This document shows positions 1 to 64,000 of a stretch of DNA of 64,000 nt, piece by piece. A program made the translations under genes and the position numbers. Under the pieces are notes generated by a model, which was not told where the DNA came from, did not search any database, and saw nothing but the letters and a program-made list of their open reading frames with translations. Every line of letters begins with the position of its first letter. Position 1 is the stretch's first letter. This stretch comes from an uncultured delta proteobacterium (GTDB lineage Bacteria > Desulfobacterota > Binatia > UBA9968): assembly GCA_963728565.1 (NCBI GenBank), contig CAVSLC010000006.1, positions 56,940 to 120,939 on the forward strand. Direction: 5' to 3'.

Positions 1-588
1 CTGGACTCTATCGTGTCGTGGCTTGGTTATTTTCCACACCATTACTGGCATGCGGGCGAGGAGCCCGGTCGCGCCGGCATGCGCCACCATTATGTGACGC
101 CGTACGGGCCGTACCTTGCGGCCGATGGCGAGTATGTGAATCTCGCGGTCGCCAGTCCAGCGGATTGGGAACAGTTTTGCCGGGTGGTGATCGAAAGGCC
201 GGACCTGCTAAAAGATTCGCGCTTTAGAACCGTCCAGGATCGACGAAAGAACCGAGGCGCGCTGGAAGAAATCATTGAAGCGATTTTCCTCGAGCGCGAT
301 CACAAGCATTGGCTGGCCCAGCTCAAGCAAGCCGAGATGCCGCACGGCATCGTCCGCGGCATTGCTCAGGTGCTGGCGCATCCGCAAGTAGCGGCGCGAA
401 AACTGATCCGTGAAGCGGATTCGCCGGTGGGGAAAGTTCCAGTGATCGCCAACGCGCTCAAGATGTCCGATAGCCCTGCGCGCTACGACCGCATTCCCGA
501 TTTGGGCGAAGACAATGACGCAATCCTGCAAGAGCTTGGATACGATCCGGCGGCGGTGGCGGAGTTGCGACGCGATAAGGTGATTTAA
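1..588 (+). CDS. Class III CoA-transferase (CaiB/BaiF family), 5'-truncated by the window edge
   Basis: ORF 13..588 with the typical C-terminal motifs PYGPYLAADGEYVNLAV, RPDL..D.RF, HPQV and P.LGEDNDAILQELGY. Confidence 0.9.
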   Translation: MDSIVSWLGYFPHHYWHAGEEPGRAGMRHHYVTPYGPYLAADGEYVNLAVASPADWEQFCRVVIERPDLLKDSRFRTVQDRRKNRGALEEIIEAIFLERDHKHWLAQLKQAEMPHGIVRGIAQVLAHPQVAARKLIREADSPVGKVPVIANALKMSDSPARYDRIPDLGEDNDAILQELGYDPAAVAELRRDKVI

Positions 589-594
589 TAATTG

Positions 595-728
595 TTCACC
601 ACGAAGGACACGAAGCTCACGAAGTAAGATATAGCGCCGATGAAAGATGTCATGTTTGTTTTGCGTCGAATCTTCTTCGAGCTGATTTAGTGAGTTACCT
701 TCGTGTTCTTCGCGTGCTTCGTGGTGAA
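595..728. repeat. Intergenic inverted-repeat element built from CACGAAG units at about 9-bp spacing
   Basis: Left arm TTCACCACGAAGGACACGAAGCTCACGAAG (595-624); right arm CTTCGTGTTCTTCGCGTGCTTCGTGGTGAA (699-728) is its near reverse complement. Confidence 0.8.
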
Positions 729-744
729 ATCTTCAAGGTGAGTC

Positions 745-1314
745 ATGACGAAACGTATCATCGGGGTGATGGGCGCTTCGGAAAGCGACGCGCTCACGGA
801 TGCCGAAAAAGCCCGCCTCAAACAACTCGCAGAAAAACTCGGCGGCGCCATCGCCAAGCACGATTGTATTTTGATTTCCGGAGCTACCACGGGCCTGCCG
901 GATCTGATCTCGAGATCCGCGCGTGAACACGGCGGGTTTGCTGTCGGCATTTCTCCCGCCGAAAATCGCCGCGAGCATATCGAGCGCTATAAGATGCCGC
1001 CCGATGCGGCGGATGTGATTATCTATACCGGCTTTGGCCTTAAAGGCCGCAACGTCATCAACGTGCGCTCGGCGGATATCGTCATCATCTTCGGCGGTGC
1101 GACGGGCACCTTGAATGAGTTCACCATCGCTTACGACGAGGGAAAAGTCATCGGCGTGCTCGAGGGTAGCGGCGGTTGCGCCGATCACATCAGGGAGATT
1201 ATCGAATTCTGCAAAAAGCCGACTCGGGGCCTGGTCGTTTACCATACCGACCCCGAGGCGCTCATCGAGAGCTGCTTAAACTCAGTGCAATGTGATGACG
1301 GAAGAACAAGCTGA
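745..1314 (+). CDS. LOG/TIGR00725-like Rossmann-fold nucleotide-binding protein
   Basis: IGVMGAS, LISGATTGLP, VGISP, YTGFGLKGRNVINVRSAD and GGATGTLNEF motifs. Confidence 0.8.
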   Translation: MTKRIIGVMGASESDALTDAEKARLKQLAEKLGGAIAKHDCILISGATTGLPDLISRSAREHGGFAVGISPAENRREHIERYKMPPDAADVIIYTGFGLKGRNVINVRSADIVIIFGGATGTLNEFTIAYDEGKVIGVLEGSGGCADHIREIIEFCKKPTRGLVVYHTDPEALIESCLNSVQCDDGRTS

Positions 1315-1544
1315 CAGTCTCATCAAGGACGTCTTCGGCTTTGGGCTCATAGCGCGGTAAACGCCCCATCCCTCAGGCAACAGTCGCGGTCACCTTCCGC
1401 CGATCTACCTAAACAGGCCTGCATCCTCAGGCAAACGCAGATACGACGTCTTGACCTTCCGCAGCCTGAATCTGCGCGCACAACGTTGACACTTCCGGAT
1501 GTGGCATGAAATACTCGCCGCGAACTATGGCATGGAGGATCAGC

Positions 1545-2168
1545 ATGGAAGAGCGAACGAAAATAGAGTTGGATTCGGACTCGGCCGCATTAGTGATCGT
1601 CGACATGCAAGTCGAAGGCTGCGAACGGCATGGCCCGGGTGTAAAACCGGTGATCGGCAATATCCGCCGCTTGCTCGATCGCTTTCGCTCGCTCAATGGG
1701 AAAATTATTCATGTGCAATCAGTCAGGACTAAGGATCATCCCGAGTTCACCGTTTTCGGGCGGCCTTATGGATTGTTGATCGGCAGCCCGGGAGCTGATT
1801 TCGTCGAAGAGCTTGAACCATTACCGGGAGAAAATGTCGTTCAAAAAACTTCACACGATTGTTTTTATAAAACGACAATGGAAACGGTTCTCCAGAAACT
1901 CGATCTGCAATCTTGCCGCGATAAAATCGTCGTCACTGGCATTGGCTCGAGCAACTGCGTTTACCACGCGGTTATCGGGTTTCACATTAGAAACTTTTAC
2001 ACGGTCGTGCCGGAAGATTGTATCCACGGTGTTCATCCGCAGTCTCAGCCGTTTGCGCTGCACCAGTTCCGATCCAATGCCTATAATTTCAATGTAACCG
2101 TGGCGCGATCCGAGGATCTCACATTTACCTCCAACACAGTCGTTCGGCAGCGCGCTTCCGGCACATGA
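1545..2168 (+). CDS. Isochorismatase-like cysteine hydrolase
   Basis: ALVIVDMQ (Asp), VVQKTSHDCF (Lys) and TGIGSSNCV (Cys) triad; GGAGG RBS before ATG 1545. Confidence 0.85.
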   Translation: MEERTKIELDSDSAALVIVDMQVEGCERHGPGVKPVIGNIRRLLDRFRSLNGKIIHVQSVRTKDHPEFTVFGRPYGLLIGSPGADFVEELEPLPGENVVQKTSHDCFYKTTMETVLQKLDLQSCRDKIVVTGIGSSNCVYHAVIGFHIRNFYTVVPEDCIHGVHPQSQPFALHQFRSNAYNFNVTVARSEDLTFTSNTVVRQRASGT

Positions 2169-3172
2169 GCTTTGCGGGTTTCATCAGGCAATTAAGCTTA
2201 AACATCGCACTGGTTTTTGTTTGCCTCGGCTGCGCCGCTGTTCCTTCATTTGCTCAAACACTTAAAGTTCCTTTCGCCGCGCTCTCTCCAAATTACGCGC
2301 CGCTCTGGATTGCAGATCAAGCAGGCTTCTTCAAGAAACAAGGCCTCGATGTTCAACTCATCTACATCTCGGCAGGCTCAGTGATTATTCCGGCGATTCT
2401 TTCCGGTCAAGTTGAGATCGCCAATATGAGCTCGGCGCCTGCGCTGACAGCGTGGGCGCGCGGTGCGGAGCTCACCGCGGTCGGGGTGGCATCCAATCGT
2501 TTGCTGCACGTCGTGATGACGCGCGGCTCGATTAAAAAAGCTGAGGAGTTGAAAGGAAAGAAAATCGGCAGTGATCGATACGGCTCATTCTCCGATTTGG
2601 TCTTACGAGAGGCTTTGAGGCACTACAACCTTGCGCCGGATCGTGACGTAGCCGTAATTCAAACCGGCGGCTTACCCGAACGGCTCGGGGCGCTCAAGAT
2701 CGGCGCTGTCGACGGCGCCATCGTCACAGGCGACACCGCGTTCGAAGCGGAGAAGCTGGGCTTTCACAAATTGATCGATCTCAGTCAACTGCCGATCCAA
2801 TACCCCGGCAGTACGATAATCGTGAATAAATCGTTCTTATCGGCTAAAAGAGACGTGGTGAAAAGATTTCTGCGGGGCTGGGTTGAAGGGATCAAAACGG
2901 CAAAGACCGATAAGGAATTGACCGTCAGAGTCATGCAAAAATTTCTCAAGACATCAGATAGAGCCATCCTCGACAAAACCTTCGAAGTCTACAAACCGAC
3001 TCACGAGCGAGTTCCGGCGCCCGATCCCAAAGTAATGGGCGTCGCTGTCAAGCAATTGGCCGCAACTGTGCCGCAAGCCGCTCATTTAAAGGCCGACGAC
3101 TTCATCGATCGAAGTCTGATCCTGGAATTGGAACAGGAAGGGTTTATTTCCAGAGTTTACGAAGGTCGTTGA
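2165..3172 (+). CDS. SsuA/THI5(NMT1)-like solute-binding protein
   Basis: Signal peptide, PLWIA...GFFKKQGLDV, ELKGKKIG, C-terminal DFIDRSLILELEQEGF; ATGA overlap with the upstream gene. Confidence 0.85.
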   Translation: MSFAGFIRQLSLNIALVFVCLGCAAVPSFAQTLKVPFAALSPNYAPLWIADQAGFFKKQGLDVQLIYISAGSVIIPAILSGQVEIANMSSAPALTAWARGAELTAVGVASNRLLHVVMTRGSIKKAEELKGKKIGSDRYGSFSDLVLREALRHYNLAPDRDVAVIQTGGLPERLGALKIGAVDGAIVTGDTAFEAEKLGFHKLIDLSQLPIQYPGSTIIVNKSFLSAKRDVVKRFLRGWVEGIKTAKTDKELTVRVMQKFLKTSDRAILDKTFEVYKPTHERVPAPDPKVMGVAVKQLAATVPQAAHLKADDFIDRSLILELEQEGFISRVYEGR

Positions 3173-3301
3173 AGATTACACCGAACTCTGTCCTGAGGAT
3201 TCGCTATAAGAGATTCGGCGAGCTTCGTCCGGGACAGAGTCAATCTGGCGATCTCCTGCCTGTCCAACAATTTACCATCGCGGAGATTCAAATCCGTCGA
3301 A

Positions 3302-4183
3302 TCAGAGCTTGGCGGATCTTTCGACGAACGCTTTGACGATTCCATTGAATGTTTCCGGTTGTTCCCGGTAGCAGAAGTGGCCGGCCTCGTTGATGATGTG
3401 CATTTCGGATTTGGGATTGCTGTCGGCGATGATTTCGAAGAGCGCATGGCCGCGTTTGAGCTCGGCGGTCGGATCGTTGTAGCCCCAGACTAATAGGGTT
3501 GGCTGCGTTAGCTTGCCGTGCATGATCCAGTTGAGAGTCTCTTCTTTGTGCAAAGCCAGGTGGGTGAAGAACTGGGTTCTTTTAAGCCCCTCGTCCTCCA
3601 TCTTTCTGACGGTTGCCTGGTATTTTTCCGATTTGGCGATGTCTTCGCAAGTATCCAGCCAGTTCTGCGTGATGTGATTGGCCCTGAACGAATAATGCTC
3701 GATGCACCAGCGCTGGCTTTCGCGGCTGAGGCGCGGCTTGGGCGCGTTGGCCATAATGAATTCCGTCTTGGAGGGCCCGGGCGCAAGCGTGCCGCTGTCG
3801 ACAATCACACAAGAGCGAACCAGTTCCGGATGATCCAGTGTCAGCCGCGTAACGACGTAGCCGCCGCGCGAGTGGCCGATGACGTGAACATTCTTCACCC
3901 CGAGCGCCTGTAACAGACCCGCCGCGTGTTTGACCGTGGCCGCCATGGTGTAGTCGGCGTCGGATTTCGGATTGCCGGTATAGCCTTGGCCGAGCTTGTC
4001 CATGGCAATGACGCGAAACCCCTGGGCGAGAACGTCGAAATTAAACTCCCAGTCGATGGCGCTTTCGCATGCGTCGGGTGTTCCCATGTGGCTGCCGTGC
4101 ACCAGTAGCAGCACTTCTCCGCTGCCCTTGTCGAAATAGCGCGTCCTGATTCCATCAACGTCAACAAACTTGGGGTCGGTCAT
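3302..4183 (-). CDS. Alpha/beta hydrolase (meta-cleavage-product hydrolase-like)
   Basis: LLVHG, GHSRGG nucleophile elbow, LVWGYNDP (Asp), AGHF (His). Confidence 0.85.
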   Translation of the reverse strand: MTDPKFVDVDGIRTRYFDKGSGEVLLLVHGSHMGTPDACESAIDWEFNFDVLAQGFRVIAMDKLGQGYTGNPKSDADYTMAATVKHAAGLLQALGVKNVHVIGHSRGGYVVTRLTLDHPELVRSCVIVDSGTLAPGPSKTEFIMANAPKPRLSRESQRWCIEHYSFRANHITQNWLDTCEDIAKSEKYQATVRKMEDEGLKRTQFFTHLALHKEETLNWIMHGKLTQPTLLVWGYNDPTAELKRGHALFEIIADSNPKSEMHIINEAGHFCYREQPETFNGIVKAFVERSAKL

Positions 4184-4260
4184 CAAAACGTCCTTTCTCC
4201 GTAAGGTCACGGCACTTGTCCGGACACGAACACGGTATTTTCCCCCAGACGCTCACGGCG

Positions 4261-5280
4261 TTATTTTTTCAGCGACTCGGCGAGCTCACGTAAATATTCT
4301 TCCTGTTCCTTGGCCTGGTACAAAGCCAGCGAGCCATCTTTTAACGGTATGCCGCCAATAAAATGAAAAGCGTGGGCGTCCCAATCGTAAAACTCGTCGC
4401 CCCGTTCACAAATCTCTTTCCACTTGAGTCCCACCGGACTTCGGTGCAAGCCCGTGCGCGCCGGAAGCGCCTCTTGCTGCTCGATGGACAGATTCGCATT
4501 TGCTTTGTCGGTCTCTTCTTCCGGGAGTCCGTCCCACATGCGCCGGTAGTTGGGAAAGAACTCCTCTTCTCGCACAGTCAGCGCGGTGTGCATGTCCCAC
4601 CATGGGCCGTGTCCGGCGACGCGCTCGTCCACCTTATCTACCAGCTTGTAAATCAGCCGGGCGCCCGCGCGTAAACGAAGCACCAGCGTTCCCTCGGCGG
4701 TTTTGGAATTCTGTTCAGCTTGTACGCCGCAATATTTTTCAAAAAAAGCTGCGGTTTTGGCCAGGTCGCGGCAACCATAGACAGCATGACTGATGCGCCC
4801 GACTTTTTCGTCGGTGGCGATTTCCATGGCGCCTTCGGGCATATGCACGGGCGCCCAGAACTCATATTGATTGCCGTCCGGGTCGGCGAAGTAGATGGCC
4901 GTGCCTTCGTCTCCTTCGGCGGTTGTCTTCACCGGGTCGGTGTGCGGAATTTTGTAGCGATCGAGCCGGCGCAGGTGCCCGGGGATATCTTCCGGACGGA
5001 TGTAAAAGCCGCAACGCGGCAGCTCTTGGCCAAGTTCTTTTGCCGGCGGATAGATCTCGGGCTGGAGAAACCCGCCGATGCGGCACGATCCGCCCTCCCA
5101 CCAGAGGAAGCAGATGATCTTCATATTCTTTTTCCGCGCCGCCGTGGTCAGCCCCCTGATCGGTCTTCGCGTCAGCCCGATGCCGTTCACCGCCCAGTCA
5201 GTCCAGGCGACCATATCGTTGGTGCCGACGACAAAATGATCGATCCAGTGAGCCGCGCCTTTGGGTTCGAGGTTGTCCAT
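4261..5280 (-). CDS. Two-domain VOC/glyoxalase-superfamily protein
   Basis: WIDHFVV, YFADPDGNQYEFW, RISHAVYG and EFYDWDAHAFHF; GGAG RBS before ATG 5280. Confidence 0.75.
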   Translation of the reverse strand: MDNLEPKGAAHWIDHFVVGTNDMVAWTDWAVNGIGLTRRPIRGLTTAARKKNMKIICFLWWEGGSCRIGGFLQPEIYPPAKELGQELPRCGFYIRPEDIPGHLRRLDRYKIPHTDPVKTTAEGDEGTAIYFADPDGNQYEFWAPVHMPEGAMEIATDEKVGRISHAVYGCRDLAKTAAFFEKYCGVQAEQNSKTAEGTLVLRLRAGARLIYKLVDKVDERVAGHGPWWDMHTALTVREEEFFPNYRRMWDGLPEEETDKANANLSIEQQEALPARTGLHRSPVGLKWKEICERGDEFYDWDAHAFHFIGGIPLKDGSLALYQAKEQEEYLRELAESLKK

Positions 5281-5697
5281 CGTAAATCTCCTGATCACTT
5301 TTAGAAGGTTCCACCGACTTCAAAATTCCATTCTTGAAGAGATGTTCAGCCCATTGGTATTCATCGTCTAAGCCATCTTCGTCGCCCCCGGCAGCGGCGG
5401 GGAAAAAAGAGGTCAGGGTCTCAACGTCCTGAGATCCACGACCAATCACGTACCTCGCGACCGTACGAAAAGGGGAAAATTCTGTCAAGGCGCGATAATT
5501 CCGTTTCACGTATTGATGTGACTGGGATATAGGCCGTTCGGTGAAGGTTTCGGAGTCGGCGATCAGATGCAAATGCACGAAGCTTGCACGGATCTCAAGC
5601 TACGTGCGGTTTAGCCTCGGATGAAACCAACGTAAGAAGTACTCGCGGCCACTCTAGGAATGTTCTTTTGACATCGCCGTCTTCTTACAAACGGTTA

Positions 5698-6033
5698 CTA
5701 CCGAGCGGATCCCGGGGAAAAGTATTCAACCCGGCTCACCGCAACGTCCGAGACGAACATCACTCCCGTATAGCGGTCGAACAGAGGTTTCAAGCCGGCC
5801 AAAATCGGCTCGACTTTCTCAGGCACGACCACTGACATCAACATGATGATGCTGTCCATCTCGTTGAACATCGGATGGGCCGTGTGAAAACCGTGGTGCC
5901 CTTTTCCGGAAATGTTGTGGATGATGGTATACCCAGTGGCCTTGTTGTCGAGCAAGTCGGTTGCGAATTTTAAGTGCTCTCCCTGGATGATAATCCTGAT
6001 TTCCTTCATCGGATGAAGCGTGAGATTGCTCAT
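5698..6033 (-). CDS. PII-like protein (SbtB/CPII-like) at the end of the dab operon
   Basis: 111 aa, MKEIRIII...GYTIIHNISGKGHHG...GVMFVSDVAVSR PII fold; directly downstream of dabA with an AGGAG RBS. Confidence 0.85.
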   Translation of the reverse strand: MSNLTLHPMKEIRIIIQGEHLKFATDLLDNKATGYTIIHNISGKGHHGFHTAHPMFNEMDSIIMLMSVVVPEKVEPILAGLKPLFDRYTGVMFVSDVAVSRVEYFSPGSAR

Positions 6034-6045
6034 GCTGATCTCCTT

Positions 6046-9000
6046 TCAAACGAATCTCTGGGCACGAGATGAACAGTTTGGGTTCACAGCCTGCCATCCT
6101 TCTTTGGGAACGTACCGGTAAGCTAGCTGCTCTTCAGGCTCGATGGCGATGAGATATAGCCATTGGTTATCGTACAGTCGCTTCAAATGGCGTTGGTTGC
6201 GGATGATTTTATCGATTCTTTCCCTGGGCGCCTCCACCAGGATCACGAGCCGCATCGGCTCATGATAGGGCCGCATTCCATTCATGACCGTCTGCCAGGC
6301 CAGGCCGGTGCGCAGATCGCTCTGGGGACCGGACATAATCCCAAAGCGGCCGACTACGTTGTGGTAGATTTTGCTGCCGCTACCGTAGCCCTCCGGGTCC
6401 ACTGCGGAAAAGTAATGCTCCATGTTGATCCATTGTCCGACGATCTGCGGTCCGGTCATCACGACCTCGAGCAAGCGGCCGTCCGGATCTTCATGGTAAT
6501 CGTAAGAATGCAGAAAGGCTCGGGCGTCAAGATTGATGCCGCGGGTCAAAGCGCGGCGCCCAATGATAAATGCGGCATTGCCGGATAGCCCCCATTCGGG
6601 CCGAACCTGGCTCCAGTCAGCGCTTCGGCGGTGCACCGCGCGCCAGGCTTTGGAAGCGCCCGGGCTTACCTTGATCTCGGGAAACCGAGCGCATCGCTCT
6701 TGGCGGTTGCGCGATCCCGCCGATTCAAGATCGCGGACTAGTTGGAGCAGATCCTTGCGGTGAGTGGGGGGGAGGTCTTCCAGATCGAAGAGATCGATGT
6801 CATCGGTGGTGGTATTGTGTTGTCCGGCGACGAAGTAGGTGTCCTGCGGAATGGCAATGCCGTTCTTGGCGAGCTGCTCCCGCACCAGAGGTTTGTTCGC
6901 CATGATCGCCAGCACCCTCGCGTTGGGCTTGCCCGGGTTGCCGCCACAGGCGCCGCAATCGAGAGCCGCTTCGAAAGGGTTGTTCTCGGAGGTGCTGCCA
7001 TGGCCGCAGAAAAGCACGAGACGGGCGAAGTTCCGCGTCAGGCCCATCATTCTTAGCGCGGTTTCCACGGTGAAGACTTGCTCGCTGAGAGTGAACCCGG
7101 TCCGGGTGATACGCTCCATACGAGCGAATGACGCGCCCGGGTTGATGCCGTGGTTTCGCCTGAGATCTTCAACAAAGGCCGCTTCTTCTTCGCGGGAAAG
7201 CGCGGTGGAGCGCGCCTGCGGCGAGGGTTCCCCGGCGCTCTCTCCGTAGAGCGCCCGCCGACGCAGAAACTCCAAGCGTTCCAGCGATAGATTCAGATGG
7301 CGCTCGCCGAAATTTTCCTGCAGCGCGCGGCGGGTAATGGCGCGCTGTTCCGCCGCCAGCATTTCCTCTACCTCTTCGCGTGACAGTTTGTCTACAGTCA
7401 AAGTTGTCGCCACCGGCGGGACCAGCTTGCGCCGAAGCCAGCTCATGACGTTTCTGTACCAGGTTGGCGAAACGGTCTTGCCGACAAAGGGCAGGCTGTA
7501 AAACCAACCCAGCGACTCCACCATGACATACGGGGTGACGACATTTTCCTTAAGATCGTAGAGCAGGGTGTGTCCGGTTTCGAGAAGTTTTTCGCGGTGC
7601 CGGCGTCTGAATAGATACTGGCCTTGATAGGTGCGGGGAATCTCGCGGACCAGATTTTTGGTCTTCATGATTACCGGAAACTGATCGGTTTCATGATCGC
7701 TGCCGAGGCCCTGGTAGCGGATGAAGACGGCGAAAAAACCTGCGAAGCCGAAGGTCTCGTAATCGCCGATCGCTTCCAAGTGACGCCGAATCGACTCCGA
7801 ACGGACGTCGATGCAAAACACCGCCTGCGCTTGGTGTCGGACTTTTATTTCGTCCTGCAACTCGCCGTGTGCCGCGGCTGGCGCAGATGGGCTTCGCCCG
7901 GAAGCGACTTCACTCCCTGGATCGAGGTTAACGGGGAGCTTGCCCAGCAGTTCTTCCTGGTATCCCGCCTCGAACGCCTTGAGCCATATGGGCCCATGGT
8001 CCGCTTCAGGAAATCCATCGATCCACTCGAGCAGTGTCAGCAGGTTGCCGGGCTCGCTTTGCGTCAGAATGCTGGAATCATACCCCAGAGCTTGAGCGAG
8101 CGCCGACAACCGCCACGCCGCGACGACAGCCGCCGGGCTGTCCGCCTGTGCTTGGACGGGAGCTTTAGTAAATAAATTCTCGCGCCGCTGCATCTCAGTC
8201 GATATTGCGTCGATGTTGCCGTCGATGCCGAGGGCTTCACGACAGGCTTTTTGCACCAATTCACGTTCATACCAAACTCGCACCGCAAGATACTGCGCCA
8301 GATCGATCGGGTAGGCGAGCTGCCATTCATATTCACTTTGATCGGCGCGCCATTTGATGAAGCCCGCCCATCCCGATAGAGCCGCGAGGTGAAGCGAAAG
8401 ATAATCCTGCCGGGCATCGGCCGGAATGCCAAGGGTTGCTAGACTTTCGAGCAGCGCGTCTTCGGGCTGCTCCGGCAATCGGGCCAGCTTCTCGCGACTG
8501 TTTTCGATTGCTCCGGGAGACCATTCCTGTTGAGCGAGCAATCTCCAGGCGGCGTAGAAACCCTTCTCACGGCCCGGCATGGGCCAGGTGGCATGACCTT
8601 CGTCCAAAAACGCCTCGCACCATTTAACCAATTCACGATTGATTTGCTCGCCGATTTGTGTGCCCAGGGTGCGATCGCACCAGCTGCCCAGCATCAGAGT
8701 TCGACCGAGATCTCCCTGCTCTGCGCTCTCCCGCCAGCTCTGCGGCGGTTTCGCAGCCGATGTCAGATGACTTGCCAGCGATTTGATCGCGTTGCGCTCG
8801 GGATGGTGCTCGAGCAGAGTGGCGAAACTGTCATCAGGAGGAGGAGAAAGATCTTGCAGCATGCGGGCGCGAAGGACGGCCCCGAGAGTTACGTCATGAG
8901 CGCCTAATTGGACGTGCCGGTTTTCTGCGCGCGATTTTAGCGCGGCATCGAGTTGATCGGGCAGAATCCGACCCGTGCGGAAATAATCGCGAAAAACTTC

Positions 9001-9216
9001 AACGGACAGATACCCCTTGCCGTCGAGCAATCGCTGGGCCCGAGAAATGGCCTCTTCAAAATGGAGATACTCCATGCCGTGTAGCGGATTGTGGTGCACG
9101 AATGTGCGCATGGGCCAGTAATCGGCAATGACCTCGCTCGCCAGCAGGATCAACGCTCGGAGCTCACTCCGCTGGGATTCGCTGTACTGTGTTGCTGCCA
9201 TTTGCGTCACAGTCAT
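6046..9216 (-). CDS. dabA: DabA (DUF2309), beta-carbonic-anhydrase-like subunit of the DAB inorganic carbon pump
   Basis: WPMRTFVHHNPL; Zn-ligand motifs FCIDVRSE, CGHGS and LDCGACGG; DWSQVRPEWGL and HEPMRL; start at the ATGA overlap 9216 (alternative 9201). Confidence 0.93.
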   Translation of the reverse strand: MTVTQMAATQYSESQRSELRALILLASEVIADYWPMRTFVHHNPLHGMEYLHFEEAISRAQRLLDGKGYLSVEVFRDYFRTGRILPDQLDAALKSRAENRHVQLGAHDVTLGAVLRARMLQDLSPPPDDSFATLLEHHPERNAIKSLASHLTSAAKPPQSWRESAEQGDLGRTLMLGSWCDRTLGTQIGEQINRELVKWCEAFLDEGHATWPMPGREKGFYAAWRLLAQQEWSPGAIENSREKLARLPEQPEDALLESLATLGIPADARQDYLSLHLAALSGWAGFIKWRADQSEYEWQLAYPIDLAQYLAVRVWYERELVQKACREALGIDGNIDAISTEMQRRENLFTKAPVQAQADSPAAVVAAWRLSALAQALGYDSSILTQSEPGNLLTLLEWIDGFPEADHGPIWLKAFEAGYQEELLGKLPVNLDPGSEVASGRSPSAPAAAHGELQDEIKVRHQAQAVFCIDVRSESIRRHLEAIGDYETFGFAGFFAVFIRYQGLGSDHETDQFPVIMKTKNLVREIPRTYQGQYLFRRRHREKLLETGHTLLYDLKENVVTPYVMVESLGWFYSLPFVGKTVSPTWYRNVMSWLRRKLVPPVATTLTVDKLSREEVEEMLAAEQRAITRRALQENFGERHLNLSLERLEFLRRRALYGESAGEPSPQARSTALSREEEAAFVEDLRRNHGINPGASFARMERITRTGFTLSEQVFTVETALRMMGLTRNFARLVLFCGHGSTSENNPFEAALDCGACGGNPGKPNARVLAIMANKPLVREQLAKNGIAIPQDTYFVAGQHNTTTDDIDLFDLEDLPPTHRKDLLQLVRDLESAGSRNRQERCARFPEIKVSPGASKAWRAVHRRSADWSQVRPEWGLSGNAAFIIGRRALTRGINLDARAFLHSYDYHEDPDGRLLEVVMTGPQIVGQWINMEHYFSAVDPEGYGSGSKIYHNVVGRFGIMSGPQSDLRTGLAWQTVMNGMRPYHEPMRLVILVEAPRERIDKIIRNQRHLKRLYDNQWLYLIAIEPEEQLAYRYVPKEGWQAVNPNCSSRAQRFV

Positions 9217-11787
9217 CTCCATGGCATGCGAGTGAAGTGCGCCAGTGGAACGGTTTCGAGCCAATCAAGCGGCATGGCGCCGAGGGCGATTAGAATCAGC
9301 AGCAGAAGCGCGAACACCGCAACCTCACTTGTTTGGAAGTCGTTATAGCGAATATCGGAGCGATGCGGACCAAACAGAAGCCGCTGCATCATTCTGAACA
9401 GATACCACGATGCCAAGAACCAGGTGAATAGAATCACCATCAGTCCCCACGTAACCGTAGCCGAAGCCTGCAGCAACATCGCCACATACGCGGAAAAAAC
9501 GCCAAACGGAAGCAGGCCTACGGCGGCCATAACCAACAAAGAAAACACGGTAGCAAAGCGGGGCATCGGCGCTGCCAAACCGTGCATGCCGTGTAAAGTC
9601 AAATCGCCGTACCGCCCACGCACGCGCTGCCAAGCAAGGAGCAGTCCGGCGGAAATCAATATTGTCGTGACCAAGTAGATGATTGATTGAGCAGCCAGGG
9701 TTCCTGTAATGCCGAGACTCCACCACAGAGCTGAAAAGAAAGCTACGCCGGCATAGGCCACAAGTTGCGGAACTGTTGTTTGACCCAATGCTTTGAGCGA
9801 TCCATACACCGCGCCGAATAGGGCCAGCAACGCTCACGGCACGAAGAGTCTCGACCGGGAGATCCGGCATCAACTGAGCGATCCCGAACACTCCCGCCGC
9901 AGGCAGCAGCATGGCCAGCGCGATTGCTTGATATCCTGGCCGGCGCGTGAGCGCAGCCACGTAGATTCCGTGCAGGGGAAAGAGTGGCAGCAGAATAGCA
10001 ATCAAGATGAATAACCCGATTTCCGCCGGCTGAGCCGGCAGCCGCGGGCCGAAGGCTAGTGCCGAGCCAATGGCGATCAAAGCCGCCACATACGGGAAGA
10101 CTCTGCTCGCATTCAGGCGATCTACCTCACGTCTAAAGAGTTGAGTGAATCTTATGGCTAGCGCATCGAGGTAGAGCCGATTCATCAAAAGCAGGTAAAT
10201 ACGAACCCGTAAGTTATTCACCCATTCCGGCATGCCGATCGTTCGCCCATGGCTCTCCGCATAAAGCAGAATCCAGCCAAGAATGATGACCAAGGCAAAG
10301 GCCGATACCAAGACATCGAACAATAGGACCGGTAAAGCGCCGGCTCGAAAGTGGGCAGCTACCTCGCCCGGCGCCGGAAATAAGAAGTGCGTGAAGCTTT
10401 CCGCTGCCAGCAGATAGGTGACGACCACAAGGAAGAGCGTAAAGAGCATGCTCATAGCCACCTTCCAAGTAGCGACCGCCCGCAGGCGATATAGTGTCAG
10501 GATGGCTTGGGAAGAGGTGGCCCAGCCGAAGAAGAGAAAGATCGTCGTTCCCTGTGAATCTCCCAATGGAATGCGCAGGATGCCATGAGCCGCCAGCAAG
10601 ATGATCAACGGAAGGATCAGGGTTGCAAGAAATCCGGTGAGCCACGTTAGAATCGAAAATTGTCTTCTCTCCGCCCTCTCGATTTTGGGAGGCAGTCTAG
10701 GTTTTTGACGAGCGGCATGAATCACGTAGCCGCAATTTAAAAATATGGTGCCTTTAAACAGGCCATGGGCGATTAAGTGAAAGATTGCCAGGCCGTAGGC
10801 GCCCAGACCGCATTCCATGATCATAAAGCCCATCTGTCCAATGGTTGAGTAGCCCAGGGTCTTCTTGATGTCGTTTTGAACCAGCATCATGGAAGAACCC
10901 AGAAGAGCGGTGAGCATGCCGACGGCGAAGACCAGATGGAGCACCGCAGGATTCAGGTCATAGAGCGGCGCCAGCCGGGTCAAGAGAAAACCGCCGGCGT
11001 TGATGATTCCGGCGTGCAGCAGGGCGGTGACCGGTGTCGGCGCGTACAGATAATCGGGCAGCCACATGTGCAATGGAAATTGCGCCGACTTGGTCATGGC
11101 GCCGATGAAAATCAATAAAGTGACGGCGGTGTCGGCGCGCATCTCGAAGCTACCGCCGGGCCCGAGAAAGAGCGAGCTTTGGACCTCGGCGGCGCGCAAA
11201 AAGAGCTGCTGAAAATCCAAGCTGCCGTACGTGCGATACGCGAGCACGATCGCGGCGAGAAAGGCAACGTCGCCGATGCGCTGCATAACGAATGTTCTAA
11301 AGGCGCCCCGGACCGTTAGTGGATGGCTGTGGTTGTGAGACAGGAGCGGCACGAGCCAACTCAGCAGTTGCCAGAATATGAAGAGCATTAGTAGATTGGA
11401 GCTCGACACCATGCCGAACAGAACGAAACCGGTAAAAGCCAGTAAGCTGTGAAAGCGCGTATATCCGCGCTCCTGTTGCATGTAGCGGATCGAAAATAGA
11501 TGGATCAGGCTGCTGATTGCGGCGATATGCACGAGCATCACGGACGAAAGTCGGTCAATGTGCAAACCGAATTGTAAGATGTTGTCGTGCCAGGGTGATA
11601 AATGAATGGTTTGTGGCCCGCGAGTGGTTACTTCGTAAAGGACCAGCAGCGAGAGCGCGAAAGAAATCACTTCCGCCGCCACGCCTATCCGGACAGCCTT
11701 AGGGCCGAGCGTGCGTCCCAGAAGGCCGATGATCAACCCCGCCGCCAACGGCAAAAGGAGTATCAACGCAGGATAATAAGCGAGCAT
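9213..11787 (-). CDS. dabB: DabB, NuoL/ND5-like membrane subunit of DAB, with one frameshift near 9830
   Basis: IDRLSSVM, KSAQFPLHMWLPD..YAPTPVTALLHAG, DIKKTLGYSTIGQMG and HLIAHGLFKG; hydrophobic reading continues in ORF 9213..9830 after a one-base shift. Confidence 0.88.
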
Positions 11788-11872
11788 GATCTTGGTGTAG
11801 AACCTGTCAATGCATCATATGACGATAAAGATCCTCGTCGCGTTTAAGAAATAGCTGGCCGCGCCGCAAGCC

Positions 11873-11902
11873 AAAAAAAGCCGGCCCTTTGAAGAGCCGG
11901 CT
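11873..11902 (-). terminator. Intrinsic terminator inside the dabB 5' leader
   Basis: Minus strand AGCCGGCTCT-TCAA-AGGGCCGGCT stem (one G-U pair) running into a 7-U tract, about 85 nt upstream of the dabB ATG. Confidence 0.85.
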
Positions 11903-11947
11903 ACCCCATACCGATCCCAACTGCCTGCTTCAGGCTATCGGTAGAAT
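11873..11947 (-). ncRNA. Candidate riboswitch or attenuator leader of the dab operon
   Basis: UACCGAU/AUCGGUA stem enclosing a GCCUG-AAG-CAGGC hairpin and an unpaired AGUUGGG, followed immediately by the terminator. Confidence 0.6.
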
Positions 11948-11953
11948 GTTTTT

Positions 11954-11982
11954 ACCATAACGTATGACTTTAGAGCAGTAAA
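11954..11982 (-). promoter_or_regulatory. Putative sigma70 promoter for the dab leader
   Basis: Minus strand TTTACT-N17-TATGGT, ending about 6 nt before the structured leader. Confidence 0.5.
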
Positions 11983-12326
11983 GCCATTGCCATCCGCTCA
12001 TGAGCCGAATAGCAGCCGCCTTTTTTTCACCAGGCAGCGAAACTGTGCTGATCAGCAAACCGGATGTCCGTCAGCTTCCTTGCCGTCCGCCAGCAGCGAT
12101 GCGAAAGACCTGGACACTCTTGACGGCTTAGTTTGCGCGCGGAAATCGTAACGGTGACCGTTAGAGGGTTCTCACAAGCTTGCTGTGCCGGATGCTGAAG
12201 AGTTTAGTTCAAATGAAAGCGCCATCAGACGTGCCGTGAAGAATGCCAAGTCGACGGACTATGTCTATCCCCGTTCTCGCTGGAGAGGTTCGGCCATGCC
12301 GACGCGCTGGATCGATGAAGCAAGTG

Positions 12327-12370
12327 CGTTCAAGCCGTTCAAACAGTTCAAATCGTTCAAAACGTTTTGA
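12327..12370. repeat. 9-bp tandem repeat, 4-5 copies of (C/A)GTTCAA(A/G)N
   Basis: CGTTCAAGC CGTTCAAAC AGTTCAAAT CGTTCAAAA CGTTTTGA. Confidence 0.8.
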
Positions 12371-12796
12371 AGGATGGCGTGACCGCAGCGGTGGCGGCGC
12401 ACCGGTACCTTACGAATATTTGAATTGAGCCGGGTCAGTCATTGCTCCGCGGCTGCTCATCTATTCCAACTCCGCTTAGGCAGGCTGCCTGCGACTATCG
12501 TCATAGAATTTAGAACCGATAACGACTAGTGTTGCGTTTCCGCGGATATTGGGTTCTTTTCTTCTCCAAGCATCAGCGAATCAAGATGCAGCGATCTGTG
12601 GGAAACGGCCGGCGAACATCAACTGCGGGATCCCGCGGATCCGGTCCATGTTTGTCCATCCCGATGATTCGACCTCACGGTTGCGGCGCATGGATGACTT
12701 GCATATAACGGACGAACAACCTGAAAAAAATCTTTATGCCATTTTTTGTATGAGAGTCTCACACAAACACCTGGTCACTTAGGAGGATGCAGTCCA

Positions 12797-13333
12797 ATGG
12801 CAATGCTCAAGATGCTTGACCCAAGAGCCGCTGTAAATCCCGAAGAGCGGCCTCTGATGCGGGGGTTGGATTCGCTGGAAGGGAAGGTGATCGGCATAAT
12901 CGACAATGGCCAATCGAATTCCACGGCGATGTTTCAAGAATTGGCGAAGTTGATGCGGGAAAAATTTCAAACAGCGGAAGTAGTTTTTAAAACGAAGCCT
13001 TCGCATATGCAGGGAGCGCCCAAACCGATTATTGAGGAATTTGTCAGCCGTTGTGATGCCGTGATCACCGGGTTGGGAGCTTGAGGGTCGTGCACGTCGT
13101 GGAGTGTCCACGACGCCATCGAGCTGCAAAAAAAGGGAAAGCCGACAGTGACTCTGTGTCAATCGATTTTCATGGAGCTGGCCAAGACCGAAGCGAAGTT
13201 CTTTGGGCTCGCTACGCTTCCATTGGTGGAAATTCCTCATCATCCAAGCGGCGGCGCCAGGGCCGGCGAGCATCGCGCCGATGCCGAAGGAGCGGTGGAT
13301 TCGGTGCGCCAGCGGCTGGTGCTGGCGAAATAG
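12797..13333 (+). CDS. UGSC-family selenoprotein (178 aa; in-frame TGA at 13082-13084 read as Sec)
   Basis: AGGAGG RBS and ATG 12797; the frame reads ...AVITGLGA-TGA-GSCTSWSVHDAIELQKKGKPTVTLC...IPHHP to TAG 13333; U-x-x-C redox motif; SECIS-like hairpin downstream. Confidence 0.88.
13095..13115 (+). promoter_or_regulatory. Bacterial SECIS-like hairpin
   Basis: Perfect 9-bp stem CGTCGTGGA/TCCACGACG with a GTG loop, starting at the 11th nt after the UGA. Confidence 0.7.
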
Positions 13334-13517
13334 AGGCCAGCACTGCCAGGTCAAACATAGCTGGATAAGAACATCGACGGAGTAATGGAGATGATTGTAA
13401 AAGCCCTCAGGGCGGTCCCCTAGCTCAATCCTTCGCCGCAAGGCGGAAGGAAGAAGACGCCAACCGCGAACACCCGGGCACAAGACCGCTCGTAAGCAGG
13501 TACTTAGGAGTTTGCTG

Positions 13518-14585
13518 ATGACGACCCTCACCTCACCAATCATTGAAGTCGAAGACAGTTGGGAAGCGGCCAACGATTGGTTCTGCCGTGAAAAGCTGAG
13601 CGATGGTTTACCGATCGTACCACCGACTCCGGAGCGCGTGACGAGAATGCTCGAGGGCGCCGGCCGTGATCCGCAGGAGGTGATCGGCCTCATCCCGCCA
13701 AAGTGGGCGCCGGCAAGCATAGAAAAGCTGGCCATCAACGCCGTTATGGCCGGATGCCTGCCGGAATACTTGCCGGTGATTATTGCCGCTGTCGAAGCAA
13801 TCTGCGAGCCTCGGTTCAATCTCTACGGCGTGCAGGCAACCACCGGGTACGTCGGTCCGGCGCTGCTTCTCAACGGTCCGATCAGGACCGCGCTCAACGT
13901 CAATTGCGACTCCGGCGTGTTCGGGCCTGGTTTTCGAGCGAACGCGACCATCGGCCGCGCGATTCGCTTGATACTCATCACGGTCGGCGGAGGTTATCCC
14001 GGCGACACCGACCGATCGACCTTCGGCTGGCCCGGCAAGTACACCATGTGCTTCGGTGAAAATCAGGAGAAAAGCCCCTGGGAGCCGTATCACGTGGAAA
14101 TGGGTTTCAAGCCCGATGACAGCACCGTGACCGTTTTCGGCATCAATGGTTTCCTGCCGATTCACACTGCCGGCAATCGCGGCGAGCAGGCGCTCTCCTC
14201 ATTGGCCGAAGTCTTAAAGATGCACCATGGCGTGAGCCATCTCGATGTCGGCAGCTTCGGAGGCGGAACGCCGCTCATCGGCCTCGGCATCGAAGACGCG
14301 GAGATCATGGCTCGGGACGGCATCACCAAGAAGCAAGTTAAGGATTATCTCTGGGAGCATGCGTCGTTGAACTTTACTGAAGTGCCCGCACGGCGCAAGG
14401 GACATAAAGGTGATGATGAGCTGCTGCGCGAATCGCCAAACGTCACGCCGGACGGGGTCGTTCACCTGTCGACCAAAGCCGAAGATATTATGGTCGTGGT
14501 GCTCGGCGGCAAGCACCGCCATTCGGTCTTCCTGCCGATGTGGACCGGCCGGAATACTTTGTCGGTGATTAAACCGATTCGATGA
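13518..14585 (+). CDS. Conserved uncharacterised partner of UGSC proteins (DGLPIVPPT family)
   Basis: SDGLPIVPPTPERV, EKLAINAVMAGC.PEY, GFRANATIGRA.RL and GKYTMCFGEN...SPW; AGGAG RBS. Confidence 0.75.
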   Translation: MTTLTSPIIEVEDSWEAANDWFCREKLSDGLPIVPPTPERVTRMLEGAGRDPQEVIGLIPPKWAPASIEKLAINAVMAGCLPEYLPVIIAAVEAICEPRFNLYGVQATTGYVGPALLLNGPIRTALNVNCDSGVFGPGFRANATIGRAIRLILITVGGGYPGDTDRSTFGWPGKYTMCFGENQEKSPWEPYHVEMGFKPDDSTVTVFGINGFLPIHTAGNRGEQALSSLAEVLKMHHGVSHLDVGSFGGGTPLIGLGIEDAEIMARDGITKKQVKDYLWEHASLNFTEVPARRKGHKGDDELLRESPNVTPDGVVHLSTKAEDIMVVVLGGKHRHSVFLPMWTGRNTLSVIKPIR

Positions 14586-14758
14586 TAACGGGCGCTGGAG
14601 CGACGGAGCGGCTCGCCGCTTACATTCGAGAGACCGCCGATTTCCTCTATATAGCCATTGCGACGGTGGACACGCTATAACCCCGAAGTACAGCGACCCT
14701 GTGTATCGGCATCCGGCACTGGCGAAACTGGCTAAGAGCTAAACGGAGGACCCTGGAG

Positions 14759-15754
14759 ATGAATCGAAAAACATCCGTATGCGCCATAACTGTTTTTTTT
14801 CTTTGCATCGGTTGGCGCGCCATGGCGCAGGACAAACTTAGAATGGGGTTGAGCTCGGTGAGCGGTTTGCACACCGCTGTCTGGGTGGCTGAAACAAAAG
14901 GACTCTTTCGCAAACATGGCATCGATCCTGAAGTGATCGTCACCGGCCAGGGTGGGACCGCCGGCATCAGTGCGCTCATCGCCAACGACGTGCAGATGGT
15001 GAATTCAGCCGGTGATGTCTTGGTCGCAGCTTCGTTGCGCGGCGGCGATACGGTCATGGTCGCCAGTGTTGTCAACAAAGGACTGCAACGCCTTATTACC
15101 AGGCCGGACATAAAGACGCCCGCGGAGCTGAAGGGAAAGCGGGTTGGCGTCACTCGCATCGGCGCGGTTTCCCATTCGGTTCTGCTCATGATGCTGCAGC
15201 GTTGGAAGATGAGCGTGAATGATGTCCAGGTCCTTCAACTCGGTTCCTCGCCGAGTATGCTGGCGAGCCTCGACAAGGGAGGTATCGAAGGAGCCGTGGT
15301 GACGATTCCTTCGATGTTCGTCGCCGAAGATCGCGGCTATAGAGTGTTGCTCGACATGGCGGATACGGATATTTACTACCTGCACACGATGGTCGCGACA
15401 ACGCGCCAATACATCAAAAACAATCGCGACAAAGTGGTGCGATTTCTCAAGGGTTACGTCGAAGGAATTGCGTTCGTCAAGCATAACAAGCAGGAGAGTT
15501 TGGACATCGTCAAGAAGAAGCTTCGCATCGGTCCCGAGCAGGAAAAAAACCTGGAACGCTCCATAGATCTGTTAATCGCGAAATACTACGAGTCTGTGCC
15601 ATATCCGTCCTTGCGCGGCGTCGAAACGGTGCTCGGCTTCATCGAAAAGGACAATCCGAAAGCCAAAGGCGCGGACCCTAAAATGTTTGTCGATGATAGC
15701 CTGCTGCGCGAGGTCGAAGCGAGCGGCTTCGTAAAAACACTTTACCAACGTTAG
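14759..15754 (+). CDS. SsuA/THI5-like solute-binding protein
   Basis: Signal peptide, VWVAETKGLFRKHGI, ELKGKRVGV, C-terminal FVDDSLLREVEASGF. Confidence 0.85.
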   Translation: MNRKTSVCAITVFFLCIGWRAMAQDKLRMGLSSVSGLHTAVWVAETKGLFRKHGIDPEVIVTGQGGTAGISALIANDVQMVNSAGDVLVAASLRGGDTVMVASVVNKGLQRLITRPDIKTPAELKGKRVGVTRIGAVSHSVLLMMLQRWKMSVNDVQVLQLGSSPSMLASLDKGGIEGAVVTIPSMFVAEDRGYRVLLDMADTDIYYLHTMVATTRQYIKNNRDKVVRFLKGYVEGIAFVKHNKQESLDIVKKKLRIGPEQEKNLERSIDLLIAKYYESVPYPSLRGVETVLGFIEKDNPKAKGADPKMFVDDSLLREVEASGFVKTLYQR

Positions 15755-15832
15755 GCGACTTGATATGGAGCGGAAAACAGCGTCACCTGAATCACACAAA
15801 GATCAACGAGAGAACATAAGGAGGAAAGAACA

Positions 15833-16666
15833 ATGGCAGAAGTAAAGGATTTCAAAACCGTCAAAGTTGAAAAGGATCAGGGCATTGCCTGGGTCATTCT
15901 TAATCGTCCCGAGAAGCGCAACGCTATGAATCCCCAGCTGCACTACGACATGCTCGAGGCGCTTACCGAACTGGAAGTCGACAAAGACAGCAAAGTCGTC
16001 GTGATCACCGGCGCCGGTCCGAGCTGGTGCGCCGGTCAGGACCTGCGCGAATATTTCAGGGGAACCGATACCAACCCGGTGGAACGGCGAAAAGCCAGCT
16101 GGGCCTCTCAGGAGTGGCGCTGGCGCCGGCTATTTACTTTTCCGAAACCGACCATCGCGATGGTCAACGGCTTTTGTTTCGGCGGCGCGTTTACGCCATT
16201 GATCGCCTGTGATTTCGCGATTGCCGCCGAGGATGCGATCTTTGGACTGAGCGAAATCAACTGGGGGATTTTCCCCGGCGGGCTGGTGAGCCGGGTGCTT
16301 GCCGATGCCATGTGCTACCGAGATGCGATGTGGTACATCATGACCGGCGATCCGTTTGACGGGAAAAAGGCTGCGGAATTGAAGCTGATCAATTACGCCG
16401 TGCCGAAAGAACAACTGCGTGACGAGACCGTCAAGCTTGCCAAGAAATTGATGGAAAAAAATCCCCAGGTGCTCAGAGCCGCCAAGGAAGTGTTCAAGTA
16501 CTGCCGCACCATGGACTACAACCAGGCGGAAGAGTATATGAGCGCCAAAGGCACTGCGCTTCGTCTGACGGATCCGGAGAAGGGCCGTGAGACGGGCATG
16601 AAACAGTTTCTCGATGAGAAGACCTACCGGCCCGGGCTGGGCGCTTACAACCGCGAGGCCAAGTAG
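15833..16666 (+). CDS. ech: p-Hydroxycinnamoyl/feruloyl-CoA hydratase-lyase (crotonase superfamily)
   Basis: LNRPEKRNAMNP, WCAGQDLREYFR, SQEWRWRRL, GLSEINWGIFPGG and GMKQFLDEKTYRPGL match the HCHL subfamily. Confidence 0.85.
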   Translation: MAEVKDFKTVKVEKDQGIAWVILNRPEKRNAMNPQLHYDMLEALTELEVDKDSKVVVITGAGPSWCAGQDLREYFRGTDTNPVERRKASWASQEWRWRRLFTFPKPTIAMVNGFCFGGAFTPLIACDFAIAAEDAIFGLSEINWGIFPGGLVSRVLADAMCYRDAMWYIMTGDPFDGKKAAELKLINYAVPKEQLRDETVKLAKKLMEKNPQVLRAAKEVFKYCRTMDYNQAEEYMSAKGTALRLTDPEKGRETGMKQFLDEKTYRPGLGAYNREAK

Positions 16667-16674
16667 GTAGAAAT

Positions 16675-16749
16675 TCAGATAGGTCAGAAGTCAGAGGTCA
16701 GAAAGTTGCCATACCGGAGCTGAGTAATTCGGATCTCTGACTTCTGATC
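16675..16749. repeat. Heptamer (GTCAGA-type) tandem repeat with an inverted counterpart
   Basis: TCAGATAGG TCAGAAG TCAGAGG TCAGAAA followed by TCTCTGACTTCTGATC in the intergenic gap. Confidence 0.65.
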
Positions 16750-16768
16750 GAGCGAATCTGGTTTAAAT

Positions 16769-17932
16769 ATGGACTTCAATTTACCCGAAGAGTTGCAGCT
16801 CTTAAAAGAGACCGTTCGCAAATTCGTCGACAGAGAGCTGATTCCGTTGGAGCGCGAGTGCCGGCCTGAGGGCGAGGACATGCCGGAACAATACATCAGA
16901 CCGCTCCAGGAGAAAGCAAAGGCTATCGGTCTTTGGCTGTTGGACGTGCCGCCTGAGTACGGCGGCGCGGGCCTCGATCTGATGAGCCGTTGCGTCATCA
17001 TGGAAGAGGTCGCGCGCACGGTCGCGATTCCGTTTCGCTATGCGCCGATCTTTGGCCCGGAAGTCCGGCCGGTGCTGTTTCATTGTAACGAGGAACAAAA
17101 GGAACGTTTTCTTTACCCGGTGATACGCGGCGAGAAGCGCGTTTGCTTCGCGCAAACCGAACCCGACGCCGGTAGCGATCCGGCAGGCATGAAAACCCGC
17201 GCCGTCAAGAATGGCGATCACTACATTATCAATGGCACAAAACGTTTCATCACCGGCGCCAAGTCGGCGGATTACGCTCAGGTGATCGCTGTGACCGATC
17301 CGGAAAAAGGCGCGCGTGGCGGCGTAACCTGTTTCATCGTCGATATGAAGGCGCCGGGTGTCACGTTGGAGCGCCTCTGGCCAACGATGATGGGCGACAC
17401 GCCAGGACAGATTCTCTTCGAAGATGTGCGCGTGCCTGCGGCGAACATCATCGGCGGCGAGGGCCAGGGCTTTGCGATCGCCCAGGGCTGGATACAAGAG
17501 GGACGCATTCGCGGCCACGGCGCGCGTCCGGTCGGCATCGCCAGCCGCGCGCTGGATATGATGATCGAATATTCCAAGGTGCGCACCACTTTCGGCCGCC
17601 CGCTGGCTGACCGGCAGGCGATCCAGTTTATGATCGCGGATTCGGCGATGGAGCTGCACGCTTGTCGGCTGATGGTCTATGAGTGCGCCTGGCGTCATGA
17701 CCGCGGTGAGGATGTCCGGCAATTATCGTACATGACCAAAATCATGTGCGCCGAAATGGCCAGCCGGGTGGTCGACCGATCGATTCAAGTGCATGGCGGA
17801 TTAGGGCTGATGCGGGATCTGCCGCTCGAGTGGTGGTATCGCCAGGTGCGCAGTATCCGCATTACCGAAGGAACTCCGGAAGTTTTGCGTTGGCGTCTCG
17901 CCCAGCACATCATCAAGAATCACAAATCCTGA
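16769..17932 (+). CDS. Acyl-CoA dehydrogenase
   Basis: CFAQTEPDAGSD, INGTKRFIT, R.TFGRPLADRQAIQF, QVHGGLG and RITEGTPEV. Confidence 0.92.
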   Translation: MDFNLPEELQLLKETVRKFVDRELIPLERECRPEGEDMPEQYIRPLQEKAKAIGLWLLDVPPEYGGAGLDLMSRCVIMEEVARTVAIPFRYAPIFGPEVRPVLFHCNEEQKERFLYPVIRGEKRVCFAQTEPDAGSDPAGMKTRAVKNGDHYIINGTKRFITGAKSADYAQVIAVTDPEKGARGGVTCFIVDMKAPGVTLERLWPTMMGDTPGQILFEDVRVPAANIIGGEGQGFAIAQGWIQEGRIRGHGARPVGIASRALDMMIEYSKVRTTFGRPLADRQAIQFMIADSAMELHACRLMVYECAWRHDRGEDVRQLSYMTKIMCAEMASRVVDRSIQVHGGLGLMRDLPLEWWYRQVRSIRITEGTPEVLRWRLAQHIIKNHKS

Positions 17933-18041
17933 CAGACTGCTGAAAAGACTCATATGCTTCGTTACCCCCGATCGACTGAAATGTACGTCCCGCGCGCCGA
18001 CCTTTGCGCCCCTCGCATTTGAGATCTTTTGAGCAGTCTGT
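17932..18041 (+). mobile_element. MITE-like palindromic element, copy 1
   Basis: Terminal inverted repeats ACAGACTGCTGAAAAG...CTTTTGAGCAGTCTGT; interior similar to 50772-50896. Confidence 0.65.
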
Positions 18042-18055
18042 AAAAAAAATTATCG

Positions 18056-19264
18056 ATGACTATTACGAATAGGTCAGCGGCGCTACTGCCGGGATTTCGA
18101 GTGCTGGATCTGACATCGTCCATGGGCGCGCTATGCGGTAAATTGCTCGGCGATATGGGCATGGACGTCATCAAAATCGAACCCCCGGAAGGGGACTCGG
18201 CGCGTTCCGAACCGCCCTTTGCCAACGGCCATGCGCACCGCGAAGGCAGTCTTCGTTTTGCTTATCTCAACGCCGGCAAACGAAGTATTACATTAGATAT
18301 TACAAAACCCCACGGTAAGCGGTTATTGCTATGGCTAACGAAGAGTGCCGATATCGTACTCGAAACTTTCGCGCCGGGTTTTCTCGCGTCGCACAATTTG
18401 GCTTATAGCGATCTGATCGAGACCCAAAACAAACTCATCCTGGGGTCGCTTACAGGCTTCGGCCAAGACGGACCCTACGCGCATTTCAAGACGCCGGACA
18501 TCGTCGGCACCGCCATGGGTGGATTGCTCTACATCAGCGGCGACCCGAAGATGGCACCCTGCAATCCGCCGGAAACTCAATCGTATTACTATGCCAGCCT
18601 ATTCGCCGCCTACGGCATTACCTTGGCTCTCTGGCAGCGGGAGACCCGAGGCATCGGTGCGTACATCGACGCTTCCGTTCAAGCCAGTATGGCGCTGCAC
18701 GAACATGTGGCCTTCAACTATTCCGCCGAGGGCCGGGTGATGAAGCGCGCCGGCAGCCAGCACCAGCACAATGCGCCAGCGAATCTGTTTGAATGCAAGA
18801 ACGGCTACATCGCTCTGTTCGTCACCCAGGCTCATTGGCCGTTGTTGCTCAAGGTCTGGGAAGATCACGCGCCGGAACTCGACGATCCCAAATGGATCAA
18901 CAGCAACCTGCGGCGTGCTAACGCTGACTATATCAACGCGCAGGTGACCACGTTTACATCCCGCTTCCTTAAAGAAGACCTTGCCGAACTGCTGCAGAAG
19001 CACGGCATACCCGGGTTGCCGGTCAACACGCCATCTGACTTTATGCAGGACCCGCACATCCGGGCGCGAGGGTTCTTCGCCACCGTGACACATCCTGTGC
19101 TCGGCTCGTTCGAGCAGCCGGGAAGTCCGTTTATGGTGAATGGTCAACGCGCGGCGGCGGCGGCCGCACCGCTTTTGGGCCAGCACAATCAGGAGATCTT
19201 TTGCGGCGAGCTCGGTTTGGAACCGAATGAATTGGCGGTTCTGGCGGCGGATGGTGTGATCTAA
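18056..19264 (+). CDS. Class III CoA-transferase subunit, apparently lacking the catalytic Asp
   Basis: RVLDLT, VIKIEPPEGD, NAGKRSITLD and TGFGQDGPY; PPETQSYY where the Asp is expected. Confidence 0.88.
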   Translation: MTITNRSAALLPGFRVLDLTSSMGALCGKLLGDMGMDVIKIEPPEGDSARSEPPFANGHAHREGSLRFAYLNAGKRSITLDITKPHGKRLLLWLTKSADIVLETFAPGFLASHNLAYSDLIETQNKLILGSLTGFGQDGPYAHFKTPDIVGTAMGGLLYISGDPKMAPCNPPETQSYYYASLFAAYGITLALWQRETRGIGAYIDASVQASMALHEHVAFNYSAEGRVMKRAGSQHQHNAPANLFECKNGYIALFVTQAHWPLLLKVWEDHAPELDDPKWINSNLRRANADYINAQVTTFTSRFLKEDLAELLQKHGIPGLPVNTPSDFMQDPHIRARGFFATVTHPVLGSFEQPGSPFMVNGQRAAAAAAPLLGQHNQEIFCGELGLEPNELAVLAADGVI

Positions 19265-19370
19265 AAAATTCTCAAGTATCAATTTAGATGGGTTGCTTGA
19301 ACGGTACACAGATGATCTTTACTGCGATTCGCGAATGAATTTACATGATGGCTAACGAACGGACTAAATC

Positions 19371-20585
19371 GTGTTGAGCGCGAATCGCATATTGGAAGGG
19401 GTGCGAATCCTCACCTTCACGACCGGGTATGCCGGTCCCTATGCCGGCAGGTTGCTGGCGAGCTACGGCGCTGAGGTCATCAAAATCGAGTCCCGAAAAG
19501 GCGGCCTCGACACTTTCCGCCATTACGGCCAACACCAAGACATCGACGCGGCGCCGCGCTTCATCGAGTGCAATCTGGGCGTTCGCTCGCTGAGCGTCAA
19601 TCTCAAGCATCCGATCGGCCAGCGGCTAATCAAAGAGCTCGCCGGAAAGGCGGATGCGATTTTGCAAAACTTTCGTCCCAGAGTATTGGATAAACTCGGT
19701 TTAGGCGACGACGAGCTTCGCAAAGTTAATCCTAAGCTTGCGATTCTTAAAATGCCCGGCTTCGGCTCCGACGGACCCAAGAGCAGCTATGGAACGTGGG
19801 GGTTCAATTTGACTGCGTTCTCAGGCATGACCTATCTGTGGAATCACCCGGAACAGGATCGCCCGATCGGCAGCCAGGGAGTGTATCCCGATCATTTGGG
19901 ATTCATCATCGGACCGACCTTGATGGTCGCTGCCTTATTAAACAGCCGCCGGACGGGGAAAGGAGTCACCATCGATTTGGCGCAGATCGAAGGCACCGCT
20001 TATACGCTCGGCACAACCTATCTCGAGGCTTCGGTTAACGGCGATGATCCAAAACCCCAAGGCAATCATTATGGCGTGGCGGCGCCGCATGGCTGTTACC
20101 GGTGCCGGGGCGATGATCGATGGTGCGTGATCTCAGTGCGAAACGACGATGAATGGCGCAGCTTCTGCAGCATCGTCGGTGCGCCGGAGTTGACTGGCGA
20201 CAGCCGGTTTGCCGATTGTCAGGCGCGACTCAAGCATTCATCCGAACTCGATGCCATCGTGCAGCAGTGGACGGAAACAAGAAGCGCGGAAGACATAATG
20301 ACCAGGCTCCAAGCCTCGGGCGTTGCGGCCGGAGTGGTGCAAACTGGCGCCGACTTACTGAGCGATCCGCAGCTGAGGCATCGAAACTACTTTGCGGCGT
20401 TTCCTGATTCTCTCATCGGCGCGTTTGAAGTCCCGCGCGGCGGCATTCTATTCAAGGGAATGGAGGAAGAGCCTTTTCGTTTACCCAATCGATTCGGTTC
20501 CGACAATGATCGGATTCTCGGCGAAATCCTGGGATACGATAAAGTGACCATCGATCAATGGCGCGGGGAAGATGTTCTTACTTGA
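19371..20585 (+). CDS. Class III CoA-transferase subunit, catalytic Asp retained
   Basis: LEGVRIL, AGPYAGRLLA.YGAEVIKIES, NFRP, GFGSDGP, VYPDH and APHGCYRC. Confidence 0.9.
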   Translation: MLSANRILEGVRILTFTTGYAGPYAGRLLASYGAEVIKIESRKGGLDTFRHYGQHQDIDAAPRFIECNLGVRSLSVNLKHPIGQRLIKELAGKADAILQNFRPRVLDKLGLGDDELRKVNPKLAILKMPGFGSDGPKSSYGTWGFNLTAFSGMTYLWNHPEQDRPIGSQGVYPDHLGFIIGPTLMVAALLNSRRTGKGVTIDLAQIEGTAYTLGTTYLEASVNGDDPKPQGNHYGVAAPHGCYRCRGDDRWCVISVRNDDEWRSFCSIVGAPELTGDSRFADCQARLKHSSELDAIVQQWTETRSAEDIMTRLQASGVAAGVVQTGADLLSDPQLRHRNYFAAFPDSLIGAFEVPRGGILFKGMEEEPFRLPNRFGSDNDRILGEILGYDKVTIDQWRGEDVLT

Positions 20586-20621
20586 CGGCCGTCGCGAACA
20601 GCTCTCCAAAAGGAGGCGCCC

Positions 20622-21605
20622 ATGTTGTTGAAGTCCTCTGTCATCGTAACGACTGTGCTGTTTCTACTGCATGCTGCACCGTGCGGCTCCCAAGATAGAA
20701 TCAGGCTTCGTGTTAGCTCGGCGACCAAGACGCTCGGCTACGGTCCACTGTGGATTGCGTCGAAGATGGGTTTCTTCGAACGCCAGGGACTCGATGTCGA
20801 TTTGGTTGTCATTCGGGCGTCCGACGTGGGTATTCAAGCGCTGGCCGGAGGTTCGCTGGAAATTGCCGGGAGCTCCGCCGACGCTCCTATAGCCGCCATC
20901 GAGAAGGGACTGGATCTGGTGATGATCGGCGGCATCATCAACGGCCTTACCCAGTCGATCATGGCGGCTAAGAAGTACAAAACTTACGCCGATTTGCGTG
21001 GCGCGACGTTCGGCGCCATAAGTCTGACTTCCGGTGTGACGTTTGCGCTCAGGCAGGTGCTGAAGGTCAAAGGGCTGGAGTATCCGCGCGATTACAAGCT
21101 TCTGGTCATCGGCGGAACGCCGCAGACGTACGCGGCTTTGACCGCCGGCCAGATCGACGCAGCGGCGCTGTCGCTGCCGGTCAATTACGCCGCGGAAGAG
21201 CAGGGCTTCAATGAAATCGGCAAGTTCGTCGATGTGATTCCCAACTATCAGCTTGCGGCGTTCTCTCTGAAGCGCTCCTGGGGAGAGAAAAACCGGCCGG
21301 TTGTGATGCGCTTCTCGAAGGCCATGGCTCAGACCATGCGCTGGATCTATCAAAACAAACAACCAGCGGTGGACTTCCTTGCCAGAGAAATGAACCTCAA
21401 ACCCGATCATGCCCGGCGCGGGTGGGAGTTTTATACGGGCAGCCGCATGTGGCATCCCGACGGCGATCTCAACCTAGACGGCCTCCAGGTGGTTACCCAG
21501 ATTTACGCCGAACAAACCCAAGCCAAAGGTCCGGTGTCGAACGCGGTCAAATATATCGATCAGAGTTATCTAAAAGAAGCGCTCAAAGAGCTTGGCAGCC
21601 AATAG
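20622..21605 (+). CDS. SsuA/THI5-like solute-binding protein
   Basis: Signal peptide, PLWIASKMGFFERQGLDV, GQIDAA, YIDQSYL. Confidence 0.85.
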   Translation: MLLKSSVIVTTVLFLLHAAPCGSQDRIRLRVSSATKTLGYGPLWIASKMGFFERQGLDVDLVVIRASDVGIQALAGGSLEIAGSSADAPIAAIEKGLDLVMIGGIINGLTQSIMAAKKYKTYADLRGATFGAISLTSGVTFALRQVLKVKGLEYPRDYKLLVIGGTPQTYAALTAGQIDAAALSLPVNYAAEEQGFNEIGKFVDVIPNYQLAAFSLKRSWGEKNRPVVMRFSKAMAQTMRWIYQNKQPAVDFLAREMNLKPDHARRGWEFYTGSRMWHPDGDLNLDGLQVVTQIYAEQTQAKGPVSNAVKYIDQSYLKEALKELGSQ

Positions 21606-21628
21606 CGATTTGCCGGGCGAAAGACAGT

Positions 21629-22672
21629 ATGCACAAACTCATTTCAACGGCTGTTTGTTGCTTGATCGCATCGGTTGCTCTGGTTCCGTTTTCAAGCCAT
21701 GCAGCGGAAGCAGCTACCGCGGATGTTTACCAGGGCAAGACAGTACGTATCTTGGTCGGCTATCCGCCCGGAGGCGGCTATGATTTTTACGCGCGCCTCA
21801 TGGCGCGCTACATCGGCAAGTACATTCCCGGCAATCCCGATTTTATAGTGGAAAACATGCCTGGGGCCGGGAGCTTGGCTTCAGCGAACTACCTGTACAA
21901 GCTGGCAAAGAACGACGGGCTGACCTTGGGACATTTCAGCGGCTCGTTGTTTCCGCTCCAAGCAATGGGCCAAAACGAAATCCAGTTCGATTCGGTAAAG
22001 TTCGAATACGTCGGCGGCGTAGCCAAGGTGGAAATCGTCTGCGGCTTTCCAAAAGCCGGCGGCGTCGACAGTGTCGAGAAATGGATGGCGCTAAAAACTC
22101 CGCCTAGGCTGGGGGCCACCGCTCCCGGAACCGGCGGTCACGACACTTCGCGGGTAATCCACGCGACCACCGGGCTGCCAATGCAACTAGTGCTCGGTTA
22201 CAAGAGTACCGGAGATATGCGCCTGGCGATCGAAAGAGGCGAGCTTAATGGAACTTGCAACGGCTGGGAAACCTTTCGCTCGCTGTGGAAAAAATCGATC
22301 GAAAGCGGCGATCTGACAATTGTCTTGCAAGCGCTGCCCAAACCGCATGCGGATCTGCCCAAAGTTCCGCTGGTTATCGATTACGCCAAGACCGAGGAGG
22401 CGCGCCGGTTGATCCAATTAGGTATTCACGACGTCAGCGCAATCGCGAGGCCGTTTGTGCTCCCGCCGGGAACTGCCAAGGACCGAGTCCAACTTTTCCG
22501 GCAGGCTTTTTGGGCGACCATGAGCGATGCCGGTTTTCTGGCCGACGCGGAAAAATCAAATCTCGATATCAGTCCGCTGAGTGGCGAGGAATTAGAGAGA
22601 ACTGTTCATGGCCTAGTGAAAACGAATCCCGCCTTATTGTCGAAACTCAAACAGATTCTTACCCCGCAATAA
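21629..22672 (+). CDS. TctC/Bug-family tripartite tricarboxylate transporter binding protein
   Basis: YQGKTVRILVGYPPGGGYD.YAR, VENMPGAGS, RPFVLPPGT; signal peptide after ATG 21629. Confidence 0.88.
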   Translation: MHKLISTAVCCLIASVALVPFSSHAAEAATADVYQGKTVRILVGYPPGGGYDFYARLMARYIGKYIPGNPDFIVENMPGAGSLASANYLYKLAKNDGLTLGHFSGSLFPLQAMGQNEIQFDSVKFEYVGGVAKVEIVCGFPKAGGVDSVEKWMALKTPPRLGATAPGTGGHDTSRVIHATTGLPMQLVLGYKSTGDMRLAIERGELNGTCNGWETFRSLWKKSIESGDLTIVLQALPKPHADLPKVPLVIDYAKTEEARRLIQLGIHDVSAIARPFVLPPGTAKDRVQLFRQAFWATMSDAGFLADAEKSNLDISPLSGEELERTVHGLVKTNPALLSKLKQILTPQ

Positions 22673-23013
22673 TGTCGGTATAGTGCCGATGCCACAATCA
22701 AACACAATCTAGCCGGCCACGACGCGCCACCGCCGGCGCATCCCGTCATTAGCAGAGAATCGCTCGGCGATAGCCAAAGAGCAGCGTAACCTCTGCTCGG
22801 ATATAAACGCGACACGGTTGGCGCATTTTTCGGCCACGGACGTCAGTCATGGCTTTACTTCGCGCCTGTCTCTTCATTAAGCCATAGCAACTTCGGCTAC
22901 AATGTGTACCCAAAGTTGCGCTTTCGATCCCCGGTCAACCTGCAAGGTTACGCAAGTTTAGAACTCTTGCCGCAATTTCGGCACTCGTTAGTCTGAAAGT
23001 TCTCCCCCCCAGC

Positions 23014-23030
23014 TTGGCATTCACGTTGCT
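23014..23030 (+). promoter_or_regulatory. Sigma54 (-24/-12) promoter
   Basis: TTGGCATTCACGTTGCT has the exact GG-N10-GC spacing, about 48 nt upstream of ORF 23078. Confidence 0.6.
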
Positions 23031-23077
23031 CTCGGAGGTAATCGCGTTGGCGCCATTTTGACCACTGAGGTCGGCGC

Positions 23078-23332
23078 ATGATTGAGAGACATCGTCGAAT
23101 GAAGGCTAAAATAATCCCGCTCTATGGTGTCGCAAAAAGCAAGACGTCGTGTTCCCCGCCGAACAAGCACCAGCATCGTTGCCCATTGTGCCGGAGAATG
23201 ACAATGGAAACCGATGAAGTCTGCGGCTTATCGATTGATCATGTATTTGCGTGCGTGCCATGCCTAAAAGAGTATCGTTCCGGTCTGGAATCAGATAGCG
23301 ATGTCGCTGGTGGTGACGTTGATCTTGAGTAA
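23078..23332 (+). CDS. Small Cys/His-rich putative zinc-finger protein
   Basis: HQHRCPLC...C...H...CVPC; GAGGT RBS; upstream sigma54 site. Confidence 0.55.
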   Translation: MIERHRRMKAKIIPLYGVAKSKTSCSPPNKHQHRCPLCRRMTMETDEVCGLSIDHVFACVPCLKEYRSGLESDSDVAGGDVDLE

Positions 23333-23428
23333 CGAACTTGTCTTTGCCGGCTATTCGCGAAACCAACTCTTGAATATTATTTTAAGCGAACCTAAACTTA
23401 GCGATCATGTTTTTCGGACTTGCGCTGA

Positions 23429-23965
23429 GTGACTAGCCCGCCTGAAACCTTCGAAAGCGAACGGCTGCAACTGCGAAAACCGGTATTGGCGGATGCTGAG
23501 GAGATCTTTCGCCAATATGCCCAGGATGCTGAAGTCACCAAATATTTAACCTGGCTGCCCTACGGCAAAGTCGACGAGACTCGCGCCTTCATTCGGACTT
23601 GCCTGGCGACTTGGCAGGAAGGCAATTCCTATCATTGGACCCTGGTACGCAAAGAAGACGGTCAGCTCCTGGGTATGATCAACGCCAGAGTCGACGGTCA
23701 CAAGTGGGAACTCGGTTATGTCCTGGCCCGGAGATATTGGGGCAGAGGATACATGACCGAGGCGGTCAAGTCGCTCATCGATACCGCCTTCAAAGACCCT
23801 GCGGTTTACCGCGTCTGGGCCGTGTGTGATATCAATAACGTGGCGTCGGCCCGGGTAATGGAAAAGGCCGGCATGCAACGAGAAGGACTCCTGCGCCGCT
23901 GGTCAGTTCATCCGACCATCGGCGCCGAGCCGCGCGATTCTTTTTGCTACTCCATCACCAAGTAA
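23429..23965 (+). CDS. GNAT N-acetyltransferase (RimJ/RimL family)
   Basis: ERLQLRKP, ELGYVLARRYWGRGYMTEA and N.ASARVMEKAGM. Confidence 0.88.
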   Translation: MTSPPETFESERLQLRKPVLADAEEIFRQYAQDAEVTKYLTWLPYGKVDETRAFIRTCLATWQEGNSYHWTLVRKEDGQLLGMINARVDGHKWELGYVLARRYWGRGYMTEAVKSLIDTAFKDPAVYRVWAVCDINNVASARVMEKAGMQREGLLRRWSVHPTIGAEPRDSFCYSITK

Positions 23966-24209
23966 ATCCCTACGAATCACAAGGGTGAAAGCGGAAATCT
24001 GAAAGCGGAATCCAATTTTCAGCTTTCATCTTTCATAATTGATCTTTCCAGCAGCCTGTAAGCAGAGTTTTCTTCAGACTTAAGGTAGTCGCGAGGTTAG
24101 AGGATTCCTTGTTATTGTAAAAACCGTCGATTAGGATGGCGTGCGAAGCGGCACGACGGCGCTTGCAATCAGAGATGTCAATTTACTGGATTCTTTTGAG
24201 GTGAAGTTC

Positions 24210-25199
24210 ATGTTCAGAGCCGTTGTCTCTATAGCATTTACTTTTTCGTTGGTCGTCACCCATCCGTTTCTCGCCTCGGCCCAGGAACGGGTGCGGGTCG
24301 GCTGGGCGGCGATGACGGCTTCGCACACGCCGCTTTGGGTGGCGCAGGAAAAGGGATTTTCAGTCAAGCAGGGTCTTGCGGTCGAGTCGATCTTTTTCGG
24401 CGCCGGTCCACCGGCGATGCAGGCGCTGGTCGCGGGCGATCTCGATATCGTCATCACGTCGGCGCCTAACGTAGTTAATCCCCGGCTCGGCGGCGCCGAT
24501 ACCGTGATGATACTGTCGATCATCCCGACTTTCATCGACCATATAATCAGCGCACCGAATATTACCACCCCTGAGCAGTTGCGCGGAAAGATCGGCTCGG
24601 TCAATCGCTTCGGCAGTATTTCGGACATGGGGCTGCGGCTTTCACTCCGGCGCCTGGGCATCGATCCGGAGAAGGACGTAAGGATTGTCCCCGCCGGCGG
24701 CAATCCCGAGCGGCTCGCGGCTATTTCAAAGAACATCTCGCAATTCACCATCATGAACGAGCCTTTCATAAAGGAAGCCGAACGCCTCGGCTATCGCGAT
24801 TTAGTTAACATGGCAACGTTGAAGATCCCGCTGCACGGCAACGGCATCGTGACTACGGAGGCGATCATCAAGAGCAAGCGACCGATGGTGACGAAGTTTG
24901 TCCGCGCGATAACCGAAGCCATCCATTACGTCAAGAACGATAAAGAAGGGACCAAGGCGGTCATAGGCAAGTACACCAAGCTGACTGATCCCGAAGGCCT
25001 GGAGCGGACCTACAAAAATTACACTTCAGTTCTGCTGGAAGTGCCGTATGCCGACCCCACAGGTATAAAAACCTTGCTCGACGATATGGCGCCGCGCAAT
25101 CCCAAAGCCGCATCGGCCGATCCCAAGGCGTTCGTTGATCCCACCTTTGTGCAGGAAATGGAATCCTCGGGGTTCATCAAGCAGCTCTACCGGCGCTAG
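24210..25199 (+). CDS. SsuA/THI5-like solute-binding protein
   Basis: Signal peptide, PLWVAQEKGF, FVDPTFVQEMESSGF. Confidence 0.85.
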   Translation: MFRAVVSIAFTFSLVVTHPFLASAQERVRVGWAAMTASHTPLWVAQEKGFSVKQGLAVESIFFGAGPPAMQALVAGDLDIVITSAPNVVNPRLGGADTVMILSIIPTFIDHIISAPNITTPEQLRGKIGSVNRFGSISDMGLRLSLRRLGIDPEKDVRIVPAGGNPERLAAISKNISQFTIMNEPFIKEAERLGYRDLVNMATLKIPLHGNGIVTTEAIIKSKRPMVTKFVRAITEAIHYVKNDKEGTKAVIGKYTKLTDPEGLERTYKNYTSVLLEVPYADPTGIKTLLDDMAPRNPKAASADPKAFVDPTFVQEMESSGFIKQLYRR

Positions 25200-25257
25200 C
25201 GTGACCCGGCTGCGCTGAGGGCGCCGATGCTGCTTCTCTTTAGAGTTTGAAAACTCG

Positions 25258-25625
25258 ATACCGGTAGTATTTAACCTCGGCTTTCGCCCATTCTTTCTTC
25301 TAAGCGGCGTATTCGCAGTCATCTTGATGGCTCTATGGATCCCCGCCTTCAGAGGCCGACGCGCCTTGAGCATTTACTACGGACAGATTGGTCGGCATAG
25401 CCATAAAATGATCTTCGGCTATACCGCCGGGGTCATCGCCGGCTTTTTGCTGACTGCCGTGCGCAACTGGACCGAAGACCGACAACAACTGGCGTTCTTT
25501 AGCCGCTCCGGTTTTCTCAGCTGGTTGTCCTAAGTGGCATGGTCTGGATTGCGGCCCTCCTGATGTTCGCGATCGTCTATGCGCCGATTTTTACCCGGCC
25601 CAGGACTGACGGGAAGCCCGGTTAA
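25258..25625 (+). pseudogene. nnrS: nnrS remnant with a large internal deletion
   Basis: N-terminal NnrS motifs LGFRPFFL and HSHKMIFGY...GFLLTAVRNWT lie about 60 nt from the C-terminal motif YAPIFTRPRTDGKPG-stop; no in-frame ATG upstream of these motifs. Confidence 0.7.
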
Positions 25626-25807
25626 AATCCTGGGCAAAGGGTTATTACCTGTAGTAGAAGAGTCCCGAATATAGTGCTCCGGTCCGGATGCGGACGACCG
25701 TTTGACGGTGCGGCGGCGCTCGTATGCGAACGCGTGCAGCAAAGGTCGAAAATCACGCGCTTCTACATCAATATTCTTGCGACCTGCTTCCGCAAAGGAG
25801 TTTGAAA

Positions 25808-26803
25808 ATGACACTTCGTGCTTTGCTAACAGATGTTCGTCTCATGATCGTAGTTTTAAGCGTTGGCACTTCCTTTTCTGCTTCTGGTAATGCCGCCGAG
25901 AAACTCGTTGGTCTTCAGTCCGCGCCGAGCATGGCCATGGCGCTGCCCTGGGTAGCCGAGGAAGCGCGGCTTTACTCGAAATACGACCTCGACTTTCAAC
26001 TGGTCTATATCGCCTCATCCGGCATCGTCACCGCGGCCATGAGCAGCGGCAGCGGCGCCGTGGCTATCGTTGGCGGTGAAGGACCGATTCGCGCTTTTCT
26101 GGGCGGCAATACCGATTTTGTCTTCATTGGCTCGGTGAAAAATGTCTTGACCCACAGCATCATGGGCAAGCCCGACATCAAAAAACCGGATGATTTAAAG
26201 GGTAGGCGAATCGGCGTCGGACGGATCGGCGGCAACTCGCACTACTTCGCCCAGTACGGCTTTCGCCAGAAGGGTTTGGATCTAACTCGCGACGCCAACT
26301 TTATACAGACCGGCGGCGCGCCTGAAACGTTCCAGGCCTTAGCCTCGGGCGCGGTCGATGCCGCTTCGCTGACGACGCCGCAAGACACGCGAGCCGCCTT
26401 CATGGGTTACAATTACGTGATCGACGGGCGCGAATTAAGACCTCCGTACGTGGCCACCGGATTCGTGACGTTGCGATCGGTCATTGCCAAACGACCGAAG
26501 GTCGTCAGTAGTTTCATGCACGCTATGGCAGAATCGCTCAAGCTCATGATGACCGATCGCGAACTGGCTTATCGGTTGATGGCAAGGAAAATTGGTCTCA
26601 CCGATCGCAAGGTCTTCGACGCCGCTTATACCGCCGAAATGAAAGTTCTAGAGCCACGGCTAGATATCAAGGCCATCGCCATCCAGGCAACCCTCGATGA
26701 AATCGCCAAAACAGACCCGCGCGCCAAGCAAGTGAATGCAGCGCAGCTGATCGACCGCCGCTTTCTCGATGAGATGGAAAAGGACGGGACGTTCGGACGG
26801 TGA
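25808..26803 (+). CDS. SsuA/THI5-like solute-binding protein
   Basis: AAGGAG RBS, signal peptide, DLKGRRIGV, GAVDAA, LIDRRFLDEMEKDG; close paralog of 37740..38738. Confidence 0.85.
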   Translation: MTLRALLTDVRLMIVVLSVGTSFSASGNAAEKLVGLQSAPSMAMALPWVAEEARLYSKYDLDFQLVYIASSGIVTAAMSSGSGAVAIVGGEGPIRAFLGGNTDFVFIGSVKNVLTHSIMGKPDIKKPDDLKGRRIGVGRIGGNSHYFAQYGFRQKGLDLTRDANFIQTGGAPETFQALASGAVDAASLTTPQDTRAAFMGYNYVIDGRELRPPYVATGFVTLRSVIAKRPKVVSSFMHAMAESLKLMMTDRELAYRLMARKIGLTDRKVFDAAYTAEMKVLEPRLDIKAIAIQATLDEIAKTDPRAKQVNAAQLIDRRFLDEMEKDGTFGR

Positions 26804-26961
26804 AAGAGATTCAAGTCTCAATCGGCTAGAGGGCAGTAGATAAAAGGGCTGAGGTGGGATGATCGGAGTGGATTTGCCCAATCTACACTTAAAGCACCTT
26901 TTATCGATGTCCCTCATATCGTTCAGCTTTCAATCTCTATGTCGGTGCGAGACACAAGCCA

Positions 26962-29900
26962 GATGATTCAACATTGTCACGCCGCTTGCGTGTCAGAGAC
27001 GACGGAACTGGCAAAGGCAGGGAAATCGACAGCACATTTGCAGAATTCGAGACGGAGGACGCGATCATTCTACTTGGCGATCCGGGAATGGGCAAGACAA
27101 CGTTCTTTAAGGATGCTTGCCAACAGGAGATTATACGTACCGTCCGAAATTTTCTGATTGATCCTCATGTCTGTTGCTGGGCAAGGCACTTTTCCTGGAT
27201 GCTCTCGATGAATACAGAACGTATTGCAAGCGGGCAAGATGCGAGCAGCCGAAGCTTGCGAAAGAACTGTGCTGCCTTGAAAAAGCCGAAATTTCGGTTG
27301 TCGTGCAGAGCGGCAGACTGGTTCGGCTCGCCGGATCAAGAAGCTCTCAGGGTGGCAAGCGCATCCGGACGCATCATGGTTCTCGAACTGTGTCCACTCT
27401 ACACGTGATGAAATTCTGAAAGCTGTAGCAGGAGATAGTTCCAGACCCCTTCTATTTCTGGATGAAGCGGAATCAGCGGGGCTCGGAAACTTCTTGGCTA
27501 ACCCGCAAACTCTTGAACTCGTCGCGCGGGCGTGGGGAACCAAGAAGAAGCCTCGGAACAAGTTCGAGGCATACGAGATAGGTGTTTCTGAACTGCTGAA
27601 GGAGATGAATCCTCAGCACGATTCGCGCGCGGCGTGCCCAGTCATCAATCTCGCTGATTTGCGGAAAGCCGCAGGCGCAGCCGCCTCCACCTTACTCCTT
27701 TCAAACTCGGTTGGTATCTCGCGCGCAGAGCCGGCGGACGGCGCTGGCTAAGTTAGGCTTCCAGTAGTGCCGTATTCGAAGAGAATCGACCTTGATGCCG
27801 TCTTAAGGCGACGGCTGTTTATTTCGTCCGAGGGGATCGGTTCGAGCCATCCACCGCAGATTGCAGAGTTTTGGCGGCAGAGGATCTAGCTGCGCGCATC
27901 GCGAACGGCCTTCCGATTGATCGAGTAATGGCACTGATATGTGCGGTTGATGGAAGACCAGTTCATCGCTCCGAGGCTTTTCGCCTGGTTGATGTGCAAG
28001 CTTGGACATCTCGCCGAGAATTACGTCGAGCGTGACCCCTATGGAGTTGCGACGTACGGCGACGCCAGCGTGCTACCACCAAACGCACAATGCGCTATCT
28101 GGGCTGGCCTTCGGGAGCTTCGCGATCCATGGTTTCTCACGAACGAGGACGATCGCGGCTCGTTCCGTGATCTCGCCAATCTCAATACAGTCAACATCAT
28201 ACGCGAAATTCTCCAAGACCCGACGACCGGAGTCATCTGAAAATCACCGCCTCGAAGCAATCGCAAACAGCACAGAGAATATTCGGACTGAAGCGATTAT
28301 ACGTAGACATGGTGTTGGAAAAGCACGACAAACACGTGGCTAAGATCAACAGCTTTGAAGGGCCTTCGCCACATCAGTCCGGAAGCGATTGGAGGCGATG
28401 CTTGGAGGCTCTCGATCGTGAACTGGCCCAAGCAACCGATGATCCTCGCCGCTCCCGAAGTGCGAGTGGATCTTCTCCGCCTGACACAAGCATGCGGCAG
28501 ACTGCCGGCCTGCGGTTGCTCTCGATCCATGGAACAGGCGGCTTCTGCCAAGGAGGAACGACGCGTTTTCGGCCGCTTCTATTCACTAAGTCGCTCTGCC
28601 GTCGGATGCCGATTTGGACGTAATTCTCGACGGGGCATCTCGGGTGTTAATAACGGAGAGCAGGGATCGTTTCGAGCTTTCAGTCGCTCTTTGATGAGTG
28701 GTTAAAGCGGCGTCTTGAGAACCCTGCACCGATTACGCCCGTGCAGCTCGCCGGTTGGCTTCGGAAGCATATCGAGGCGGCAGGGAGCGCAGCCGGAGAA
28801 GAATCTGGCTCCTCTTGAAAGTCACGATTCGAACAGGATCCAGCGCTCTTTGAAGAGTGTGTTCAAATGGCTCGCTCATGCCATGGTTAAACGAGTACGG
28901 TCATTTTCGTTTTTCCTTGGCGTGGAGCTTTGGCAACTACTGCCAGCGACGGTGTGGCCCGTTCCCCAGTGTGAATTCTTCTTGGCGTACGCCGAGCAAG
29001 GAGAACGATCCGGAACGTGGGCAGACTTCTTCCGAATGTATTTGGCTTGGTTCCCGAGCGAGAGGAGCGTCCTGTCGCGCTGGCCGACGCCGGTTTTGAG
29101 CTGTTGGACCGCCGACCTGATGTTGCAAAATTGGGAATTGGAACGGTGCAAGATCGAAAAATGGCGAAAGGAGCAGTCAAGAGGCGAGAAAAGGAGAGCC
29201 GTAAACTAGCGGCGAACCGCGCGCAGAATATTACCTATTTGACGCCGCGCCTGACGACAATCCGAGCAGGAGGCGAGGAAGCCGCGCTTGCGTGGGCGGC
29301 ACGTATCTATCTAGGAGTCTTCTACGATAATGAGAACGTTTCCGGCGCCACGGAGCGTTTGGTCACGTTGACAAATGAGGAGATCGCCGAGGCACTTGTT
29401 GAAGGGTTCATCCGGTACGTGGAACATGCGGACGATGCCGACATAAAGAAGCGGTGTTCAATAGCTGGCGCGAACGTAATATTCTTTCCACGCACACGTT
29501 ATTGAGTTTGTCGGTCTTTTTGCGACTCAATGCGGGCATGAGCGTGCCCGAGGAAGCGCTGCCGGCTTGTATTGCGGCGGTAGTTACAGTTCTGAATATC
29601 GGGGACAACGTGCCGGGCTAGTATGAAACATTGTCGGGATGGGTGATTGAGGAAGCACGCACAGAATCCCTCAGTCGTCCGATCTGGGTCTACGCGAACT
29701 GTGGGTTACTAGCGCAACAAGATGGGATGGAAGCCTGCCGGGATTTTATGAGCTCAGCCACGATCGCGGCTCTCATGCACTTTCTTGCGTCAGTTGTCGG
29801 CTGAGGTTCTCAAGACCGGGATCAATGAGGATCTACGACACAGTTGGCGAACTCGTATCAGTTCTTCTGCTCCATGATCGGCGAGCCGCCCTGGGAATCG

Positions 29901-30990
29901 GCGAGAACGAACTTGCGCGAAACGACATTATCGGCGGAAGTGCGGGCCATCTGGAACACGGCTCTTTTCATGATCGACCCGAATGAATATTTGGAGTGTT
30001 GGCGAACTTCATGTCCGGACGATGCGGCTCTACGGGAAGCCATTGAAGTCATCGCTCACAGAAGAAGGGTGTCAGTCTCACATCGCGCAACGACGGAATC
30101 GTTTCATCGGAAAATGATATCCGAATATGTGAATCCGATTGGCAGTCCGAAGGTGAGCCTAATTGGACGGGCGGAATTTGTCGACCAACCAGATCAAGCT
30201 ACTAGCCGCTGATGATTCACTGGACGTGAGCCCACTGAACGATTGGAGAATGACGACGGCTGGCAAGCTACCGCGATCTATCAGACATTAAAGGGCGCAG
30301 CACGAAAGCGGCAGCGTGAATCTAGCTTCACGTTTGCATCGGCTGAGCAAGTCGCAGAGGCTATTGGAAATCGCGCTCCTGCTACCCCAAGAGACCTTTT
30401 GGCCTTTATAGTTGATCACCTTGATGCTCTCTCGCGCGAATTGGCACGGACACAAAGAGAGAGATACCGCGCCTACTGGAACGAGAGTGGGCGGAAGCTC
30501 GTCAAGCCGAAACATGAAGAAGTTTGCTCGGGATTGTTGGCCGATGATCTACAGAACAGAGTGCAAGGCTCAAAGCCTTATCGTGACGGTGGAACACCAC
30601 ATGATTGCAGACAAGGAATGCGATCTCATGGTTTTGCAGGGGATCGAGCGGCTTTTGCCGATCGAGGTCAAGCACCACTACCACGCTGAGTTTTGGAGAG
30701 CATGGCGCACCCAACTTGATCGTCTTTACACGCGGGACGCAAAGGCAGGTGGACTCGGCATCTATCTCGTACTCTGGTCGGGTGAGGCAAAGGGCCGCAT
30801 GATGCCTAAGCTTCCGACTGGAATTGAAACGTCCTATTAGCGCGGCCGAGCTTAGGAGTGCACTTGAATCACTCATCCCGGAAGGAGATCGCCACCGGCT
30901 TCGCATTGTTGTCGTAGATATTTCGGGCCTTGATGTCCACCGCACTCGTTCGTGCTTAGATTTTAAACCTCTCCGTGTCTTCCTCCGATA
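26962..30990 (+). pseudogene. Large STAND/NACHT-like NTPase with a C-terminal PD-(D/E)xK-type nuclease; many frameshifts and stops (decay or read errors)
   Basis: Fragments in changing frames: Walker A IILLGDPGMGKT, Walker B LFLDALDEYR, FRLSCRAADW, NPQTLEL, DPYGVATYGD; C-terminal ECDL...LPIEVK...QL..LY...GIYLVLW; ends approximate. Confidence 0.7.
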
Positions 30991-31712
30991 ATCTTGCCCG
31001 TCACATGAGCGCTTTTAGGAGTTTGTGGCCGCTGAGTAGGCGACTGTCGGCCGATTGGCCCAACGCACCGCGCTGTACGTCGGCGCCGAGCTTGTACTTG
31101 AAAAATCTCTACTTCGATAGACTGGTTTAGGATGTCGAAACTCTCGAGTTTCTGGGAACGGAAGTTGGCGCTGATCATTTACTGCTCGGCACTGACTTTC
31201 CCTACGCGCCGGGGTATTGGATGTTCGTCGATAAGCCGAAGGGTTGCCTGGATCGGAAACGGAAAAGTAATTGATACTCGAAGGAAATGTGAGAAAGTTA
31301 CTAAAAATCTCAGCTATCTGAACCAAAGGGAGCCCTAACGTTGCTTCACTGTTGATACATAAGGTAATCCAGTCCGAGCATTTCATTATGTGCTTTGTAG
31401 CAGCATTCGTTCAGGACCATTCGCAATCCCATTTAGTAGCTTGCTCGTCTCAAACTTGAAACATCGGGCTTTAGTAACATCGGCCAACCGTGACGACTCC
31501 TGATGATGAGTTACTTAGCTGTGATATGAGCGTCTCTCCGTGACATCTCGTGTCCTGTCCTGGCGTGCCGCTATGACTCGCTGGAAAGCAGGCATTCTTA
31601 ATGCACTCTCCAGTGACTGTATGGATCGAAACTCTGATATCTCCGGGTCTTTTCGAACTGGGAGTGATCGCCACTGGTTACGCGGCAGGCGCGTTTTGTC
31701 TGAGGATGCTTT

Positions 31713-31958
31713 ATGAACGCAGAAATTATCCTGAAGGACGAGGAAAAAGATTATCTCCTGCAGAGAGCTCCCGAAGGTTCACCGGTGCGCGCGATTCTAA
31801 CCGGGGCTCGACCCGACGACAATCAACCGGCGTTAGTAATTTTCAGCTGTGATGAGCAGGCGGCGTATGCGCTGCTCGAAGTAGCAGAACACCACTGTGG
31901 CTGTGCCTGGAGAGTGATGCATTATCAGATGAGCAGACTCGGTCTTCTCCAACATTAA
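31713..31958 (+). CDS. Small hypothetical protein
   Basis: GAGG RBS, ATG start, plausible composition (81 aa), tandem with the next ORF. Confidence 0.5.
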   Translation: MNAEIILKDEEKDYLLQRAPEGSPVRAILTGARPDDNQPALVIFSCDEQAAYALLEVAEHHCGCAWRVMHYQMSRLGLLQH

Positions 31959-31970
31959 TCGGAACAACGT

Positions 31971-32210
31971 ATGCGGCCGGTAAATTACAAAGAACATGCA
32001 ATAACGGTTCACGCGCAGTGGGATGCGCTCGGCAAATGTTGGTCATGCGATGCCACAGTTTGTGTGATGGAAGCAGGTCGCAGAACAAGCTCTACTGTCT
32101 TCGACACGTTTCGCAGGCATAAAATTAAGGCCAGGGCAGTGACCGCTATCCTAAATGTCACCCGTCAGTGGATTGATGAGGGTAAACGCGATGACATTGC
32201 CGAGCAGTGA
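31971..32210 (+). CDS. Small hypothetical protein
   Basis: 79-aa ORF 12 nt after the previous stop; YKEHAITV...W...ARQWID-like pattern. Confidence 0.45.
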   Translation: MRPVNYKEHAITVHAQWDALGKCWSCDATVCVMEAGRRTSSTVFDTFRRHKIKARAVTAILNVTRQWIDEGKRDDIAEQ

Positions 32211-32364
32211 GATGCCAGGGTCATCATCAACCCTTCGGTATTTGTATGGTCGCGCCGGAGGGAGAGCCGAGTACGGGCACGAATCGGCCCATAGAATGTC
32301 ATCAGCTTTGTCGGCACAGCTCGAAAGTTAAACCTAAAATGGTTTTCAAGCTAATGAGCCAAAG

Positions 32365-33618
32365 ATGAGAAGATCGATCTTTCTGCTTACGATGTTGGTG
32401 TTTGTGGGCTGCGCGAAGGTTTTAGCCGTCCGCAAAATTCCCGAGGTTATTTTCGGTGACGCAGCTTTTTTTCGCACGATCCAAGCCCATACCGGCGCAC
32501 CCATAGTGGGCGGAAATCGCGTTGAAGTTCTACTTAATGGCGATGAAACTTTTCCGAGAATGCTGCGCGATATCAAGAGCGCAAAATCCACAATCACATT
32601 CGCTCAGTATCTCTACGAAGATGGTTCTATCGCCCATGAACTTGCGCAGGCTTTTGCCGAACGCTGCCGAGTAGGTGTCAAAGCAGACATTCTTCTGGAC
32701 CGCCATGGATCGGGTAAAGTCCCGGCCGACATCATTCGCACAATGAAGGAGGCTGGCTGTCACGTCGAATACTTTCGTCAGATTGAAGCGGACGGAATCA
32801 TCTTTCCCTGGCGGTTGTTGCGCTACAATTACAGGAGCCACCGCCGAGTTTTAGTGATCGACGGTCGAATCGGATTTACCGGCGGCTATGGAGTTAGTGA
32901 CGCATGGACGGGTAATGGGCGTATGCCGAAGCACTGGCGCGATACCAACGTGCGAATCGAAGGTCCGGTAGTTAGCTTTCTGCAAACCGCTTTCGCCGAG
33001 AGCTGGCTCGAAACGACAGGCATCGCTATTGGAGGGGACGACTATTTTCCCCGCCTTGATCACGCCGGCAGCACGCAAGCGCAAATCGTCAAGAGTTCGC
33101 CGCTGGGCGGCAGCTTTCAAAATTACATGCTCTTTCTCCTCTCGATCAACTCCGCTAAAAAGTCCATCTTCATTACCAATCCATACTTCATTCCAGATAG
33201 AGTCATGACCGATGCTCTCGTGAAAGCTGCCGGTCGGGGCGTACACGTAATTATTCTGACACCTGGTACCATCGACAATCGATTCACGTATACGGCGAGT
33301 CGTAGTCATTATGGCCCTTTACTCTTGGGCGGCGTGGAAGTGTTTGAATACAAAGCCGCGTTCATGCATGCCAAGACTATCGTCGTCGACGGCGTATGGG
33401 CGACTATCGGCAGTACAAATATCGATAACCGCTCTTTTGCCTTGAATCAGGAAATCAATCTGACCGTTCATGACAGCACAGTGGCGCGCTATCTCGAAGA
33501 AATCTTTCGCGAGGATTTAAAGTATTCCGAGCCAGTGACTTACGAACAGTGGCAGTCGCGAGGTGTTTTTGAACGGCTCTTTGAATTCTTTTCTTTTCCA
33601 ATCAAGGAGCAGCTATGA
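32365..33618 (+). CDS. cls: Cardiolipin synthase-like phospholipase D (ClsB type)
   Basis: GNRVEVLLNGDETFP, HRRVLVIDGRIGFTGG, WRDT, ITNPYFIP and HAKTIVVDG..ATIGSTN.D.RSF.LN.E. Confidence 0.88.
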   Translation: MRRSIFLLTMLVFVGCAKVLAVRKIPEVIFGDAAFFRTIQAHTGAPIVGGNRVEVLLNGDETFPRMLRDIKSAKSTITFAQYLYEDGSIAHELAQAFAERCRVGVKADILLDRHGSGKVPADIIRTMKEAGCHVEYFRQIEADGIIFPWRLLRYNYRSHRRVLVIDGRIGFTGGYGVSDAWTGNGRMPKHWRDTNVRIEGPVVSFLQTAFAESWLETTGIAIGGDDYFPRLDHAGSTQAQIVKSSPLGGSFQNYMLFLLSINSAKKSIFITNPYFIPDRVMTDALVKAAGRGVHVIILTPGTIDNRFTYTASRSHYGPLLLGGVEVFEYKAAFMHAKTIVVDGVWATIGSTNIDNRSFALNQEINLTVHDSTVARYLEEIFREDLKYSEPVTYEQWQSRGVFERLFEFFSFPIKEQL

Positions 33619-34044
33619 TTCCTAAAATTCCCGACCGACAACGCAATCTTCGGTGTGGCTGCGTCTCCGCCGGCTTGCGCCAAATCACAACTACTTACTA
33701 GCAAAATCCTACGGAGAAACGCCAAGCCGGTGACCCTTGTCACGGGTATATCGTTAGGAATTAGCGGGCTAGCTCTCGTAGGAACTTAACACGGACATTT
33801 ACGGGACAGCTTTTCTTAACCTGTGTACATGAAGGTACTAGCCTATCGCGGATCAGCGGTAGTCATGGAGCAGTTGGACAAAGCTGTTGTTGATCCGCAG
33901 GATTGAACTGAAGCGTCGTTCCGTTCAATCCTGCGGGGAATGTCACTGCAGGTAGATTGGCGATATACAGATCAGGTATATTGAATTGGAATCAACGCTG
34001 ACGAAAATTGATTGGCAACTCGTTGACAGGACATAGGAGGAGTG

Positions 34045-34485
34045 ATGGCTCTGCAGCATCCAAACATGACAGTAGCGCATCGGCAGTTGACCGCCAAGGA
34101 GCGTCAGATTCTCGAGAAGCAGGTACTCGTTCACGCTGGCATCGTTTTGCCAGACGGGACACCTCACGTATCGGCGATGTGGGTGGATCTGGACGGTGAG
34201 GATATCATTCTCAACACAGCGGAGGGACGGACCAAGGCCAACGTTCTGCGCGTGGGGAGCCCCGTCGCGCTCAGTGTCCTTGATCCTGAGAACCCCTACC
34301 GCAACCTCGGCCTGCGCGGCCGCGTCGTCGAGGTCATTAGTGAAGAGCGGGGGGCCGGCGCAGGGATCAACCGCCTTGCCAAGAAGTATCTCGGAGTCGA
34401 GGAATACCCGTATCGCGCCCCGGGAGAACGACGGGTGCAGTTCCGGGTGCGGCCCGAGGTCGTTAGCGGTTGGGGCAAAGACTAA
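34045..34485 (+). CDS. PPOX-class probable F420-dependent oxidoreductase
   Basis: DGTPHVSAMWVD, NTAEGR.K, VALSVLDPENPYR, LAKKYLG..YP and RV; AGGAGG RBS. Confidence 0.8.
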   Translation: MALQHPNMTVAHRQLTAKERQILEKQVLVHAGIVLPDGTPHVSAMWVDLDGEDIILNTAEGRTKANVLRVGSPVALSVLDPENPYRNLGLRGRVVEVISEERGAGAGINRLAKKYLGVEEYPYRAPGERRVQFRVRPEVVSGWGKD

Positions 34486-34958
34486 GCTGAGCGGTTTTGC
34501 TGGCAACTCCGGCGGAACAATACTAAATGAACCGCGTCGATGGTCATTGCAGCGGTCCGAACTGAAGTTCAGTTTCAACGCTTGAGCATGTCGCGTGTAT
34601 GTCGATGGAATAGACCTGTTATTCCGTGGGTACATTGCGCAATCGGTCGCAGAAAGGGGCTTTCAGCTTGTCGTCAGGTATCTCTCTGCTAAGAGACTGA
34701 AGGTTCTTGGTAAGAGCCGCGCTTTGAATGATCGGGCCAAAAATGATCATATTTCTGTGTAGCGTGCGGTAACTGCCCGGAATCTGGATAACGTCTCTCC
34801 CCATGTATGTCTTGATCCCTCCAACAAATTTTCTTATTTTTTGGATTCCACAGTGGCTTTGAGGCAGGTCTTCCCGGAGCGGTTGGAAGGCGAGCGCTTT
34901 GGCTGCCCAGGTTTACGGGACGGCAACAAACTACTACCACGAAAGAAAGGAACCCGAG

Positions 34959-35366
34959 ATGGATAAAGATCTGGCGGCGCAAAATTTAAAGGTTGTGGAG
35001 AACCATTTTCATAGCGAAGCGCTCAATGAAGTCGAAGCGGCGCTGGAGACTTTTACCGACGACATCGTTTGGGAGGCGCCGGCGCCAAACGGCCTGAATC
35101 GCTCTTTCTCCGGAAAAGAAGCTGTCGCCAAAAATTATCGGGAGTTATTTGCGTCCATGCGCGATGTGAAATTTCAGTTTCTTCAGCGTTTTGCCACCGA
35201 GGATCGTGTGGTGGATGATAGCATGGTCACGTTCGAGGTTGTGCGAGATGGATACTGGCACTTTCCTCTCGGCAGCAAAGTTGAAATGCGGCTGACTCAT
35301 ATCTTCGAGATGCGCGACGGGAAGATTTCACGGGAGATCGTCTTTGATATGGGGCGCGCTGTTTAG
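34959..35366 (+). CDS. SnoaL/NTF2-like protein
   Basis: HFHSE...ALETFTDDIVWE, GKEAV..NYRELF and HIFEMRDGKISRE. Confidence 0.8.
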   Translation: MDKDLAAQNLKVVENHFHSEALNEVEAALETFTDDIVWEAPAPNGLNRSFSGKEAVAKNYRELFASMRDVKFQFLQRFATEDRVVDDSMVTFEVVRDGYWHFPLGSKVEMRLTHIFEMRDGKISREIVFDMGRAV

Positions 35367-35532
35367 TCTTCAGTTCAATCCGGCAGCCGGGGGAATATTC
35401 GAGAACGAGGAACGTTTAAACCACGTGCCCAGGAGCTGCTAACCCGAGGCTGCTTCTGATTGGCATTTTGTCTCCTGATTGCCGGCCAATTGTTTCTGTT
35501 GACATCGGCGTTCGGCTTTTTTAGATTCGGCC

Positions 35533-35949
35533 ATGATAAAGCTAATCGATCAGATGAAGGATTTGATCAACAACGCCCTGGAGAATGGCTGTCCTTGTGT
35601 TCTCGCCACGGCTGCACCGGACGGTGAGCCCGATATCGGTTTCAAAGGCAGCATGATGGTCTTTGATGACGAATCCCTGGCATACTGGGAGCGCACCAAG
35701 CGGCAGCACTTAAAGAACATCACGGCGAATCCTAAAGTAGTCGTGTTGTTTCGCGACGGCAAGTCAAAAGCCGCCTGGCGCTTTCACGGACTAGCTGAGG
35801 TTCACGAAGCCGGAGCTATTAGAGATCAAGTCATGGCTCGGACTGTCCCGGCGGAGTTGGAGAAGGACCCTGAGCGCAAAGGCGCAGCGGTGGTCATCAA
35901 GCTCGACAAGGTCACTAATATGGCCGGACAGGTTCTACAAAGCCGCTAA
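35533..35949 (+). CDS. Pyridoxamine 5'-phosphate oxidase-like split beta-barrel protein
   Basis: LATAAPDGEPDIGFKGS and NITANPKVVVL. Confidence 0.8.
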   Translation: MIKLIDQMKDLINNALENGCPCVLATAAPDGEPDIGFKGSMMVFDDESLAYWERTKRQHLKNITANPKVVVLFRDGKSKAAWRFHGLAEVHEAGAIRDQVMARTVPAELEKDPERKGAAVVIKLDKVTNMAGQVLQSR

Positions 35950-36254
35950 TTCCGGGGACGTTTCTAGGTTCGTCAGCACTCGGCTGTCTCGACGAATCGC
36001 TCCGTAAGACAGGCACCAGCCACTTGCTCTGCCGGTTCTTTGTTCACGCCGCAGGCAGCTCGCCTGGGAATGCATCCGAACCTTCCATTTAAGCAACCCG
36101 TGCCACGGATCGACTGCTGTCCCATACCTGCATCCTTCAGCGAGGAATAAACTATCTGCCAATTGCGCGAGAGCGCCGGTGTTAACATTCAGATGCCCTG
36201 ATCGTCGAAATATCGAGTGGCACAGTCTTGCGCGCTCGGATCAGGAGGAAAATC

Positions 36255-36479
36255 ATGAATCGGTTAATAGCAAAAAGAGTCTCTGCTCTCGGGCTTTTGA
36301 CGATGTTGGTAACTGGCGCGGCGGCGTGTGATTACAATAGAGATCGTTACAGCGATTATTACCGAGATCGGGACCGCTATGATCGTTACTCAGACCGGGA
36401 CCGCGATGGGCGCTATGATCGGGAGCGAAATTGGGATTGGCGAAATCGCGATCGCCGCGATTGGGACCGGAATAGATGA
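36255..36479 (+). CDS. Small lipoprotein with an Arg/Asp/Tyr/Trp low-complexity tail
   Basis: AGGAGG RBS; basic N-terminus, hydrophobic core and AAAC lipobox; tail DYNRDRYSDYYRDRDRY...DWDRNR. Confidence 0.65.
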   Translation: MNRLIAKRVSALGLLTMLVTGAAACDYNRDRYSDYYRDRDRYDRYSDRDRDGRYDRERNWDWRNRDRRDWDRNR

Positions 36480-36563
36480 TACATCAAACGGCACCTTTGG
36501 GGCGTTCGGTGTGCGCTGGTTCTTAACTTTGAATCCTCAACGTCAACTGCATTGGCGCTCGGC

Positions 36564-37574
36564 TCAATCGAGCGCCAACCCCACCACCTTCGCCGGATTC
36601 TTGGTGCATACCGTATAGAGTTCGTCTTGGTTCAAGCCGAAAGCTTCCATATAGCCGCGCACCAGCCGCATCGCTTCCACCGAATCAGGAAAGAGAGGTT
36701 CCCCGGCATCGCTGGATAGCGTGAAATGCTCCGGGCCGATTTCGCGGATGGTGTTGTACATGATCTGCGGGTCGACGCCAAGCAGCGGCGATAGCTCATC
36801 CCATGTGAAGTTGAAGAGAATCCCGGTCTTGGAAAGCTCTTTCATCATCTCCGGTGAGACATTGAGAAACGGGCTGTACGGATGATCGATGACGGCGCGC
36901 GCGAGACCGACTTTATCGACTTCTTCCGCGAGTTTATAGATTTCCTTGTGCGTTGCATGGCCAAAGAAAAGCGCCACGTTGCGATCGGCGCAAATGCGAA
37001 CGATATCTCTGACGGCGGGCTTCAGTTCGCCTTTCTCATCTAGATTGTAGTGACCGATGGCCACTGCTTTGTCCCACGGAACGGGTCCGTGCCAACCGGC
37101 TGCGTTATTGCCGTCGATGAAACGTTGGTAGGTCCCAACGGTGCTCAAGGTGATGGCATGGGTGAACACGGGCAGCCAGATCGCGCTGACGCCCCGATCG
37201 ATCATTTCACTGACGATGGCGGAAGTAACCGGCGCCATCTGCCGGCCGCACACGTAGGCGGACCAGCATTGAACCGGCTCGACTCCTTCCTTTTCCGCCC
37301 ATCGCTTGACGTCTTCTTGCACATCACGAACAGCTTTAGCCGGATCATCGCCCGGAATGCTCTTGAACAAAATCCCCTTCATCTCCGCCAGCGATGCGCG
37401 CCGGGCCAGGTCATAGGGATTCTGCTGGCCTTCGTGCGCATGGCAATGAATGTCGATGGCATCTTTGACTTTTATATGCGGCGGCCGAACTTCGCCGGGT
37501 TTGTATTGCGTACGCGCCGCGTAAGAGGTCACGCAGCGTTCATGAGTGGGAGTCGAGACGGTATGTGTGCTCAT
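36564..37574 (-). CDS. Amidohydrolase-superfamily metalloprotein (DUF6282-like)
   Basis: IDIHCHA, FFGH, IDHP and LSSDAG metal-ligand motifs; C-terminal NPAKVVGL; GGAGGA RBS before ATG 37574. Confidence 0.75.
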   Translation of the reverse strand: MSTHTVSTPTHERCVTSYAARTQYKPGEVRPPHIKVKDAIDIHCHAHEGQQNPYDLARRASLAEMKGILFKSIPGDDPAKAVRDVQEDVKRWAEKEGVEPVQCWSAYVCGRQMAPVTSAIVSEMIDRGVSAIWLPVFTHAITLSTVGTYQRFIDGNNAAGWHGPVPWDKAVAIGHYNLDEKGELKPAVRDIVRICADRNVALFFGHATHKEIYKLAEEVDKVGLARAVIDHPYSPFLNVSPEMMKELSKTGILFNFTWDELSPLLGVDPQIMYNTIREIGPEHFTLSSDAGEPLFPDSVEAMRLVRGYMEAFGLNQDELYTVCTKNPAKVVGLALD

Positions 37575-37739
37575 ATGTCCTCCTCGAAAGGGCCGTGCAT
37601 GCGTTGTATCAATGACCGGTTGGTTTGCAAAGCGAAAATTCATCACCGACATAGGATCTGCTTGACCGTGGACCTGCGTCTAGCTATTTTCGCGCAATCA
37701 AACGCAACGTCTGAAGAGATGGGCGCAGGAGGATAAAAC

Positions 37740-38738
37740 ATGAAGTTGCGATCGCTCGCGTTAGTCTATGCAATGTTTGCCGCTGTCGTGATAGAGGGCT
37801 CAAATGCGCTTGCCGCGGACAAGCTGCCGTTCATCTATACGGCCAGGGTCATGTCCCAAGCCTATCCCTGGATTGCGCAAGAAGCCGGATTGTTCAAAAA
37901 GTACGATCTGGAAGTGCCGCTTATCTTCGTTACGGCCGGCGCTCCGGCAGTGGCAACGATACTGGCCGGCGATAGTGAGGTGACGCAGCAAGGAGCGGCG
38001 GCTTTGAGCCGCGCCTTCGTTCAGGGCAATCGAGATGTCGTCTTCATCGGCGGCATTAAAAGCATACTCACTCATAGTATTATCGCCAAGCCCGACATCA
38101 AGAGGCCGGCGGATCTGAAGGGTAAAAGAATCGGTGTGTCACGGATTGGCAGCAACCCGCATTATTTTGCGGTTCAGGCGTTGCGCCAGTTCGGCTTGGA
38201 GAGCCGGGACGTCAGTTACATTCAGGCCGGCGGCGCGCCCGAGACATTGGCCGCGCTGCTTGCACAGGGAATCGACGCCGCGGTCTTAACCGTGCCCACC
38301 GATGCTCAAGCGCTCAAACTCGGTTATCATTATGTGGTATACGGTCCCGATCTGAATATCGCCTATGCCGCCACTACCTTCAACACGCGCCGTTCTATCA
38401 TGGCCAAGCGGGGAACGGTGATCGGGCGTTTCATGCGCGCCATGGCTGAGGCTGCCAAGATCATGCACACCGACAAAGAGTTCACTTACAAAATCATGGA
38501 AAAATATTTGTTCGTGAATGATAGAAAATTACTCGAAGCCAGCTACAACATCGAGATTAAAGCGCTAGAGCCGCGGCTTGCGCTCAAGCTTGAAGGATTT
38601 CAATCGACTCTGGATGAAATCGCGCCCACCGATCCACGGGCCAAAACCGTGAAGCCGCAAGAGATGGTCGATACGCGTTATCTCGATGAAATGGAAAAGA
38701 GCGGATTCTTCGATCAGATCTGGGCCGGCAAGCGATAG
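37740..38738 (+). CDS. SsuA/THI5-like solute-binding protein
   Basis: Signal peptide, PWIAQEAGLFKKYDL, DLKGKRIGV, MVDTRYLDEMEKSGF. Confidence 0.85.
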   Translation: MKLRSLALVYAMFAAVVIEGSNALAADKLPFIYTARVMSQAYPWIAQEAGLFKKYDLEVPLIFVTAGAPAVATILAGDSEVTQQGAAALSRAFVQGNRDVVFIGGIKSILTHSIIAKPDIKRPADLKGKRIGVSRIGSNPHYFAVQALRQFGLESRDVSYIQAGGAPETLAALLAQGIDAAVLTVPTDAQALKLGYHYVVYGPDLNIAYAATTFNTRRSIMAKRGTVIGRFMRAMAEAAKIMHTDKEFTYKIMEKYLFVNDRKLLEASYNIEIKALEPRLALKLEGFQSTLDEIAPTDPRAKTVKPQEMVDTRYLDEMEKSGFFDQIWAGKR

Positions 38739-38768
38739 CCATCGGTTCAGCAGCCCAGTGTCTAGCGC

Positions 38769-38806
38769 AAAAAAACAGCGACCAGGACGTAGTCCGTGGT
38801 CGCTGT
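38769..38806 (-). terminator. Intrinsic terminator downstream of the Tim44-domain gene
   Basis: Minus strand ACAGCGACCA...TGGTCGCTGT hairpin followed by a U-tract. Confidence 0.75.
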
Positions 38807-38841
38807 GACAGCTGTTATTTGGATCTGTTTATTTGTGAATG

Positions 38842-39834
38842 CTAGGCCTGCTGTACGGCCGTCAGTTTCCAAGCATTCGGACCGACGGGGCGGCTGAATG
38901 TCCAGTACTCTTCGAATTGGATCGGCTCGGCGTCACTGCCGGAAACAACCGCACCGCTTCGATCGACGGTGTAATCGAGAAGATTAGCATTGAGCCGAAC
39001 CGTGATGAAATCTTGACCCGATTCGGTCCACGCCTCGGTAATCTCACTGGAGCTGAGCGCAATGTTTTCCATGCGGTTCTGTTGGCCGCGCGCGTTTAGC
39101 CGGCTCAACTCTTCTTGCCAGCTCTGCATCAGCTCGTTACCGCAGAGTCTGTTCAGGGTGGCGGTGTCCTGCTTGTTCCAGGCGCCCTGAACCTTGAAAA
39201 AAGTATCCTGCGCGGTTTTGAGGAACTGATTCGGATCAAAGCTGCGGTCCATCATGGTCAGCGATCTGTAATCAACCTCATTGCCGGCCGGTGTTTCTGG
39301 CAGAGTCGCGGTCTCGGGCGCTCGATAGCCATAGCCCGGCTGGTAGCTCGTTTCTGGTTGAGAGTTGGAATTTTGGTATTGCATCGTCCCATAACCGGTT
39401 GCGGCTGCTGCCGGCCTGCGAAACTTACGGTAGAGGAAATAGCCGATACCGGCTATCAACAAGATTTCGAACAAGCCGAAGCCGCTGCCGCCCAAGCCGC
39501 CAATACCCCCGAAGCCGCCGGCGTTAGCCAGACCTGAAAAGAGCATCGAGCCGAGAAACCCTCCGAGGACTGCGGTGCCAAGCCCGCGCATAAAGCCGCC
39601 GGGTTGAGGCGCGAACTGTCCAGGTTGTTGTGGTGGTGGGGTGGCATCTCTTCGCTGCTGAGCCGGTTGCGAAGGCCGCGATGGAGCCTGGTAACTTCTG
39701 GAGCCGCGAAATCCACCACTTCGCCCGCCGCCGGCGCGCGCGTCAGCATCCATTTCCAAAGCGATCTGCGAAATCCCAATAACGGCGAAAAGGCCAAGGG
39801 CCATCAAAGTCATTTTCTTCGAGATCTTCATCAT
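38842..39834 (-). CDS. Tim44-domain protein
   Basis: ADARAGGGRSGGFRGSRSY N-terminus, Gly-rich TM region, FDPNQFL, QGAW and FEEYWTFSR...WKLTAVQQ. Confidence 0.88.
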   Translation of the reverse strand: MMKISKKMTLMALGLFAVIGISQIALEMDADARAGGGRSGGFRGSRSYQAPSRPSQPAQQRRDATPPPQQPGQFAPQPGGFMRGLGTAVLGGFLGSMLFSGLANAGGFGGIGGLGGSGFGLFEILLIAGIGYFLYRKFRRPAAAATGYGTMQYQNSNSQPETSYQPGYGYRAPETATLPETPAGNEVDYRSLTMMDRSFDPNQFLKTAQDTFFKVQGAWNKQDTATLNRLCGNELMQSWQEELSRLNARGQQNRMENIALSSSEITEAWTESGQDFITVRLNANLLDYTVDRSGAVVSGSDAEPIQFEEYWTFSRPVGPNAWKLTAVQQA

Positions 39835-40117
39835 CTATTCTCCTCACGGGAATGATCGGATCACCAGGAGTCTAGTCGAAAGCCGCATTACAATCAATGC
39901 ACCATCTCGTAAAGTCCAACGCCGGGTTGCAACTCGGGATCATCACGCCCGAAAGTTCGTGACGAAGCAGAGCCGCGCCTAGAGCATATCTCCCTCCGGT
40001 AACCTTGACGGAATGAATCCCGGGAAGTAATCTCCCGGTACTTTGTAGACTTCAGGCGCAGGCGCGTGCTGCCCTAGATTGCTCTGGATTCTGGAATATA
40101 CGATGGGAGGTCCTTGC

Positions 40118-41182
40118 ATGCGACGCACGACTAAGTTTTTTTCGGTCATCACACTTCCGTTGGGAATTGCTTTGTTGTCGTTCTTTTCCGACCTGGTTTA
40201 TTCTCAGGCGCCGTACTATCAAGGTAAGACGATCACGATCCTGCGGGGCGGCGAGCCTGGCGGTTCCGGAGATATGCAGGCGCGCGCGTTGATTCCGTTT
40301 CTTAAAAAATACATCCCTGGGAACCCGACGATTATCGTCGAAAATGTACCCGGCGCCGCAGGCATGAAGGCGGTCAATCAGGTTTATTCAATCGCCAAGC
40401 CGGATGGGCTCACGATTGCCGCAGTCGGCTCCGGTCTCGCTTCCGGCGCCATTCTAGGTCTACCGGGCGCTCGGTACGACATCGACAAACTTATTTATTT
40501 AGGATCGACGGAACATGGCGATCCCTATATTTTCCTCAGCCGTAAAGAGGCCGGATTCGACACTTTGGATAAGCTCCGCGCAGCGCCGTCGGTGCGTATC
40601 GGAGCCCAGACCGTGGGCCATGCAATCTACGTCAGCGGGCGCATCTTTGCCTATGTGCTGGGTCTCAAAGACCCTAGACTCGTAGTTGGTTTCGGAGGTC
40701 CTGAACTCGACACCGCCTTAGTCCGCGGTGAGATTGATGCCAGGGCAAACAGCGCCGATACAGTAGTGCGCCGAAACGCCGAAGCTCTCGCCAAAGGCGA
40801 ATACAATGTTCATGCGACCCTGACGATTCCGAAAGGCAATCTCCATCCGCGTTTTGCCAATGTTCCTGATGCCGACTCGCTTGCAAAGAGTGATAAAGAG
40901 CGGCAGTTGGTGAATCTATTCCGCGCCTTTATGTATCCGCGCTGGCCCTATGTGCTGCCTCCGGGAACACCTGAAGCCACCGTGAAGATTTTACGCGCCG
41001 CGATGGCTAGCGCCTTCAAGGATCCAGGTTTCAGCGGCGAGTTTAAAAAGCTCATGGGCGGCGAACCGTCGCCGTTGACCGGAGAGGAAGTCGAGACCTC
41101 AATTCGAGAATTGCCGCGCGATCCTGAGGTGATCGGCCTGTATAAAAAGATGGCCGAACACGGTCCGCTGCCGCCGCGGTGA
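40118..41182 (+). CDS. TctC/Bug-family binding protein
   Basis: YYQGKTITI..G..PGG..D, VENVPGAAG, KPDGLTI and PYVLPPGTP; GGAGG RBS. Confidence 0.85.
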   Translation: MRRTTKFFSVITLPLGIALLSFFSDLVYSQAPYYQGKTITILRGGEPGGSGDMQARALIPFLKKYIPGNPTIIVENVPGAAGMKAVNQVYSIAKPDGLTIAAVGSGLASGAILGLPGARYDIDKLIYLGSTEHGDPYIFLSRKEAGFDTLDKLRAAPSVRIGAQTVGHAIYVSGRIFAYVLGLKDPRLVVGFGGPELDTALVRGEIDARANSADTVVRRNAEALAKGEYNVHATLTIPKGNLHPRFANVPDADSLAKSDKERQLVNLFRAFMYPRWPYVLPPGTPEATVKILRAAMASAFKDPGFSGEFKKLMGGEPSPLTGEEVETSIRELPRDPEVIGLYKKMAEHGPLPPR

Positions 41183-41572
41183 AGCTCGAGGATCGAGTAG
41201 CGCGCTAACCTAGTCAAAGCTTAGCGACTCATGCATCCGATAATCCAAAGCAAGGCGACTGACGACGTCTCGGCGTTTTTCGCGGCTTCCCCGATGAGGA
41301 GCACTGCGCCTAGCGCCGGTATGTTTAGAACAGCAATCCTCTGCCAGTTCAATGTTGAGCTAATGCGAGTCAAGGCACATCCGCTTTTTACGTGAATTTT
41401 GCTTTTTGAAAGGGCAATCGATGGCGCATCTAACACATAATGTCCCGTCATAGGAGTTGTTCCACCGAACCTCCCATTGGGGGCCATAATCGCGCCTACT
41501 TGCAGGCCATTGTATGTTCCTAGCTGGAAGCATTCTGCAGAATAGCCTTTAGGTTTCAGGAAGACGAAGAAA

Positions 41573-42405
41573 GTGATTCGCAGAGTCGGATTTATCGGTC
41601 TTGGCACTATGGGAAAGCCGATGGCAATCCATATCGCCAATGCTGGTTTCGATTTGATGGTTTATGACGTTCGTGAGGAACCGCTTCGGGAGCTGAGTAG
41701 ATTTGGGGCGAAGATTGCTCGGTCGGCGAAAGAAGCCGCCGAGCACGGCGAGCTCGTAGAAATAGCCGTGCTCGATGATGCGCAAGTTGAAGCCGTGTGC
41801 TTTGGCGAAGCGGGCGTTCTTACGGGCGCCAAGCCAGGGACGATGGTCGCCGTTCATAGCACCCTCTTGCCGAAAACGCTTCGTTCGCTGGCGGAGAGCG
41901 CCTCGGTCAAAAACCTTATCATCGTCGACGCGCCGATCAGCGGCGGAGAAGCCGGCGCTTATGGAAAAAAACTCTGTTACATGGTCGGCGGCTCGAAGGA
42001 TTGCTTTGACAGATGCCGCGAAGTATTTGCCAGCTCGGGAGCAGAGATTCTTCATTTGGGCGATGTTGGTGCCGGCACTACGGCGAAGATCATCAATCAG
42101 ATTCTTGTCTGTATCAACATGGTGGCGATGTTCGAAGGGATTTCCATAGCCGAAAAAACCGGTTTAGATCTCAAATTGTTGCAACAGGCGATTCATCACA
42201 GCGCCGGGCAGAGCTACATGGCAGATCATTGGTTTGAGCGCATTGAGCGGGTGTCCCGGTCTCCGGAGGCGCTGCGTCATCAGTGGGAGGGCTTTTATAA
42301 AACATTGTCAGTGGCGCTCGAGTGCGCCAACGATCTTGGTGTTTCTCTTCCGGGCACGGCTCTGACGCAACAGTTTTAGCGAAAGTCGTCGGTTACAAGA
42401 AGTAA
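41573..42405 (+). CDS. NAD(P)-dependent 3-hydroxyisobutyrate/6-phosphogluconate dehydrogenase-family oxidoreductase
   Basis: GFIGLGTMG, VDAPISGG and G.GTTAKIINQ; the ORF stops at 42379 but one added T in the TTTT run restores ...QQFLAKVVGYKK-stop at 42405. Confidence 0.85.
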
Positions 42406-42436
42406 AGTACTCACAAGCAAAAGAACCCAAAAAGGA

Positions 42437-43618
42437 ATGCCAAAAAAGGAATGGCTGATGGGCAGTGAAAATTCTGTAGATCTTTACCGCACCGAGCCCG
42501 GCAGTCTCGCCGGACGTTATCTACGCTCGTTCTGGCAACCCGTCTATCGAGCCAAGGATTTGCCGGCCGGCGAAGCCGTGCCGCTGCGGATCATGAGCGA
42601 AGATTTCACCCTTTACCGGGGCCGATCTGGCGCGCCGCACGTGATCGCGTTTCGCTGCGCGCACGTGGCACGCAGCTCTCGGCGGGCTGGGTAGAGGATG
42701 ATTGTATTCGTTGTTTCTATCATGGCTGGAAATATGACTCGTCGGGCCAGTGCGTCGAACAACCCGGGGAAGACCCGTCCTTCAAATCGAAGATCAAGAT
42801 TCGCAGCTATCCAACGGAAGAGTATCTAGGGCTTATCTTCGCGTTTCTTGGCGACGGCGCCGTTCCCTCATTGCCTCGCTATTCTGATCTTGATGCAGGC
42901 GGCATTATCGACGTGCTGTTGAGCGAAGAATGGCCGTGCAATTACTTCAACCGGCTCGACAACCTGGGCGATCCGGTTCACGTGCCGTTTACGCACCGTG
43001 AATCGCGGAGCAGAATCGGCATCGACGTCGTCGTTCCCGATCAGTTGATCGCGGAGGAAAACGATGTCGGCATCAAATTGACGCGGAAGTTAGCCGCAGG
43101 CAAAAGCGAAGCGCGTTACATTCTCATGCCGAACATGAATCATCTGAGACATCCGCTGCGCATCAAAGGAGCCGATCGCAAAAGAACTAAAGGAAGGTTC
43201 GGTCGATCGGTTTTTATGGCGCGTCCCCATCGACAACGACCGCTGTTTGGGCCTGGGGGTCGACATCGTCCATCTCGAAGGCGAAGATGCGAAGAAGAAA
43301 TTTCGGGAATTCTCGTCGGAGACAGAGCCGGATCGGCCGAGCCATGTCGAACTGGGTAAAAGAGTTCTCCAGGGCAAAGCGAAGATCAAGAATTTGTCCG
43401 GCGCGGATAACTACGAGCTCACCAGGATCGAAGACTATGTTGCGCAAGTGGGGCAGGGGGCGATCGCGGATCAAAGCAACTTTCATCTGGGCCGCAACGA
43501 CGTGGTGGTGATACTTTTCCGAAAAATCTGGGAACGAGAGCTGCGGGCATTATCTGAGGGGCGGCCGACGAAACAGTGGAAAACGCTTTCGGGCGCGGAC
43601 TTCGATGGCCAGGAATAA
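42437..43618 (+). CDS. Rieske non-heme iron oxygenase alpha subunit (phthalate 4,5-dioxygenase/vanillate demethylase-like), split by frameshifts near 42665 and 43200
   Basis: AGRYLRSFWQPV; Rieske CAH...C.YHGWKYD; mononuclear Fe motif NLGDPVHVPFTH; EDYVAQVGQG and HLG..D. Confidence 0.82.
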
Positions 43619-43697
43619 TTCTCGCGACCAGGTACAAGACCATCGGTGAAGGAGTTTCGACGCCTGCAATTTCGATTACAGATTTTTTATCTAAACC

Positions 43698-44675
43698 TTG
43701 CTGGTGAGGACGAAAACAGTGGTAGTTAATTTTCTTGCGATCTTCTTTTGGATCTGCCTAGGGTCACTCCGGCCGCGACGGCGCGAGACGGCAAAGGTGC
43801 ACCGTACCGGCATCGGCAGTCCGAATGCTTTCCTCTTCGTGGCGGGAATCGACAAAGGATTTTACAAAGAAAACGGTCTCGATACGTTGACGATCATGGC
43901 GCAGCCCCAGATCGGTGTGCAGGGCTTGATCGGCGGGAGCTTCGACTTTAGCCAGATTCTCGGCGCGACTACGACTGCGATCATGCGGGGTGTCGGGCTT
44001 AAGATCATGATGGTCTTCGACAGCAAGCCGCAGTTCTGGCTGTATGGCGCGCCGGAAATCAAGACTCTTCAAGACGTCAAAGGAAAAACCGTCGCAATCC
44101 AGACTATCGGCGGCGCCAGCGGTCACATGACCCGGGAGCTGCTTAGCAAAAGCGGAATCGATCCCCAGCGCGACGTGACCATTCAAGTCATACCTTTAGA
44201 AGGCCGGCTTGCCGCCTTGGGCAGTGGCGCGGTCGCCGCCACTGTAGTCAATGCGCCGGAGCGAACCCGCGCCAACAAAATGGGCTTCAATGAGCTGGCA
44301 TCCTATGGTGACCATTTTGAATATGCGAGCGGCGGTGTCGCAGTGACGGAAAAAATGCTCGCGGAACGGCCCGAGTTTGTGCGGCGGTTTCTTGCCGGCA
44401 CCCTGAAAACATTACAGTGGTACCGAAGGAATGAAAAAGAGGCGGTAAAGATGTTTGCCCGGTTCAGCAAAGTCCCCGAGGAGGACGCGCTCGCGGTCTA
44501 TCGCGCGTCGGTGAAAGCCTATACGGAAGACGGCATTTTGTCGCCCGCCGCACAGGATCGAATCATCAGCTTTCACAAGAACGAGGTGAAGATAGACAAA
44601 GACATCCCGGCACAGCGTGTTTTCAATTTCACTCTGTTGGAGTCAGTGCTGAGTGAGAAGGTTAAAGAAAAGTGA
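43698..44675 (+). CDS. SsuA/THI5-like solute-binding protein (GGSFD.SQ.LG subfamily)
   Basis: KGFYKENGL and GVQGLIGGSFDFSQILG; N-terminus probably garbled by indels. Confidence 0.8.
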   Translation: MLVRTKTVVVNFLAIFFWICLGSLRPRRRETAKVHRTGIGSPNAFLFVAGIDKGFYKENGLDTLTIMAQPQIGVQGLIGGSFDFSQILGATTTAIMRGVGLKIMMVFDSKPQFWLYGAPEIKTLQDVKGKTVAIQTIGGASGHMTRELLSKSGIDPQRDVTIQVIPLEGRLAALGSGAVAATVVNAPERTRANKMGFNELASYGDHFEYASGGVAVTEKMLAERPEFVRRFLAGTLKTLQWYRRNEKEAVKMFARFSKVPEEDALAVYRASVKAYTEDGILSPAAQDRIISFHKNEVKIDKDIPAQRVFNFTLLESVLSEKVKEK

Positions 44676-44941
44676 AGGCTACAACGAAGCGCACGACCGA
44701 CACGAAGATTGGTTAGATCGCCGACCGGAGAGCCTTCTTGTTGTCCTTGTGACTGAATCGGGAAAGCTCAAACAGAATTCTTGTACGTTCGCAATGAAAT
44801 GATGGCAATGGTCATCCTCAGACACTTAGAGGGCGCTATCGTTCGCGATCCCTGCCTTCTAGCATTCGAGAATGAAGAAGATAAGCCTCCATCACCGCTC
44901 CAACCTCGGCAGTCGGCGTTGCAGCGGCACACCGTCGCTAA

Positions 44942-45991
44942 TCAGAATCCATATTTTTCAAACGTCGTCATGGCCTTGTTGAACGCTGGTTTCAGCTCTC
45001 CCCGGGTGCTGACGTCGCGATAAGCATCTCGCACGGCGTCATCTTTGAATACCTCCTGGACAGGGATGGGACGCTCCAGCCTGCCTCTCTTGACCATCTC
45101 CTGAATGATCCGTTCGAGCGCATGACGCTCGATGCCGCCGTCCATCGGCAGCGCCCAACTGTCAACCCGATCCGGCGCCGAAGCGATAAACAGTCCCTGT
45201 TCGTCTTCGTTATGAGTGAGCTTTCTTAACCGCGCTTCGAGATCGTGCAGATACTGAAAATTATTTACGTCGCGCATGAACCAGAATGTCCGGGTAATGG
45301 CTCGGAAGTATGCCTTCAGCTCGTCGCTGCGCTGCTCGATAGTTCTTCGCGGAGCCACGGTGACTTTGCCAGGTCGCCGGGGAAAGACCACGTTGGGATC
45401 CAGGATGACCGGGTAACCTTCTTTCTCCAGTTCATCTGAGAAGGGTGGTGATGACGTGATGGCGTTTACTTTTCCAGAGCGGAGCATATCGATATGAGCC
45501 GGGTTGTTGCGGTAGCCGAAGACGGGGTCCTGTACCATCTCTACTTCGGTTGCCGGGTCTACGCCGGCCTCTTTCAGGGCCTCCTCGATGAAAAACTCGA
45601 CCAGGCCGCCGCCGTCCGCTGAATTTTCGCGCACGCCGATTTTGCCGCCGCGAAGCTTGCTCATGTCGGTGATATGTTTCGAGCCATACCATTTGAGAAA
45701 CGGCGTGTAGCGCCAGCCGCCGACGATGTAGACGTCAGCTCCTTGTACGCGCTGGAGGATCGCCGATTCGGTGTCCACCGCGGTAGCGATATCGACTCCG
45801 TGTTCCTTGATCGCCAATCCCAGAGTTTGGCTTTCCGAAGGGCCGGGCAGGAGGCCGCTGCGTTCGTACTCATAGCGTGAGAGACCTTCCTGTTTGAAGA
45901 ACCCCTGCTCTTCGGCGACATAGATAGCGACCCAGTGGCCGACGTGATAGTTGACATTGGCGATTAGAAGCGGCTGATCCAGAGTGCTCAT
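44942..45991 (-). CDS. Signal-peptide-less SBP-fold protein (putative cytoplasmic enzyme), paralog 1
   Basis: Starts MSTLDQPLLIANVNYHVGH with no hydrophobic leader; AEEQGFFKQEGL and LRGGKIGV SsuA-like core; ATGA overlap with the upstream SBP gene. Confidence 0.75.
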   Translation of the reverse strand: MSTLDQPLLIANVNYHVGHWVAIYVAEEQGFFKQEGLSRYEYERSGLLPGPSESQTLGLAIKEHGVDIATAVDTESAILQRVQGADVYIVGGWRYTPFLKWYGSKHITDMSKLRGGKIGVRENSADGGGLVEFFIEEALKEAGVDPATEVEMVQDPVFGYRNNPAHIDMLRSGKVNAITSSPPFSDELEKEGYPVILDPNVVFPRRPGKVTVAPRRTIEQRSDELKAYFRAITRTFWFMRDVNNFQYLHDLEARLRKLTHNEDEQGLFIASAPDRVDSWALPMDGGIERHALERIIQEMVKRGRLERPIPVQEVFKDDAVRDAYRDVSTRGELKPAFNKAMTTFEKYGF

Positions 45992-46983
45992 GACGATTCT
46001 CCTTTTCCTAATTCCTTGTTTCCGGTACGGACAAAGCTGAAGTCATAGACGCTCTCCGGCGGGATGTCTTTTTCTACGTTCAAAACTTTTCGCTGGAGCG
46101 AAACCATTCTTTCCTGAAGGTTTCGCGGGATGGCTCCGTCCTGAGAAAAAAGTTTCACTCCCGTTCTGTAGAGCTCCAGGCCGTCGGCCTCGGAAGATTT
46201 AGTCGCTTTGGCCAGCCTGGCGGCGACTTCCTTCTCGTTGGCTTTAAGCCAGTAAAACGTTTTGAGGGCGCCGCGGATGAAACGCCGAACGAAATCAGGT
46301 CTTTGAGAAATGTTTCTTTCGGTCGCCACCACGCCGGCCGAGACAAACTCGATGTGATCGCCGAAGAACAATAATTCCTTGAAGCCCTGCCTGCGCGCGA
46401 TGATCGTTTCAGGGTGGGTCAACACCGCCCCGTCAACCACGCCGCTTAACAGCGCAGCCAGTCTGTTGGGCGGCGGCTCGATGGCCCGCAGAGTGACGTC
46501 ACGCATGGGTTCCATACCGAATCGCGGCAGCAGCTCGCGCGTCATCTGATCCAGCGCCGCGCCGAAGCTGGATACCGCCAACTGTTTGCCCTTCAGATCC
46601 TGAATCCCCTTCATGTTTTTCGTCCCTAGAAGGAACCACGATGGACGCGTGTCGAAGGCCATGATGATCTTGAGCGGCGCGCCCCTCATGATGGCGCCTC
46701 CACCTTGCCCGAGCATCTGGCTATAGTCGAAGCTGCCGCCGATCAACCCCTGAATCCCCTGGAGCATCCCGGCCATGATCGGTTGCAGCTCAATACCTTC
46801 TTCTCTATAAAAGCCTTTTTCTTTGCCGACGTGATAGACGAAGCTGGTGATGTTCGGCGTTCCAGCTACGTGGATCTTTGCTTCATCCAGAGCTAACGAG
46901 ATGGGGGCGGGAGCCAAGCCAATGGTCAAAAACAAAAGAAAGATACTTCGAGAGTATCTTGGGCTTGGACTAAGCTTCATCAA
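45988..46983 (-). CDS. SsuA/THI5-like solute-binding protein (GGSFD.SQ.LG subfamily)
   Basis: Signal peptide, EKGFYREEGI, GIQGLIGGSFDYSQMLG. Confidence 0.85.
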   Translation of the reverse strand: MMKLSPSPRYSRSIFLLFLTIGLAPAPISLALDEAKIHVAGTPNITSFVYHVGKEKGFYREEGIELQPIMAGMLQGIQGLIGGSFDYSQMLGQGGGAIMRGAPLKIIMAFDTRPSWFLLGTKNMKGIQDLKGKQLAVSSFGAALDQMTRELLPRFGMEPMRDVTLRAIEPPPNRLAALLSGVVDGAVLTHPETIIARRQGFKELLFFGDHIEFVSAGVVATERNISQRPDFVRRFIRGALKTFYWLKANEKEVAARLAKATKSSEADGLELYRTGVKLFSQDGAIPRNLQERMVSLQRKVLNVEKDIPPESVYDFSFVRTGNKELGKGESS

Positions 46984-47218
46984 GTTCTCCGTGGTTGCAA
47001 ATTACTGGAGTCACCTTTTTGTTGGACGACTCAATCGCTGTTGGATGACATGGGCCGGCATCGGCAATAATGTTTACTGCTTAGCTCAACGGCCGTCAAA
47101 CTGTTTGGCGAGTTTTACATACGTTTCGAATTGCGAGACAGCCGGCAGCATCGAATATGAGCGATTGTTTGACCTGGTGCATGCGCCGACTATATAAGAA
47201 CAGAAAACAACAGCGGGA

Positions 47219-48196
47219 GTGTGTATGTTATCTGTTTTGATCTTCGTGCTTTTGATCTTTAGCAGCGCGTCGGAGGGGATTTCGGCCGAGAGTCAAAAAC
47301 TTGATCGAGTTCGCATCGGCTATTCATCGATTTCCAGCAGTCGCATTGCGCTTTGGGTGGCGAGCGAAATGGGCTTCTTTAAGAAAAATGGCCTCGCGGC
47401 CGAGGCCATCGTCACGCCGGGCGTGCAGGGTACCCAGGCGCTGATCGCCGGCGAACTTCAGTTTTATCTCGGCGGCGTCGATTCAGCCGCGCTGGCGGCG
47501 GCGCGAGGATCCGACCTGGTGGTCCTGGCCACCGCAGAACCCATCGAGTACAAGCTGATTACTCAGCCAAACGTCAAAACTGTTAAAGAGGTAAGAGGCA
47601 AAAAGATCGTTGTCGATCGAGTGGGCGGCACGAGCTACTACATTTCGCTCCAGATCCTGGAAAAGGTCGGACTGAAGACCGGTGACGTTGAACTGGTGCA
47701 AGTGGGCGGCGGTGGAAATCAACGAGTGGCGGCGTTCAAGTCCGGGTTGGTCGCGGGTGTTGTTACATCTCCGGATCGATTCGAACAATTGAAAATTCCT
47801 TATCACGTTTTAGCGGATGCGATGGAGCTGGGAATCAAAGTGATGGGGAACTCGTATCTCACCACTCGGAGTTTTCGCGATCAAAACAAGGACGTGGTGC
47901 TGCGTACTACGAGAGCGCTGGTGCAAGGCAGGCGCTGGGCCAAGGACCCGGAAAACCGTCAAGAGGTTCTCAGGATTTATAATCGCTATCTGCCCAGTCC
48001 GGACGCTTCGTTCATGGATCATCTGTACCGAAAGAATGTCGAATCAATGCCGCTCTACCCCTATACGAATATTGAAGATCTGCGCATTTTTCTGTCTTAC
48101 TTGACCGACGCCAATCCAACTCTACGAAACTTAAAGTTGGCGGAATTCATCGATAACAGCTATCTCAAGCGGGTCGAGCAGGAAACCGGCAGCTGA
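47219..48196 (+). CDS. SsuA/THI5-like solute-binding protein
   Basis: Signal peptide, ALWVASEMGFFKKNGL, FIDNSYLKRV. Confidence 0.85.
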   Translation: MCMLSVLIFVLLIFSSASEGISAESQKLDRVRIGYSSISSSRIALWVASEMGFFKKNGLAAEAIVTPGVQGTQALIAGELQFYLGGVDSAALAAARGSDLVVLATAEPIEYKLITQPNVKTVKEVRGKKIVVDRVGGTSYYISLQILEKVGLKTGDVELVQVGGGGNQRVAAFKSGLVAGVVTSPDRFEQLKIPYHVLADAMELGIKVMGNSYLTTRSFRDQNKDVVLRTTRALVQGRRWAKDPENRQEVLRIYNRYLPSPDASFMDHLYRKNVESMPLYPYTNIEDLRIFLSYLTDANPTLRNLKLAEFIDNSYLKRVEQETGS

Positions 48197-48377
48197 TTCG
48201 CGGCGCACGGCCCCGGAACAGAAAACAACTCGTCACATAATATGACATGATTTGCGGCAATGAGTCGGTGCTGCTTTATCCAGATGCGAACTAAGTATTC
48301 ACCACGATGTGTGTCATGAGTTTACATTCCCCCCATACAGAATCAAAATTCTTCAGGCCCTAATTCTCGGACGAGCT

Positions 48378-48452
48378 GTCATTCCGCATGCTTGTAGCGG
48401 GAATCCATGATGAATTCGGACTGGACCCCCGACTAAAACATTCGGGGGTGAC
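48378..48452. repeat. REP-like double-hairpin element
   Basis: GTCATTCCGC...GCGGGAATCCA then CTGGACCCCCGA...TCGGGGGTGAC. Confidence 0.6.
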
Positions 48453-48640
48453 GATCGTGGGGGGTCGCATCTCTTCACCTCAGCCGCAATTTTCGAAGGA
48501 GCGCACGAAGGACAAGGAGAGATGAAGCTCGCGACGTTATTTCATCTGCCTCGGACCATTCGACGGAGCTCAGAACGGCTCCCTCAACAGCATGCGTTCG
48601 AGGAACCGGGGAAATCAGCTTATGAGGCTTTACCAACTTG

Positions 48641-49477
48641 CTACCCGATATCCGGTTGCCAGGTTGCAAGCGTCGCGGCCGTCGACCAGTCCTTGCCGCA
48701 AATGTAATCGGTGAAAGAAGGTTTCAGATTGCCGAGCACGCCCTGAAGCGTGATCCAGATCAGAATTTCGTTGGCCACTCCCGCGCGTTCGAGTGTTTCC
48801 GGCGTGGCTTTGTTGACCATCTCCTGAGACTTGGCGTCCTTTACCAAGTCGAGGAACTCCAAATCCAGGGCGGTGTCGATGGATCCCATCTTGGGTCCGC
48901 CGATGTCTCCGGAAAAGCTGCCGCTGGCCAGCACAGCGACCTTGCTGTTGTAGTGATTACGAATGTATTCGCCGATCTGCTGGCCGAGCCGAAAACATCG
49001 GGCGGCGGTGGGTCTGGGCGGCAGCATGCCATTGATGTGCAAGGGCACGATCGGCAGATCCATGCGTGGCGTCAGCAGACTTAACGGCACCATGAAGGCG
49101 TGGTCGAGAATCATCTCTTGCGAATAACTGAAGTCGATGCCGTTTTCTATGCCGTAGCTAAGCAGCCCCTTGGCCATTGTCGTATCTACTTTCAAAGTGG
49201 CGCGCGGAATGCGCAGTTCCGCCATTTCCTTGGGCGCGGGTCCGGTGCAGGTGTCCGATACGCCGAGACAGAACATCGGCGCGTTATTATAAAAAAAGTT
49301 GGTGACGTGATCGCTGGTCAAAATCAGCAGGCAGTCCGGAGAAGCTTCCGACAAGCCTTTTTTCAAATGGCCGAAGGCAGCGTCGAGTTTGCCCTGGACA
49401 TCGGGGGACATCTTGTCGGGGCGAGAGGTAATATTGGGATTGTGCGGCGCGGCAAGCCCTAGGACGATCTTACCCAT
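48641..49477 (-). CDS. LigB-like (type II extradiol ring-cleavage dioxygenase) subunit
   Basis: GLAAPHNP, SDHVTNFF, LDHAFMVPL and NEILIW; SGSFSG where GGLSH is expected. Confidence 0.82.
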   Translation of the reverse strand: MGKIVLGLAAPHNPNITSRPDKMSPDVQGKLDAAFGHLKKGLSEASPDCLLILTSDHVTNFFYNNAPMFCLGVSDTCTGPAPKEMAELRIPRATLKVDTTMAKGLLSYGIENGIDFSYSQEMILDHAFMVPLSLLTPRMDLPIVPLHINGMLPPRPTAARCFRLGQQIGEYIRNHYNSKVAVLASGSFSGDIGGPKMGSIDTALDLEFLDLVKDAKSQEMVNKATPETLERAGVANEILIWITLQGVLGNLKPSFTDYICGKDWSTAATLATWQPDIG

Positions 49478-49482
49478 GATAA

Positions 49483-49734
49483 CTATTCTCCTCGTACTTG
49501 TTTAAAGTAGATAGCCGGCTTCAGATCCATCAGCCGGGAAAACTGCCAGAGCAGAAAACTATGCGCTCCCATCCGGTAAAGTTCCCCGGCATTGACTTCC
49601 TGAAGCGCTTTAACCTCGAAATCCTCCAAGTCGTAACGTTTGAGAACCTCGTTGGGGTTCTGCTTGTATTTTCCTTGCAGCTCCAAATCGTTGAACAGCG
49701 CGAACAGGAGTTTATCGACCTGATAAAGGCTCAT
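49483..49734 (-). CDS. LigA-like small subunit
   Basis: MSLYQVDKLLF.L, YDL...E..AL and LYRMGAH..LL; directly upstream of the ligB-like gene. Confidence 0.78.
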   Translation of the reverse strand: MSLYQVDKLLFALFNDLELQGKYKQNPNEVLKRYDLEDFEVKALQEVNAGELYRMGAHSFLLWQFSRLMDLKPAIYFKQVRGE

Positions 49735-50732
49735 TTGTTCTTCCTCATCTCTTCGTTAAGCGACCTTACGATCGACAAGTCATAAACACTTTCGGGAGCG
49801 ACGTCGCGCTCGACCTTGAGCGATTTCCTCTGAAAGGCGATCATTTTTTCCTGAAGGCTGCGAGGAATCGTGCCGTCGACGGACATGACCCGCAACCAGG
49901 CTCTATAAACGTCGGTGGCTTCAGCTTCGGAGACTTTCATGATCGGCACCATGCGGGCCACTACTTCCTTCTCATTGTTCTTCAGCCAGTGAAATCCCCT
50001 CAGTGTGCCCCGGAGGAATTTATGAACGAGGTCGGGTCTCTGGGCCAACGTTCTTTCGGTGGTCACAGCGCCGGCGGTGACAAATTCCAGGTCGTCGCCG
50101 TAAAAGAGCAATTCGTTGAAACCGTTCTTTTTGGCGATGATGCGATCCATCTGATTGACCACCGCCGCATCAACGGCGCCGCTCATGAGCGCTGCGAGCC
50201 GGTTCGGCGTAGGTTCGACTGCGCGGAGAACCACATCCTTTTGCGGATTGATGCCGTGTTTGGGCAGCAGGTCGCGGGTCATCTGATCCAATGCCGCACC
50301 GAAGCTCGACACAGCGATCTGTTTTCCGCCTTTCAACTCCTGCAGCGACTTGATCTCTTTGCGGGCGTACAGCCAGTTGAGCGGGCGGGTATCGAAAACC
50401 ATGACGATCTTGAGCGGCACGCCTCTGAGAATAGCGCCCGCGCCTTGGCCGAGAATCTGGCTGAAATCGAAGCTGCCGCCGACCAGTCCTTGAATCCCCG
50501 GCAGCATTCCCGCTTGAATCGGCAAAACCTCGAGGCCCTCCTCACGGTAAAAGCCTTTTTCCTTGGTGAACTTGTACAGAAGCGCATTACCGCTCACGCC
50601 GGCTGAGATGTGAAGATTGACTTCATCCAGTGCGAAAGAAGGTCGCGCCAAACCCAGAGTCCAAGCCAGACATGAAATCAACAGCAGGTTACTTGCTGGG
50701 TTGCGCAAGATTGATTTTGCTCTCGTGGTCAT
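49731..50732 (-). CDS. SsuA/THI5-like solute-binding protein (GGSFD.SQ.LG subfamily)
   Basis: Signal peptide, EKGFYREEGL, GIQGLVGGSFDFSQILG; close paralog of 45988..46983. Confidence 0.85.
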   Translation of the reverse strand: MTTRAKSILRNPASNLLLISCLAWTLGLARPSFALDEVNLHISAGVSGNALLYKFTKEKGFYREEGLEVLPIQAGMLPGIQGLVGGSFDFSQILGQGAGAILRGVPLKIVMVFDTRPLNWLYARKEIKSLQELKGGKQIAVSSFGAALDQMTRDLLPKHGINPQKDVVLRAVEPTPNRLAALMSGAVDAAVVNQMDRIIAKKNGFNELLFYGDDLEFVTAGAVTTERTLAQRPDLVHKFLRGTLRGFHWLKNNEKEVVARMVPIMKVSEAEATDVYRAWLRVMSVDGTIPRSLQEKMIAFQRKSLKVERDVAPESVYDLSIVRSLNEEMRKNK

Positions 50733-50771
50733 GTGTGGTCCCTCTAGCCTAGCAGGGTGCGAAAAAAGCAC

Positions 50772-50896
50772 CTGCAGGCTGCTCAATCGAGATGCGAGGC
50801 GCGCAAAAATCGACGAGCTAAGACATACTTCCAGTATGTTGCAGCGAGGCGATTGAGCGGCAACGAAGCATATGGGTCTTTTGGAGCAGCCTGCAG
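50772..50896 (-). mobile_element. MITE-like palindromic element, copy 2
   Basis: Perfect 13-bp TIR CTGCAGGCTGCTC...GAGCAGCCTGCAG; shares CATATGCTTCGTT and CCTCGCAT with copy 1. Confidence 0.65.
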
Positions 50897-50897
50897 C

Positions 50898-51941
50898 TTA
50901 GAATCCATATTTGTCTTGAGCTGCGACCGCTATGCCGAGCGCAGTTTTCAGCTCGGCGCGGCTGCTGACTTCTTCAAAAGCTTGCTTGACGGCATCGTCC
51001 CGGACGATGTCTTTAACCGACATGGGCCGCGAAAGTTTACCGGACTTCACCATTTCGTCGGCGATTCTTTGAACCGACTCGGGCGTAATCCCGCCATCGA
51101 TCGGGATAGCCCAGCTTTCGACCCGATCCGGCGCGGTGACAATGGCCACGACGCCACGCTCGTCTTCATTGTGGGTATTGGTTCTTCTAAGCCTTTTCTC
51201 GAGGTCCCGGAGATATTCGAAATTGTTTACGTCGCGCATAAACCAGAAGGCGCGGATGATTGCGCGAAAATAGGCGCGCAGCTCGTCCCCGCGCTTGTCG
51301 ATCGTCTGGCCGGTCGCGACGGTGAGTTTGCCGGGCCGCCGAGGAAAGACAGTATTGGGATCGAGAATCATCGGATAGCCTTCGCTCTCGAGCTGGTCGG
51401 AAAAGGGCGGCTGCGAGGTGATCGCATCGATCTTTCCCGAGCGCAGCATTTCCATATGAGCTGGGTTATTTCGATAGCCAAAGACAGGATCGTAGACCCA
51501 CTCAACTTCTCTTTCCGGATCCACACCCGCTGCCTCGAGCGCATTGGTGATAAAGACCTGCACCAAGCCTTCCTTCTCGCGCATGCCGATGCGGCCGCCC
51601 CGCAGCTTGCTCATGTCCGCGACGTGCTTCGCGCCGTACCATCTGAGAAAGGGCGTGTAGCGCCAGCCGCCGGCGATATAGACATCGGCGCCCAGGGAAC
51701 GCTGGTAGATCGCCGCCTCGACATCGACCGCGGTGGCGATATCCACTCCATGGTTGGTGATCGCCATTGCCAGCCCATCGCGCTCGAGCGGCCCGGGAAT
51801 CAAACCGCGCGCATCGTATTCGTATTGTTTGAGACCTTCCTGATTGAAAAAACCCTGCTCTTCGGCGACGAAGATCGCGACCTGATGGCCGACGTGATAG
51901 TTGCTGTTGGCGATCAAAATGGGTTGATCTAACGTGCTCAT
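50898..51941 (-). CDS. Signal-peptide-less SBP-fold protein, paralog 2
   Basis: MSTLDQPILIANSNYHVGH, GGWRYTPF, DPVFGYRNNPAH, RRPGK and THNEDE, all shared with 44942..45991. Confidence 0.75.
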   Translation of the reverse strand: MSTLDQPILIANSNYHVGHQVAIFVAEEQGFFNQEGLKQYEYDARGLIPGPLERDGLAMAITNHGVDIATAVDVEAAIYQRSLGADVYIAGGWRYTPFLRWYGAKHVADMSKLRGGRIGMREKEGLVQVFITNALEAAGVDPEREVEWVYDPVFGYRNNPAHMEMLRSGKIDAITSQPPFSDQLESEGYPMILDPNTVFPRRPGKLTVATGQTIDKRGDELRAYFRAIIRAFWFMRDVNNFEYLRDLEKRLRRTNTHNEDERGVVAIVTAPDRVESWAIPIDGGITPESVQRIADEMVKSGKLSRPMSVKDIVRDDAVKQAFEEVSSRAELKTALGIAVAAQDKYGF

Positions 51942-52046
51942 TTGAGTCCTTTAAGTCCTTTCGTTGATGTGTCGCGAAGATGCCGCAATGGAGTGCCGCT
52001 CGCCAGCGATAATTCAGTACTCCAATTCTTCATTACTCCAGCAGTG

Positions 52047-52997
52047 TCATGTGCCAGCCGCGAAAATCTCGTTGATGTCGAGGCGGCGTTCCGTAAGCCG
52101 CTGTTCAAACGCATAGTCGAGCAAGGTCTCCAGTACGACTTGGTTTTCTTTCACAGAGTAGGGCCATGGGTCCGAACCGAGCAGCGCGCGTTCCTCTTCC
52201 TGCTCGGCGCCGAACCACGCCAGAGACGAGCGGCGATGGTCGGCCCAGTATTTATAGGCCTGCTGCTTGGCGTCCTCAAAAGCGCGCACGAGCCGTGAAG
52301 CCACCTCGCCATCACGCTCGAGCACTTCATCCTTGACGACGACCAAGTGACGGATCGGAAAAATGCCGGTGCGGCGATAGTAGTCCACTTCGACTTCGCG
52401 ATAGTTGGGCCACAGCCGTCGCACCACTTTGTTGATGTTAGACACGTCGGCTCCACTGTCTGACAGTATTTGCGCGTCCAACTCGCCTGCTTTGAGTAAA
52501 TCTTGCATCTTTCGACCGGCCGGCGCGCGCTCGATGCGCAGCCAGGAGGGCGCAGACCAGCCCGGCACATCCTCCGAGCCATCGGCGACCCAGTGGATCT
52601 CGCTCGGCGGCAGGTTAAAGTCATGTTGCAGCAGACCGCGGATCCAGAGGGCGATTGGATTGAAATGCCCATGCACGCCGACACGGCGGCCGCGCAACTC
52701 CTCTGGGCGGAGAATGTTTGAGTCGATGCGCACCATGACGCAACTGTGATTGAACCGGCGGTGCGGAAACACCGGGATCGCGGTGATCGGTGCTCCTCGG
52801 CTTTTGAGTCCGAGATACTGCGCAATCTGCAACTCGCAGACGTCGAATTCGAGATTGCGCACAAACCGGGTGTGACGCTCGGCGGAGGAGAGCGGGATCA
52901 CGGTTAAATCCAGTCCGGGTGTAGCGACAGTGCGGTCGATCAGGGGACGTGTACGGTCGTAGTCACCGCATGACAGTGTCAGGCGAGTGTCGGCCAT
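52047..52997 (-). CDS. 4,5-Dihydroxyphthalate decarboxylase-like protein (SBP fold)
   Basis: LTLSCGDYDRTRPL, EFDVCEL, AIPVFPHRRF.HS, YYRRTGIFPI.H.VV and LG.DPWPY. Confidence 0.82.
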   Translation of the reverse strand: MADTRLTLSCGDYDRTRPLIDRTVATPGLDLTVIPLSSAERHTRFVRNLEFDVCELQIAQYLGLKSRGAPITAIPVFPHRRFNHSCVMVRIDSNILRPEELRGRRVGVHGHFNPIALWIRGLLQHDFNLPPSEIHWVADGSEDVPGWSAPSWLRIERAPAGRKMQDLLKAGELDAQILSDSGADVSNINKVVRRLWPNYREVEVDYYRRTGIFPIRHLVVVKDEVLERDGEVASRLVRAFEDAKQQAYKYWADHRRSSLAWFGAEQEEERALLGSDPWPYSVKENQVVLETLLDYAFEQRLTERRLDINEIFAAGT

Positions 52998-53075
52998 CGT
53001 ATGTCCTTACTATCTTCGTTGGCGCGAGTGTGTGATTCTCGTGGGTTCATCGATGAACTGAAGAATTGACTTTTC

Positions 53076-54062
53076 CTACCGTGAAATACCGCTTTCGCTC
53101 TGCTTGACAAACGAAGTATCGATGATTTCATTGGCATCCACCGCTTTTGCTTGCGGAAACTGCACCGACATCATATCGAGAGCCGTCAGCACCGCATCGG
53201 CGGATGGATAGGGCGTCCTCTGAATTTTGGCGCTGAAATAATTATAGGTTTCCGCGAGGATATCATCGTTTGCGCCGCGCAGATACTTTCGCATCACCGC
53301 CATGCTGGTTTCTTTGTTGGTTTTGAATATCTGAATCCCCTCCATTAGGGTCCTGACCAGTCTCACGGTGATTTCCGGATTTTTTTTGACATTTACTTTC
53401 AAAGTCGACACGCCGACATACGGGTAGGGAATTCCCATTTCGTCAAAATCGAGCATCTCGCGAAATCCCATGCGACTGGCCAATAACCGGGTCGGTGTCG
53501 TGAGCACCGCGGCATCGACGACCCCTTTCTCCAGCGCCGGCAGTATGCTCGGCCCATCGCCGAGAGGAACTATTTTGACGTCGCGCGCGGGGTCGAGATT
53601 CAATTTCTTCTTCAGAATGTAGTGCAGCATCACATCCGTAATCGCGCCTGGACGCCCCGAGCCCACCACTTTCCCGCGCAGGTCCGCCGGTTTACTGATT
53701 TGTGGCTTGGAGAACAGCGACGTGCCCGTGACATTTAGAAACGTTGCAATGATCACCAGATCCTTTTGCCCGACGGCGTAAGAGGACACGACGCCGGTGC
53801 CGGTCGAAATGACGTATTGGGCATCGCCGCTCAGCAACAACTGGTGCGGCCGTGCTCTTCCCGCGTAAACCGCTTCGAGATCCAAGCCGTATTTTCTTCC
53901 CAAACGTTCATCGACGGCGATCCACAGAGGAGTGTACCCGCCGGTGAACGAAGAGTAGATGATCTTCAGTCGCTGCGTCTCACCGGCAGCCAATGAGGCC
54001 GAAACGGAGACGAACAATTGCATGGATAAAATCAATCCAACGAGCCGATTAATGCGCTTCAC
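53076..54062 (-). CDS. SsuA/THI5-like solute-binding protein
   Basis: GGAG RBS and GTG 54062, signal peptide, PLWIAV, DLRGKVVG, IIDTSFVK. Confidence 0.82.
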   Translation of the reverse strand: MKRINRLVGLILSMQLFVSVSASLAAGETQRLKIIYSSFTGGYTPLWIAVDERLGRKYGLDLEAVYAGRARPHQLLLSGDAQYVISTGTGVVSSYAVGQKDLVIIATFLNVTGTSLFSKPQISKPADLRGKVVGSGRPGAITDVMLHYILKKKLNLDPARDVKIVPLGDGPSILPALEKGVVDAAVLTTPTRLLASRMGFREMLDFDEMGIPYPYVGVSTLKVNVKKNPEITVRLVRTLMEGIQIFKTNKETSMAVMRKYLRGANDDILAETYNYFSAKIQRTPYPSADAVLTALDMMSVQFPQAKAVDANEIIDTSFVKQSESGISR

Positions 54063-54321
54063 TCGGTTACTCCTATGCTGTGTGTAGTTCTTGTCGCCTG
54101 ATTCGCGCGTCTTTACAACCAGTATCATCTTGTCGAGAGGCCGGCACACCCGCGGCGGATCAACATTGCAGCTTGTATCGGAGAGACGACTAAGCGTCGC
54201 ACCCTTGTCTATGGAACAACTTCAACATGCTTCTGAAGATTAATCCGTCCGAAGTTAGTCTCGCCCAGCGGGCTGATTTGAAGTCTCAGCAGAGAAGCGA
54301 TCAGCGGCATCAGAGCCGGCA

Positions 54322-55287
54322 TCACTGGTCTAAACTTGCCACGGCCTTTTTGTAAAAGCGCTCCTCGATGTACTTTTCGGGCTTCGGCAGTGGCGGTTTC
54401 ATCAGCCCGGCGATCTCTCGAATTGGAGAACCGATTGGATCCCCTCTATGTCGATCTGGCTTCTTTGGCTGAAGCCGAATCGAGGACTGGTGCTTTCTTC
54501 GTACATCGCTTCAGCACGAACCTTGTTGTTGCGGTTCTCAGGCATAAGCATCGCAATAACTTCATCCTCGGTGATTCGGCTCAGTGACCCAATCAGTGGC
54601 GCGGATCATGGCGCGGATGAAGCGGACCAGCAGGTCTTCGTTTTTGTTGGCCCAGTCGCGCCGGGTCGCGCCGAGTCCTCTGGCATAGTGCTGGACGTAA
54701 TCTTCGGCTTTAGCCAGGACTTTAAAGCCGCGCTTTTGAATTTCGTCATCGGCGAGACTCATCATCGCGGCCGACGCCTCGCCGCGGCTCATCGCCTCCG
54801 CGCGCTTGGTGGTATTACCGAAGGCTTTGAACGTGTAGTCCTTGTTCAACTCCAAGCCCTGCTTCTTGAGTATGTGGACGCCGACAATCGCATAGCCGGT
54901 GGTGGGCGCGTCTACGGCAAAGACTGTGCCCTTGAGATCGCCGTAATCATGGATCGCCGGTCCGACGATCAGCTTCTGATTAACGCCGCGGTTACCGCCC
55001 AGAAAAATTATGAAATCATTCTTCTGAGGGTCTTCCCCTTGGCCTTCCGCCCAGGCAATCACGTTATCGGCGTTATTCATGATGAGGTCGTACTTGCCGC
55101 TGATGAGATTACGCAGCAGAGTAGGGGAATCGGTGACCGTATCGATTTGGATACGGATATTCTCTTTTTTGAAAAAGCCTTTGGCGTCGGCTGCGATGAT
55201 TGCGGGGTCCTTGTTGAACAATCCAATCTGGATGACATCTTCAGCCATAACTATGTCCGGCAGGAGCCATAAGAAAGCCCCTGTCAT
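54322..55287 (-). CDS. SsuA/THI5-like solute-binding protein with one frameshift near 54570
   Basis: AADAKGFFKKENI, DLKGTVFAVDA and VRFIRAMI; after the shift the frame continues DEVIAML...PEKYIEERFYKKAV to a stop at 54322. Confidence 0.75.
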
Positions 55288-55528
55288 ACCTCCTTGTATT
55301 TTATTTCTTTTCCATAGAAGTCAGTTTTGTGTTTCGATCGATTAATACAGTTTTCGTTCCGTGTCAACGATCTGCGTAGCATCAAGAGGTGTCTCAGAAA
55401 ATTGTGTCGGCGCAGTGATTTACCGCGCAGGCGGCGAGAGCGGCAGAGAAGGCGATCGCCGTGTGCTCCACATAAGAGAGATGCGATACTCTAGCTGAGG
55501 AACCACTCCGGGTCACCGTCGCAACACA

Positions 55529-55960
55529 ATGAAGAGATTCAAACCCCGCACGATCCGGCTCATGGGCCGATTTCATGCAAATGTCTGGAGATTAACCCGC
55601 GGCAGGTTTGTCGATGCTATTGGAGCGGCGCCGTTTCTTTTGCTGACTACCAAGGGCCGCAAAACCGGACGGTTGCGAACGACTCCGGTGCTTTACCTCG
55701 AGGATGGAAGCGATCTAATCGTGGTGGCTTCATTCGGTGGAAATGACATGCATCCCGATTGGTATCTCAATCTCAAAGACTGTCCGGAAGCTGAAGTCGT
55801 GATCAGAGGCGAGCGCCGGCGGGTGATCGCGCGCGAGATAACCATCGAGGAGAAAAAAATCATCTGGCCCCGATTGGTGAAGTCGTATCGGCAGTTCGAC
55901 GTGTATCAGCAACGCACCAGCCGAGAAATCCCGCTGGTGAGGTTGACGGCGAAAACTTAG
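55529..55960 (+). CDS. Deazaflavin (F420)-dependent nitroreductase family protein (Ddn-like)
   Basis: LLLTTKGRKTG..RTTPV, VVASFGG...HPDWYLNL and YQQRT.REIP.V.L. Confidence 0.88.
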   Translation: MKRFKPRTIRLMGRFHANVWRLTRGRFVDAIGAAPFLLLTTKGRKTGRLRTTPVLYLEDGSDLIVVASFGGNDMHPDWYLNLKDCPEAEVVIRGERRRVIAREITIEEKKIIWPRLVKSYRQFDVYQQRTSREIPLVRLTAKT

Positions 55961-56526
55961 GCTTGAACTGGCGAGACGGTGAGCTTTAGGACTTCTCGAT
56001 TCCTCTCGGGCCAGCATCAGATAAATATTGGGACAACTCTTAGCTATGTCCTGCCGATCTCAAATGGCCTGATCCTCACGAAGCCGACTTGAAATCGACT
56101 TCCTGCAGAAGATCTAAATGCTGATTCTTCAGTTCTTCAAAGGCGACAAGAAGCAAGCCGAGATAGTAGGGGGAGCTGTTCAAGATTCGGAGGACTTAAA
56201 GCCACAGCCCAAACCGGTACCGCAAGACCGCGTTGATAGATTTTGCCCGGTAATAATCGCTCACGAGACCGGAAACAATCCTAAGTCATTGCCCATGAGA
56301 TTGAATAGCCCCAGAGCATTTCGCGTCAGCATCGGGCCGAAGCCCGCCGGTGTCAACAGGACCTTCGCAGCGCCAGCGTATCGGATCGGAGTTCCACGCT
56401 GAGGCCCGCCCAACGCGTGTCATGAGCGGGTGAAAAACACCCTGGGCCTTCCCCCCTCGAAATCCGGTGTGTCCGGACGCCGCCCCCGGTGTGGGTCCTA
56501 CCACGTGCCCGCCCTGCCCGAGCACC

Positions 56527-56892
56527 CTATTCGTCTAATGGCTTCCCGCTACCCACCCAGGCCTCGAAGCCGCCGGCGATGTTGCTGACGTTCGAATACC
56601 CCATCCGTTGCAGGGTCTCCGCCGCCAGCGCCGAACGCGCCCCGCTCCGACAGTAGACGAGCACGGGGACCGAGGGGTCCGCCAGCTCGCGGCAGCTCCC
56701 GATGCGGAACTCCAGGAGGCCGCGCGGGATGTGGATGGCCCCGGGCAACCGGCCTGCCTCGAGCTCCGCGGGCTCGCGCACGTCGATCACCACGGTCCGC
56801 GGCTCGCCGAGGTGTTGTTCGGCGGTGTCCGGATCGATCTCGCGGATGTGTTTCTTGGCCTCCTGGACGAGGTCTTGTACGGTCATGGCCAT
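56527..56892 (-). CDS. Single-domain rhodanese
   Basis: VIDVREP.E, GAIHIPRGLLEF, active-site YCRSGARS and GGFEAW. Confidence 0.9.
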   Translation of the reverse strand: MAMTVQDLVQEAKKHIREIDPDTAEQHLGEPRTVVIDVREPAELEAGRLPGAIHIPRGLLEFRIGSCRELADPSVPVLVYCRSGARSALAAETLQRMGYSNVSNIAGGFEAWVGSGKPLDE

Positions 56893-56980
56893 GGTCCTTT
56901 CACCTCCGGCGCAGAGGATGCCACAGCGCGTTCATGCCTGGCAAATCATTCGTACCTGAGGCACTGGCGGCCGGGCCGGC

Positions 56981-58029
56981 TCACATGGAGACGCGCTTCA
57001 AGGCCTTGGCGGCGCCGGCCATGGCCTTGCGTTCCGCAGCCGGCATGGGGATCAGGCCCTTGGCCACGAGATAGCCCTTGTCGCCCCAGGCCCGATCGTG
57101 GGTGAACTCGGCGATATATTGGGCCAGACCGGGCACCTTCTCGACGCGGTCGCCCTTGACGTAGAAGTACAGCGTCCGGCTGACGGGGTATTGCAGCGAC
57201 GTGACGCTGTCGGCACTCGGGGCGACCCCCTCGATCGACACCGCGTCGAGCGTCTTGGAATGAGTGAAGAACTGGTTGTAGGCCATGATCGCGATGGCCC
57301 GGGGCGGGCCGATAGCTTGTCCGCCAGCTTGTCCGGGTTCTCCCGCACATAGGCGCCATCCTCGCGGATCGTACGACAGAGCGTGTCGAACCGGGCGGCG
57401 TCGCGGTCCTTCATGGCGGCGGCCGCCGGAAAACCCACGCACCCACCTTCCATCACCAGCTCGGAGAAGACTTCACGGGTTGCGGAGCCCTCGGGCGGCC
57501 CGAGCACCTCGATCTCGACATCGGGCAGGACCGGATCGACCTCCTTCCACGTCTTGAAGGGATTGCGCACGAATGTCTCGCAGCCCGCGCAGGCCGGATC
57601 CGGTATCTCCTTGGCGAGGGCCAGGTACAGGGCCTTGCGCGTGAGCCGCAGCGGCTCCTGTTTTTTCAGGCGCGCCAAGGTGACCGCACCATAGCCGATC
57701 TTGACCTCGACGAGGTTTTTGACGCCCGTCGAGCGGCAGAAGTCGAATTCGCGCCGTTCCATACGACGCGACGCATTGACGATGTCCGGGGCATCCGCGC
57801 CCGTACCCTCGCAAAACAACTTGATCCCGCCGCGGCTCCCGGTCGACTCCACCCAGGGCCGTTTCACCTTCTTGGACTTGGCGAGCTTGTCGGCGACGGC
57901 ATCGGCAAACGGCCGGATCGAATGCGATCCGACGATGTGCAGATACCCGCGCAGATCTGCCGCTTGTACTGGCTGCAGCACGACGGCAGCGACCACGACG
58001 GCGACCGAGAAGTGAACACGATAGCTCAT
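56981..58029 (-). CDS. pstS: PstS-family phosphate-binding protein, frameshift near 57310
   Basis: VESTGSRGGIKLFC.G, PDIVNASR, VLGPP..S.TRE.F.EL and IREDGAY; YPVSRTLYFYVK in the second frame. Confidence 0.8.
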
Positions 58030-58056
58030 GATATGTCTCACGGATCCTGGCCTCAG

Positions 58057-58087
58057 AAAAAAAGAACCCGCTCTGGCGAGCGGGTTC
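58057..58087 (-). terminator. Intrinsic terminator after the ompA-like gene
   Basis: Minus strand GAACCCGCTC-GCCA-GAGCGGGTTC followed by T7. Confidence 0.85.
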
Positions 58088-58147
58088 CGTAACGGGTAGC
58101 TGGTGAGTGGGCCGGGGACCGTCCGGTTGGTCCCCGGTTGCCGAGAC

Positions 58148-59193
58148 TCACTCACCCATCCAGATCAACTCGACACGCCGGTTCTTCTGGCGGCCTTCCT
58201 CGGTGCTGTTGTCCGCGATCGGATAGTCCTCGCCATACCCCTTCGCGTACAGGGTATTCGTCACGCCGCGTTCCTTGAGGTAGTCGGCCACCGACTGTGA
58301 GCGCCGTTCGGACAGGGCCATGTTGTACTGACTCGATCCTTCGCTGCTGGCATGTCCCTGGACCTCGATGTCCTTCTTCTCATCAGGAAATGCGACCAGT
58401 TGATCGGCCACACCGTCCAGGATCGACTTCGCCGTCGCGGTCAGCTCGGCCGAGTCGTACTCGAAGTTGACCCCGTGCAGCTCGATGCGGATCAAGCAGC
58501 CGGTGTCGTCGACCTTGGCCCCCGTGAGCGTGCCCGGGCATTTATCCAGGCAGTCATTCACGCCGTCGCCGTCCGAGTCCCGGGTCGAGCAATCGTCCAC
58601 CGGCGCCGTGCCTCCGCGACCGGTTGCGGTTTCGGACCCAGGGGAACATAGATCCCCAGGTTCACGACCATCTCGTGCAACTGATTGGCGGGGGCAGTCT
58701 CGCTGTCGGCATTGTAGCGATAACGCACATCGGTCCGAAGCGATGTGCCGTGCTCGTCCAGCTCGTACTGAAGGCCGCCGCCGGCTTCACCGGTGAAGTG
58801 CAACTCGGCCCCGCGCCGATCGCTGTCGGTGTTCAGGCCCATGGCGCTGACGACCGCATAGGGCGATAGCTGGCCGCGCCACGGGAACACCAGGGCATCC
58901 ACACCCCCGCCATACTCATCCACGTCGCCGCTGCCGCCGACCCCGTCGCTCTGGAAGTTGTCATAGACCCCTTTCAGCTCGAGGTTCAGATACCGGTTGA
59001 TGATCTTACCGATCGCAAGCCCCCCGCCCCAGCCCTCGGAGACGTCGCGATCACCATCGGGTATGATGAAGGTCCCGAACGGCACCAGATAGAACCGGTT
59101 GTCCAGGAACTCCTCGTGCTCCGCACCGACCGCCGGGCCTGCCATCACTACCGCGAGCAGGCCGAAGGTCACTAGCCATTTGTTGCGCGCCAT
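58148..59193 (-). CDS. OmpA/OprF-family outer membrane protein (beta-barrel, Ca-binding DxDxDG repeat, OmpA_C domain), frameshift near 58605
   Basis: Signal peptide and barrel strands (LRTDVRYRY); DSDGDGVNDCLDKCP; VNFEYDSA, YN.ALSERR and NRRVEL. Confidence 0.85.
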
Positions 59194-59369
59194 GTGTGTC
59201 TCCTCTTTACGACATAAGACGATGTACTATACTACACACTAGAACCAGAACTTGATTCTTACAAATATAGGATAGCAAAACAACAGTTCCAGCGACAGTA
59301 TCGGCACCGGGCAGCGCCCTTGAGGCCTCCAAAACCCTCGATCAGAGTGCCTGGAACATCGCCTCCGGG

Positions 59370-62103
59370 CTAGCCGGTCCATCCCAGGCCCGCGGCGATG
59401 CAGTTGATCGAGAGCAGCAAGGGGACGAGCCCGCGCTGCCGGGCCTCCGCCGGTGCCTCGCGGAAGCGCCGGATCAACCGCACCTGCTCCCGACCGACCT
59501 GGTTGATGATGGTCAGGCGCCGCGCGAGGCGGCGCTGGAACCTCGGGAAGCGCGTGCAGAGCGCCGTCGCGCCGCTCAAACCGAGCACCCGCTCGACCGT
59601 GCGCCGGTATTCCTCCGCGACCATGCCGTAGATCTCGTCGCGTACGCTCGCGCTCGGCACCAGCGCGGCGTACTCGCGCGCGATGGCGAGGTCCACTTGC
59701 GCGAGGCACTTCTCGACCTCGTCGATGATGAGCCGGAAGAGCCGCGAGCGCTCGAACAGGCGTTTCAGCAACTGTTCGCCGGCCTCGCCCCGGACCTCGA
59801 TGAAGCGCGCGATCCCGCTGCCCACGCCATACCAGCCCGGTACCATGTGGCGGTTCTGGGTCCAGGCGAAGACCCAGGGGATGGCGCGCAAATCGGCCAG
59901 CGACTTGGCGCCGAAGCGCCGGGCCGGTCGCGATCCGATGTTCAGCAGGGCGAGCTCCTCGACCGGGCTCGCCGCCTGGTAGTACTCGACCAGCCCCGGA
60001 TGGTCGGCGAGGCGCCGATAGGCCGCATAGGCGGCGCCGGAGAGGGCCTCCATGGCCTCGTCCACCTCCGGGTCCGGCGCCAGCGCCGCCTCGGTCGTGG
60101 ACTTGAGCGAGTGTTCGAGGACGCTGGACGCGAACAGCTCCAGGTGATAGCGCGCGGTCCCGCGGTTCGCGTACTTGGCCGACACCACCTCCCCCTGCTC
60201 GGTGATCCGGCAGCGCCCCCCCACCGAGCCCGCGGGTTGGGCCGCGATCGCCCGCCCGGTCGGGACGCCGCCGCGGCTCACCGATCCGCCGCGGCCGTGG
60301 AAGAAGGCGATCGGGAGCCCGGCCTCCTCCCCCACCCGCGTGAGCCGCGCCTGGCAGAGGTGCAGCTCCCAGTTGGAGGTGAAGAAGCCGCCGTCCTTGT
60401 TGGAATCGGAATAGCCAATCATGACCTCCTGCACCCCGCCCTGCTCGCGCACCGAGCGGCGCACGACGGCCGTCGCCAGGAGCTCGCGCATGATCCCGGG
60501 GGCGCGCCGCAGGTCCTCGATGGTCTCGAAGAGCGGCACGACCGGCAAGGTGCAGGCCTCGATCCCCTGGGCATCGACGAACAGGCCGCCGTACTTCGCG
60601 AGCACATAGACCCCGAGCACGTCCGCGACCGACCGGGTCATGCTCAGGATGAAGCCACCGAAGGTGTCGCGGTCCACACCCGCACGCATCTCCGCCGCGA
60701 GACGAAAGGTCGCGAGCGTCGATTCCGCCTCGGCGTCCAGTCCCTGGAGCTCCGGCAGTGCGGGCAGGGGCCGCGCCAGCTCCGTTTGCAGCCAGTGACG
60801 CGACAGGGTGGAGCCCACGGCCGTCGATGGTGGCAGCGAAGCTCGATGGAGCGCCTCCAGGGTGCGATTGATGACCGTGGTATTCTCGCGCAGGTCCAGC
60901 CGCACGGTGCGGAAACGGAACGCCTCGACCTCGCGGCGCACGGGACGCACGAGCGCCCGCCCTAGCGCCCCGCAATCGGCGTCGGCCAGCCCTTGCTCCA
61001 GGGTCTTCAGATCATCGGCGAGGGCATCGGCGCTGCGATAAGCCCAGGCCTCGGGTGGGTTCCCAAGCGCGGCTTCGAGCTTTTCCAGCATCGAGAACGC
61101 GAACTGTCGAAACACCTCGCCGGGGTTGCGGCGGGCGATCGCCTCGCCGTCGGGGAGATCCGCCAGTTGCCCGGCCAGGCTCACCGCGAAGGACGCCGGC
61201 ACCGTGATGGCGTGCTCCGCGATGCTGAGTGAGCGGGCCAGGTCGAGCAGGCGGGCCCGGTAGCGCTTGAGGCTCGCCGCGCGGTTCCTGAGGACCGTGT
61301 CGCGCGTCACCGCATTGGTCACGAAGGGATTGCCGTCCCGATCGCCGCCGATCCAGGACCCGAACTGCAACAACGGGGGGAGGCGGAAGGCGTGACCGGG
61401 ATAGTGGGACTCGAGCGCGGTTTCGAGCTTGGCCATGACCTCGGGGACCTGTGCGAACAGGGCCTCCTCGAAGAAGTGGAGCCCCCAGGCGACCTCCTGC
61501 GCGACGGTGGGTTTTTCGAGCCTGAGCTCCCCGGTCAGCCATAAAAGCTCGATCTCGTTGCGCAGGGCATCGATACGCGCGCGGCGTTCCCTGGGTGTCC
61601 AGCGCGGCGTCTCCAGCTCCACCAGGCGCAGATAGATGCGCCGGTGGATCTCGAGGACCGTGACGCGCTTGGCCTCGGTGGGGTGCGCGGTCAGGACCGG
61701 CCGGATGCGGGCGTCTCGCAAGAGTGCCTGGATCGCCTCGGCCGGAACGCCCGCCCGCGCCGCCTCCCAAAGCACATGGGCGAAGGTGCCCGGGACCTCC
61801 TCCGGACCGCGCTCGGCCTCGGTGTGGCGCAAGCGCCGCATGGTCGCGTTCTGCTCGGCGAGGGCGATGAGCTGGAACCAGATCCCGAAGGCCTGGAGGC
61901 AACGGAGCAAGAGGTCCTCGCGCGCCGCCGGGATAGGCGCCTCGCCGCGCAAGATCGGGCTCGATCTCCGGCTGCCGGCGCCGCACGACAGCGCACAGAA
62001 GCCCGAACAAAATGTCGAGCACCTCGCGGGCATAGCGGACCGCCTCTCGCGATTCGGGGGTTTCCGGTACAGTATTCGTCATCCCGATCCTCGCTTCGCT
62101 CAT
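59370..62103 (-). CDS. ppc: Phosphoenolpyruvate carboxylase, frameshift near 61950
   Basis: VLTAHPTE, SWIGGDRDGNP, QEVMIGYSDSNKDGG, FHGRGGSVSRGG, LRAIPWVF and C-terminal IAAGLGWTG. Confidence 0.93.
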
Positions 62104-62330
62104 CCGGATGGCCCGGCGGGGCTGAAAAGCCCGCGGGTGGCACTATCTGTACCGAATCAAGCACTTGTGTGAAGACGATGAAAATGAAGTGTAACGCACA
62201 GGGCATAGGATTTCACCGTCTCGTCGGGCCGGGAGGCGGTGCCCGGCATGAATTCGCGGGTTCGCGACGATGACGCCCTGCTCGCCGAGGCAGGTGCGAT
62301 ACGTCATTACCTGGAGGAGTTGCGGACAGC

Positions 62331-63672
62331 ATGAACGATGCACCTTTTCGTCCGGCCCACCCGAGCTTCTGGGAGGCCTTCCAGTACTGGCTGAAGCTCG
62401 GCTGCATCAGCTTCGGCGGGCCGGCGGGCCAGATCGCCATCATGCACCAGGAGCTGGTGGAGAGGCGGCGCTGGATCTCCGAGCACCGCTTCCTGCACGC
62501 CCTGAACTACTGCATGTTGCTGCCCGGCCCCGAGGCGCAGCAACTCGCCATCTACATCGGCTGGTTATTACATCGGACCTGGGGCGGCATCGTGGCGGGG
62601 ACGCTGTTCGTCCTGCCCTCGCTCGTGATGCTCATCGTTCTGACCTATATCTATGTCACGTTCGGCGATGTCGTGTGGGTGCGAGGGGTGTTCTAGGGCA
62701 TCAAGCCGGCGGTCGTGGCCGTGGTCCTCTACGCCGCCTGGCGCATCGGCTCGCGCGCGCTCAGGAACAAGGTCCTGTGGGGCCTCGCGGCGGCCTCGTT
62801 CCTCGCCATCTTCGCCTTGGGCGTGCCCTTTCCTTATATCGTGCTGGCGGCGGGCATCCTGGGCTACACGGGCGGCCGCCTGGCCCCGGACAAGTTCGAG
62901 CCTGGGCGGGGGAGAGGGGGCATCGGACCAGGCTTACGGCCCGGCCCTTCTCGATGACGACCTTCCCCCTCTCCCGCACGCCAAGTTCCGACCGGCGCGT
63001 CTCGCGGCCCTGATCGGGTGGTTCCTGGCCCTGTGGGGCGTGGCCATGGTCCTCGTGCCGGCCGGTACCCTGCGCGATATGGGCGCGTTCTTCACCAAGG
63101 CGGCGCTCTTCACGTTCGGCGGCGCCTACGCGGTATTGCCCTATGTCTACCAGGGCGCGGTGGAGCACTACGGCTGGCTTACCGGCAGCCAGATGATCGA
63201 CGGCCTGGCGCTCGGCGAGACCACGCCCGGCCCGCTTATCATGGTGGTGGCCTTCGTGGGCTTCATCGGCGCCTCGACCCAGGAGGTCTTCGGCCCCAAT
63301 CTGCCGCTGCTCGCGGGTATCGCGGGGGCCGGTGTGGCCACCTTTTTCACCTTCCTGCCATCGTTCCTGTTCATCCTCTGCGGCGCCCCACTGGTCGAGG
63401 CGACCCACGGCGACCTCAAATTCACCGCGCCGCTCACCGCCATCACCGCCGCGGTGGTGGGGGTCGTGGTCAACCTGGCGGTATTCTTCGCCTGGCACGT
63501 CCTGTGGCCGGCCGGCACCGATGCCGCGCCGTTCACGGGCGGGTTCCAGTGGTTCGCGGCGGTGGTTTCGGTGACCGCCTTCGTGGCCCTGGTGAGGTTC
63601 AAGCGCGACGTCCTCGAGGTCATGGGCGCCTGCGCGGGACTCGGGCTCTGCTACACCTTCGCTGCCGGATGA
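62331..63672 (+). CDS. chrA: Chromate efflux transporter ChrA (long chain), interrupted by TAG 62694-62696 and a frameshift near 62920
   Basis: [55 protein letters not shown] and ITAAVVGV. Confidence 0.9.
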
Positions 63673-64000
63673 TCGACGGCTTCGGGCCCTCAAAGGCGCA
63701 ATCCATCCGGGCTTCCTGCCGTCTAACTTCCTCGAAAGGCACCGGAGGCTCGCGTCCGACGCATCCGGCCCTCGCCTGTCTGTGAGCTGAAGCCGCGACA
63801 GGCGCTCGAGCTCGGCCGGGATGGGCCAAAACGGGGCCTTAACCGCTACCGCGCGGGCTCTCATTCAGCGGCCGGCCCGTCTGACCCAACAGTACCTGTT
63901 GCAAAACAGCGTTGAACTTCCTATCCTTACTAGCGAACCTAGTCGCCCAAAAGCTCGATAATTCACCGACTCCGGCCTGATACCGCACCCTCGTTTGACA

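What the first reader, a model, noticed from the sequence alone, without database searches (positions are those of the whole stretch)
11873..11982. Compact riboswitch-like leader with a terminator in front of the DAB carbon-pump operon
Seen on the minus strand: promoter-like TTTACT-N17-TATGGT, then the about 75-nt RNA AUUCUACCGAUAGCCUGAAGCAGGCAGUUGGGAUCGGUAUGGGGUAGCCGGCUCUUCAAAGGGCCGGCUUUUUUU. It folds into P1 (UACCGAU/AUCGGUA), P2 (GCCUG/CAGGC) and an asymmetric AGUUGGG junction, then a strong intrinsic terminator about 85 nt before the dabB ATG. The ORF track shows no upstream minus-strand gene that would need this terminator. Competing pairings (CUACC with GGUAG, AGCC with GGCU) overlap the terminator. 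Inference: a ligand-controlled attenuator sensing Na+, Li+, pH or CO2/bicarbonate. The small two-stem layout recalls the DUF1646 (Na+) and nhaA (Li+) riboswitch classes, but I could not verify a match. Riboswitch control of a DAB pump would be notable in either case.
Basis: partly seen in the sequence, partly recalled or inferred. Interest (0 to 1): 0.82.

Follow-up and report, generated by a model that had tools for sequence, protein, structure and literature searches.

The report
Conserved terminator leader before DAB pump
The short structured RNA with a terminator in front of the carbon-pump genes is real and conserved, belongs to a previously undescribed RNA family that also precedes other membrane and ion-related genes in these soil bacteria, and probably controls whether transcription reads on, but what it senses is unknown.

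Summary
On the minus strand, 11982..11873 carries TTTACT-N17-TATGGT, a hairpin domain and a 10-bp terminator with U7, 85 nt before the dabB ATG.

It is conserved. Covariance models find it directly upstream of dabB in 13 of 79 genome loci and about 50 of 80 metagenome loci. No Rfam family matches it, so it is not a DUF1646 or nhaA-I member.

The wider family has a different nested hairpin, P1* and P2, with covariation support.

A paralogous group occurs in 39 of 90 genomes of the same Binatia family. It precedes an orphan ABC permease, tiny membrane peptides with MpsC/TerC genes, or a CRP-like gene. A 125-aa MpsC-like gene almost always lies just upstream.

A conserved alternative pairing, GAUYGGU with the terminator's 5' arm, could act as an antiterminator.

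Best reading: a cis-acting transcription attenuator of a new RNA class. The effector is unknown and could be an ion, a metabolite or the MpsC-like protein. The window's copy is a derived member with no adjacent mpsC.

The parts
By homology with relatives that carry CTTGACA here, an alternative weak -35 lies 5 nt downstream.
   Evidence: Read directly. Alignment with relatives. Promoter comparison from the sequences. No transcript start was mapped.
11954..11959 (-). -10-like hexamer TATGGT, 17 nt after TTTACT.
   Evidence: Conserved as TATGGT/TTTGGT in 6 of 6 genomes aligned. RNA contigs of metatranscriptomes do not extend beyond about 11960-11976 (weak).
11909..11943 (-). Clade-specific hairpin domain: P1 UACCGAU/AUCGGUA enclosing P2 GCCUG/CAGGC. 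It holds the family-wide conserved strings GAUAGCCUGAAG and GGGAUCGGU.
   Evidence: MFE fold. On 8 near relatives P1 is 96% paired and P2 77.5% paired, with one C-G<->G-C switch in P2; this is not above shuffles. R2 scores the window copy at 47.5 bits.
11894..11916 (-). Candidate antiterminator AT': GAUCGGU (11916..11910) pairs with GCCGG-UC (11901..11894) of the terminator's 5' arm. It excludes both P1 and the terminator.
   Evidence: It is the MFE of the transcript cut before the terminator's 3' arm. The homologous pairing is 93.1% paired in 27 relatives against 16-48% for slid controls, with no double-sided covariation.
11873..11902 (-). Intrinsic terminator T1: 10-bp stem, 4-nt loop, U7.
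   Evidence: The stem is 98.8% paired in near relatives and 92.5% in 27 further relatives, with G-C<->A-U switches.
11854..11860 (-). GGCCAGC, a remnant of the 5' arm of a second terminator (T2). T2 is complete in relatives but has lost its 3' arm here.
   Evidence: Alignment (G023 row). Complete T2 hairpins were read and in the paralogous group.
11788..11872 (-). 85-nt spacer between T1 and the dabB ATG. It holds a conserved TATGAT-like hexamer (11819..11814) that could be a second -10 box.
   Evidence: The conservation of TATNAT is my own reading of the sequences. It was not tested.
9343..11787 (-). dabB (814 aa).
   Evidence: PF00361 at 5.7e-51 and PF00662 at 1.7e-13.
6046..9264 (-). dabA (1072 aa as listed; the start codon was not checked).
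   Evidence: PF10070 DabA at 3.4e-274.
5698..6033 (-). P-II family gene, last gene of the apparent operon.
   Evidence: PF00543 at 6e-19.

Best explanation
The element is a cis-acting transcription attenuator. It is a derived member of a previously undescribed RNA class of one Binatia family.

Proposed mechanism (inferred, not shown):
1. Transcription starts at the promoter-like site just upstream, near 11945.
2. The nascent RNA first forms a 5' hairpin. In the window this is P1/P2; in most relatives it is the nested P1*/P2.
3. That hairpin ties up the string GGGAUCGGU, so the next segment folds into the terminator T1.
4. RNA polymerase then stops and releases an RNA of about 75-80 nt. This is the default, OFF state.
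5. If the 5' hairpin is prevented or opened, GAUCGGU pairs instead with GCCGG-UC of the terminator's 5' arm (AT'). T1 cannot form, and transcription runs on into dabB-dabA-P-II.

The effector that shifts this balance is unknown. My split is about 45% for a small ligand or ion bound by the RNA, about 40% for a protein (the prime suspect being the MpsC-like protein genetically linked to the class), and the rest for something else.

Shown: sequence, fold, conservation, linkage to dabB, covariation of the family hairpins, compatibility of AT'.
Inferred: the promoter, the switching, the direction of control, any effector.
For: 1. Fixed position and strand.
- R1 hits 13 of 79 dabB loci from species genomes, all just upstream of dabB on its strand.
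- R2 gives 14 hits in the same set: 13 directly upstream and one 1.9 kb upstream.
- R2 hits 50 of 80 metagenome dabB loci, all on the dabB strand; the hits listed end within about 250 nt of the start of the dabB match.
- The element is single-copy in its own genome by BLAST.
- In G006, G007 and G023 only the promoter-RNA-terminator block is conserved, not its flanks.

2. Structure.
- Window fold z = -2.71.
- Family hairpin plus T1 on 27 sequences: 87.1% paired, 7 pairs with double-sided change against 3.9 in shuffles, covariation score reached by 0 of 500 shuffles.
- Paralogous group on 17 sequences: 93.3% paired, 9 pairs with double-sided change against 4.2, 0 of 500.

3. Switch.
- Full-length MFEs show hairpin plus terminator in all 16 sequences folded.
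- The window transcript without the terminator's 3' arm folds into AT'.
- AT' is 93.1% paired in 27 relatives against 16-48% for slid registers.

4. No room for another promoter in relatives. In mid-type dabB leaders and in the paralogous group, a second terminator T2 ends 10-30 nt before the start codon or its Shine-Dalgarno site. The downstream gene must therefore be read through.

5. Regulon-like spread. The class is found in 39 of 90 genomes of the family. It sits upstream of an orphan ABC permease (15 of 31 rows), tiny membrane peptides followed by MpsC, TerC, Usp, PurC and Band 7 genes, a CRP-like gene, or dabB.

6. RNA contigs from soil metatranscriptomes of three studies (X16, X18, X20) bridge T1 from inside dabB (11731 or 11768) to 11935-11960. 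This is a weak hint of read-through transcripts.
Against: - No experiment exists. Promoter, transcript ends and termination are all predicted.
- AT' and the other candidate alternative pairings show only one-sided (wobble) changes and no double-sided covariation. They are compatible, not proven.
- The window's own P1 and P2 are not supported beyond shuffles on 8 close relatives.
- The sensor part of dabB leaders is evolutionarily unstable. The window clade has lost the family's P1* and P2. Another group (L023, L026, L027, L028 and relatives) carries an unrelated GC-rich hairpin there.
- In the window, T2 is decayed and the 85-nt spacer holds a conserved TATGAT-like box. dabB could therefore have its own promoter, and the small RNA could be separate.
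- The RNA contigs come from relatives about 90-95% alike and may be DNA carry-over.
- Many dabB loci lack the element: 65 of 79 genome loci and about 30 of 80 metagenome loci.
Confidence: 0.55

Rival explanations
1. It is a true riboswitch. The RNA itself binds a small ligand or ion (Na+, Li+, H+/pH, HCO3-/CO2, Mn2+ or a metabolite of carbon limitation), and this sets terminator read-through.
For: - It has the attenuator anatomy, and the hairpin covaries.
- One RNA class precedes several functionally related operons: DAB pump, MpsC, TerC, a permease, a CRP-like regulator.
- The tandem layout, part 1 with T1 and then part 2 with T2, resembles tandem riboswitches.
- In S. aureus, mpsA expression falls at 5% CO2 (PMC6689103, passages seen). 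DAB/Mps systems therefore do respond to a carbon signal.
Against: - No known riboswitch family matches.
- The conserved fold is a plain rod: 9 bp, an AG/AG or AG/GG internal loop, and a second stem with a variable tip. No junction or pseudoknot was found.
- The fold is lost or replaced in the window clade and in group B, while the promoter, 5' end and terminator stay.
- A protein gene is linked to the element far more tightly than is usual for riboswitches.
- No ligand has been tested.
Confidence: 0.25
2. It is a protein-dependent antitermination site. The 125-aa MpsC-like protein (PF10057, function unknown) binds the conserved hairpin or its strands and controls T1 and T2. It acts in cis-linked cassettes (mpsC-element-target) and in trans on the window's dabB leader, in the manner of HutP or PyrR (comparison from my own knowledge).
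For: - An MpsC-like ORF ends just before the element's -35 box in 28 of 31 paralogous copies examined.
- It lies on the same strand just upstream of the leader in 12 dabB loci. These include the far-type leaders examined (L029, L140, L153, L167, L168, L170, L171, L174, L177, L178, L181) and L025.
- The window's genome has such a gene next to its second copy of the element.
- The protein is highly conserved: 66% mean column identity in 20 sequences.
- The RNA keeps conserved primary sequence (GAUAGCCUGAAG, GGGAUCGGU) even where its pairing partners are lost.
- Deleting mpsC in S. aureus gave no growth phenotype, so it is not part of the pump itself (PMC6689103, passages).
Against: - Nothing shows that MpsC binds RNA.
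- The AlphaFold model is confident (pLDDT 92.2) but has no significant match in the PDB. The best Foldseek E-value is 0.043 and TM-scores are at most 0.46. A sequence search of the PDB gave only chance hits.
- The window, near-type and mid-type dabB leaders have no mpsC beside them.
- The linkage could simply mean that the element is the 3' end and terminator region of mpsC.
Confidence: 0.22
3. There is no sensing in the window copy. The block is either a separate small-RNA gene or a decayed relic of the mpsC 3' end with its terminator. It now only insulates dabB, which is driven by its own promoter in the 85-nt spacer.
For: - It has its own promoter-like element and a strong terminator, which give a discrete RNA of about 75-80 nt.
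- The window clade has lost the family hairpins, the adjacent mpsC and T2.
- A TATGAT-like box is conserved about 30 nt before the ATG (my reading).
- The region 11983..12778 upstream is ORF-poor, as after a gene loss.
Against: - The block is kept at 74-92% identity across two genera while its flanks diverge.
- P1 and AT' remain intact and mutually exclusive in all 8 near relatives.
- It is never found away from dabB in the genomes searched with R1; all 10 hits are dabB loci.
- RNA contigs cross T1 into dabB (weak).
Confidence: 0.2

Closest known systems
Na+ riboswitch (DUF1646 motif) and Li+ riboswitches (nhaA-I, nhaA-II)
   Same: They are small leaders with an intrinsic terminator that precede cation-transport-related genes, and they have simple hairpin architecture. 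PMC9337991 describes two hairpins, P1 and P2, with conserved nucleotides at the base of P1 and in the loop of P2 (passages seen). For PMC9646797 I saw only the search listing.
   Different: No hit to any Rfam model was found on the leader, at E up to 10 in the window or up to 5 in relatives. That Rfam holds models of these motifs is my recollection. Here the two stems are nested in one rod, not side by side. The gene associations differ: the terms DUF2309, mps, NuoL, bicarbonate and TerC do not occur in the main text of PMC9337991 (supplements not seen).
yybP-ykoY Mn2+ riboswitch, including the pH-responsive alx leader
   Same: It precedes TerC-family genes, as some paralogous copies here do. 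The TerC association of yybP-ykoY is recalled knowledge.
   Different: There was no Rfam match on those loci. The architecture and sequence are different.
HutP / PyrR-type protein-mediated terminator-antiterminator leaders (recalled knowledge)
   Same: A small regulator gene sits directly before a terminator-containing RNA, followed by the target genes, and a terminator competes with an antiterminator.
   Different: There is no sequence or fold relation between MpsC and those proteins. RNA binding by MpsC is untested. The window copy has no adjacent regulator gene.
Staphylococcus aureus mpsABC locus
   Same: DabB/DabA homologues (MpsA/MpsB) are linked with MpsC, and expression responds to CO2 (PMC6689103, passages).
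   Different: In S. aureus, mpsC lies downstream behind a weak terminator. [quoted passage not shown] Here mpsC-like genes lie upstream of dabB in 12 loci, with a structured RNA in between.

Membership tests
DUF1646 (Na+) riboswitch | Match to the family's covariance model in Rfam | tested here: not met
   There were 0 matches at gathering score in the whole window. No match fell on the leader at E up to 10. None fell on 10 ancestral-type dabB leaders at E up to 5.
DUF1646 (Na+) riboswitch | Two hairpins, P1 and P2, with conserved nucleotides at the base of P1 and in the P2 loop (PMC9337991) | tested here: not met
   The family-wide fold is one nested rod, P1* enclosing P2, and the P2 tip is variable.
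DUF1646 (Na+) riboswitch | Selective Na+ binding that modulates termination | not testable with these tools
   This needs in-line probing and transcription assays.
nhaA-I / nhaA-II (Li+) riboswitches | Match to the Rfam model and association with nhaA | tested here: not met
   No Rfam match was found. The downstream genes are dabB, a permease, MpsC/TerC and others, never nhaA in the rows examined.
yybP-ykoY (Mn2+) riboswitch | Match to the Rfam model | tested here: not met
   No match was found on 9 loci of the paralogous group, including a TerC-linked one (L189).
Terminator-antiterminator attenuator (generic kind) | Intrinsic terminator between a promoter and the regulated ORF, on the same strand | tested here: met
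   conserved.
Terminator-antiterminator attenuator (generic kind) | A conserved alternative helix that excludes the terminator | tested here: inconclusive
   AT' is the MFE of the truncated window transcript. It is 93.1% paired in 27 relatives against 16-48% for slid registers, but shows no double-sided covariation.
Terminator-antiterminator attenuator (generic kind) | Read-through that depends on a condition | not testable with these tools
   Only RNA contigs that cross T1 were seen. They show neither regulation nor transcript ends.
Trans-acting small RNA gene | Own promoter and terminator, with a position independent of one particular neighbouring gene | tested here: not met
   Promoter-like site and terminator are present. 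However, every copy of the dabB type lies directly upstream of dabB on its strand.
Protein-dependent antitermination (HutP-like logic) | Regulator gene adjacent to the RNA target | tested here: inconclusive
   Met in 28 of 31 paralogous copies and 12 dabB loci. Not met in the window or in near-type and mid-type leaders.
Protein-dependent antitermination (HutP-like logic) | The protein binds the RNA | not testable with these tools
   The fold search gave no significant relative.

The most novel reading that the evidence does not exclude
The elements and the MpsC-like protein together form an unknown regulatory system for inorganic-carbon and ion homeostasis. On this reading MpsC, whose function has been open since the mps locus was described, is a signal-responsive RNA-binding antiterminator. 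It opens tandem terminators in front of DAB pumps, TerC, an orphan permease and a CRP-like regulator. The window's dabB leader would be a trans-controlled target of it.
Probability: 0.15. Interest if true: 0.85.

Novelty: new variant of a known kind. Interest (0 to 1): 0.6.

Why it matters
DAB/Mps pumps supply CO2 and bicarbonate to many autotrophs and heterotrophs, including pathogens. How their expression is set is largely unknown, and the role of MpsC is open.

This finding provides:
- a defined RNA family with roughly 100 natural variants, a clear terminator/antiterminator design and a linked candidate protein. That gives a directly testable handle on DAB regulation in an uncultured, widespread soil lineage (Binatia);
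- a new orphan regulatory RNA class for the riboswitch field.

It also shows that the copy in the window is a derived form. Biochemical work should therefore start from the ancestral-type members.

Tried and rejected
**Rfam searches.** None explained the element.
- Whole window at gathering score.
- Local region at E up to 10. The only row was snR67 at 12409..12508, 13.2 bits against a gathering score of 55, which is chance.
- 10 ancestral-type loci. This gave only a tRNA in L168 and a sub-threshold hit driven by the terminator (Betaproteobacteria toxic sRNA, 23.9 bits against 50).
- 9 paralogous loci. Only chance miRNA and lncRNA rows appeared.

**Other negative or rejected points.**
- ARAGORN found no tRNA or tmRNA in the window.
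- A weak look-alike of the core at about 12500 (repeat D7) was not picked up by R2 or by R3 with filters off, so I dropped it.
- No convincing leader peptide: the AUG in the -10 box gives a 7-codon frame that is not conserved (my reading).
- My first antiterminator register, GGUCGG/CCGACU, is 84% paired with no covariation. A 5'-flank helix, P0, is 83.5% paired with no covariation. Both are kept only as possibilities.
- One search used a structure string shifted by one column, so its figures are void. One search is the corrected count. In one search my antiterminator register for the paralogous group was also shifted; I corrected it by hand and did not recount it.
This report is the same text with those fields added.

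**Literature.** None of these searches found a description of this RNA:
- DabA + riboswitch: 20 papers, of which the 15 listed were unrelated.
- DUF2309 + riboswitch: 0.
- Binatia + DAB + inorganic carbon: 0.
- MpsC + riboswitch: 0.
- DUF2294 + riboswitch: 0.
- Binatota + riboswitch: 0.
- dabB + dabA + terminator: 3, unrelated.

**Sequencing runs.** RNA runs held only a small share of the stretch. When laid, the parts without cover prove nothing.
Full report
**Observation.**
- TTTACT at 11982..11977, a 17-nt spacer, and TATGGT at 11959..11954;
- an RNA that folds into P1 (UACCGAU at 11943..11937 with AUCGGUA at 11915..11909) around P2 (GCCUG at 11935..11931 with CAGGC at 11927..11923);
- a terminator at 11902..11879 with a U run to 11873;
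- the dabB ATG at 11787, which is 85 nt further on.

RNAfold returns this structure at -31.7 kcal/mol. Dinucleotide shuffles give -23.7 +/- 2.9, so z = -2.71, and 2 of 200 shuffles fold as well. The terminator scan lists it as the strongest site in 9000..14000, although the count of terminator-like sites there (9) is not above shuffles (6.2 +/- 2.5).

Pfam confirms dabB (PF00361, PF00662), dabA (PF10070) and a P-II gene downstream. It finds nothing in the ORFs of the roughly 800 nt upstream. The titles of the nearest dabB records name the organism as a Candidatus Binatia MAG.

**Known families.**
No Rfam family matches. There were 0 hits at gathering score in the whole window. The local scan at E up to 10 gave one chance row elsewhere. 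Nothing fell on the less derived relatives or on the paralogous group. The resemblance to DUF1646 or nhaA-I motifs is therefore not membership. The Na+ riboswitch paper describes two separate hairpins, and its main text does not mention DUF2309, mps, NuoL, bicarbonate or TerC (PMC9337991, passages).

**Conservation upstream of dabB.**
- BLAST of the region against 41 related genomes found the block in G005 (92%), G004 (86%), G006 (83%), G007 (76%) and G023 (74%, another genus). In the last three only the promoter-RNA-terminator block matched. In all of them it precedes a dabB-like ORF.
- Model R1, built from 8 sequences, hit 13 of 79 dabB loci drawn from one genome per species. All hits were just upstream of dabB. 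It hit 10 of 90 genomes of the family, one hit each, all at dabB loci.
- A metagenome scan with the DabB N-terminus gave 80 loci. A second model, R2, hit 50 of them. Every hit was on the dabB strand, and the hits listed ended within about 250 nt of the start of the dabB match.
- dabB loci without the element belong mostly to more distant DabB clades. Some of them carry a different conserved upstream block.

The 47 distinct leaders fall into four types.

| Type | Members | Middle part |
|---|---|---|
| Far | L168, L167, L181, L029, L174, L171, L153, L177 | A rod: P1* (AUAGCCCGA/UCGGGCUGU), an AG/GG internal loop, then P2 (GAUUCC...GGRAUC) with a variable tip, followed at once by the terminator |
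| Mid | for example G023, L016 | P2 is kept; P1* carries two constant mismatches |
| Group B | L023, L026, L027, L028 and relatives | Same promoter, 5' end and terminator, but an unrelated GC-rich hairpin in between |

- On 27 far- and mid-type sequences plus one near-type sequence (L014), P1*+P2+T1 is 87.1% paired. Seven pairs show double-sided change against 3.9 in shuffles, and 0 of 500 shuffles reach the covariation score.
P2 is 77.5% paired with one C-G to G-C switch. Neither is above shuffles (one search was mis-registered and is void).

**A wider class.**
Scanning the family with R2 brought up many hits away from dabB, including in genomes without DabA.
- These hits form a paralogous group of about 105 nt with the same design: ..GAU-GACCCGA-AG-[GGUU..AACC]-AG-UCGGGUC-AU-AGGCCGAC..terminator.
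- On 17 sequences the structure is 93.3% paired. Nine pairs show double-sided change against 4.2, and 0 of 500 shuffles reach the score.
- Model R3 finds the group in 39 of 90 genomes of the family. That includes one strong copy in the window's own genome at G000:C13:417871-417978 (68.7 bits).
- It finds the group in none of 143 genomes of other families in a sample of the class (likewise R2).
- With filters off, R3 finds only the dabB leader in the window (16.2 bits). The far-type dabB leader of L029 scores 53.8 bits with R3. The two groups therefore form one class, of which the window's copy is the most divergent member.

After T1 these copies carry a second conserved structured part and a second terminator T2 (GGCCAGC...GCUGGCC plus a U run), then a strong Shine-Dalgarno site and the start codon. 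T2 is shared with mid-type dabB leaders. In the window only its 5' arm remains, at 11860..11854.

**What the class precedes.**
First downstream gene in the 31 rows examined:

| First downstream gene | Rows |
|---|---|
| Orphan ABC permease (PF00528), including the copy in the window's genome | 15 |
| Tiny membrane peptide of the MEKWxPIFWI type | 7 |
| Tiny membrane peptide of the MNSTTYII type | 4 |
| CRP-like regulator | 2 |
| PurC | 1 |
| The next copy of the element | 1 |
| Unclear | 1 |

The tiny peptides are followed by MpsC (PF10057), TerC, Usp, a SAICAR-synthetase-like gene and two Band 7 genes. In G084 the series continues with UPF0182 and, after a gap of about 920 nt, dabB-dabA. In G044 a copy lies 1.9 kb upstream of dabB-dabA on the same strand.

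**Link to an MpsC-like gene.**
- A conserved 125-aa MpsC-like ORF ends just before the -35 box (CTTGAC) of the element in 28 of 31 copies.
- tblastn finds this gene on the same strand directly upstream of the leader in 12 dabB loci. These are the far-type leaders examined and L025. It lies on the opposite strand in 6 further loci that have no leader or only a weak match.
- It is absent from the window and from the mid-type and near-type loci.
- The ancestral cassette is thus mpsC-[promoter-element]-target. The window's leader has lost the adjacent mpsC, but the genome keeps one copy elsewhere.
- The protein model is confident (pLDDT 92.2) but has no significant structural or sequence relative in the PDB.
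- In S. aureus, deleting mpsC has no growth phenotype, and mpsA expression falls at 5% CO2 (PMC6689103, passages).

**Mechanism.**
Full-length MFEs show the 5' hairpin next to the terminator in all 16 sequences folded. Termination is therefore the default. When the terminator's 3' arm is left out, the window RNA folds so that GAUCGGU (11916..11910) pairs with GCCGG-UC (11901..11894). That pairing, AT', excludes both P1 and T1.

The homologous pairing is possible in nearly all of the 27 aligned relatives: 93.1% of cells are paired against 16-48% for slid registers. The changes C/U opposite G and G/A opposite U keep the pairs, but there is no double-sided covariation. Two other candidate alternatives are compatible and equally unproven.

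In relatives, T2 leaves no room for a separate promoter, so the downstream genes must be read through. In the window, T2 is decayed and a TATGAT-like box sits in the spacer, so an independent dabB promoter cannot be excluded.

Soil metatranscriptome contigs of three studies cross T1 from inside dabB to 11935-11960, and none reaches beyond about 11976. This is a weak hint, because the contigs come from relatives and may be DNA.

**Verdict.**
This is a conserved cis-regulatory attenuator of a new RNA class, not a member of any known riboswitch family.
- Its sensor may be the RNA itself or the linked MpsC-like protein.
- The window's copy is a derived form.
- No paper in the searched library describes it (supplements not seen).
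- One claim, the M48 peptidase neighbour, rests only on the unpublished genome G012 and is not used.

Noticed in passing
G000:C13:417871-417978 (L205 1501-1608; L226 372-479): The window's own genome holds a second, paralogous copy of the element (R3, 68.7 bits). It lies between an MpsC-like gene and an orphan ABC permease of 283 aa, and is followed by part 2, T2 and a strong Shine-Dalgarno site.
   Followed up: yes
L205 1609-1700 and 15 other loci (alignment A10): The stretch between T1 and T2 of the paralogous copies is itself a conserved structure. A GCC/GGC helix encloses a covarying hairpin GCCCY/RGGGC. Nine of 21 predicted pairs show compensatory change. It may be a second sensor. It is missing from the dabB leaders.
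   Followed up: partly
L016 about 470-520, L020 about 140-200, L029, L017 (between T1 and dabB): In mid-type and far-type dabB leaders, the loop of T2 carries a GGAG-like Shine-Dalgarno string. An AUG in its 3' arm opens a mini-ORF (MLAFF.., 4-15 codons) that ends shortly before the dabB start, which itself lacks a Shine-Dalgarno site. This is my own reading of the sequences printed.
   Followed up: no
L183, L184, L186, L189, L220 (MEKWxPIFWI type); L216, L217, L219, L222 (MNSTTYII type): Two kinds of tiny membrane peptides (34-54 aa) are the first ORFs after many paralogous elements, ahead of MpsC-like and TerC genes.
   Followed up: no
L018, L019, L021, L022, L036, L057, about 150-250 nt upstream of dabB: dabB loci without the leader share a different conserved upstream block (..ttgcgtt..N..gctgctatttnttc..). 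It may be a binding site of another regulator.
   Followed up: no
window 5698-6033 (-): A P-II family gene directly follows dabA (PF00543). A P-II-type signalling protein in a DAB operon may add a second, post-translational layer of control.
   Followed up: no
window 11983-12778: An ORF-poor stretch of about 800 nt lies upstream of the leader and has no Pfam hits. It holds three overlapping 9-nt-spaced repeats, TTCAAAC(A/G)NT, at 12329-12366 (family D1). tblastn detected no mpsC remnant.
   Followed up: partly
window 12779-13819 (-) and 13512-14585 (+): Two long overlapping ORFs on opposite strands have no Pfam family. Which of them is a gene was not resolved.
   Followed up: no
window 14759-15754 (+): This is an NMT1/THI5-like substrate-binding protein of the nitrate/sulfonate/bicarbonate ABC type (PF09084), followed by enoyl-CoA hydratase and acyl-CoA dehydrogenase genes. 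No element lies in front of it.
   Followed up: partly
L226 2300-3982 (G000:C13): A 560-aa ORF next to the orphan permease carries a T6SS Tle1-like phospholipase domain (PF09994, 5.9e-74).
   Followed up: no
L168 111-182: A tRNA gene (69.2 bits) lies just upstream of the mpsC-like gene in a far-type dabB locus.
   Followed up: no
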